Assembly: GCA_944393325.1 (NCBI GenBank)
Contig: CALXZU010000001.1
Span: 35,209-99,208 of the forward strand
Source: an uncultured Clostridia bacterium
GTDB lineage: Bacteria > Bacillota > Clostridia > TANB77 > CAG-508
Length of the DNA: 64,000 nt
Direction of reading: 5' to 3'
Translations under genes and position numbers: made by a program
Shown here: one piece after another, positions 1 through 64,000 of the stretch
Numbering within the stretch: position 1 is the stretch's first letter
Layout: each line of letters begins with the position of its first letter
The notes under the pieces: generated by a model
The model's input: only the letters and a program-made list of their open reading frames with translations
The model's database searches: none
What the model was told of the DNA's origin: nothing

Positions 1-17
1 ATGATGAGGTGGTATAA

Positions 18-152
18 ATGGAAATAAAAAAAGAAATTGAAAAAGAGTTAGAAATATTAAAAATATTAATAAAAGAAGAAAAAAACGAAGAGGTAAAAAA
101 ACAAAGGAAAATATTAGACAAACTATTAAATCAATATCTGAAAGATTTATAA
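18..152 (+). CDS. small helical protein, possibly Spo0E-family (tentative)
   Basis: Below the ORF-track size cutoff. ATG at 18 follows a GAGGTGG RBS. The 44-aa peptide ends RKILDKLLNQYLKDL, which resembles the Spo0E xxLDxLIxxY motif. By-eye call only. Confidence 0.3.
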   Translation: MEIKKEIEKELEILKILIKEEKNEEVKKQRKILDKLLNQYLKDL

Positions 153-247
153 AACGAAATGTATTACTATAAATTACGAAAACAATTCATTTATACTATA
201 GGAAATTTTTGATAATATAAACAAAAATAGAATAATAGGTGGTATAA

Positions 248-574
248 ATGAGAAAAGCAAGTACAATTAAAATAGGAAAAACAATAAAACAAATAAGAAA
301 AAGTAATGGTTATACTCAAGAAAAATTAGCTGAAAAAATTGAGGTTTCAGTAAGATATATAAGTGATATAGAACAAGATAGGGCAAAACCATCATATGAG
401 ATATTAATTAGAATTTGTAATTTATTTAATATTGGAATAAATCAAATATTTAGTAAATATCTTAAAGTAGAAGAAAATAGAACTTTAGAATATAAATTAG
501 CAGGATATGAGAAATTAAATGATAAAGATAAAGAAACAATAGAAAATTTAATAATGTTTTTTAATAAGGAGTAA
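248..574 (+). CDS. XRE-family helix-turn-helix transcriptional regulator
   Basis: 108 aa. The N-terminus IGKTIKQIRKSNGYTQEKLAEKIEVSVRYISDIEQDRAKPS is a typical Cro/C1 HTH. An AGGTGG RBS lies upstream. Confidence 0.8.
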   Translation: MRKASTIKIGKTIKQIRKSNGYTQEKLAEKIEVSVRYISDIEQDRAKPSYEILIRICNLFNIGINQIFSKYLKVEENRTLEYKLAGYEKLNDKDKETIENLIMFFNKE

Positions 575-652
575 GCGAGTTTGCTTACTTTCTATTTTTG
601 CTAGAAAAATTGAAAAAAAGGTGTTATAATATTTCTATCAAATAAATAAATT

Positions 653-2447
653 TTGGTGATGATGATGTTTAATATAGAAGAAGAACTAAAAAAATTACCA
701 GGAAAACCTGGTGTTTATGTAATGAGAGATAAAAATGATAATATAATATATGTTGGAAAGGCAGTGTCTCTAAAAAATAGAGTAAGGCAATATTTTAGGA
801 AAACAAATAAAACAGAAAGAATTAAGAAAATGGTAAGTCTGATAGACCATTTTGAATATATTGTAGTAGATAATGAAGCAGAAGCACTGATTTTAGAATG
901 TAATTTAATAAAGAAAAATAGACCTAAATTTAATGTTTTATTAAAAGATGATAAAACATATCCATATATTAAAATAGATTTAAAAAATGAATTTCCTGGA
1001 GTATTTATAACAAGAAGAGTTATAAATGATGGTTCTAAATATTTTGGACCATATGCAAATCCTGGAAGCGCAAAAGAGATGATAGATTTCATTAAAAGCA
1101 AATATAAAATACGTCAATGTAGAAACTTAAAAGAAAGACCACGTCCTTGTCTAAATTACCATATTGGAAGATGTTTAGCACCATGTTGTGGAAAAGTTTC
1201 GAAAGAAGAATATGGAAAACAAATTAAAGAAATAATTGACCTTTTAGATGGAAAGATAGATAAGGTAATTAAAGAGTTGAAGTATGAAATGGAAACAGCA
1301 TCTAAGAATTTAGATTATGAAAAAGCAGCAAGTATTAGAGATAGAATTGTTGCAATCAAAAGAGTTTCTGAAAAACAAAAGGTTTCTAATATATCAGAAA
1401 ATAGCATTGATGTAATTGGAATTGCAAAATCAGAAATGCAAATATGCATAGAGATATTTTTTGTTCGTGGAAGTAAAATGATAGGAAGAGAACATTATTT
1501 TTACCAAGATTTGAAGGATATGGAAGATAAAGAAATTTTATCAGGTTTTATAAAACAATATTATATGGATAATCCTAATATTCCTAGTAAAATAATGATT
1601 AGGGAAGAAATTGAAGATAAAACAGCAATTGAAGGGTGGTTATCCACATCTTTAGGAAAAAAAGTGGAAATAAAGTCACCAAAAAAAGGCGAAAAACTTC
1701 GCTTTGTTGAGATGGCAGAAATGAATAGCAAAGTTACTTTGGAAAATAAAGAAAAAGATAAAAGTGAGATATTGTTAGAGTTAAAAGCTGTATTAAATAT
1801 GGATAAATTACCAAGAAAAATAGAAAGTTATGATATATCAAATATTTCTGGTGAATTTATGGTAGCTCGGTATGTGTGTTATGCAAGATGGAGTAATAAA
1901 GAAAAACTTATCAAGAAGATTCAAAATAAAAGGTGTTTTTGGACAAGACGATCCAAAATGTATGGAAGAGGTTGTAACAAGGAGATTAAAGCACTCAATA
2001 GAAAATCCAAAAGGTGGTTTTGGAGAGCTTCCAGACGTCATATTTGCAGATGGGGGAATTACTCAAATAAGAGCAATAAAAATGGCAATTAAAAAATACA
2101 ATTTAAATATTCCTGTATATGGCATGGTTAAAAACGATAAACATCAAACAAGAGCTTTAATGGACGAAAATAGAAATGAATTTGAAATTTCACAAAATTT
2201 AATGAATCTAATTACTAAATTTCAAGATACAGTTCATGATACGGCAATTACTTATCATAGAAAATTACGAGATAAACAAGTTACAAAATCTGCATTAGAT
2301 GATATTCAAGGAATTGGAGAGGTTAAGAAAAAAGAATTGTTAAAACATTTTGGAAGTGTTAAAAATATAAAAGAAGCAAGTTTAGAAGAATTAACAGCTG
2401 TTAAAGGTATTACTGAAAAATTAGCAAAGAAAATTAAAGAATTATAA
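653..2447 (+). CDS. uvrC: excinuclease ABC subunit C (UvrC), frameshifted as sequenced at CGG 1868-1870
   Basis: The GIY-YIG N-terminus (GVYVMRDKNDNIIYVGKAVSLKNRVRQYF) is in ORF 653..2092. The conserved middle and the C-terminal HhH (IQGIGEVKKKELLKHFGS) are in ORF 1872..2447. Skipping C1868 joins ...ISGEFMVA-G-MCVMQDGVIKKNLSRRFKIKG. Confidence 0.9.
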
Positions 2448-2450
2448 AAA

Positions 2451-2497
2451 CTAGGTCGGTAGAACTAATATTTGTGCTACCAACCTAGGCTTTTTTA
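2451..2497 (+). terminator. rho-independent terminator after uvrC
   Basis: 12-bp stem ctaggtcggtag / ctaccaacctag with one C.A mismatch, followed by a T-run. Confidence 0.7.
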
Positions 2498-2687
2498 TTC
2501 AAATTGTGTGTTTTCTTGATACAAAACTTAGAAGTTTGTTGAACACAAAGAGTGTTAGTATTCTATTAATTAGAATTCCGAAAACTGACCATAAGAAATG
2601 CTAATTTTTACAAGAAATTTTTTATATGATGAATAAAAATCACTTTTAATGAATATATATATAAATAAGAAAATTAGAAAGGGTGAT

Positions 2688-2901
2688 ATGATGGAAAACA
2701 CAAATGATAGGTGGTATGAACTTATGTATGATACGAAATTGGACAAGTTAATTTTAAGAAAACCAAGATTTTTTCGGAAAAATGAAAAGGAAGATAAAAA
2801 GACATAAATTTATTTCAACAATAATAGTTACTATACTCATTTTTTCTATATTAAACATAACAATGATTTTTAGTTTTTTCAATATTTTGCAAAAAATTTA
2901 A
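2688..2901 (+). CDS. small membrane protein, only if a +1 shift at CGG 2775-2777 is accepted (tentative)
   Basis: The 0-frame ORF 2688..2807 (39 aa) contains an in-frame CGG. Skipping C2775 gives a 70-aa product ending in a hydrophobic helix (FISTIIVTILIFSILNITMIFSFF). No homology is recognised. Confidence 0.3.
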
Positions 2902-2948
2902 AAATATGGTAAAATGTTACTATTCTAAATAGAAAGGGTAGTAAATAA

Positions 2949-3818
2949 ATGAGACTTGCAGATGAATGGAAAGATTATAAAATATTAGATATGGCAGATG
3001 GACAAAAATTAGAAAAATGGGGAGATGTTATTTTATCAAGACCAGATCCTCAAATTATCTGGAAAAACAAATCATTTCCAGATAAGTGGAATAAAATTAA
3101 TGCTACATATCATAGAAGCAAAACAGGTGGAGGTTCTTGGGATTTTAATAAGAAATTACCAAGTTCATGGAAAATACATTATAAAGATTTAACCTTTAAT
3201 ATAAAACCTATGGGATTTAAACATACAGGATTGTTTCCAGAACAAGCTGTTAATTGGGACTGGATGATTAATAAAATAAGAAGTGAAAAAAGAGAAGTAA
3301 AAGTATTAAATTTATTTGCTTATACTGGAGGTGCAACAGTTGCATGTTTATCAGCAGGGGCATCAGTTTGTCATGTAGATAGTTCAAAAGGAATGACAAC
3401 ATGGGCAAAAGAGAATGTAATTTCATCAGGATTAAAAGATAAACCAGTTAGATTTATAGTGGATGATGTTGTGAAATTTGTAAATAGAGAAATAAGAAGA
3501 GGAAATAAATATGATGCAATAATTATGGATCCACCTTCATATGGAAGAGGAACTAAAGGTGAAATATGGCAATTTGAAAATAATATTTATGAGTTAGTGG
3601 AACTTTGTACAAAAGTATTATCAAATAAACCAGTATTTTTCCTGATAAATTCATATACAACTGGTATATCTAGTACTGTTTTGAAAAATATCTTAAATCT
3701 TACAATTAGTAAAAGATATAAAGGAAAAGAAGAATGTGGAGAAATTGGAATTCCAATGGAAAATTCTAAATTAGTTTTACCTTGTGGAATTTATGCTAGG
3801 TGGGAAAATAATGGATAA
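2949..3818 (+). CDS. class I SAM-dependent methyltransferase (RlmI/RlmK-like Methyltrans_SAM family)
   Basis: 289 aa. Carries a VLNLFAYTGGATVA SAM-binding motif and IIMDPPSYG motif IV. Confidence 0.8.
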   Translation: MRLADEWKDYKILDMADGQKLEKWGDVILSRPDPQIIWKNKSFPDKWNKINATYHRSKTGGGSWDFNKKLPSSWKIHYKDLTFNIKPMGFKHTGLFPEQAVNWDWMINKIRSEKREVKVLNLFAYTGGATVACLSAGASVCHVDSSKGMTTWAKENVISSGLKDKPVRFIVDDVVKFVNREIRRGNKYDAIIMDPPSYGRGTKGEIWQFENNIYELVELCTKVLSNKPVFFLINSYTTGISSTVLKNILNLTISKRYKGKEECGEIGIPMENSKLVLPCGIYARWENNG

Positions 3819-4518
3819 ATATAAAAATAAAAAAGAAAGAAAAATGAATTTAAATATAATTTATGAAGATAACCATATAATTGTAGTTGAAAAAATCCCC
3901 AATATTCTTTCACAAGATGATGAAACAGGTGATATTAGTATGATGAAACTAGTGAAAGATTATTTAAAAGAAAAGTATAATAAGCCAGGTAATGTCTATT
4001 TAGGATTAGTACATAGATTAGATAGACCAGTTGGTGGAGTGATAATATTTGCAAAAACTTCAAAAGCAGCTTCAAGATTATCTAATGAAGTAAGAGATAA
4101 GATTTTTAAGAAAGAATATTTAACAATAGTAGATGGAAAGTTTAAAGACAAAAATGGAACTTTAGAAAATTATTTATATAAAGATAAAAAGTCAAATACA
4201 AGTTTTGTGGTAAATAAAGAAAAGAAAGAAGCAAAAAAAGCAGTACTAGAATATGAAGTTTTAAAATATGATAAAGAACAAGATTTAAGTTTATTAAAAA
4301 TTAATTTACATACTGGAAGACATCACCAAATAAGAGTACAGCTTTCAAATATTAATCATAGTATCTATGGAGACCAGAAATATGGAACAAGAGGAAGGAA
4401 TAAACAAATAGCTTTGTGGGCATATAAACTTACAATTATACACCCTACTAAAAAGGAAAAAATTGTATTTACAAGCGTACCTAAAAAAATAGGCATATGG
4501 AAAATGTTAGATAGTTAA
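3811..4518 (+). CDS. RluA-family pseudouridine synthase
   Basis: HRLDRPVGGVIIFAKTSKAASRL catalytic-Asp motif and GRHHQIRVQL. Start chosen at ATG 3811 behind GGTGGGA; ATG 3844 is an alternative. Confidence 0.85.
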   Translation: MDKYKNKKERKMNLNIIYEDNHIIVVEKIPNILSQDDETGDISMMKLVKDYLKEKYNKPGNVYLGLVHRLDRPVGGVIIFAKTSKAASRLSNEVRDKIFKKEYLTIVDGKFKDKNGTLENYLYKDKKSNTSFVVNKEKKEAKKAVLEYEVLKYDKEQDLSLLKINLHTGRHHQIRVQLSNINHSIYGDQKYGTRGRNKQIALWAYKLTIIHPTKKEKIVFTSVPKKIGIWKMLDS

Positions 4519-4653
4519 AGGCATGGAATTTACATGTCTTTTTTACTGTATAAAATTTAAAAATTTTTTAAAACTTATATGAAATATTTGCATTTTACTG
4601 AAAAATATGTTACAATACCTAAGTAATATTAAAGACCGTTAGGAGGAGCAAAA

Positions 4654-4902
4654 ATGGAAATAGCAAAATGGATATTAATAGTAATATATTTGATAGTAGC
4701 ATTAGCACTAATAATATTAACATTAATACAATCAAAGGATGATGCAGGTTTATCATCTACAATAACAGGTTCGTCAACTAATAATTTCTTTGAAAAAAAC
4801 AAAGGAAGAACAAAAGAAGGAAAACAAAAAAGATGGACAGTTATATTATCAGTTATATTTGCAGTGCTTACAATAACTTTAGGAATTTTGTATATGGCAT
4901 AA
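4654..4902 (+). CDS. secG: preprotein translocase subunit SecG
   Basis: 82 aa with two TM helices flanking a polar loop, typical SecG layout, and sitting upstream of rnr. A TTGCAT-17-TGTTACAAT promoter lies at about 4589-4617. Confidence 0.8.
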   Translation: MEIAKWILIVIYLIVALALIILTLIQSKDDAGLSSTITGSSTNNFFEKNKGRTKEGKQKRWTVILSVIFAVLTITLGILYMA

Positions 4903-4983
4903 AAATTAGGGCGGTTTAAAAAACAAGCCCTTTTATTAGTAGAAAAAAATATTAAAAAAGAGAAAGAAGGAATTAAAAGTTAG

Positions 4984-7110
4984 ATGGAAGAACGAAAACA
5001 GAAGATTTTAGATTTAATGAATGATGATGATTATGTCCCGATGAAGGCAAAAGAAATAGCAATGATAATGAGAGTACCTAAAAATGAATATCATGATTTT
5101 TTGGAAGTAATAGGGCAATTAGAATTAGAATTAAAAATTCAAAAAAATAGAAAAAATAGGTATAGAATTTGTGAAAAAACGTATTATGAAGGATATTATA
5201 GAAAAAATCAAAAAGGATTTGGATTTGTAAAATTAGAAGATAGAGAAGATGAAATATATATATCAAAAGAAAATTCACTAAATGCCTTAAATGGAGACCA
5301 TGTGTTAATAGAGATAACAGACGAAGCAAATAAGGTAAAAAGTGGAGAGGGAAAAATAGTAAAAATATTAAAACATGAGAAAAATACTATAGTAGGAATA
5401 TTTAAATATAATAAAAACTTTGGATTTGTAATACCAGATGATAAAAACTTCGGAACAGATATATTTATATCTAAAAAGAACTTTGGAAAAGCAAGAAACA
5501 ACCATAAAGTATTAGTAAAAATAATTAAATATCCTGAAAAAGGGAAAAAGGCAGAAGGAAAAATAATTGAAGTGTTGGGAAATGTGAATGAAGCGGGAGT
5601 TGATATGTTATCAATAATAAAAGAACATGACCTTCCTTCAAAATTTCCAGAGCAGGTTGTAGAAGAAGCAAAAAAATATGGTAGAAAAATAAATGAAAAA
5701 GATATAAAAAACAGAAGAGATTTTAGAGATAGGAATATATTTACAATAGATGGAGAAGATGCAAAAGATTTAGATGATGCAGTAAGAGTTGAAAAATTAG
5801 ATAATGGTAATTATAGTTTAGAAGTACATATTGCAGATGTAAGTAATTATGTAAGAGAAAATAGTTTATTAGATAGTGAAGCATTATTAAGAGGAACAAG
5901 TATATATATGTTAGGTAGAGTAATACCAATGCTTCCAAGAGAGTTATCAAACGGGATATGTAGTTTGAATCAAGGGGAGGATAGGCTTACATTATCATGT
6001 ATAATGGAAATAGATAATAATGGAAATGTTGTATCGTCTGATATTTGCAAAGGAGTTATATGTGTAAAAGAAAGAATGACATATACTGATGTTCAAAAAA
6101 TATTAGATGGTACAGATGAAAAAGTATTAGAAAAGTATGGAAAATATATACAAGAATTCAAATTAATGGAAGAACTTGCACATATTTTAAAGAAAAGAAG
6201 ATTAGAAAATGGATATTTAAATTTAGATATTCCAGAAACAAAAATAGAATTGGATATTAATGGAAAAGCAATAGGTGTTGGAAAATATGAAACAAGTTTT
6301 GCAAATGAAATAATAGAACAATTTATGCTTACTGCAAATGAAACAATTGCTGAAAAATTTTATTGGTTACAAGCACCATTTATATATCGTGTACATGAAG
6401 AACCCGATTTAGAAAGGGTAAAAGAATTAAATAAATTTTTATATAATTATGGGTTAAAAATAAAAGCATCTAAAGATAACATATATCCGAAAGAATTTGC
6501 AAAGATACTTGACGAAATAAAGGGAAAAGAGGAAGAAAGAGTAATATCAACATTAATATTAAGAACACTTAAACTAGCAAGATACGAACCAGAAAACAAA
6601 GGACATTTTGGAATAGCAAGTAAGTTCTATTGTCATTTTACATCACCAATTAGGAGATATCCGGATTTATTTATACATAGAGTAATTTCAAAATATTTAG
6701 AAAGTAACTATGTAATAGATGAAGAAGAATCTAATATATTAGAAAAACAAGCAGAGGATAGAAGTATCAAAGCATCTGAAAGAGAAAAAATAGCAACAGA
6801 AGTTGAAAGAGAAGCAACTAAAATGAAAATGGCAGAATATATGGAAAGTAAAATTGGAGAAGAATATGATGCTATTATATCTTCAATAACATCATTCGGA
6901 GTATTTGCAGAGTTGGAAAATACAGTAGAAGGTTTAATTAGATTTGAAAATTTAGGTGATGAATATTTTATATATGATGAAGAAAGGAAAATTTTAATTG
7001 GAGAAATTACAAATAAAACTTATAAAATAGGAGACAAAATAAGAATAAGAGTAATACGTGCAAGTAAAGAATTAAAAGAAATTGATTTTGAAATAATTTT
7101 TAAAAATTGA
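4984..7110 (+). CDS. rnr: ribonuclease R
   Basis: 708 aa. Has cold-shock-like N-terminal domains, an RNB core (FTIDGEDAKDLDDAV, HFGIASKFYCHFTSPIRRYPDL) and a C-terminal S1 domain. Confidence 0.95.
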   Translation: MEERKQKILDLMNDDDYVPMKAKEIAMIMRVPKNEYHDFLEVIGQLELELKIQKNRKNRYRICEKTYYEGYYRKNQKGFGFVKLEDREDEIYISKENSLNALNGDHVLIEITDEANKVKSGEGKIVKILKHEKNTIVGIFKYNKNFGFVIPDDKNFGTDIFISKKNFGKARNNHKVLVKIIKYPEKGKKAEGKIIEVLGNVNEAGVDMLSIIKEHDLPSKFPEQVVEEAKKYGRKINEKDIKNRRDFRDRNIFTIDGEDAKDLDDAVRVEKLDNGNYSLEVHIADVSNYVRENSLLDSEALLRGTSIYMLGRVIPMLPRELSNGICSLNQGEDRLTLSCIMEIDNNGNVVSSDICKGVICVKERMTYTDVQKILDGTDEKVLEKYGKYIQEFKLMEELAHILKKRRLENGYLNLDIPETKIELDINGKAIGVGKYETSFANEIIEQFMLTANETIAEKFYWLQAPFIYRVHEEPDLERVKELNKFLYNYGLKIKASKDNIYPKEFAKILDEIKGKEEERVISTLILRTLKLARYEPENKGHFGIASKFYCHFTSPIRRYPDLFIHRVISKYLESNYVIDEEESNILEKQAEDRSIKASEREKIATEVEREATKMKMAEYMESKIGEEYDAIISSITSFGVFAELENTVEGLIRFENLGDEYFIYDEERKILIGEITNKTYKIGDKIRIRVIRASKELKEIDFEIIFKN

Positions 7111-7135
7111 TTTTGTTAATTTGATGTTGTATAAT
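7107..7135 (+). promoter_or_regulatory. sigma-A-like promoter driving GC-rich island gene A
   Basis: TTGATT (7107-7112, overlapping the rnr stop), 17 nt, then TATAAT (7130-7135). The 13-mer gatgttgtataat is identical to the infC promoter at 31093-31105. Confidence 0.4.
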
Positions 7136-7227
7136 ATAAATGTATAGTGTAGTAACTATATATTTCCCTTTTTCCTATCTGACAAGATAGTTTACATATA
7201 TAATGGCTTGACAAGAAAGGAGTAGGA

Positions 7228-7446
7228 ATGACCATCGAGCAGTTGCAAGAAGAGATTTATCGCAATGTCGATAAAATCTTGGATTTGCAGGACATTGTCT
7301 TTGAGGAGCAAATTCCGCAGGAAGAGCGTAAAGGGCACTTTGGTGTGAATTGGCACGCCAAGGAGCAAATCGAGGATGCGAAGAAGCGAATCGAGGAGCT
7401 TGAATCCAGGAATCGTGAGCTCGATAATCAAATCAATTTCTGCTAG
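7228..7446 (+). CDS. orphan coiled-coil protein (72 aa) in GC-rich island 1
   Basis: AAAGGAG RBS. Codon usage (GAG, CAG, CTC, CGC, AAG) is unlike the host. It has its own terminator. No family recognised. Confidence 0.5.
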   Translation: MTIEQLQEEIYRNVDKILDLQDIVFEEQIPQEERKGHFGVNWHAKEQIEDAKKRIEELESRNRELDNQINFC

Positions 7447-7470
7447 CAACAAGGTCATAAAGAAAGGGAG

Positions 7471-7503
7471 GAGAGAAGGTAGAAATCGCCTTCTCTCTTT
7501 ATA
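7471..7503 (+). terminator. terminator after island gene A
   Basis: Stem gagagaagg / ccttctctc followed by a T-rich tail. Confidence 0.65.
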
Positions 7504-7646
7504 AAAAGTAAAATTTACATAAATTGACTTTTTAGTATAAAAAATGTTATAATATAGATGTATAGGGAGATTCCTTATACATCTTCCTTAATGCACCAAT
7601 TTTTGGTGTTATTCAAATATCGGTCGCAAGAGAAAGGATCAAAAAA

Positions 7647-7847
7647 ATGGAGAGAAAAAAACTTGTCGAAAGCAAGAACACTGTTGAGAGCGACCTTTGT
7701 CGCAGTAAGGAAATTCTTCGAGACGCCGATATTAGTTCCGACAAATATTCTGATGATTACATTAAAGCTGTAAAGAGCATTGTCGGTATTAGAGAGAATG
7801 TCCTTGCAAAGATTGAAAGTGAGATAGCGTCTCTTGATGCCGAGTAG
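7647..7847 (+). CDS. orphan protein (66 aa) in GC-rich island 1
   Basis: AAAGGA RBS. Preceded by a TTGACT-17-TATAAT promoter (about 7525-7553) and a 5' leader with two hairpins. GC-rich codon usage. Confidence 0.45.
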   Translation: MERKKLVESKNTVESDLCRSKEILRDADISSDKYSDDYIKAVKSIVGIRENVLAKIESEIASLDAE

Positions 7848-7903
7848 CAGGGAAGACAGGATATGGTAGAATTACCATGTCAAAATGACGAGGATGATTA
7901 GTT

Positions 7904-8107
7904 GTGAAAATTGTGAAGATGGACGAACTGCGAACGAGCCCTTTTAGAAGGGTATTAAGCAAGCTGTTACATCGCTATTCAGTGATTTTAACAAGCGGAG
8001 CTGAGGTCAAGTATGATGAAAAGACATGTAAGTTTTCTTCAAGTAGCTTGATTAACAGAGATGACCAAAAAGAACTCCTTGAGCTCATGGACATCTGGAA
8101 CATCTAA
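7904..8107 (+). CDS. orphan protein (67 aa) in GC-rich island 1
   Basis: GTG start behind GAGGA. GC-rich. Followed by the terminator at 8114-8150. Confidence 0.4.
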   Translation: MKIVKMDELRTSPFRRVLSKLLHRYSVILTSGAEVKYDEKTCKFSSSSLINRDDQKELLELMDIWNI

Positions 8108-8113
8108 TCATTT

Positions 8114-8150
8114 AAAGACTAGGTTGGAGTTTTGCTCTGGCCTAGTCTTT
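8114..8150 (+). terminator. hairpin closing GC-rich island 1
   Basis: 10-bp stem aaagactagg / cctagtcttt. Confidence 0.6.
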
Positions 8151-8201
8151 AAATTAAATAAGATATAAATAGTCAAGAGGAGTTAAGATAGCAAACAATG
8201 A

Positions 8202-8381
8202 TTATTTCAAAATAATTGTTGTTATAAAAAATATTACTACAAAGATGGAAAATATAATAACAGAAAAACCGCCTATTTTATTTTTTTGTTCTCTAATTTC
8301 ATAAATTCCATAACCAATAGTTTTTAATAAAATAAAAACACTAAATACAATAAATAAAAAATCATAAATAAAATTTTGCAA
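8202..8381 (-). CDS. small two-TM membrane protein (59 aa, tentative)
   Basis: Below the ORF-track cutoff. TTG start behind GAAGGTG, directly downstream of gerAC. Hydrophobic sequence FIYDFLFIVFSVFILL...FSVIIFSIFVVIFFITTIIL. Confidence 0.3.
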   Translation of the reverse strand: MQNFIYDFLFIVFSVFILLKTIGYGIYEIREQKNKIGGFSVIIFSIFVVIFFITTIILK

Positions 8382-8398
8382 AAAATCACCTTCTTATT

Positions 8399-9650
8399 TT
8401 AAGTTTCAGAAATTAACATAGCAGATTTTACAGAAGTGTCTATATTAACATCAAAAAAAGCATTTTTATAACATTCAGGCCAATCATAATTTTCAAAATC
8501 ATTAGTGGTTAAAAAGTTTTTAGAAGCAAAAATTCCAAAGCCATTAATATCAGACTTTAAGTTTTTAGAACTTTTATATAAATAATCTAAAAACATAGAT
8601 TCTAAATACTTATTACAAGAATTGGAAATTATATCTAAAATCTCAGATGATAGATATTCGGAATTATCAGTCATTGAGTAAATTTGAGCAGTAAAATTAC
8701 AATTGATTTTTATATAAGGTGAAGAATTAGAAGTATCAATTTGTACATTTGTAGAATTTTTAGGAGTTATATAAATATCTAAATATTTATTATCATCTAA
8801 AGGGTCAGGTATAGAGACTAAAAATCTATCAACTTTATTTCTAATACTTAAAAAAGCCATTGTTTCTAATGCAGTTAATTCACCAACTAATTTATCATAT
8901 TTAAAAACAGCAACACCAATGTTTTCAACCTTATTTTCACCTTCGACAGAAGAATCATTAGCTTTAATATTATAATCTTTCTGAGAATTATTATTAGTAT
9001 TGTCACCAAAATCAGATGTTTCTAAACTATTAGTATTTGAATTATCCTTATTAATACCACCGGAGAATTGCATAAGGTTCACAAGTATTGCAATTAAGGC
9101 TATTAAAAAAGTCACCAATAGTAGCATTAGGAATGTGACCTACGTATTTACTAGATTCAGCAAAAATTTCATAATATTTAGAAAGAATGTTTTCAATTTC
9201 AGGCTTGACTTGATTCATATAAAATTTTGCATTACACTTGCTAATAATAATATTTGCAGAAGGACGTATTTGTGTATCATTAATCAAAGTATAAATCTCA
9301 TCTGAAATTCCTCTATATGCAATTTCTTCTGAAAAAATAATAACTTTACAATGAGAAAGATTAAGTTGTCTTCCTTGATAACCATTTACTAAATTAATAG
9401 CATTACTAAGAGAAGAAGCAGTAACAGTATTAATTATAGGATTAGGCTTTTCATTTGCACTAGATTCAGCAGGAATTGGGTTAGAAAAATGAAAACTAAC
9501 TTCTAAATTATTATTATCTGAGCTATCTATACCTATTGCTAAAACATATGTTAAGTTATCAATATTAAGAGAAGAATAGGAACTGGAAAAAGCAGAGATG
9601 AAAACTAAAATTACTACAAAAATGAAAATATTTTTAAACCATTTATTCAT
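8399..9650 (-). CDS. gerAC: Ger(x)C-family spore germination protein, frameshifted as sequenced at CGG (plus 9062-9060)
   Basis: The N-terminal part (9051..9650) carries the YVLAIGIDSSD...LEVSF motif. The C-terminal part is ORF 8399..9127. Skipping the C joins ...CEPYAIL-G-GINKDNSNT. Confidence 0.8.
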
Positions 9651-9666
9651 TTAAATACTCCTTAAA

Positions 9667-19966: not shown

Positions 19967-20368
19967 ATGAAAAAAGAATTGATTATTTGCATTGTAATTT
20001 TTACTTTAATAGTAATCGGAAATATTATAACTCAAAATTATACAAAACAGTCAGTAGATAATTTATCAAATAAATTGGAGGAATTAAAAGAAAATATATA
20101 TGGAAAAATTAAAGAAGATAATAAAGAAAATGAAGATTTAATAGAAGAAGTCGATAACATAACGAAGAATTGGGAAACAAGACATGATAAACTTGCGTAT
20201 TATATAGAACATAATGAGTTGGAAAAAGTAGAAGATAATTTAACAGGATTAAATAGTTTAGTAAAAACAAATCAATATCCAGATGCAATAAAAGAGCTTG
20301 ATAAATGTGTTTTTATTTTAAAACATATAGAAGAAAAATATGCATTTAATTTAGAGAATATATTTTAA
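19967..20368 (+). CDS. DUF4363-like small membrane-anchored protein
   Basis: ATG 19967 follows AAAGGTG. One N-terminal TM helix, then a helical domain. Commonly paired with DUF421. Confidence 0.55.
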   Translation: MKKELIICIVIFTLIVIGNIITQNYTKQSVDNLSNKLEELKENIYGKIKEDNKENEDLIEEVDNITKNWETRHDKLAYYIEHNELEKVEDNLTGLNSLVKTNQYPDAIKELDKCVFILKHIEEKYAFNLENIF

Positions 20369-20435
20369 AAGGCAAAGCTATTTAAGATAACTTTGCCTAA
20401 TATTAGATTTTTTTCTTTTTTTGTTTTAGTCTATT

Positions 20436-22820
20436 CTATTTTTCTGTATTAATCTTGGCATATTTCTTCAATTTTTCATAAACTAAACGATTTACAGTAC
20501 CTGCTGGAAAATGTCCGTCTTTATCTCTTTTACCTGCTGGAACACCTGTTAAAACTTCGATTCCCTCTTCAATTGTAGAAATTGCATAAACATGGAACTT
20601 TTTGTTTTTTACGGCATCAATTACTTCATCTGATAATTGCAAATTATCTACATTTTGAACAGGTATCATAACACCATGAGAGCCATCTAAACCACGTACT
20701 TTACACACTTGGAAATATCCTTCAATTTTTTCATTAACACCGCCAATCGGTTGTATTTGACCTTTCTGGTTAACTGAACCAGTAACAGCAATTGATTGAT
20801 TAATAGGAATGCCAGATAAACTAGAAAGTAAACCATATAATTCAGTACTTGAGGCACTATCTCCATCAACTCCATTATATAATTGTTCAAAACAAATACT
20901 TGCTGTTAAACATAAAGGCATATCTTGTGCAAACATTTCACCTAAATATCCAGTAAGGATCAAAACACCTTTTGAATGAGAAGGACCAGAAATTTCAACT
21001 TCTCTTTCTATATTTACAATACCACTTTTTCCTGTATAAGTATTTACAGTGATTTTTGCAGGTTTTCCAAAAGTATAATTACCAATAGACATAACAGTTA
21101 GACCATTTAATTGACCTACTTTATATCCTGATGTATCAATCAAAAGTGTGTTTTCTTTAATCATTTCTAAATATTTTTCATCATATTTTTTGACTCTTTC
21201 AATTCTTTCGGCCAAGGCTTTATTAATATATTTTTCAGTAACTACTTTAGATTTAGAAAGTTTTGCCCAAGTAGCAGCTTCACCGACTACTTGCATCAAA
21301 TCATCAAACCTTGTTGAGACTTTACTGTGACTACCTGCAAGTTTTGATGAATATTCAACTAATCGAGCCATTGCGTTTTTATCTAAACCAGGTAATTCCT
21401 GGTGTTCACAAAAACCATGAATAATTTGTGCAAGTTTATTCAAATTTTCGTCATTAATTTCAGCGGTTTCTTCAAATTCAACTTTTATTTTAAATAGTTT
21501 TCTAAAATCAGAATCCATTGAAAGTAATGTTTGATAAATATTACTATTTCCAATCAAAATAACTTTTAAATTTAAAGGTATTGGTTCTGGTTTTAAAGAA
21601 ATGAGAACCATAGAGTTACGTTGTTCTGCATGATTTTCAATACCAATTTCTTTAATTCTTAAGGCTTTTTTTAATGCTTCATAACATGCACCATTTGCAA
21701 GTAAATCTTTTGCTTGGAAAATAATATATCCGCCATTTGCTTGTTGTAATAAACCAGGCTTTAACATTGTGTGATCTGTTTTTAAAGAGCCATAATAATT
21801 TTCGTATTCTAAAGCACCAAAAATATTATTATAAGAATAATTAGAATCCATAATAACAGGTGCACCTTCTCTATTTGAATTATCAATAAATAAATTAACT
21901 CTATAATTTAAACATGGATCAGGTTTTCTCATTGCAGGATTTGGTTGCATAGCTTGTACTTTTTCTGGATCTTCTAAAAATGTAGGTATATTTTTTAAAA
22001 CATCAGTTTTTACATCATTTAAGAATTTATTTAATTTTTTATTTCTTTTATATTTAGACTTCAAATAATTTATATGAACATTTACAGTAAGAAGAGCAAC
22101 ATTTGATTGCCATTCTGATATCTTTTTATCTGAAGCACGTTCGATTTCCTTTATTTGAGAAATTGTGTTCATTATTTGTTCTTGAACTATTAGAGATTTT
22201 TCTTCATATTCTTTTTTAATTTCATCAGCTAATTTATCAAATTCTTCTTCTTCAATAACTCTACCATCAACAATAGGCATCATGTAAATACCATTTTGAG
22301 CGGTTTTTACTTGGAAATTATTTTTAGATGCATCTTGGTTTAATTTATCGAGTAAAGCAGATCGTTTTGCTTCAAATTGTTGTTTTATTAGTGCCTTTTC
22401 CTTTTCAAAATCATCATTATTAAAAGTTTTTTTGATATCTTTTCTGATTTCTTTGATAAAACCTTCCATAGCTTCTTTGAATTCTTTACCTTGTCCGGCA
22501 GGAAGTTCTACAGCTATTGGTTCATTAGGATTATCAAAATTATAAATATAACACCAATCAGATGGAACTTTTTTCTTTGATGCAAGTTTGTTTAAATAAT
22601 TTTTAGTGTATAAAGTTTTACCAACTCCACTTGGACCTTCAATATAAATATTGTAACCTTTTACATCTACTTGTAATCCGAATTCTAATGCTTTAATTCC
22701 TCTATCTTGACCTATTCCATCTTGAATAGCTTCTAAATCAGAAGTTGTGTCAAAATCAAAAACATTAGGATTACAAGTCATTTTTAAATCTTTGTAATTC
22801 AATTCATTTTTATTTTTCAT
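20436..22820 (-). CDS. Lon-like AAA+ ATPase / S16 peptidase family protein
   Basis: 794 aa. Walker A GPSGVGKT and a C-terminal Lon protease domain (GDSASSTELYGLLSSLSGIPINQSIAVTGSVNQKGQIQPIGGVNEKIEG). Confidence 0.85.
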   Translation of the reverse strand: MKNKNELNYKDLKMTCNPNVFDFDTTSDLEAIQDGIGQDRGIKALEFGLQVDVKGYNIYIEGPSGVGKTLYTKNYLNKLASKKKVPSDWCYIYNFDNPNEPIAVELPAGQGKEFKEAMEGFIKEIRKDIKKTFNNDDFEKEKALIKQQFEAKRSALLDKLNQDASKNNFQVKTAQNGIYMMPIVDGRVIEEEEFDKLADEIKKEYEEKSLIVQEQIMNTISQIKEIERASDKKISEWQSNVALLTVNVHINYLKSKYKRNKKLNKFLNDVKTDVLKNIPTFLEDPEKVQAMQPNPAMRKPDPCLNYRVNLFIDNSNREGAPVIMDSNYSYNNIFGALEYENYYGSLKTDHTMLKPGLLQQANGGYIIFQAKDLLANGACYEALKKALRIKEIGIENHAEQRNSMVLISLKPEPIPLNLKVILIGNSNIYQTLLSMDSDFRKLFKIKVEFEETAEINDENLNKLAQIIHGFCEHQELPGLDKNAMARLVEYSSKLAGSHSKVSTRFDDLMQVVGEAATWAKLSKSKVVTEKYINKALAERIERVKKYDEKYLEMIKENTLLIDTSGYKVGQLNGLTVMSIGNYTFGKPAKITVNTYTGKSGIVNIEREVEISGPSHSKGVLILTGYLGEMFAQDMPLCLTASICFEQLYNGVDGDSASSTELYGLLSSLSGIPINQSIAVTGSVNQKGQIQPIGGVNEKIEGYFQVCKVRGLDGSHGVMIPVQNVDNLQLSDEVIDAVKNKKFHVYAISTIEEGIEVLTGVPAGKRDKDGHFPAGTVNRLVYEKLKKYAKINTEK

Positions 22821-23163
22821 TTGTTTCCTCCATATTTTTTCTTATTATATCCATATCAGAATTATTTTATATTACTTAATAAAAAAAGTAAATAAAAATT
22901 TATTTTTTTTTGAAAATTATTTGATTTTCTTAAAAAAATATGATAAGATATATTTACTTTATATTTAAACATTAATATAAAGTAAACATTATTTTATATT
23001 TTATTTATTTTACTTAATTTATTTATTTTTATTATTTTTTTATTTATTCAAATTTTTTCGAAGAATCCAAATGATTTTTAAAGAAAATTTGAAAAAATAT
23101 TTTTACTATTGACTTTATATGAATACAATGGTAAAATAAATTTGTAAAAGAGGAGGTGGTTTA

Positions 23164-23565
23164 ATGGAAGAAAAAATTTTATCAATTCTTTTAGAAATGC
23201 AAGGAGATATAAGTGACTTAAAAACAACAGTGGGAATTATGCAAAATGATATTAAAAACCTAAAAGAATCTCAAGATAGAATGCAAGCAACTCAAGACAA
23301 AATGCAAAAAACTCAAGACAAAATGCAAAAAGCTCAAGATAGAATGCAAAAAGCTCAAGACAGAATGAATGTAGAAATACATGAAATAAGATTTGAACTA
23401 GCAGGAATGAAGAGTGTGCAAGAAGAAATCTTGGATAAATTAAGAATTAGCAATTTAAATCAAGGACAAATTTTAGAAAAACTATCAAAATTAGAAGAAG
23501 AAAATGCTAAAGAGCATAAAGAATTCGATACAAGAATTAAAAGACTTGAAGCAAAAGCCGTATAA
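23164..23565 (+). CDS. coiled-coil protein with about five tandem 7-aa (21-bp) repeats
   Basis: QDRMQAT/QDKMQKT/QDKMQKA/QDRMQKA/QDRM encoded at about 23275-23370. The N-terminus MEEKILSIL is paralogous to ORF 54912. Confidence 0.6.
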   Translation: MEEKILSILLEMQGDISDLKTTVGIMQNDIKNLKESQDRMQATQDKMQKTQDKMQKAQDRMQKAQDRMNVEIHEIRFELAGMKSVQEEILDKLRISNLNQGQILEKLSKLEEENAKEHKEFDTRIKRLEAKAV

Positions 23566-23739
23566 ATTACGCTTGCTTAGGGGAAAATATATAGGGCGTA
23601 TAAGCTCGTTTATTTGAAAAAAATAAATGAGTTTTTTTGTTTTTGGAATAGATGTTCAAAATAACATAAAACTATTGCAAAGTTTTAGAAAAATATATAT
23701 AATAATAAATAGTTATCACAAGGTGAAGGGTGGTAAAAA

Positions 23740-24315
23740 ATGAATAAAACAAAAAGAAAGATATTTGAAACTTCAATGAAGCTATTTGCAGAAAAAGGTT
23801 ATGAAGCTACAAGTATAGAAGAGATAACAGCAACAGTAGGTGTAGCAAAAGGAACATTATATTATCATTTCTCAAGTAAAGAAGAAATATTTAATTTCTT
23901 AATTGAAGAGGGAATGAAATTATTACAAAATAGTATTGATATAAAGACAGCAAAATTTCCTAATTATATAGATAAAATAAAAGCAATCGTATTAATTCAA
24001 ATAAAAATAGTATTTAAATATGAGGATTTGATAAAAATACTTCTTAGCCAATTTTGGGGAAATGAAACAAGAAATATAACTTGTAAGAAATATATTTTAT
24101 CATATATTAGTAAAATAGAAAAAATAGTAAAAGAAGGAATTGAAAAAGGGCAGATAAAAAATGGAAATCCACAAGTAATTGCTTCAGAAATATATGGACT
24201 GATATGTTCAACATTAGTTTGTAAAATAAGGAGCAAAGAAGATATAGATATTATGAAATTATATAAAGAGTTTGAGAATACTATAATAGAAGGTTTAAAA
24301 GAAAAGGGGAAATAG
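23740..24315 (+). CDS. TetR/AcrR-family transcriptional regulator
   Basis: N-terminal HTH KIFETSMKLFAEKGYEATSIEEITATVGVAKGTLYYHF. Confidence 0.85.
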   Translation: MNKTKRKIFETSMKLFAEKGYEATSIEEITATVGVAKGTLYYHFSSKEEIFNFLIEEGMKLLQNSIDIKTAKFPNYIDKIKAIVLIQIKIVFKYEDLIKILLSQFWGNETRNITCKKYILSYISKIEKIVKEGIEKGQIKNGNPQVIASEIYGLICSTLVCKIRSKEDIDIMKLYKEFENTIIEGLKEKGK

Positions 24316-24318
24316 GAT

Positions 24319-26031
24319 ATGAGAAAACCAATTCATAAATTTATCGAATATAAAGATTTAAAAGATATGCTTAAAATATCTGGAGAAAAATACGGAAATA
24401 GACCGGCATATATTTTTAGAACAGATACACCTGGAAAATTCAGAGAAATTACACATAAAGAATTTAGAGATGAAATAAATGCTTTAGGAACTAAATTGGT
24501 AGAAATGGGACTAAAAGATAAAAGAATTGCAGTTATATCAGAAAATAGATATGAATGGGGTGTTGATTATTTAGCTACTGCAACAGGAACAGGAGTAATA
24601 GTGCCACTTGATAAAGCACTTCCAGATAATGAAATAGAAAGTTTAATAATTCGTTCAGAAGTAGAAGCAATATTTTATTCAAAAAAATATGATGAAGTAA
24701 TGAATAGAATAAGAGAACAAAAAAATACAAATCTTAAATATTTTATTTCAATGGACTTAAGTAAGGAAGAAAATGGTGTATTATCACAAAAAGAATTAAC
24801 AGAAGAAGGAAGAAAATTAATAGAACAGGGAAATAGAGACTTTTTAGATAGCGAAATAGATAATGAAAAAATGGGAATAATGTTATTTACCTCAGGAACA
24901 ACAGCTATTTCAAAAGCGGTTATGTTATCACATAAAAATATTTGTAGCAACCTTCAAGATATAACATCAGTAATAAAATTAACACCGGAAGATAGATTTT
25001 TATCATTTTTGCCATTACATCATACATTTGAATGTACAGTAGGATTCTTATATCCAGTGTCTACAGGTGGTTCAATTGCATTTTGTGATGGAATACGTCA
25101 TATTGCAGAAAATATAAAGGAATATCAAATAACAGCAATGATATCAGTTCCAATACTTTTTGAAACAATGTATAGAAAAGTGATAAAGGGAATTGAAAAA
25201 AAAGGAAAATTAGAAACAGTAAAAAAAGGAATTAAGATTAGTAATTTCTTATTGAAATTTGGTATAGATATTAGAAAAAAATTATTTAAAGAAATACATG
25301 AAACATTAGGCGGAAAAGTAAGATTATTTGTCGCAGGTGGAGCAGCATTAGATCCAGAAGCTGAAAAAGGTTTTAATGATTTAGGATTTACAATGTACCA
25401 AGGGTATGGATTAACAGAAAGTTCACCAGTTATTGCTGCAGAAGACGATAAATATAGAAGATTAGGTTCAATTGGAAAAGCATTTCCAAGTTTAGATGTA
25501 AAAATAGATAATCCTAATGAAGAAGGAATAGGAGAACTTTTAGCAAAAGGTCCTTCAATAATGCTTGGATATTACAATAATGATGAAGCAAATAAGGAAA
25601 CATTAGAAGATGGATGGCTTCATACTGGAGATTTAGCAAAAATAGACAAAGATGGTTATATATTTATTTCAGGAAGAAAGAAATTTGTAATTGTTCAAAA
25701 AAATGGTAAAAATATTTACCCAGAAGAATTAGAAATTTTAATAAATAAAATTGAAGGTATAAAAGAAAGTTTTGTATATGGCAAACCAGAAGATGATGGA
25801 GACTTTAAAATAGCAGCAAAAATTGTTTATGATAAAGAAAATGCAGAAGAGATTTTTGGAACAACAGATGAAGAAAAAATCAAGGAAAAAATATGGGAAG
25901 AAGTAAAAAAAGTAAATAAACAGATGCCTGCTTATAAATATGTAAGAGATATAATTGTTACAGATAAAGAATTAATTAAAACAACAACGCAAAAAGTAAA
26001 AAGAGCAGAAGAAATTAAAACAGTTTTATAA
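24319..26031 (+). CDS. AMP-forming long-chain acyl-CoA synthetase
   Basis: AMP-binding motifs LFTSGTTAISKAVMLSH, YGLTESS, TGDLAKIDKDGYIFISGRKK. The start lies 4 nt after the stop of the TetR gene (3-nt gap). Confidence 0.85.
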   Translation: MRKPIHKFIEYKDLKDMLKISGEKYGNRPAYIFRTDTPGKFREITHKEFRDEINALGTKLVEMGLKDKRIAVISENRYEWGVDYLATATGTGVIVPLDKALPDNEIESLIIRSEVEAIFYSKKYDEVMNRIREQKNTNLKYFISMDLSKEENGVLSQKELTEEGRKLIEQGNRDFLDSEIDNEKMGIMLFTSGTTAISKAVMLSHKNICSNLQDITSVIKLTPEDRFLSFLPLHHTFECTVGFLYPVSTGGSIAFCDGIRHIAENIKEYQITAMISVPILFETMYRKVIKGIEKKGKLETVKKGIKISNFLLKFGIDIRKKLFKEIHETLGGKVRLFVAGGAALDPEAEKGFNDLGFTMYQGYGLTESSPVIAAEDDKYRRLGSIGKAFPSLDVKIDNPNEEGIGELLAKGPSIMLGYYNNDEANKETLEDGWLHTGDLAKIDKDGYIFISGRKKFVIVQKNGKNIYPEELEILINKIEGIKESFVYGKPEDDGDFKIAAKIVYDKENAEEIFGTTDEEKIKEKIWEEVKKVNKQMPAYKYVRDIIVTDKELIKTTTQKVKRAEEIKTVL

Positions 26032-26088
26032 AAAATAAAGTAATGGGAAAAGTTAGAAAATGCTTTTCCCTAATATATTTTTTAGGTT

Positions 26089-26116
26089 TGTAATATTTTT
26101 GTAATATTTCTGTAAC
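26089..26116 (+). promoter_or_regulatory. triple direct repeat TGTAAT-N5-TGTAAT-N5-TGTAAC (WalR-box-like)
   Basis: Hexamers at 26089, 26100 and 26111 with an 11-bp period, 112 bp upstream of ATG 26228. Confidence 0.45.
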
Positions 26117-26227
26117 AAAAAAATAATATAAAAATTAATAGTATTATCTTGTAGTTTTTTGTTGCTTAATGTATAATAATAAAGAAAGCAAAGGTAAATA
26201 CGCGTAAGATAAAGGAGGTAATTTACA

Positions 26228-27091
26228 ATGTCTAAATCTGGCATAGTAAATGTGAGAATGGTTATCACAGAAGAGAAAATATTGATGAATATAGAAAAAG
26301 TACAAAAAATGATAAATCCTAAAAGCAAAAAACAGATTGTACAATTAGAAGATGATACATATTTTAAGGATTTAGTAGAATCTATAAAAACATATTTAAT
26401 TGAATATCCAAAAAAGAAAAATTTTCCAGCAAGTGTTTATAAAGCAGCTTATGGATTAGTTGAGTTTGCTACAAATCAATTTGAAGAGAATACTAAGAAA
26501 ATAGAAGAATTGATTAGACAAAGAGAGCAAAATATTGCTTTAGCAGGAAAATTAAAAGAAGCATTAGAGGCGGTAGAGGCAAAAGATGATGACTGGAAAA
26601 CTCAAGTTAAAAATATAGAGGAAGATTTTTCAGAAGATATAATAGAAACATTAAATATTGTAGGAAAATCTAAGAGTTCAAAATCACAAAATTACCAAGA
26701 TGCAATGAAATTATTAAATGCTAGAGTAAATAATTTAGAATCTAATTTACATATAGAAATAGATATGGAAAGAATTGAAGATAGATCTAAAGCATTAAGT
26801 TATATTGGAATAGAAATAGCAGATGCTTTAAAATCTATTCCAACACCAGTAGAAGAGGTACAACAAGTAGAACAGCCACAAACAGTACAAGAACAACAAG
26901 AAAATGTTGTAATGCCAACTCAAGAACAATATGTAGAAGCAACAACATTTGAAGCTAAACCAAGTTTATGGCAAAGAATTAAAAATAGTAAATTTGTAAG
27001 AGCTATAAAAGCAATTACAAGAATAAGAATAGTATTTGATTATTCAGATGCACTTCCAGAAGGAAGAGGAGAAAATACAGGAAATCAATAA
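26228..27091 (+). CDS. hypothetical coiled-coil protein with a Gln/Glu-rich segment
   Basis: AAAGGAGG RBS. 287 aa. No family recognised. Confidence 0.6.
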   Translation: MSKSGIVNVRMVITEEKILMNIEKVQKMINPKSKKQIVQLEDDTYFKDLVESIKTYLIEYPKKKNFPASVYKAAYGLVEFATNQFEENTKKIEELIRQREQNIALAGKLKEALEAVEAKDDDWKTQVKNIEEDFSEDIIETLNIVGKSKSSKSQNYQDAMKLLNARVNNLESNLHIEIDMERIEDRSKALSYIGIEIADALKSIPTPVEEVQQVEQPQTVQEQQENVVMPTQEQYVEATTFEAKPSLWQRIKNSKFVRAIKAITRIRIVFDYSDALPEGRGENTGNQ

Positions 27092-27123
27092 AAACAAAAT
27101 AAACCAGAAACACAATTTCTGGT

Positions 27124-27594
27124 TTATTCTATTTTTCCACAAGCGATTTTAATTCCGGAATTGCCACTTGGTTGTGATGTAAAATCATCAGGCATATCAT
27201 GTATAATAATTACCTTACCAATTATTTCTGATATTTTAAATTTGTCTATTAATACACACATATATGCAAAACCATTATTTTCTAAAAGTGGCGGAAGATC
27301 TCCCGAATGGAATGGATGTTTACAATTATTGGGATTATAATGAGATTTTGCATTTGAGAATTCATCATTTTCATTTCCAGAACAAGATATTCCTTCATGA
27401 ATGTGCAATCCGAAAAATTTTCTTCTGCATTTATCTTTAGAAGTTGGGAGATTATTTACCATAACAGTGATTAGAATTCCAAGTTTAGTTTCTTTAAAAA
27501 ACATTTCTCCATTAATATTAGGATATAGTTTTCCACCTATAATTTTTGCTTTTGCATTATAAAAAATGGGTTCATACATATTTCCATACCTCAC
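27124..27594 (-). CDS. Cu/Zn superoxide dismutase-family protein without a signal peptide
   Basis: FGLHIHEGISCSG ... HYNP ... HSGDLPPL ... IIIHDMPDDF resembles the SodC metal-binding core. Confidence 0.65.
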   Translation of the reverse strand: MRYGNMYEPIFYNAKAKIIGGKLYPNINGEMFFKETKLGILITVMVNNLPTSKDKCRRKFFGLHIHEGISCSGNENDEFSNAKSHYNPNNCKHPFHSGDLPPLLENNGFAYMCVLIDKFKISEIIGKVIIIHDMPDDFTSQPSGNSGIKIACGKIE

Positions 27595-27723
27595 ATTTTT
27601 ATAATATGCATAAAAAAAAGAAATTGTTAATAAAATAAAAACAAGAAAAGACAGAAAAATCTATCTTTCCTTAAAATTGTTTAATAAAATTTTTTATAGA
27701 AAATCTTTAAATTGTTAAAATTT

Positions 27724-29577
27724 TTACACTTCCATAATTATTGGTATTATCATTGGGTTTCTTTTTGTTTTTGCAAAAACATAATCTTTTAAATTATCTC
27801 TTACTGTTGATTTTATAGTTGCCCAGTCTCTAACACCTTTTTCTTCACATTTTTTAATTTCATGCCTTACAACTGATTTTACTTCTTCCATCAAATTTTC
27901 AGACTCTCTTACATATACAAAACCTCTTGATATAACATCTGGACCTGCAACAACTTCTCCTGTTCCTGAATCCATTGTTAGAACTATTATTATTAAGCCA
28001 TCTTGTGATAAATGTTGTCTATCTCTAAGTACGATATTTCCAACATCTCCAACACCTAGGCCATCTACTAAAACTCTACCATTTGGAACAATTCCAGTAA
28101 ATGCAGATCCTTCTTCATTAATTTCTAATATTTTACCATTTTGCATCATTATTATGTTTTCTTTTGGTATGCCCATACTTTGAGCGGTTTCACTATGAGC
28201 AATTAATTGCCTGTACTCACCATGCACTGGTATAAAATATTTTGGCTTTGCTAATGCTATTATTAATTTTTGTTCTTCTTGGCATGCATGTCCTGACACA
28301 TGTACATCTTCCAATGAGCTATACACAACTTCTGCACCTATTTGCATTAAATCGTCAATTACTTTAGATACATATTTTTCATTTCCAGGTATAGGAGTTG
28401 CTGAAATTATTATCAAATCATTAGGTGTAATTTTTACTTTTCTATGCTCTCCTGCGGCCATTCTTGTTAATGCTGACATTGTTTCTCCTTGACTTCCTGT
28501 TGTGATTATAACTAATTGTTCATCTGGATAATTTTTGATCATATCTATATCTATAAATAGATTTTCTGGACAATCAATATAACCTAATTCTCTTGCTGTT
28601 GTAATCATATTTATCATACTTCTACCACATACTGCAATCTTTCTTCCATATTTTATTGCACAATTTACTATTTGCTGTACTCTATGAACATTTGAAGCGA
28701 ATGTTGCAACAACTATTCTTTTGGTACAATGTAAAAATAATTTATCAAAAACATCTCCGACAGATTTTTCTGACATTGTAAATCCTTTTCTTTCACTATT
28801 GGTGCTATCAGACATCAAAGCTAAAATTCCTTCATGGCCTAGTTCAGCAATTCTACCTAAATCCATTAACTTTCCATCTATTGGCGTGAAATCTACTTTA
28901 AAGTCTCCGGTGTGCAAAATAGTTCCGGCAGGAGTAGTAATTCCAAGCATAACTGAATCTGGAATACTATGTGAGCTTCTTATAAATTCTACTTTAAAGT
29001 TTTTTCCTAAGTTGATAGTTTGACCTTGATTTACTTCTATCAATTTTGTAGAATTAACTAATTTGTGCTCTTCTAATTTATTTTTTATCAATCCTGCTGT
29101 TAATTTAGTAGCGTAAATTGGCACATTAATCTTTTTCAAAAAATATGGAATTGAGCCTATGTGATCTTCATGTCCGTGAGTTATAACAAGTCCTTTTATT
29201 TTATTTATATTTTGTTCCAAGTATGTAATATCAGGTATTACTAAATCAACTCCAAGCATATCATCTTCTGGAAAAGATAAGCCACAGTCTACTACTATCA
29301 TTTCATTTTCATATTCGAAAACAGTTATATTTTTTCCTATTTCATGTAAACCACCTAATGGTATAATTTTTAATTTTGGCGTTTTGAATATTTCTTTACT
29401 AATATTTCTGTTCTTTTTTTCTACTCTTGCAGTTCTTCTTGATGTTCTTGTTTCACCTTCTTTTTTCTCAATATTTTTTCTTTCTGTTTTTTTACTGTTT
29501 GTTTTTCTTATTTGTGAGCTTCCATTTTTCTTTCTCACATTTTTTTCTTTGTTTTTTTCTAATTTTTCTTCTGACAT
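27724..29577 (-). CDS. rnj: ribonuclease J
   Basis: Metallo-beta-lactamase HGHEDHIG, beta-CASP and C-terminal domains. Carries an unusual Lys/Arg-rich N-terminal extension of about 65 aa. Confidence 0.95.
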   Translation of the reverse strand: MSEEKLEKNKEKNVRKKNGSSQIRKTNSKKTERKNIEKKEGETRTSRRTARVEKKNRNISKEIFKTPKLKIIPLGGLHEIGKNITVFEYENEMIVVDCGLSFPEDDMLGVDLVIPDITYLEQNINKIKGLVITHGHEDHIGSIPYFLKKINVPIYATKLTAGLIKNKLEEHKLVNSTKLIEVNQGQTINLGKNFKVEFIRSSHSIPDSVMLGITTPAGTILHTGDFKVDFTPIDGKLMDLGRIAELGHEGILALMSDSTNSERKGFTMSEKSVGDVFDKLFLHCTKRIVVATFASNVHRVQQIVNCAIKYGRKIAVCGRSMINMITTARELGYIDCPENLFIDIDMIKNYPDEQLVIITTGSQGETMSALTRMAAGEHRKVKITPNDLIIISATPIPGNEKYVSKVIDDLMQIGAEVVYSSLEDVHVSGHACQEEQKLIIALAKPKYFIPVHGEYRQLIAHSETAQSMGIPKENIIMMQNGKILEINEEGSAFTGIVPNGRVLVDGLGVGDVGNIVLRDRQHLSQDGLIIIVLTMDSGTGEVVAGPDVISRGFVYVRESENLMEEVKSVVRHEIKKCEEKGVRDWATIKSTVRDNLKDYVFAKTKRNPMIIPIIMEV

Positions 29578-29940
29578 AAAATCTCCTTTCTATATATTAA
29601 ATTTTCAAATTTTATTAATTACTATAACCAGAAAAACTGGTACCTAAAAATTATGCATCGAAAAAATAAGTTTATAGAAAATAGTTTTTACCTATTTTAT
29701 AAACTCTATTTTTTATTTAGTTATCCGCTCTTTAAATAATTATTACCTAAATATATTTTTTGATACATATTTTAGGTTAAAACTTTAATAAAATCTCATA
29801 TTTTAGCTTTTTGTAGCTAACAATCGATTATTATTATACTATGTTTTATTCAAAATGTCAAATTTATTGCAATTTGACATAATATAGAAAAAATGATAAA
29901 ATATATCTGTAGTTGTACATTTATATTTAGGAGGTTTGAT

Positions 29941-38498: not shown

Positions 38499-39878
38499 AT
38501 GGATAAAGCAAGAAAATTAGCATTAAATATATTGTATAAAGTGGAAAAAGAAAATGCATATACTAATATTTTATTAAATGATGTAATTAATAAAAATAAA
38601 AAGGAATTAAATAATAAAGATATTGGCTTGATTTCAGAAATCGTATATGGCGTTACTACATGGAGAGTTACTATAGATGAAATTATAAAAAAATATTCCA
38701 AGATAAAAATAAAGAAAATTTCTCCATGGATTTTAAATATACTTAGACTGTCTATTTATCAAATTGTTTTTTTAGATAAAATACCAAAATCAGCAGCAGT
38801 AAACGAAGGTGTAAATTTAGCTAAGAAATATGGCAATAAAGGAAGTGTAGGTTTTACAAATGCGATTTTGAGAAAGGTTGATAAAGATACTGAAAGAGAT
38901 AAATTAAATAATATAAAATTAAATAATGATAATAATGATTTAGAAATTATTTCTAAATGCACATCAATGCCTATTTGGATAATAGAAGAATTAAAAAATG
39001 ATGGATTAAATAATGATAATATATTAGATATATGTAGAAAATCAAATATTAGACCTAATATTTCAATTAGGGTTAATAATTTAAAGATTAATAGAAAAGA
39101 ATTAGAAAAAATTTTAGATGATGAAAAAGTAAAAATTAAAAAAGATGGGATTTTAGAAGATTTTATTATATTAGATAAAATAAATGGAATTGAAGAACTT
39201 GAAAGTTTTAAAAACGGACTTTTTACAGTTCAAGATGAAGTTGCAGGTCTTCCAGCTATTATATTAAATCCAAAACAAAATGATAAAATTTTAGATAGTT
39301 GCAGTAGTCCTGGAGGAAAGACTACTTATATTGCAGAACTTATGAAAAACAAAGGTGAAATTTTAGCTTTTGATATCCATGAGCATAGAGTAAAATTAGT
39401 TGAAGAAAATGCAACTAGATTAGGAATTAATGTTATAAAAACAAAAGTAGAGGATGCAAGTATTTATAAAAAAGAATATAAAGAAAAATTTGATAAAATA
39501 CTTTTAGATGTTCCTTGTCTTGGAATAGGTGTTTTAAAAAGAAAACCTGATATTAAATGGCAGAAGAAAAAAGAGGATTTAGAGGAAATACAAAAATTAC
39601 AAATGGATATTTTAAATACATGTTCTAAATATTTAAAAATAGGAGGAGAACTTGTTTATTCTACATGTAGTATTTTTAAAAAAGAAAATAGATTTTTGAT
39701 AGAAGATTTTTTGAATAAAAATAAAAATTTTAAATTAGTAAATTTGAAAGATATTATAGAAGAAAAAATAGATAATAAATTCTTTTTAAGTTATTTAAAA
39801 AATGATAATTTTTTAGAGGTTTATCAAAATGAAAATACTGATGGATTTTTTATTTGTAAATTGGTAAAATGTGGATAA
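38499..39878 (+). CDS. rsmB: 16S rRNA (cytosine967-C5)-methyltransferase RsmB
   Basis: NusB-like N-terminus plus a methyltransferase core (DSCSSPGGKTTYIAE, LLDVPCLGIGVLKRKPD, YSTCS). Confidence 0.85.
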   Translation: MDKARKLALNILYKVEKENAYTNILLNDVINKNKKELNNKDIGLISEIVYGVTTWRVTIDEIIKKYSKIKIKKISPWILNILRLSIYQIVFLDKIPKSAAVNEGVNLAKKYGNKGSVGFTNAILRKVDKDTERDKLNNIKLNNDNNDLEIISKCTSMPIWIIEELKNDGLNNDNILDICRKSNIRPNISIRVNNLKINRKELEKILDDEKVKIKKDGILEDFIILDKINGIEELESFKNGLFTVQDEVAGLPAIILNPKQNDKILDSCSSPGGKTTYIAELMKNKGEILAFDIHEHRVKLVEENATRLGINVIKTKVEDASIYKKEYKEKFDKILLDVPCLGIGVLKRKPDIKWQKKKEDLEEIQKLQMDILNTCSKYLKIGGELVYSTCSIFKKENRFLIEDFLNKNKNFKLVNLKDIIEEKIDNKFFLSYLKNDNFLEVYQNENTDGFFICKLVKCG

Positions 39879-39889
39879 CAAACGACTTT

Positions 39890-39917
39890 ATTACAAAAAT
39901 ATTACAATTATATTACG
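39890..39917 (-). promoter_or_regulatory. triple direct repeat CGTAAT-N5-TGTAAT-N5-TGTAAT (WalR-box-like) abutting the pilus-operon promoter
   Basis: The plus strand reads ATTACA at 39890, ATTACA at 39901 and ATTACG at 39912 (11-bp period). The candidate -35 TTGACT is at 39933-39938. Confidence 0.4.
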
Positions 39918-40075
39918 GTTACGTTAAACCTATTGACTTTTTGCTAAATAAATATAAAATATAACTATATTTGAGAAATAGCGACATGAAAAAAATAGTA
40001 TTTTATTAAATATATTCTAGTATGTTTTTATACACAAATGCAAAAAATAAAAGTAAATAAAAAAAGGAGAGAAAA

Positions 40076-41695
40076 ATGTCAAGTTGTCTAGGGCTATATA
40101 TTGATGAACATATAATTAAATATGCAAAAGTGACTAAAGACCATGATAATTTAAAAGTTGAATCATTTGGTATTAAATTCTATGATAAAGTTGGGGATGC
40201 TATATCACAGGTAATTGAAGAAACATATAGCCAAAAAACTCCAATTAGTATAAACATGTCAGAAGAAATGTATAATTATTTTGATATGTTTGCATTGCTT
40301 ACTAAAAATGATTTACAAAAGGCAATCAATACGGAATTTGAATCTTATTGTGCTGATAAAGGATATAATCCAAATGTTTTTGAAACAAGATATGCAGTGG
40401 TAGATAATCAATTAGATAAAGATAAAATTAAAATTATACACATTGCAGATAATAAGATTGAATTAAACAAAAGAATACAAGAAGTAGAAGGATATCATTT
40501 GATTAACATTTCTCCTATTTCTATGGCAATTCCTAATTTAATTCAAGTAAGAAAAGACGAGAATTGCTTGGTTGTAAATATCGAAGATGATACAACAATT
40601 ACAACTGTTATGAATGGAAAGATCTTTAATATTGATATATTAGAAGAAGGTAGCAAAGATTTCTTGAGTAAAATTAATATTAAAGAAAATTCTTATTCAA
40701 AAGCATATGAAATTTGTAAAAATACTACTATATATACATCAGAAGGTAAAGAACTTCAAGTTGAAGAACAAACTTATTTGGAAGATATTATGCCTACATT
40801 ATACAATATAGTTACACAAGTAAATAAAATTATTAATACTAATACAGATAAAATTGAAAAAGTATATATAACAGGAACAGGAGCTCTTATTAATAATGTT
40901 GACTTATATTTCCAAGAATATGTAACAGATGCTGAATGTGAAATTTTAAAACCTTATTTTGTTGAAAGAACAAAAGATATAAGCATTAAAGATTATGTGG
41001 AAGTAAATTCAGCTATTTCCATGGCTTTAATTGGACTTGGCGAAGGTGTTACAGGTATGAATTTTAAGAAAAAGACTTTATCAGATCAAATACCTTCTTG
41101 GCTAAAAATTGAAGTTAATCCTGACCAAAGTAAAAAAGATAGAAAAAATTTAGGTGGATTTTTTACATGGGATTTGGGACAAAAATTGGATAATACTGAA
41201 AAAGGTTTGGTTAGAATAGCAGTAGCTTTATTTTTACTAGTTGTAATTTATAGTGGACTTTCAGGTACTATAAATTATATGATGGATCAAAAAGAAAAGG
41301 AAACAGATAGTTCGATTGCTAATACTAACAGTCAAATACAACTTGCAAATGCTGATAATGAAAATTTAAAAACTGGTATAGATATTTATAATAAGAAAAT
41401 TCAACAATTAGAAGAGACAAGTGAGAGATTACAAGATATAACAAGAACAAGAAATGCTATTCCTAATTTACTTAATCAGATTATGTCAGTTATACCAGAA
41501 AGTGTACAATTAACATCAATTCAAAATACAACTGATAGACATATTGTAATCAATGCACAATCTAATAAATATGAGCAATTAGGATATTTTGTAGCAAGAT
41601 TAAAAACTGATGTTATTTTAACAAATGTAACATCTACTTCAGGACAAAAGACAAATGGAGTTGTAACAATAAGTATAGAAGGAGATTTACCATGA
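40076..41695 (+). CDS. pilM: type IV pilus assembly protein, PilM-PilN fusion
   Basis: 539 aa. Actin-like N-terminal ATPase fold typical of PilM (LGLYIDEHIIKYAKV...), then a TM helix and a coiled coil or ferredoxin-like C-terminus as in PilN. Confidence 0.7.
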   Translation: MSSCLGLYIDEHIIKYAKVTKDHDNLKVESFGIKFYDKVGDAISQVIEETYSQKTPISINMSEEMYNYFDMFALLTKNDLQKAINTEFESYCADKGYNPNVFETRYAVVDNQLDKDKIKIIHIADNKIELNKRIQEVEGYHLINISPISMAIPNLIQVRKDENCLVVNIEDDTTITTVMNGKIFNIDILEEGSKDFLSKINIKENSYSKAYEICKNTTIYTSEGKELQVEEQTYLEDIMPTLYNIVTQVNKIINTNTDKIEKVYITGTGALINNVDLYFQEYVTDAECEILKPYFVERTKDISIKDYVEVNSAISMALIGLGEGVTGMNFKKKTLSDQIPSWLKIEVNPDQSKKDRKNLGGFFTWDLGQKLDNTEKGLVRIAVALFLLVVIYSGLSGTINYMMDQKEKETDSSIANTNSQIQLANADNENLKTGIDIYNKKIQQLEETSERLQDITRTRNAIPNLLNQIMSVIPESVQLTSIQNTTDRHIVINAQSNKYEQLGYFVARLKTDVILTNVTSTSGQKTNGVVTISIEGDLP

Positions 41696-42408
41696 AAAAA
41701 TTATTAATTTTAATTCTTATTGCTTTATTGTTAGCACTTTGTGGGTTTATTGCTATCCAAGGCGTTAGCTTGGGAAGTGTAAAAATCTTAGGAATAAGAG
41801 AAATGCAAGATAAAAACGCAGATTTGGAAGAAAAAATCCAAGAGGCTACATCTTTAGTTCAAAAAGATTATGCAAGTGCTAAAAATCAAGTAGAACAAAG
41901 TTCAGAAACATATGAAACGACTAAGAAAGATTATGAGGATAAAGTTATAATAAGTGAAGGCGGAGAAATTGAAGAATTAAGTAAACCATATGATATTGAA
42001 ACTTTGTGGGTAAGAATAGGTAACCATGCAAAAAGACAAGGTGTTGTGATGAATATGAATGTCGGACCTAGTACAACAGGAGCAGATGGAACTTACGATT
42101 TAGATTTCACAGTAACTGGTACTTATATTTGTATAACAGATTTTATTTCTGCTATAGAAAATGACAGTACTTTAGGATTTAAAATCGAAGAATTTAAGAT
42201 GGGACCTTCAGGTTCAGACTTACAAGCAACATTTACATGTAAAGATATTTCAATAAATAAAGAAGAGTTAAATACTTCTACAGTAATGACAACACAAAAT
42301 ACAAATACAGCAAATACAACTAATACAAACACTACAAATAATACAACAAACAGCTCAAATGCAACAAATAGTACAAATACAAGTGGAGAAGTTGAGGTTG
42401 TAGAATAG
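41692..42408 (+). CDS. PilO-like pilus assembly protein with an Asn/Thr-rich tail
   Basis: N-terminal TM helix plus coiled coil. Overlaps pilM/N by 4 nt. Assigned partly from its position in the T4P cluster. Confidence 0.5.
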   Translation: MKKLLILILIALLLALCGFIAIQGVSLGSVKILGIREMQDKNADLEEKIQEATSLVQKDYASAKNQVEQSSETYETTKKDYEDKVIISEGGEIEELSKPYDIETLWVRIGNHAKRQGVVMNMNVGPSTTGADGTYDLDFTVTGTYICITDFISAIENDSTLGFKIEEFKMGPSGSDLQATFTCKDISINKEELNTSTVMTTQNTNTANTTNTNTTNNTTNSSNATNSTNTSGEVEVVE

Positions 42409-42424
42409 AAAGGAAAAGAAAATT

Positions 42425-42877
42425 ATGGCAAAGTCAGTTATCAAAGAATTAATTATTGTTTTGTTACTATGTTTAGCTATAATACTTGTTTTGGGTATAT
42501 TGTTTTATGAATATATTCCATTAGCAAAGGAAGTACCTGAAGATGTAAAATATTCAACTTCAGACACAACAGAAGAACAAAAAACTGAAATAAGAGGATT
42601 AACTGCTGATGAAGAGTATTATAGTGGCGAAACTGATTCAATTAATTCTGATGATTTAAATAATTATAGAAGAACACAAGATTATGTACCTGGTAAAGCT
42701 AATCCATTTGCAGCATATGATACATCAAGTGGAAGTACAACAAATGGTTCTTCAACTGGAAGTTCAAGTTCAGGTAGTACAAGCGGAGGAAACAGTTCAT
42801 CAACATCAGGTTCTACATCAACTGATGACAGCTCATCAAGTGGAGGACATTTCTTCCAAAACACAGGTACAAAATAA
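42425..42877 (+). CDS. membrane-anchored protein with a Ser/Gly/Thr-rich C-terminus (pilus cluster)
   Basis: One TM helix, with a low-complexity SSGSTTNGSSTGSSSSGSTSGG tail. Confidence 0.5.
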   Translation: MAKSVIKELIIVLLLCLAIILVLGILFYEYIPLAKEVPEDVKYSTSDTTEEQKTEIRGLTADEEYYSGETDSINSDDLNNYRRTQDYVPGKANPFAAYDTSSGSTTNGSSTGSSSSGSTSGGNSSSTSGSTSTDDSSSSGGHFFQNTGTK

Positions 42878-42967
42878 TAAGTTGTTATTTAGTTTTTAAC
42901 GTTATATCTAATAATGATATAATACAATTATAAAAAATAATTCTAAAGAGGAAAGGGGGAAAAACAA

Positions 42968-43435
42968 ATGAAAAATAATAAAGGTATTACACTTATTGCT
43001 TTAGTTATTACTATCATCGTTCTATTAATCCTAGCAGGTGTATCAATTGCTATGCTAACAGGAGAAAATGGAATACTTACACAAGCAGAAAATTCTAAAA
43101 ATGATACATCAGACGCTGAAGTAGCAGATAGAATTAACATGGCATTAAATGGAGAATTTACAAATCTTTTAGTTGACGGATATTTTTCTGGAGGAAGTTC
43201 TACAAGTTTAGGAAATACAGATAAAATATTATCAGCTAATGGATTAGATGGTATAGAACCTACTTATACTGCAACTTTAGGTACTGGTAAAACAGATACA
43301 AGTTTTGTATTAAAAATATCAGCACCAAAACCATCAGATGCTACAAAAACAATAGAGGGATTAATAAAATATGTTGCAGGAAGCGGAAGTGAAGAAGGAC
43401 ATTATGAAATAGATTCAGCAGATTATCCACAATAA
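42968..43435 (+). CDS. pilA: type IV pilin (prepilin-type N-terminal domain)
   Basis: MKNNKG|ITLIALVITIIVLLILAGVSIAMLTGENGILTQA is a class III signal peptide followed by a hydrophobic helix. Confidence 0.8.
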   Translation: MKNNKGITLIALVITIIVLLILAGVSIAMLTGENGILTQAENSKNDTSDAEVADRINMALNGEFTNLLVDGYFSGGSSTSLGNTDKILSANGLDGIEPTYTATLGTGKTDTSFVLKISAPKPSDATKTIEGLIKYVAGSGSEEGHYEIDSADYPQ

Positions 43436-43455
43436 AATTAATGGAGGGAATTTAA

Positions 43456-43950
43456 ATGTTAAAAAATAATAAAGGTATTACTTTAATTGCTTTAGTAATT
43501 ACAATCATAGTTCTATTAATCCTAGCAGGTGTATCAATTGCAATGCTAACAGGTGAAAATGGAATATTAACACAAGCTCAAAAAGCAGATGACCATACAG
43601 CAATGGCAGAAGCAGCAGATAAAATTAATATGGCACTAAATGGTGAATTTACTAATTTATTAGCAGATGATGAGCTAACAGGGACATCACCTCAAAATAT
43701 AGCTAATAATAATGGTATTACTTATAGTCCTACAAAAAAAGACGATGAAACAAGTTTTAATATTACAGTAGAAAGTGATTTAACTCCTACTGATGGGGGA
43801 GCAATTTTAACAATTTCATCTAATGATTATCCTGGAATTTCTGGACATATAGAATATGTTCCTGCAACAGAGGCAAATACAGTAACAAATACAGCAGCAA
43901 CAGAGGAAACATATAAAATAGTTAGAGCTAAATATCCAACAGAATCATAG
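43456..43950 (+). CDS. pilA: type IV pilin, tandem paralog
   Basis: The first 40 or so residues are identical to the preceding pilin, and the globular part diverges. Confidence 0.8.
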   Translation: MLKNNKGITLIALVITIIVLLILAGVSIAMLTGENGILTQAQKADDHTAMAEAADKINMALNGEFTNLLADDELTGTSPQNIANNNGITYSPTKKDDETSFNITVESDLTPTDGGAILTISSNDYPGISGHIEYVPATEANTVTNTAATEETYKIVRAKYPTES

Positions 43951-44034
43951 AATAATAATCAATTAAAGTAAAAAATATATAAAAGCCATACGCACACTAT
44001 GTGTGTATGGCTAAATTATTAAAAGGGAAGAGAC

Positions 44035-44853
44035 ATGGAAATATATTTTTATTTGATAATATTTATAATGGGAAGTTTATTCGGAAGTTTTTATACTTTG
44101 GCAGTGTATAGAATACCAAAAAGACAAGATATAACACATACACATTCGTATTGTCCTAATTGTAATCATAAATTAGGTTTATTAGACTTATTCCCAATTG
44201 TAAGTTATATATTTTTAGGTGGAAAATGTAGATATTGTAAAGAAAAAATTAGACCAAGATATTTAATAATAGAAACATTATCAGGAGTATTATTTGTACT
44301 ATTAGCAGGAGCAATGAAACTAAGTTTAGCAGAACTTACATTGTTAAAAATTGTAGAATATGGCTTTATGGTACTTTATTTAACATATATAATATTAATA
44401 TGTGGAATAGATAAGGAAAATAGAAAAGTAAATAAATATGTAAATATCTATGGAATAGCAATATCAATTATGTATATGTCATATCTATGCATAGTAGAAG
44501 ACGCTAGTATATATAGATATGGAATATATCTAATATTGTACATACTAATTTTACTATTTGACACAATAACATTAAAAAGATTTGCAAAAAGTACTTATAC
44601 AATTGGAATATTATTAATGCTAGTTACAATGGCAGTATTTACAGGTGAATATGTAACAGCAAATGCAATAATAGTAACACTTTTAGCAATTGCAATATAT
44701 ATATTGTTATATAAACTAAAGAATAAAATGAGAAGAGAAGTAAAAACAGATAAGCAAATATCAGGTGAAATTAGTATAGCATTTAATTTAGGAACAGCAA
44801 ATGTAATAATCTTTATTTTAGTACTAATATATAATAATTATTATATTCTATAA
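44035..44853 (+). CDS. pilD: prepilin peptidase (A24 family)
   Basis: N-terminal Cys motif CPNCNHKL...GGKCRYCKEKI, then a polytopic membrane domain. Confidence 0.9.
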   Translation: MEIYFYLIIFIMGSLFGSFYTLAVYRIPKRQDITHTHSYCPNCNHKLGLLDLFPIVSYIFLGGKCRYCKEKIRPRYLIIETLSGVLFVLLAGAMKLSLAELTLLKIVEYGFMVLYLTYIILICGIDKENRKVNKYVNIYGIAISIMYMSYLCIVEDASIYRYGIYLILYILILLFDTITLKRFAKSTYTIGILLMLVTMAVFTGEYVTANAIIVTLLAIAIYILLYKLKNKMRREVKTDKQISGEISIAFNLGTANVIIFILVLIYNNYYIL

Positions 44854-44864
44854 AGGAGAAAAAC

Positions 44865-45281
44865 ATGAAAATACGTTGTGAAAAAGGATATACAGGTATA
44901 GATATAGCGGTATCAGTAGTAATAATGTTTATTTTTATATCAGTGGTAGCAATGCTTGTGTATCAAGTAAATAGCACATCAAGACAAATAGAATTAAAAG
45001 GAAATGCAATTTATTTTGCAACAAACGAAATAGAAACTGTAAAAATAGATGGTTTTGAAGAGTATGTAGGAAGAAGTGTCGAAAATGGAAATAGTAAAGT
45101 TGTAGAAAATGAAGAATTTATAGAAGGATTTTATAAAACAATAACAGTAGAAGATTATAAGGATATACAAACAGATGCAATAGCAGATGTAGTAAAAAAA
45201 GTTACAGTAAAGATCTCATATATGTTTCAAGGAGAAGAACAATCAGTAGAATTATCAACAATACTTTCAAAGGAGAATTAG
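44865..45281 (+). CDS. minor pilin-like protein
   Basis: MKIRCEKG|YTGIDIAVSVVIMFIFISVV is a degenerate prepilin leader plus helix. Confidence 0.5.
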   Translation: MKIRCEKGYTGIDIAVSVVIMFIFISVVAMLVYQVNSTSRQIELKGNAIYFATNEIETVKIDGFEEYVGRSVENGNSKVVENEEFIEGFYKTITVEDYKDIQTDAIADVVKKVTVKISYMFQGEEQSVELSTILSKEN

Positions 45282-45282
45282 A

Positions 45283-45699
45283 ATGAAATCTGAAAAAGGT
45301 ATAACAATAATTTCATTAATTATATATGTTATTGTATTATCTATTGTAATTGGAATGGTAGCAATAATATCAGGAGCATTTATGGATAGTATAGATGAAG
45401 CAGATATGTATACAGATCCAATAGAAGAATATACAACATTTAATAGTTATTTTTCAGAAGAAGTAAATCATCCAGGATTAGAAGTTGTGCAATGCCAAGA
45501 TGATTACGTATTATTTAGTAATGGTGTACAATATTCATTTATAAGCGAAAATAGAGGGATATACAAAGATAAAGTAAAAATTTGTAGAAATATAGATTTT
45601 TGTGGTTTTTCACAATCAATAAAAAATGGAAAAACAGTAATAACAGTAGAATTTAGTGTAGATGGACAGAAAAGAACAACTAATTATGCCTTAAAATAG
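45283..45699 (+). CDS. minor pilin-like protein
   Basis: MKSEKG|ITIISLIIYVIVLSIVIG is a prepilin-like N-terminus. Confidence 0.55.
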   Translation: MKSEKGITIISLIIYVIVLSIVIGMVAIISGAFMDSIDEADMYTDPIEEYTTFNSYFSEEVNHPGLEVVQCQDDYVLFSNGVQYSFISENRGIYKDKVKICRNIDFCGFSQSIKNGKTVITVEFSVDGQKRTTNYALK

Positions 45700-45748
45700 T
45701 TTATAATTATTATAATTTAGTAGATTACTAAAGAAAGGAAGAAAGTAT

Positions 45749-47384
45749 ATGGATATGAAAAGAAGACAACCAATAGGTGTCGAATTAGTAAAAAGAGGAG
45801 TAGTCACAGAAGGTGACATAGAAAGAGCCTTAGAATATCAAAAACAACATACAAATAGAAAAATAGGAGATATTTTATATTTATTAGATGTATGTGACCC
45901 ATATAAACTAATAGAAAATATAGGAGATATAATTGGAACAAAAGGAATTTTATTAACAAATAGAAATTTAAAATTAAAAGTAACAGATTATATATCATTA
46001 GATGTAGCTAAAAAGAATAAAGCAGTACCATTTGAAGTAGAAGCAGGAAAGATAAAAGTGTGTTTTGCAAATACAGTAAACACAAGAGCAATGGAGACAG
46101 TGCGTTTACTTATGCTTAATAAAGGTTTAGTAATGGAAAATTATATCACATTTGAACCTGAAATAGAAAGAATATTAAAATCATATGAAGGAACAGCAAC
46201 AGATAATTTTACTACAACGGGAAGAAATGACTCAATAACATCACTAGTAGATAGTATAATAAAAACAGGAATGGAAAGAAGAGCAAGTGATATTCATATA
46301 GAACCAATGCAAAATAAAGTAAGAGTAAGATATAGAATTGACGGTGAATTATTTACAGCAGCAAATATAGATAAATCAAAACAACAACAAATAATAGGAA
46401 GACTAAAAGCAATATCAAATATGCATCAAGAAAAACAAGAATCACAAGATGGAAGAATATTAATGTATGATGATTATAACATACGTGTATCATCACAACC
46501 AAATGTATATGGAGAAAAATTTGTTTTAAGATTACTAAAAAAAGACATAAATATAAGAAACATCTTTGATCTAGGTTTACCTGCAACAGAAAAAGAATTA
46601 CAAAAAAGTATAAATAAGAAAAACAGTATAACAATAATGGCAGCACCAACAGGAGAAGGTAAAACAACAAGTTTATATAGTATAATAGATTATCTAAATA
46701 GACCAGAAATAAATATAACAACAATAGAAGATCCAGTAGAAATACGTATTGAAGGACTAAATCAAATAGAAATAGATCCAAGAGTAACTTTTGCGGAATC
46801 ATTAAGAACAGTATTAAGACAAGATCCAGATATAATCTTAGTAGGAGAAATACGTGATAAAGAAACAGGAGAAATAGCAATTCAGGCAGGACAAACAGGA
46901 CATTATGTTTTATCTACAATACACACAATAGATAGTTTGGAAGTAATAACAAGATTAAGAAAAATGGGACTTTCAGATTATGATATATCAAGTACATTGG
47001 CAACAGTAATATCACAAAGATTAGTAAGAAGATTATGTACAAGTTGTAGAAAAGAAAGAAAATTTAATGACGAAGAAAAGAAAATAATAAATGCAATTGG
47101 AGAAAAATATGGAGTAGAATTTGATACATCAGGAATAACATATGATGCAGTAGGTTGTAAACATTGTAATAATACAGGATATTATGATAGACTTCGGAAT
47201 ATTTGAAATATTAAATGTAACAGATAAAATAAAATCACAAATAATGGACGGAAAATCAAGCATACAGATAAGAGAAGAAGCTGTAAAAGAAGGATATAAA
47301 CCATTAATTGTAGATGGAATAAAAAAAGTAATAGAAGGACATACAACTTTAGAAGAATTAAATAAAAAATTATTATTCATTTAA
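45749..47384 (+). CDS. pilB: type IV pilus assembly ATPase PilB (GspE family), frameshifted at CGG 47195-47197
   Basis: Walker A AAPTGEGKTT, Asp box, His box, and a tetracysteine motif CTSC...CKHC. Skipping C47195 joins ...NTGYYDRL-G-IFEILNVTDKIK (ORF 47184..47384). Confidence 0.9.
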
Positions 47385-47396
47385 GGAGGATATGAA

Positions 47397-48494
47397 ATGA
47401 ATTTAGATAAATATATAGATGAGGCAATGAAACTTGACGCATCAGATGTACACTTAATACCAGGTAATAAGCCAATGCTAAGAATAGCAAGAGACTTAAT
47501 ACCAGTAGAAGGAAGTAAAATTCTAACACCAGATGACATGTTTGAAATTTATGATTATTTAGTAAAAGGAAATGTAGATAAAGATGAAGTTTTTAATACA
47601 ACAAGAAAATTGGATATGTCATATGTATATAAAGATATACGTTTAAGAGTAAATATATCACTATCAGATGAGGTACCAATAGTAACAATGAGACTTATAA
47701 AAAATGAATTGCCAACTTATGAGTCACTAGGTGTACCAGATATAGTTAGAAGAATGACTTATCAGCCACAAGGATTAATATTAGTTACAGGTAAAACAAA
47801 CTCTGGTAAAACAACAACTTTAAATGCTTTAATAAATTATATAAACGAAAATCAAAACAAAAAAATATTGACATTAGAAAATCCAGTAGAATATAAACAT
47901 CATTCTAAAAAATCATTAATTGTACAAAAGGAAGTAGGAAGAGGAAGAGACAGTCTAACATTTAGTGATGGTGTTAAAAACTCATTAAGAGAAGACTGCG
48001 ATATATTAGTAATAGGAGAGATACGTGATAAAATAACAATGGAAGCAGCAATTGAAATGGCAGAATCTGGACATTTAGTAATAGGGACACTTCATACAAA
48101 ATCATGTGCAGAAACAATAGATAGAATGATAAACTTCTATGAAGTAAGAGACCAAGCAAGTATTAAATATTTATTATCAGCATTATTAAAACTTGTAGTA
48201 TCACAAAGATTGTTAAAAGGAACAGATGGAAAATTAGTATTAGTTCCAGAAGTAATGGTAGTAGATAATATAGTTGCAGGTATAATTAGAAAAGAAAAAC
48301 TTAGCGTATCAGAAATAGAAGATGCAATACAAAGTAATTTAGAAAAAGGAAGTATCGGTTTAATAAATTCTTTAGCAGAATTATTTGTTGAAGATAGAAT
48401 AACATTAGAACAGGCAAAAGCACAGATTGAAGAGAAAAATATAGAAACATTAAATAGAACGATAATGCAATTAAAAATTAAAAAGGGAAAATAA
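47397..48494 (+). CDS. pilT: twitching-motility (retraction) ATPase PilT
   Basis: 365 aa. DVHLIPG, Walker A GKTNSGKTTT, EIRD, GHLVIGTLHT. Confidence 0.9.
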   Translation: MNLDKYIDEAMKLDASDVHLIPGNKPMLRIARDLIPVEGSKILTPDDMFEIYDYLVKGNVDKDEVFNTTRKLDMSYVYKDIRLRVNISLSDEVPIVTMRLIKNELPTYESLGVPDIVRRMTYQPQGLILVTGKTNSGKTTTLNALINYINENQNKKILTLENPVEYKHHSKKSLIVQKEVGRGRDSLTFSDGVKNSLREDCDILVIGEIRDKITMEAAIEMAESGHLVIGTLHTKSCAETIDRMINFYEVRDQASIKYLLSALLKLVVSQRLLKGTDGKLVLVPEVMVVDNIVAGIIRKEKLSVSEIEDAIQSNLEKGSIGLINSLAELFVEDRITLEQAKAQIEEKNIETLNRTIMQLKIKKGK

Positions 48495-48513
48495 AAAAAG
48501 GAGGTAAACTCTC

Positions 48514-49860
48514 ATGCCAACATATGTATATAAGGCGGTGACAAGACAAGGAGTAATTGTAAGGAATAAAGTAGAAGTAGCAAGTAGGCAATATCTAATA
48601 AAAACTCTAAAAAATAACAATCTGCTTCCAATATCAATAGAGCAAATGGCTTATCATTCTAAAAATGCTCCTAAAAAGCAAAAAAAGAATGTAACAAATA
48701 TCCAAGAGATAATGAAAAATGTAAATACAACTCAAATAGCAGGAGATAGAAAAAAATTAACAACAAAAGAGAAAATAAATCTTTATTTTGCAAAAACTGA
48801 AAAAATAACACAAAGAGATATAGTGGTATTTACGCAAAACTTTTATCTATTAAAAAAGGCTAACTTTAACAATATACATGCATTAAATACAATAATAGAG
48901 AGTACAGAAAATGTATCATTTAGAGGAATATTAGAAGATATATTAGCAGGTGTGGAAGCCGGAGAAAATATGTATACAACAATGGAATATTATTCAAATG
49001 TATTTCCATATATTTATATTAACATGATTAAAGTAGGAGAACTATCAGGTTCACTTACAAATTCATTGGAGCAAGCTGTAAAATACTTAGATGATACAGA
49101 AAGTTTGAATAGAAAATTAAAATCAATATTAATACCAAATATTATACAATTTGTATTATTAATAGTAATGTTACTAGTAGGAACATTATTTGCGATACCA
49201 GCAATACAAGGAGTATTTGATGAAGTAGGAACAGAAGAAGAATTACCTGCAATTACATTGTGGTTTGCTGACTTTGTAGATAAAGCGGTACAATATTGGT
49301 ATATACCAGTACTTATATTAATTGCAATAGTTGGAATAATTGTATTTTATGTAAATACGCCAAAAGGAAAATATAATTACCATTATTTTAAATATAGAAT
49401 GCCAATATTCGGAGAATTAATATTTGCATTAGATTTTAATAGATTAATGAAAGCAATGCTACTTAACTTAAGAAATGGTATGAGAATACAAGAATCAATA
49501 GAAGTAAGTAAAAATGTAGTTAAAAATTATGTAATGCTATCAATAATAGAAACATCTATAAATAATATATTAATAGGTCAATCATGGATAGAACCATTTG
49601 AAAAATCAGGTTTAGCAAAACCAATGATTACAGAAATGCTTAAAATAGGTATGCAAACAGACTTACCAGAAATGATGGAAAAATTAGTAGAATATATGCA
49701 AATAGATATAGACAATATAATGAACAAAATAATGAAGGCACTACCACAAGTTGTTTATGCAATAGTAGGTGTAGTATTAATATTCTTCGTATTAGTAGTG
49801 TTAGTACCTTGTGTACAAGTATATATGGGAAACTTCTTATTCTCAGCATATGGGGTATAA
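48514..49860 (+). CDS. pilC: type IV pilus platform protein PilC (GspF family)
   Basis: 448 aa with duplicated T2SSF domains and three TM segments. Confidence 0.9.
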   Translation: MPTYVYKAVTRQGVIVRNKVEVASRQYLIKTLKNNNLLPISIEQMAYHSKNAPKKQKKNVTNIQEIMKNVNTTQIAGDRKKLTTKEKINLYFAKTEKITQRDIVVFTQNFYLLKKANFNNIHALNTIIESTENVSFRGILEDILAGVEAGENMYTTMEYYSNVFPYIYINMIKVGELSGSLTNSLEQAVKYLDDTESLNRKLKSILIPNIIQFVLLIVMLLVGTLFAIPAIQGVFDEVGTEEELPAITLWFADFVDKAVQYWYIPVLILIAIVGIIVFYVNTPKGKYNYHYFKYRMPIFGELIFALDFNRLMKAMLLNLRNGMRIQESIEVSKNVVKNYVMLSIIETSINNILIGQSWIEPFEKSGLAKPMITEMLKIGMQTDLPEMMEKLVEYMQIDIDNIMNKIMKALPQVVYAIVGVVLIFFVLVVLVPCVQVYMGNFLFSAYGV

Positions 49861-49933
49861 GAAAAATAAAATGGGAAAGAGAAGTATATTCTTTTTCTCA
49901 TTTTTGATATTAAAATTGAAAGGAAGTCGAAAT

Positions 49934-52072
49934 ATGGGTTTCAAGTTAAAGCCACATAATGTAGAGGCATATGAAAAAGTAAAAGAAAAATTGAAAAAAG
50001 AAAGATATGCAGCAGTAATACAACCAACAGGAACAGGAAAATCATATATAGCATTAAAATTAATAGAAGAAACAGATGGAAATTCAGTATATGTAGCACC
50101 ATCAAATTTAATAATAAATCAAATAAAAGAAACAATAGAAGAAGCAAGAAAAAGAGGAGAGCTTACACAAGAAGAATATGAAAAATATAAAAAAATAAAA
50201 TTTATAACATATTCAAAATTAATGAACGAAAAATTTGAAAAAAAAGACCAATATTCTTTAATAATATTAGACGAATTTCATAGATGTGGAGCACCCGAGT
50301 GGCAAAAAGGAGTAAAAAGATTATTAGAAAACAACAAAGGGGCAAGAGTATTAGGATTAACAGCAACACCAATAAGAGCAACAGATGGAAAAGATATGGC
50401 AAAAGAATTATTTTTAGGAAATGTAGCATCAGAAATGTATTTAGAAGAAGCAGTAGCAAGAGGAATAATAAATCCAGGAATATATATAAATGCTATGTAT
50501 TCATTTACCGGAATGATAAATGAAATGGAAAATAAGGTTGAAAAAATAGGAAATAAAGACTTAAAAGAAGAATTAAGGAAAAAAATAAAAAAAGCAAAAG
50601 ACTTAGTTGGAAAAACAGAAGGTTTTAGAGAAATAATTAGAAAATATATAGGAAAAGAAAGTGGAAAAAGTGATGGAAAATACATTGTATTTTGTAAAAA
50701 TATAAAAGATATGCATAAAAAAATGATTGAACTTAAAACTATATTAGAAGATGAAGAAAATTTAAAATTATATGCAATATCATCAAGAAAAAGAGAAAGT
50801 TTAAATGAAAAAACATTAGAAGACTTTAAAAAATCAGAAGAAGGAATTAATTTATTATTTGCAGTAGATAAATTAAATGAGGGAATACATATAGATGGGA
50901 TAGACGGAGTTATAATGCTAAGGCAAACAGAGTCGCCAATAATATATATGCAACAATTAGGAAGAGCATTATCAGTTGGAAATAAAGGAACACCTTTAGT
51001 ATTAGACTTAGTAAATAATATAGAAAATAGTAATTATATATATAGATTTGTAAAAAGAGTACAAGAAGTAAGAAAAAAAGAAAGCAGGAATGATGACAAA
51101 AATGAAAATGGAAAGCAATCAAAAAGAGAAGAGACAATTGATACTATAAATGTAATCGAATTACAAAGAGAAATAAAAGAGGTATTAGAAAGCATAAATG
51201 AAAAATTAAATAGAGAAATGTCACTTGAAGAAATTATAGAAAATTATATAAAACATTGTGAAAATGGAAATCAAGAAAATTCACCAGAAGTAAAAAAATA
51301 TGAAACAATAATAAGAAGGGCAAAGAAAAATGGTAAACTTACGTTAGAACAAATAGAAAAGCTGGAAAATATGGGGATAATATGGAAAGGAAAAGAAAGA
51401 ACACTAGATGATGAAATAAGAGATTTGATAAATGGAAAAGGAAGTAAAAAAGGAGAAAGCATAATAAGAAGAGCAAAAAGAAATGGATGGTTGAGTAGAG
51501 AACAAATAATTGCAGTAGAAAATGCGGGAATAGTATGGAGAGGAAAAGAAAGAACAGTAGATGACGAAATAAGAGATTTTGTAAATGGAAGAGGAAGTAA
51601 AAGGGGAGAACGTATAATAAGAAGAGAAAAAAGAGATGGAAAGTTAAGCGAAGAACAAATAATTGCAGTAGAGGATGCAGGAATAATATGGAGAGGAAAT
51701 GAATTGACATTACACGATATGGTAAGAACTGTAATAAAATATATGCAAATAAGTGAAAAAAGTGAGAATTCACAAGAAGAGAATGTGTCAGATACAAAAA
51801 TACTAATTGAAAAATATAAAAAAGAACTAATAAGAAGATGCGAGCAATTAGTAGACGAAGATTTTGAAGCTCTCCAAAATGTAGGTGTGAAGTTTCCACA
51901 AGGTAAAATTTTAAGAAGGTTAAGAGCACAGAAGGAAAAATTAGAAAGAATGGAAGAACAAGCAAAAGAGTTATTAGAAGAATGTGAGAGATTAGATGAA
52001 AAAAACAGTCGAGATAAATGCGATAAAAATGAAGAAGAGAGTATAGAAATCAAAGATAATGAAAATAGATAA
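49934..52072 (+). CDS. superfamily-2 DEAD/DEAH-type helicase with three C-terminal helicase-associated (HA) repeats
   Basis: Motif I QPTGTGKS, motif II ILDEFHRCG, motif III LGLTATP. Three repeats of about 41 aa (IIRRAK+NG.L..EQI..+E.AGI.W+G.E). Start set at ATG 49934 behind AAAGGAAG rather than inside pilC. Confidence 0.8.
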   Translation: MGFKLKPHNVEAYEKVKEKLKKERYAAVIQPTGTGKSYIALKLIEETDGNSVYVAPSNLIINQIKETIEEARKRGELTQEEYEKYKKIKFITYSKLMNEKFEKKDQYSLIILDEFHRCGAPEWQKGVKRLLENNKGARVLGLTATPIRATDGKDMAKELFLGNVASEMYLEEAVARGIINPGIYINAMYSFTGMINEMENKVEKIGNKDLKEELRKKIKKAKDLVGKTEGFREIIRKYIGKESGKSDGKYIVFCKNIKDMHKKMIELKTILEDEENLKLYAISSRKRESLNEKTLEDFKKSEEGINLLFAVDKLNEGIHIDGIDGVIMLRQTESPIIYMQQLGRALSVGNKGTPLVLDLVNNIENSNYIYRFVKRVQEVRKKESRNDDKNENGKQSKREETIDTINVIELQREIKEVLESINEKLNREMSLEEIIENYIKHCENGNQENSPEVKKYETIIRRAKKNGKLTLEQIEKLENMGIIWKGKERTLDDEIRDLINGKGSKKGESIIRRAKRNGWLSREQIIAVENAGIVWRGKERTVDDEIRDFVNGRGSKRGERIIRREKRDGKLSEEQIIAVEDAGIIWRGNELTLHDMVRTVIKYMQISEKSENSQEENVSDTKILIEKYKKELIRRCEQLVDEDFEALQNVGVKFPQGKILRRLRAQKEKLERMEEQAKELLEECERLDEKNSRDKCDKNEEESIEIKDNENR

Positions 52073-52120
52073 AGTTTATAAAAAGTAATAAAAAGAAAAA
52101 ATTAAAGGAAGATAATAGAA

Positions 52121-52321
52121 ATGGTTGAAGAAAAAATGGAAATAGAAAAAGAAAGAATTTTAGAATTACAAAAAAGATATGAAGAAGGAAAAATAACAGA
52201 AAGTGAAATTTCTAAGAAAGATATAGAAAAATTAATGGAATTATATAAAAAACAAATAGAGAAAAAAAGAGAAAGTATAAAAAATTATAAGAATAAAATA
52301 GAAAAATATATAAAAAAATAA
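52121..52321 (+). CDS. hypothetical Lys/Glu-rich helical protein (66 aa)
   Basis: ORF with an AAAGGAAG RBS. No family recognised. Confidence 0.4.
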   Translation: MVEEKMEIEKERILELQKRYEEGKITESEISKKDIEKLMELYKKQIEKKRESIKNYKNKIEKYIKK

Positions 52322-52367
52322 AAGTCGTTTTTATATATCCTTAAAACGACTTGATAAAGGAGGATAT

Positions 52368-53288
52368 ATGAAAGAGAAGAAACAGGTGAAAATAGGAATA
52401 GATTTAGGTGGAAGCCATATAGCAATAGGTGTAATTGATAAAAATGGAAAAATTTTAGATAAAATAGAAAAAAAGCTGAAAGGTATTGTTACAAAAGAAG
52501 TTAAAGATGTGATAGAAAAAACAATTGTAGATGCAGTAGAAAAGTTTAAAGAAGAATATAAGATAATAGAAATTGGAATTGCAATACCGGGAACAGTAAA
52601 TGATAGAGAAATAGTAAAATCAGTAAATTTAGGTCTAAAAAATTATAAAATTGTGGACAAGTTGGAAGAAAAAATACATTTCCCTATAAAAATAAAAAAT
52701 GATGCAAAATCAGCAGCAATAGCAGAAAGTACATATGGGGCATTAAAACAGTATAATAGAATATTATTTTTAACATTAGGAACTGGTGTCGGGGGAGCTG
52801 TTATAATAAATAATAAATTGTTAGATACAGGTAGTTTACCAGGGTGTGAAATTGGACATATGGTAATTGAAAAAAATGGTATAGAATGTAATTGTGGGAA
52901 AAAAGGTTGTTTTGAAAAATATGCTTCTATGAAAGTTTTTAAAAATAATTTAAGAAAAGAGTTAGGTTATGATGAAAAAGTTTCTGGGAAGGAATTGCAT
53001 TCAATAATAAAAAATATTAATGAAGATGATAAAAATTATAAGTTAATACAAAAAATAAAAAGAGAATTTGTAGAAAATTTAGCTATAGGGATATCAAATT
53101 TAGTTAATATATTTGAGCCAGAAGCTATTGGAATAGGTGGAAGTTTTGTGTATTTTGAGGATGTATTATTAGATGATTTGAAAAAAGAATTATTAACTAA
53201 AAATTTATTATTTAATAAGAGAGAAAAAATTAATATACAAACAGCGGTATTAGGTAATGAGGCTGGAATAATTGGTGCGATTTTATAG
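52368..53288 (+). CDS. glcK: ROK-family glucokinase
   Basis: IGIDLGGSHIA, LTLGTGVGGAVI, and the zinc motif GHMVIEKNGIECNCGKKGCFE. Confidence 0.85.
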   Translation: MKEKKQVKIGIDLGGSHIAIGVIDKNGKILDKIEKKLKGIVTKEVKDVIEKTIVDAVEKFKEEYKIIEIGIAIPGTVNDREIVKSVNLGLKNYKIVDKLEEKIHFPIKIKNDAKSAAIAESTYGALKQYNRILFLTLGTGVGGAVIINNKLLDTGSLPGCEIGHMVIEKNGIECNCGKKGCFEKYASMKVFKNNLRKELGYDEKVSGKELHSIIKNINEDDKNYKLIQKIKREFVENLAIGISNLVNIFEPEAIGIGGSFVYFEDVLLDDLKKELLTKNLLFNKREKINIQTAVLGNEAGIIGAIL

Positions 53289-53314
53289 ATAAACATGGAA
53301 AATTATTTCCATGT

Positions 53315-54545
53315 TTATTTTCTACATGTAGAAATTCTAATAATATTTCCGGCATAAATAAGATTAGGATTTGAAATATTATTTAAAGTAGCAATTTCAT
53401 TTACAGTAGTTCCATATTCTTGTGCGATTTCGCTTAAAGTGTCTCCTCTTTTTATAGTATATAAAACTTTTCCACATTCATTACCTAAATTTGTAGTGTT
53501 ACTAGTAATTGTAATTTTTTCACCAGGATAAATTAAATTAGGATTACTAATATTATTAATAGCTACTAAATTAGATACAGTTGTATTATATTTAGATGCT
53601 ATTTGACTTAATGTGTCTCCAGAAACTACAGTATAAATTATTGTATTAGAAGTATTTGAGTTTCCATTGTTTTTAATAGTAAATTGTTCACCTGGATAAA
53701 TTAAATTAGGGTTTTTAATAGAGGGATTTAAAGAAACAATTTCATTTACAGTAGTTCCATATTCTCTTGCGATTTTACTTAGAGTATCACCTGGTTTTAC
53801 AGTGTAAATAATTGTATTATCTTGTGTTGGAGTTTCGGGACTTGGAAGAGGTGTTGTGTTAGATAGTAATACCCCATCAGTGAATCTATTTCTATCTACA
53901 TTACCAGAAATGCCAGAGACTCTTCCTGTACTGGTATATTGCCAACCAACCCAAGTCGACCATTTATCATTTCCGACCTGGTTCACTTACTCCATAATTT
54001 GCAACCCAAAGTGGATAAATAGCTAAATCAGAACTGAAAATAGTTCTTGCTGAATAGCTATTACTATAAATTAGAACTTCTTTATTAGTGACACTTGAAA
54101 GTGTTTCTAAAAATACTTTTGAGATTTCATTTATTTGGCTAATACTTAAATTTCCAAAAGATTCAAAGTCCATAGCAAGCCTACAATCAGGTTGTTTTCC
54201 TGAAATTACACGAGCAAAAAAATTTGCTTGGTTTCTAGCTTCTTCAGTACTTCTTGCTGTTACATAATGATAAAAACCTACTTTTAGTCCATTTGCCTTT
54301 GCATTTTGGTAATTTTTTTCAAAATATGGATCTATATAAGTGCTTCCTTCACTTGATTTTATATAAACAATTTCTATACCAGAATTTTTTACACTAGCAA
54401 AGTCAATATTTCCTTGCCATGAACTAACATCTATTCCTTGATAAATTGTAGAACTAGAAGGCCCAAAAGCAAGAGAAGGAATAAAAGAGAAAAGCATAAA
54501 AAATATTGTTAAAAATAATATAAGAAACTTATTTTTATAATTCAT
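53315..54545 (-). CDS. GH25 muramidase with three LysM repeats, frameshifted at CGG (plus 53975-53973)
   Basis: Signal peptide plus the GH25 core ([18 protein letters not shown]) in ORF 53967..54728. Skipping the C joins ...[42 protein letters not shown], followed by three LysM repeats ([13 protein letters not shown]...). Start set at ATG 54545 behind GGAGG. Confidence 0.85.
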
Positions 54546-54911
54546 AAAAAAACCTCCTTCTTTACATAATATGTGACAACAAGGATTAAATTGAATAAAT
54601 ATAGATATTAAATGTTTTTGATTGGTGGATAAAAAGTTTGAAAAAAAATTAATGTTTGATTTGATTTTTTTAAAATTATATGTTATTATATGAAAAAGTT
54701 TTATTTTTAAATTTATTTCAATTATCAAAAAAAGTCTAAATTTTCAATAGTTTTACATTCTAATCTTCAAGAATATTTTAGATTTAGTATTGACTAAAAA
54801 GAAGGCTAATAGTAAAATATATTTTATATAAAGGTGAATAGAAATTAGCAGTTTTAGTTAGATATGCTTAAACGATAAATTAATAACAATAAAAATGAAA
54901 GGAGTGATGAT

Positions 54912-55337
54912 ATGGAAGAAAAAATTTTAAATATTCTTAGTGAAATTAAAGAAAGACAAATAGCAATGGAAGAAAGACAACTTACAATGGAAGAAAGACA
55001 ACTTGCGATGGAGGAAAGACAACTTGCAATGGAGAAAAGACAAAGTACAATGGAAAAAAGACAAAGTACAATGGAGAAGAGACAAGGTACATTGGAAGAA
55101 AATATTATTGATTTAAAGAAAAAACAGGATAAATTAATAAAAAGTCAAAATTCAATAAAAAAACTTGTCAATTCTTTAAATAGTCAAGTACAAATAATAA
55201 ATACTAATTTAGTATTTGTAAGAGAAACACAAGAAAAAATGGAAACAGAATTAAAAATAACCAAAGGAAATGTTATAAAAATTTTAGAAGAATCTGTTTA
55301 TGATAAAAAATATGGAGATATACATTTAGTAAATTAA
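54912..55337 (+). CDS. coiled-coil protein with seven tandem 7-aa (21-bp) repeats
   Basis: MEERQLT/MEERQLA/MEERQLA/MEKRQST/MEKRQST/MEKRQGT encoded at about 54964-55095. The N-terminus is paralogous to ORF 23164. Confidence 0.6.
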   Translation: MEEKILNILSEIKERQIAMEERQLTMEERQLAMEERQLAMEKRQSTMEKRQSTMEKRQGTLEENIIDLKKKQDKLIKSQNSIKKLVNSLNSQVQIINTNLVFVRETQEKMETELKITKGNVIKILEESVYDKKYGDIHLVN

Positions 55338-55464
55338 TTTAGAAATGAAATAAATGAAAATATAAAACTTATAATAAGCCTTCTTATACAAATTTTCACA
55401 AAATAACTCTTGCTGTTAAATTATATAGAAAGAGTTATTTTTGTAAATTTCTTAAAAATAAGTT

Positions 55465-55493
55465 TTGATTTTTCCTTTAAATTGTGGTATAAT
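55465..55493 (+). promoter_or_regulatory. promoter of gltX
   Basis: TTGATT (55465-55470), 17 nt, then TGgTATAAT (extended -10, TATAAT at 55488-55493). Confidence 0.5.
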
Positions 55494-55528
55494 TCCAATG
55501 TCAATTTAGAATTTAAGGAGAGGTAAAA

Positions 55529-57187
55529 ATGGATTATAAAGATTTAGCAGATTTAATATTTCCTAATAGCAAAGAAATATCATATTATGAGGAAAAATAT
55601 CCAAGAAGAAATTTAAAAGAAGGAGCAATTGTTACAAGATTTGCACCAAGTCCAACTGGTTTTGTACATATAGGAGGGCTTTATCAAAGTTTAATTGCAA
55701 AAAAACTTGCAAATCAAACAGAAGGGGTATTTTTCTTAAGAATAGAAGATACAGATCAAAAAAGAGAAGTTGAAAATGGTGTTACAGATATAGTAAAATC
55801 TTTAAAAGATTTTGATTTAGAACCTGATGAAGGAATGACTTCAGAAACTGAAGAAAAAGGAGAATATGGACCTTATAAACAGTCAAAAAGAAAAGATATA
55901 TATCAAACATATGCAAAATATTTAATAGAACAGGGAAAAGCATATCCATGTTTTTGCACTCCTGAAGAAGGAGAAAAAATAAGAAAAAAACAAGAAGAGG
56001 CAAAAATTAGACCGGGATATTATGGTGTATGGGCAAAGTGTAGACATCTTACTGTTGAGGAAATGGTAGAAAAAATTAAAAATGGAGAAAAATATATAAT
56101 ACGTTTTAAATCACCAGGTAGAGAAGATAGAAAAATAAAACATAAAGATGTTATAAAAGGTAATGTGGAGTTTCCTGAAAATGACCAAGACATTGTTATA
56201 ATCAAAGCAGATGGATTACCTACATACCACTTTGCACACGCAGTTGATGACCATTTAATGGGAACAACACATGTTATTCGTGGAGATGAATGGCTTTCTT
56301 CAGTTCCATTACATATACAATTGTTCCATGAATTAGGATTTAAACCACCAAAATATGCACATATAGCACCAATCATGAAAAATGATAATGGTAATAAAAG
56401 AAAACTAAGTAAAAGAAAAGATCCTGAAGCGGCAGTAAGTTATTATGAAGAACAAGGAATTCCAAAAGAAGCGGTTAAGGAATATTTATTAAATATTGCA
56501 AACTCTACATTTGAAAATTGGAGAAGGGCAAATCCTAATAAAAGTTTAGAAGAATTCCAATTACAATTAAATAAAATGAGTGTAAGTGGTGCCCTTTTTG
56601 ACATGGTTAAGTTATTAGATGTAGGAAAAACTGTAATATCTAAATTTACAGCAGAAGAAGTTTATGTAGAAGCATTAAAATGGGCAAAAAGACATGATGA
56701 GGAATTGGAAAAAGTTTTAGAAGATAAAGAATATTCATTAAAAGTATTTGGAATAGAAAGAGGAAATAAGAAACCTAGAAAAGATATAGCAAAATGGTCA
56801 GATGTTAAAGAAAATATAGAATATATGTATGATGAATTATTTTATAATAAAAAACAAGATTATCCATATCAAGTAATAAATAATAAAGAAGAAATAGAAA
56901 AAATATTAACTCTTTATATAGAAAAATATTATGATGATAATGATGATAAACAAATATGGTTTAATAAAATAAAGGAACTTTCAGGAGAATTAGGCTATGC
57001 AAAAGAAGTTAAAGAGTTTAAAGAAAATCCAGGAAAATATACAGCTCATGTAGGTGATGTAAGTACAGTATTAAGAGTAGCATTAACTTCAAGAACTAAC
57101 ACTCCAGACATGTATGAGATTATGAAAGTTTTAGGAAAAGATAAAGTAGCAGAAAGATTTAAAAAGGCAATAGAAGAGTTAGGATAA
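55529..57187 (+). CDS. gltX: glutamate--tRNA ligase
   Basis: RFAPSPTGFVHIGG (HIGH), KLSKRK (KMSKS), 552 aa. Confidence 0.95.
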   Translation: MDYKDLADLIFPNSKEISYYEEKYPRRNLKEGAIVTRFAPSPTGFVHIGGLYQSLIAKKLANQTEGVFFLRIEDTDQKREVENGVTDIVKSLKDFDLEPDEGMTSETEEKGEYGPYKQSKRKDIYQTYAKYLIEQGKAYPCFCTPEEGEKIRKKQEEAKIRPGYYGVWAKCRHLTVEEMVEKIKNGEKYIIRFKSPGREDRKIKHKDVIKGNVEFPENDQDIVIIKADGLPTYHFAHAVDDHLMGTTHVIRGDEWLSSVPLHIQLFHELGFKPPKYAHIAPIMKNDNGNKRKLSKRKDPEAAVSYYEEQGIPKEAVKEYLLNIANSTFENWRRANPNKSLEEFQLQLNKMSVSGALFDMVKLLDVGKTVISKFTAEEVYVEALKWAKRHDEELEKVLEDKEYSLKVFGIERGNKKPRKDIAKWSDVKENIEYMYDELFYNKKQDYPYQVINNKEEIEKILTLYIEKYYDDNDDKQIWFNKIKELSGELGYAKEVKEFKENPGKYTAHVGDVSTVLRVALTSRTNTPDMYEIMKVLGKDKVAERFKKAIEELG

Positions 57188-57200
57188 GGAATGAGTTATT

Positions 57201-57392
57201 ATGGAATACAAAATAGGTGATATTGTAAGAACTAAAAAGCAACATCCATGTGGAAGTAAACTTTGGGAAATAACAAGAATAGGAGTAGACTTTAAATTAA
57301 AATGCCAAGGGTGTGGACATGTTATTATTTTAGAAAGAGAGAAAGCAAAAAAAATAATTACTAAAATAGAGAAGAAAGCAGATGAAAATTAG
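57201..57392 (+). CDS. DUF951-family protein
   Basis: 63 aa. Carries the DIV..KK.HPCGS..WEI.R.G.D.KLKC..CGH pattern. Confidence 0.7.
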   Translation: MEYKIGDIVRTKKQHPCGSKLWEITRIGVDFKLKCQGCGHVIILEREKAKKIITKIEKKADEN

Positions 57393-57478
57393 ATTTAATA
57401 AATAACCAAAATACAAAATTAGACATATAATACAATATAGTATTAAATAAAATACTATATTGGAGGTGCAAAAAGATA

Positions 57479-57754
57479 ATGGAGCCACAAGATACAGTTT
57501 ATTGTTTTGATAATAATGATAGAAAATGTAAAGATAAGAAAAATTGTTTAGGAATTGTTGCTGTTATTTTACTTTCATTATTTACTTTAGTAATAGGATT
57601 AATAATTGGAGCAGCTTTATCTTCAACTATTTTAGGTGCTTTACCTGCAATAATCGTATTAGCTGTTATACTTGGTTTACTATTATTATTAACAATAATA
57701 TTAATGCTTTGCAATAAAAAGAAAACAAAAAAAGCTTGTTGTTGTAAATGCTAA
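57479..57754 (+). CDS. small membrane protein with a Cys-rich C-terminus
   Basis: Two TM helices, ending KKACCCKC. GGAGGTG RBS. Confidence 0.5.
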   Translation: MEPQDTVYCFDNNDRKCKDKKNCLGIVAVILLSLFTLVIGLIIGAALSSTILGALPAIIVLAVILGLLLLLTIILMLCNKKKTKKACCCKC

Positions 57755-57763
57755 TTATATAAA

Positions 57764-57798
57764 TAAAAATAGTCATATGAAAATCATATGGCTATTTT
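57764..57798 (+). repeat. 35-bp direct repeat, copy 1 (contains a terminator-like hairpin)
   Basis: taaaaatagtcatatgaaaatcatatggctatttt, identical to 58421-58455. Confidence 0.85.
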
Positions 57799-57875
57799 TG
57801 TAAAATTTATAGTAATTTTTCAAAATTTGTGTTATACTTATAATATGAAAGTTGAGAACAGGAGCGTGAAATATA

Positions 57876-58151
57876 ATGGTTTATGAATTTGCAAAATATC
57901 CAGATGAAACATTAGTAGTTTTTTCAGATATAAGAAAAAAGGAAAATGGAGAAGAATATATAAGAATTTCTTTTGAAAGACCTACTGAAAATGGATTTGA
58001 TACAGTAGGTTTTGAACTTCCAAGTTATGATATTGTAGAAAAAGAAGGAGATTATACTGACGAGGAAATACAAGAATTTAGAGAGGTTGTAGAAAAAGGT
58101 GCACATTTATTTTTTAAATATGCCAGAGAAGGAGGAATAAAGAGTGCCTAG
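57876..58151 (+). CDS. hypothetical acidic protein (91 aa), first gene of the repeat-flanked cassette
   Basis: AGGAGCG RBS. Overlaps the start of the DUF4160-like gene. Confidence 0.5.
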   Translation: MVYEFAKYPDETLVVFSDIRKKENGEEYIRISFERPTENGFDTVGFELPSYDIVEKEGDYTDEEIQEFREVVEKGAHLFFKYAREGGIKSA

Positions 58152-58423
58152 TATTTTAGAAGTAATGCGTATATAAAATTTATTTTTGGTCAAATGAGAA
58201 TAGTGAACCTATACATATCCATATCTCTAAAGGAAAGCCAACACCAAATTCAACTAAAGTATGGCTAACGAAAGCAGGAGGCTGTATTTTGGCTAATAAT
58301 AATGGAAGAATACCAGAAAAAGAATTAAATAGATTACTAGAAATAGTTCCTATATATTATTTAAAGATAGTTTCAAAATGGAGAGAAAAATATGGTGAAG
58401 ACGAGATGAAATTTTATTGTTAA
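58144..58423 (+). pseudogene. DUF4160-family gene, frameshifted near 58166-58174
   Basis: GTG 58144 gives VPSILEVMRI then a stop. The +1 frame continues YKIYFWSNENSEPIHIHISKGKPTPNSTKVWLTKAGG..., the typical DUF4160 core. The break is not at a CGG. Confidence 0.65.

Positions 58424-64000: not shown

Follow-up and report, generated by a model that had tools for sequence, protein, structure and literature searches.

Two GC-rich cassettes of small orphan genes between rnr and a conserved membrane-like ORF in an AT-rich, uncultured gut Clostridia bacterium

The analyzed window, a contiguous 64-kb stretch (64,000 nucleotides) of the genome of an uncultured Clostridia bacterium, has a G + C content of 27.4% (mean of 200-nt windows 0.274, standard deviation 0.050). 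Directly downstream of rnr, the gene of RNase R, the G + C content rises to a peak of 0.465, which is about 3.8 standard deviations above this mean; a single other region of the 64 kb (29.9–31.0 kb; island 2) reaches similar values. A preliminary description of the locus had placed the jump exactly over three small ORFs at 7228–7446, 7647–7847, and 7904–8107, had regarded their codon usage as alien to the host, and had arranged them in two self-contained units with a promoter, a structured leader, and a terminator each. Sliding 200-nt windows and the G + C content of the individual parts bore out the position of the jump, and the ORF coordinates and the division into two units held as well. 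The high G + C content of island 1 is limited to its coding sequences (ORF1 0.45; ORF2 0.40; ORF3 0.40), the promoters and leaders having a host-like value of 0.26 and the flanks values of 0.24 (3′ end of rnr) and 0.17 (the downstream ORF m59). The codon usage departs from that of the host in the way described, with GAG outnumbering GAA by 17 to 9, Arg encoded by CGN, Leu by CTN, and ATA avoided. With GC3 values of 0.60 (ORF1), 0.39 (ORF2), and 0.49 (ORF3), compared to 0.13 ± 0.06 in the host ORFs of at least 200 amino acids (n = 33, with the island-2 ORF as sole outlier), the three genes show the atypical composition looked for in an acquired island. The locus comprises the following features:

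4984–7110, forward strand: rnr (RNase R), conserved left flank (ORF; Pfam RNB/S1 annotation of identical proteins)
7066–7090 and 7091–7115: imperfect 25-nt tandem duplication at the rnr 3′ end, the second copy providing the stop codon and the −35 box of unit 1
7085–7097 and 8201–8213: 13-nt perfect inverted repeat bracketing island 1
7107–7135, forward strand: unit 1 promoter, sigma-A-type TTGATT-17-TATAAT, kept in the orthologous units of sister species L019, L026, L030, L033, L034, L106, and L112
7142–7227, forward strand: leader 1 (from MFE folds and duplex energies, with an inferred transcription start)
7142–7161: hairpin HP1 of leader 1, 5′-terminal
7163–7175: CU tract of leader 1, predicted to pair with the Shine–Dalgarno (SD) sequence GAAAGGAG at 7215–7222
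7175–7190: hairpin HP2 of leader 1, enclosed by the predicted CU:SD helix
7228–7446, forward strand: ORF1, 72 amino acids, GC-rich “type B” member of its family (dN/dS 0.13–0.22)
7468–7500, forward strand: unit 1 terminator (−19.1 kcal/mol, z −4.1)
7524–7553, forward strand: unit 2 promoter, TTGACT-18-TATAAT with extended TG
7557–7646, forward strand: leader 2, paralog of leader 1 (fold z −4.1)
7557–7583: HP1 of leader 2
7583–7589: CU tract of leader 2
7594–7608: HP2 of leader 2 (cacca/tggtg)
7630–7638: SD sequence of leader 2, GAGAAAGGA
7647–7847, forward strand: ORF2, 66 amino acids, fast-evolving orphan (dN/dS 0.64)
7904–8107, forward strand: ORF3, 67 amino acids, GTG start, AGGA SD sequence (dN/dS 0.13)
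8110–8154, forward strand: unit 2 terminator, a long perfect hairpin (−28.8 kcal/mol, z −8.2)
8202–8381, reverse strand: m59, a conserved membrane-like ORF of 59 amino acids, right flank (tblastn matches and contigs of the same species)

The regulatory parts largely agree with the preliminary description. The unit 1 promoter is present where it had been placed, overlapping the rnr stop codon (TGA, 7108–7110), and each unit ends in its own terminator. The unit 1 leader contains the hairpin reported at 7175–7190, but the 5′-terminal hairpin at 7142–7161 had been overlooked. For unit 2 the promoter boxes were identified correctly, with a spacer of 18 instead of 17 nt and an extended TG, and both leader hairpins exist, cacca/tggtg being located at 7594–7608 and not at about 7603–7618. 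Upstream of the unit 2 promoter lies a TTTACATAA element that is common to other units, and a conserved purine-rich motif (AGAAAGGRAG) directly follows the ORF1 stop codon ahead of the unit 1 terminator.

Both units share one leader design consisting of a 5′ hairpin, a CU tract, and a second hairpin, which is conserved and known only at this locus. The predicted folds contain a conserved SD-occluding helix, formed with the CU tract in all 10 leaders compared (8–13 bp, −6.6 to −11.7 kcal/mol) and in a degenerate copy in L106. Among homologous leaders HP1 shows compensatory changes and HP2 occurs in three different sequences that covary; there is little covariation in the CU:SD helix because both of its strands are conserved. 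Rfam covariance models yielded no gathering-level match in the 64-kb window, and matches between 7050 and 8250 were at chance level only (E up to 10). The 5′-terminal hairpin, at the putative transcription start of each unit, is probably an mRNA stabilizer, and the thermodynamic prediction of SD occlusion by the CU tract suggests that translation is probably gated in vivo. The leader would represent a new type of structured element predicted to sequester the SD sequence.

None of the three products belongs to a recognizable family; as had been stated before, they are orphans that match no Pfam, NCBIfam, PADLOC, or PHROG model, and this applies to the ORF1 family as a whole. That family comprises 74 clusters, and of 1.84 billion representatives searched only about 10 belong to it. 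All sampled contexts (from approximately 8 of the 74 clusters) have the order rnr, ORF1, m59, and within this sample the family is lineage-restricted, being found only in one clade and at one locus. Most strains encode an ORF1 of 77 amino acids, its C-terminus being altered by a 1-nt indel in the strain analyzed here. The AF2 model of ORF1 (pLDDT 93.7) is an antiparallel helical hairpin with an invariant Trp-His in the loop, for which Foldseek retrieved generic hairpins only (E at least 0.79). Besides GC-rich members the family contains host-like AT-rich members (GC3 about 0.21) in close relatives, and in L106 an AT-rich and a GC-rich copy are arranged in tandem. The AT-rich members begin 38–40 nt past the rnr stop codon, and since this spacer contains no recognizable promoter they are probably co-transcribed with rnr. 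ORF1 is absent from most of the clade, including genomes with an 88%-identical rnr.

ORF1 and ORF3 are under purifying selection and thus are coding sequences. The coding status of ORF2, which has a single distant ortholog in L026 (35% identity, same stop position), is weak in view of its dN/dS of 0.64. Some strains carry read-through variants of ORF2 with 86 amino acids (TAG to CAG), whose stop codon overlaps the GTG start of ORF3. No homology was detected between ORF2 and ORF1. Homologs of ORF3 were found in L026 (55–57% identity, varying with the alignment used) and L030 (30%) only, the latter standing alone without ORF2 and with its own promoter, and share the conserved core V..EL..P..R...L.....VVLTSG.EV..D. 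The earlier view that all three products are helical is borne out for ORF1 only; the model of ORF3, of low confidence, is alpha/beta.

The convergent genes rnr and m59 enclose a slot between their 3′ ends, and both flanks are conserved throughout the clade (m59 was matched by tblastn in 66 of 80 sister-species loci). In most of the 80 sister species this slot measures only 10–150 nt. These include L028 and L029 (rnr 88% identical), in whose empty sites the 3′ ends of rnr and m59 fold into one common terminator hairpin, which in L028 has 23 bp (−28.4 kcal/mol, z −9.2); the 13-nt inverted repeat around island 1 is probably a remnant of this ancestral shared hairpin. Cargo in the same slot of sister species includes a ParE toxin–antitoxin (TA) module in L096 and the PADLOC candidates PDC-S01, PDC-S05, and PDC-S07. 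As in accessory or defense hotspots, the flanks are conserved and the cargo varies among relatives, much of it being of a conflict-related kind, and the best explanation of island 1 is that it represents the occupied state of a clade-wide variable slot in a genus-level clade of uncultured AT-rich gut Clostridia. No ORFs for an integrase, transposase, or recombinase occur between positions 4 and 11 kb of the window, in agreement with the preliminary description, which had also seen no flanking repeats; in this respect it missed the 25-nt duplication of the rnr end (7066–7115) and the 13-nt inverted repeat. These were the only repeats found, and neither att-like direct repeats nor a target-site duplication were among them. 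The tmRNA/smpB locus is the usual neighbor of rnr in Firmicutes; neither tmRNA nor SmpB was detected downstream of rnr in the window by ARAGORN and Rfam.

The sharp compositional boundaries of island 1 might be taken as a sign of a misassembly with foreign DNA, or the ORFs could be structured non-coding RNA mistaken for genes. Both versions of an artifact are effectively refuted. Over 20 independent contigs, which stem from various samples and assemblers and in part apparently from long reads (judged from record names), carry the island with both junctions at 99–100% identity, which disposes of the chimeric assembly considered earlier; moreover, the ORFs show substitutions in the pattern typical of coding sequence, the coding sequences have no conserved RNA structure, and no tRNA, tmRNA, or Rfam family matched. 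An island of high G + C content in an AT-rich genome is routinely attributed to recent horizontal transfer; in the present case, all three genes, or else the GC-rich alleles of ORF1 in each species, would stem from a donor with approximately 45–50% G + C and would not yet be ameliorated. The codon dialect as a whole is what would be expected in a genome of moderate G + C content (CGN about 0.5 for Arg, CTN 0.7–0.8 for Leu, ATA avoided) and is common to the unrelated ORF of island 2, the presence among close relatives is patchy, and the divergence of ORF1 is decoupled from that of rnr (pS 0.66–0.88 where pS of the neighboring rnr is 0.25–0.36). However, no donor and no phage or plasmid relatives were found in 5.8 billion clusters, 1.84 billion representatives, INPHARED, PLSDB, and IMG/VR, the ORF1 family is seen at this chromosomal locus only (in the contexts sampled), the promoters and leaders with 26% G + C are host-like and common to AT-rich family relatives, an AT-rich paralog stands in tandem in L106, and mobility genes and att-like repeats are lacking. 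Furthermore, eight GC-rich ORF1 alleles are near synonymous saturation, and all of them have a GC3 of 0.5–0.68. Of the conserved two-fold codons, 35% differ in their third base, and G + C is still 0.65, although neutral decay to this divergence would require a GC3 of approximately 0.3. As GC3 remains this high at nearly saturated synonymous sites, the composition looks maintained, as opposed to that of un-ameliorated foreign DNA. By exclusion we infer that it is upheld by selection or a persistent local bias acting on mRNA or codons. An antisense gene and conserved mRNA structure were both tested as causes of the GC-rich codons and failed. Separate import events, all drawing on a GC-richer reservoir that has not been sampled, would account for the persistent GC3 as well. 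The recently acquired alien module of the preliminary description thus finds little support in a family that is bound to its locus, lacks a donor, and keeps its GC3 near saturation, and the host-like members in close relatives speak against a foreign import of ORF1; altogether, recent acquisition appears rather unlikely. An equally tentative proposal is that the synonymous sites of the locus-bound helical-hairpin family and the neighboring orphans are actively kept to a dialect of moderate G + C content (GC3 0.5–0.7, CGN Arg, CTN Leu) within a 27% GC genome and beside AT-rich paralogs, and that codon- or mRNA-level selection together with the SD-sequestering leader gates or insulates conflict-type genes, possibly with a link to RNase R.

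The explanation of the whole locus that we favor, with moderate confidence, is an occupied variable slot with two paralogous cassettes that encode gated small proteins in a maintained GC dialect. Each expression cassette would consist of a strong sigma-A-type promoter, a leader starting with a 5′-terminal hairpin, and a strong terminator at its end. Pairing of the CU-rich tract with the SD sequence across the second hairpin would probably gate translation of ORF1, the putative antiparallel helical-hairpin protein of cassette 1, and of the orphan pair ORF2–ORF3 of cassette 2. The GC-rich dialect, restricted to the coding sequences, would have survived turnover of most synonymous sites; its retention across such alleles points to a maintained property.

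Our best guess is that the products are translationally gated accessory small proteins of a conflict-type or regulatory nature, and the ParE and PADLOC candidates in sister-species slots lend indirect support to a TA-like, anti-phage, or regulatory role. More specific assignments are less convincing. ORF2 and ORF3 could form a small type II TA-like pair in which the upstream gene encodes a rapidly evolving antitoxin and the downstream gene a better conserved toxin, ORF1 being a separate regulator. They are a two-gene operon with the expected contrast in dN/dS (0.64 and 0.13) and overlapping stop and start codons in read-through strains, and a ParE module occupies the slot of L096. But the TA and defense models of Pfam, NCBIfam, PADLOC (PADLOC-DB v2), and PHROGs were matched by none of ORF1–ORF3, and function-bearing homology was detected for none of them, PDC matches being confined to the slot cargo of other species. 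A Phd/YefM lead for the pair was not supported. Both proteins have just about 66 amino acids, and the lone ORF3 homolog of L030 with its own promoter shows that pairing is not obligate, which is unexpected for a toxin; a TA pair is thus doubtful. Of similarly low probability is a role of ORF1 as partner or modulator of RNase R, in which the two genes would be adjacent because they are functionally coupled, and RNase R activity would be needed for expression from mRNAs that are GC-rich, structured, and closed by strong 3′ hairpins. All sampled family members do lie immediately 3′ of rnr, and the AT-rich ones are probably co-transcribed with it; yet the argument is purely positional, unrelated cargo also occurs in the slot, ORF1 is missing in most of the clade even at 88% rnr identity, and a literature search turned up no similar case. 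Finally, ORF1 might be a stand-alone Gre-factor-like coiled coil that enters the secondary channel of RNA polymerase, as its antiparallel coiled-coil hairpin fold would allow and as PF03449 (GreA_GreB_N) is the top sub-threshold match, end-to-end, in 49 of 72 family members (best E 1.6e-4). Coiled coils often yield spurious matches, however, and all scores lie below the Pfam cut-off (L027, 18.6 vs. 24.5 bits). The GC-rich members including ORF1 of the window have no PF03449 match, the family profiles retrieve no Gre factor among PDB sequences, and the Foldseek matches are generic, making this reading very improbable.

At this locus the usual signature of horizontal transfer, alien codons and patchy distribution, coexists with contrary evidence: a family endemic to one locus, AT-rich relatives including a tandem paralog, host-like regulatory DNA, and a GC3 that has persisted through an almost complete turnover of synonymous sites. 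Should the composition be under selection, the island would offer a compact natural system for studying why a few genes keep a different codon dialect, candidate reasons being mRNA stability, translational gating dependent on rare codons or tRNAs, and escape from AU-directed nucleases, and it would be a warning against composition-based calls of horizontal transfer. If gating by codon dialect and leader proves true, it would constitute a previously undescribed way to insulate or gate conflict-type genes. New features are the orphan protein family with its confident predicted fold, the structured leader, and a gene slot in a terminator loop that collects defense-type cargo in an abundant yet uncultured lineage of gut Clostridia.

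Several known systems resemble parts of this locus. ORF2–ORF3 resembles a type II TA operon in consisting of two small genes, the upstream one of which evolves faster, and in occupying a slot where L096 carries a ParE module, but it has no detected toxin or antitoxin domain and ORF3 occurs alone in L030. The ORF1 family equals the GreA/GreB N-terminal domain (PF03449) in length and antiparallel coiled-coil hairpin shape, and its AT-rich subfamily has this domain as sub-threshold top match; it differs in lacking the C-terminal globular domain, in scoring under the curated threshold, and in retrieving no Gre factor from the PDB. SD-sequestering 5′ leaders are known from RNA thermometers and other translational riboregulators, and 5′-terminal stabilizer hairpins from Firmicute mRNAs. 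The island leaders likewise have a hairpin at the 5′ terminus, where the transcript is predicted to start, and a run of pyrimidines with predicted pairing to the SD sequence; they differ in that a second hairpin, which covaries, lies inside the anti-SD helix and in that no Rfam family matches them. Core-genome hotspots, variable slots between conserved genes that take up accessory, defense, or TA cargo, are familiar from the pan-genomes of E. coli and Pseudomonas. The rnr–m59 slot is similar to these in its conserved flanks, its mostly empty state, and its differing cargo including ParE and PDC candidates, with deep allelic divergence and presence/absence polymorphism. Unlike them, it has no integrase or mobile-element scaffold, its three genes match no defense or TA model, the ORF1 family is exclusive to this slot in the contexts sampled, and the cargo sits in the loop of a terminator hairpin shared by the two flanking genes.

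The region downstream of rnr, which encodes RNase R, comprises the following features:

7228–7446, forward strand, ORF1, in unit 1 with its own promoter, leader and terminator
7647–7847, forward strand, ORF2, in unit 2 with the same equipment
7904–8107, forward strand, ORF3, the second gene of unit 2
8202–8381, reverse strand, m59, a conserved gene of 59 amino acids
8399–9650, reverse strand, a GerAC-like germination lipoprotein in two overlapping ORFs (199 amino acids with a GerAC_N domain; 224–242 amino acids with a GerAC domain)

The anatomy of the three-gene island given in the preliminary description was largely right. The promoters, hairpins and terminators of both units are all present, but the spacer of the unit 2 promoter is 18 instead of 17 nucleotides long, and the cacca/tggtg hairpin is located at 7594–7608, which differs from the position proposed. 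Unit 1 also has an extra 5′-terminal hairpin (7142–7161) beyond those described. The suspicion of a chimeric assembly was refuted: the 1.25-kb region including both junctions recurs with 99–100% identity in more than 20 contigs from varied samples and assemblers, invariably in the order secG-rnr-island-59aa(−)-gerAC/AB/AA, and the ORF1 and ORF2 proteins are on record and occur in many metagenome assemblies. The split of the GerAC ORF is kept in all related contigs and thus is not an assembly error.

The window has a G + C content of 27.4% (200-nt windows: mean 0.274, sd 0.050), which rises up to 0.465 within 7151–8150; comparable values are reached elsewhere in the window only at 29.9–31.0 kb. 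This enrichment is limited to the coding sequence of the island (0.45 in ORF1, 0.40 in ORF2, 0.40 in ORF3), with 0.26 in the promoters and leaders, 0.24 at the rnr 3′ end and 0.17 in m59. The G + C content at third codon positions (GC3) is 0.60, 0.39, and 0.49 in ORF1, ORF2, and ORF3, respectively, compared to 0.13 ± 0.06 in host ORFs of at least 200 amino acids and 0.07–0.18 in rpmI, rplT, and infC. Every codon family examined departs from host usage: GAG, AAG, and CAG are favored, CGN accounts for 0.45–0.51 of Arg codons (host 0.10), CTN for 0.67–0.78 of Leu codons (host 0.25), and ATA for only 0.05–0.10 of Ile codons (host 0.53). The compositional jump and the foreign-looking codons noted previously were therefore confirmed. 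A second GC-rich island (29860–31000) holds a forward-strand ORF (29941–30903; G + C content 0.44, GC3 0.44) for an orphan protein of 320 amino acids between the genes of RNase J (27724–29577, reverse strand) and infC (from 31240). It was found in 43 contigs of the same species, has by eye an apparent promoter and terminator of its own, and has a moderate-GC codon dialect in common with the rnr-linked island. Its protein matched no Pfam, NCBIfam, or PADLOC family and has no relatives among phage or IMG/VR sequences.

A search with the RNase R protein retrieved 80 sister-species loci (designated by L-numbers; 72–91% identity), all from metagenome-assembled genomes of uncultured gut Clostridia and including Clostridium sp. 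CAG:343. The order of rnr (forward) and m59 (reverse) is kept clade-wide, and the gap between them, here called the slot, mostly measures 10–150 nt. It shrinks to 13–14 nt in L028 and L029, which share 88% rnr identity with the window. At these empty sites (L028:3930–3990, L029:11505–11565), the convergent genes rnr and m59 are complementary to each other in their final codons, which fold into a single hairpin (23 bp, −28.4 kcal/mol, z −9.2 in L028), a bidirectional terminator built from coding sequence. The island of the window lies between the arms of a perfect 13-nt inverted repeat (7085–7097/8201–8213), and the rnr 3′ end contains an imperfect 25-nt tandem duplication (7066–7115), whose second copy contributes both the stop codon of rnr and the −35 box (TTGATT) of unit 1. 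The empty-site hairpin, the inverted repeat and the duplication together indicate that the cargo occupies the former loop of an ancestral bidirectional terminator. The second copy of the duplication also rewrites the C-terminus of RNase R (…EIDFEIIFKN, then stop), and the −35 regions of all cassettes (AAATTGAYTTT) are similar to the conserved rnr end (GAAATTGATTTTGA).

Other species hold different cargo in the slot. L096 has a ParE toxin module there, and L042 a FolC-like ligase. The slot of L060 encodes both an AAA_14/DUF4143 ATPase that matches the PADLOC family PDC-S01 (E 2e-156) and a NUDIX protein with a match to PDC-S07, and in L032 and L109–L111 an ORF6N protein matches PDC-S05 (E 1e-120). 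The PDC families are PADLOC defence candidates. The slot behaves as an accessory or defence-type hotspot, and mobility genes are absent from it.

A single-sequence search with ORF1 found seven close clusters only, whereas a profile made from eight diverse copies retrieved 74 clusters with lengths of 58–107 (mostly 77–81) amino acids, none of which carries a Pfam domain or name. When 1.84 billion representatives were searched exhaustively with HMMER, approximately 10 clusters of the family and none more distant were obtained. With a dN/dS of 0.13–0.22 between orthologs, ORF1 is protein-coding, and it constitutes a new protein family. AlphaFold2 modeling on the family alignment gave a confident helical hairpin (pLDDT 93.7; helices 3–28 and 45–76), in which a near-invariant Trp-His is predicted to sit in the loop joining the two helices. 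Foldseek comparison of the model with the PDB and BFVD returned generic coiled-coil or helical hairpins only (E at least 0.37).

The family occurs as two allele types, which were found at the same locus in every case examined. The AT-rich type (GC3 ~0.21) starts 38–40 nt past the rnr stop codon and is without its own promoter, whereas the GC-rich type (GC3 0.50–0.68), to which the ORF1 of the window belongs, has its own promoter and leader. Both are present in tandem in L106, where the AT-rich copy (GC3 0.21) has a degenerate AT-rich leader and the second copy has a GC3 of 0.59. GreA_GreB_N was the best Pfam match of the AT-rich type, but a relationship of ORF1 to the GreA N-terminus was dismissed because this match is below threshold and no Gre factor was retrieved from the PDB. 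In L032 and L109–L111, the ORF6N/KilA-N-type protein (299–302 amino acids; L032:12550–13458, L109–L111:5401–6300) follows the AT-rich ORF1 and may form a two-gene unit with it. A purine-rich, SD-like motif (AGAAAGGRAG) directly 3′ of the ORF1 stop codon (7447–7470) passes into the 5′ arm of the terminator, which is likewise rich in purines, and is kept at the same position in both types (L019, L026, L027, L030, L033, L034, L106, L112). The ORF ends vary between strains (7437–7446 and 7845–7907; proteins P0002, P0017, P0020): a 1-nt indel has changed the C-terminus of ORF1 in the window (72 amino acids vs. 77 in most strains), and the L018 copy is shortened to 58 amino acids by an in-frame 57-nt deletion.

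The same three-gene layout occurs in L026, with identities of 35–37% for ORF2 and 55–57% for ORF3 depending on the alignment, and L030 contains a lone ORF3 homolog (30%) upstream of its ORF1, where promoter and leader are of another kind. Purifying selection acts on ORF3 (dN/dS 0.13), and ORF2 is fast-evolving (0.64); some gerAC rows of the dN/dS analysis were frame artefacts of gapped tblastn matches and were left out. In some strains both in-frame TAG codons after ORF2 are CAG, resulting in a protein of 86 amino acids whose TGA overlaps the GTG start of ORF3 (GTGA). The view that the 66-amino-acid ORF2 is a truncation of an 86-amino-acid ancestor had to be reversed: the stop is at the same position in L026, and the longer forms thus are derived TAG-to-CAG read-throughs. 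The common leader had suggested that ORF1 and ORF2 are paralogs, which was rejected (hhalign probability 0.6%). A resemblance of ORF3 to Phd/YefM-like antitoxins was considered but not supported by search; its sole marginal match was a 19-amino-acid motif of PepSY-like periplasmic proteins (E ~0.007), and its structure model, built from two sequences, was too poor for use (pLDDT 62.6). None of the three proteins had a significant match in Pfam, PHROGs, NCBIfam, or PADLOC, and neither proteins nor DNA of the island matched phage, plasmid, or viral sequences.

The similarity of the two units extends beyond a consensus promoter. They have in common the −10 box with the start of the transcript (TATAATATA-ATGTATAG-G), which matches without mismatch only at these two sites in the 64 kb, and also a hairpin (HP1), a CU tract, a second hairpin (HP2), and an AGAAAGGA SD. 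Matches to a profile of this leader cassette in the window and sister loci were confined to this locus and always located ahead of a GC-rich ORF1 or ORF2; nhmmer detected no off-locus copy in the window and ~1.6 Mb of sister loci, a metagenome pattern scan gave two chance matches, and no Rfam family was matched. HP1 shows compensatory changes (TATAAGG/CCTTATA, TATAGT/ACTATA, TATAGC/GCTATA), and HP2 has three different sequences with pairing kept in each. The CU tract is predicted to pair with the SD region in all 10 of 10 canonical leaders (8–13 bp, −6.6 to −11.7 kcal/mol), this helix encloses HP2 in most full-length MFE folds, and the degenerate L106 leader retains the same pairing scheme. 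We infer that the leader, which is a new motif, would combine a 5′ stabilizer hairpin with a predicted SD-sequestering gate.

The foreign-looking codons had been taken as a possible sign of a recently acquired alien module. Four observations argue against a simple recent import: the ORF1 family is endemic to one locus with no donor found, the cassettes are host-like outside their coding sequences, one genome (L106) carries an AT-rich copy next to a GC-rich one, and the GC-rich alleles have kept their GC3 although they have diverged much further than the genomes that contain them. In pairs with an adjacent rnr pS of 0.25–0.36, GC-rich ORF1 alleles have a pS of 0.66–0.88 and a pN roughly 10-fold above that of rnr; overall, ORF1 identity correlates only weakly with rnr identity (rho 0.36), and GC3 stays within 0.50–0.68 in 8 of 8 alleles. 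Where a two-fold codon encodes a conserved amino acid, 35% of the comparisons show a different third base, with a G + C content of 0.65 at these sites. This divergence is at the ceiling (0.33–0.39, by starting G + C content) of a neutral-decay model with a host equilibrium of ~0.115, exceeds 0.34 in 16 of 28 pairs, and is reached by neutral decay only once GC3 has fallen to ~0.3. Recent acquisition thus appears doubtful, and we favor locus-bound small-gene cassettes, with predicted translational gating, in which the GC-rich dialect would be maintained.

Several causes of such maintenance were considered. An antisense ORF of 88 amino acids (7192–7458, reverse strand) spans all of ORF1 in a codon-aligned frame, but it is interrupted in 3 of 8 GC-rich alleles (L033, L034, L106) and is open in the other five only because TTA, CTA, and TCA are avoided; it is therefore regarded as a by-product rather than a gene. 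Conserved mRNA structure within the coding sequence was rejected as well (z −1.98, with an unfavorable covariation term), and ordinary translational selection is unlikely since third positions in the ribosomal-protein genes are AT-rich. By exclusion, in-situ selection or a persistent bias acting on codons or mRNA is favored over an unsampled, GC-richer reservoir in which the alleles diverged before being imported repeatedly into this very slot. The pattern is reversed in a pair of AT-rich alleles: L027:2721–2957 and L032:12159–12395 have a pS of 0.07, compared to 0.25 for rnr, and a pN of 0.10, which is above pS; this pattern suggests recent allele exchange and/or positive selection.

An smpB or tmRNA (ssrA) gene after rnr is a common arrangement in Firmicutes. 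Neither follows rnr here (7111–8201); ARAGORN and Rfam detected no tmRNA across the 64 kb and no tRNA or Rfam family in the window, and the idea of a tmRNA or other structured RNA downstream of rnr was dropped on these results. A literature search on rnr-linked small proteins gave nothing relevant, and position alone hints at a connection of ORF1 with RNase R. ORF1–ORF3 are hypothesized to be accessory, conflict-type, or regulatory small proteins, a reading that fits the other cargo of the slot, the patchy presence of the genes, the deeply diverged alleles, and the tightly controlled expression. The island is classified as hotspot cargo of orphan small genes.
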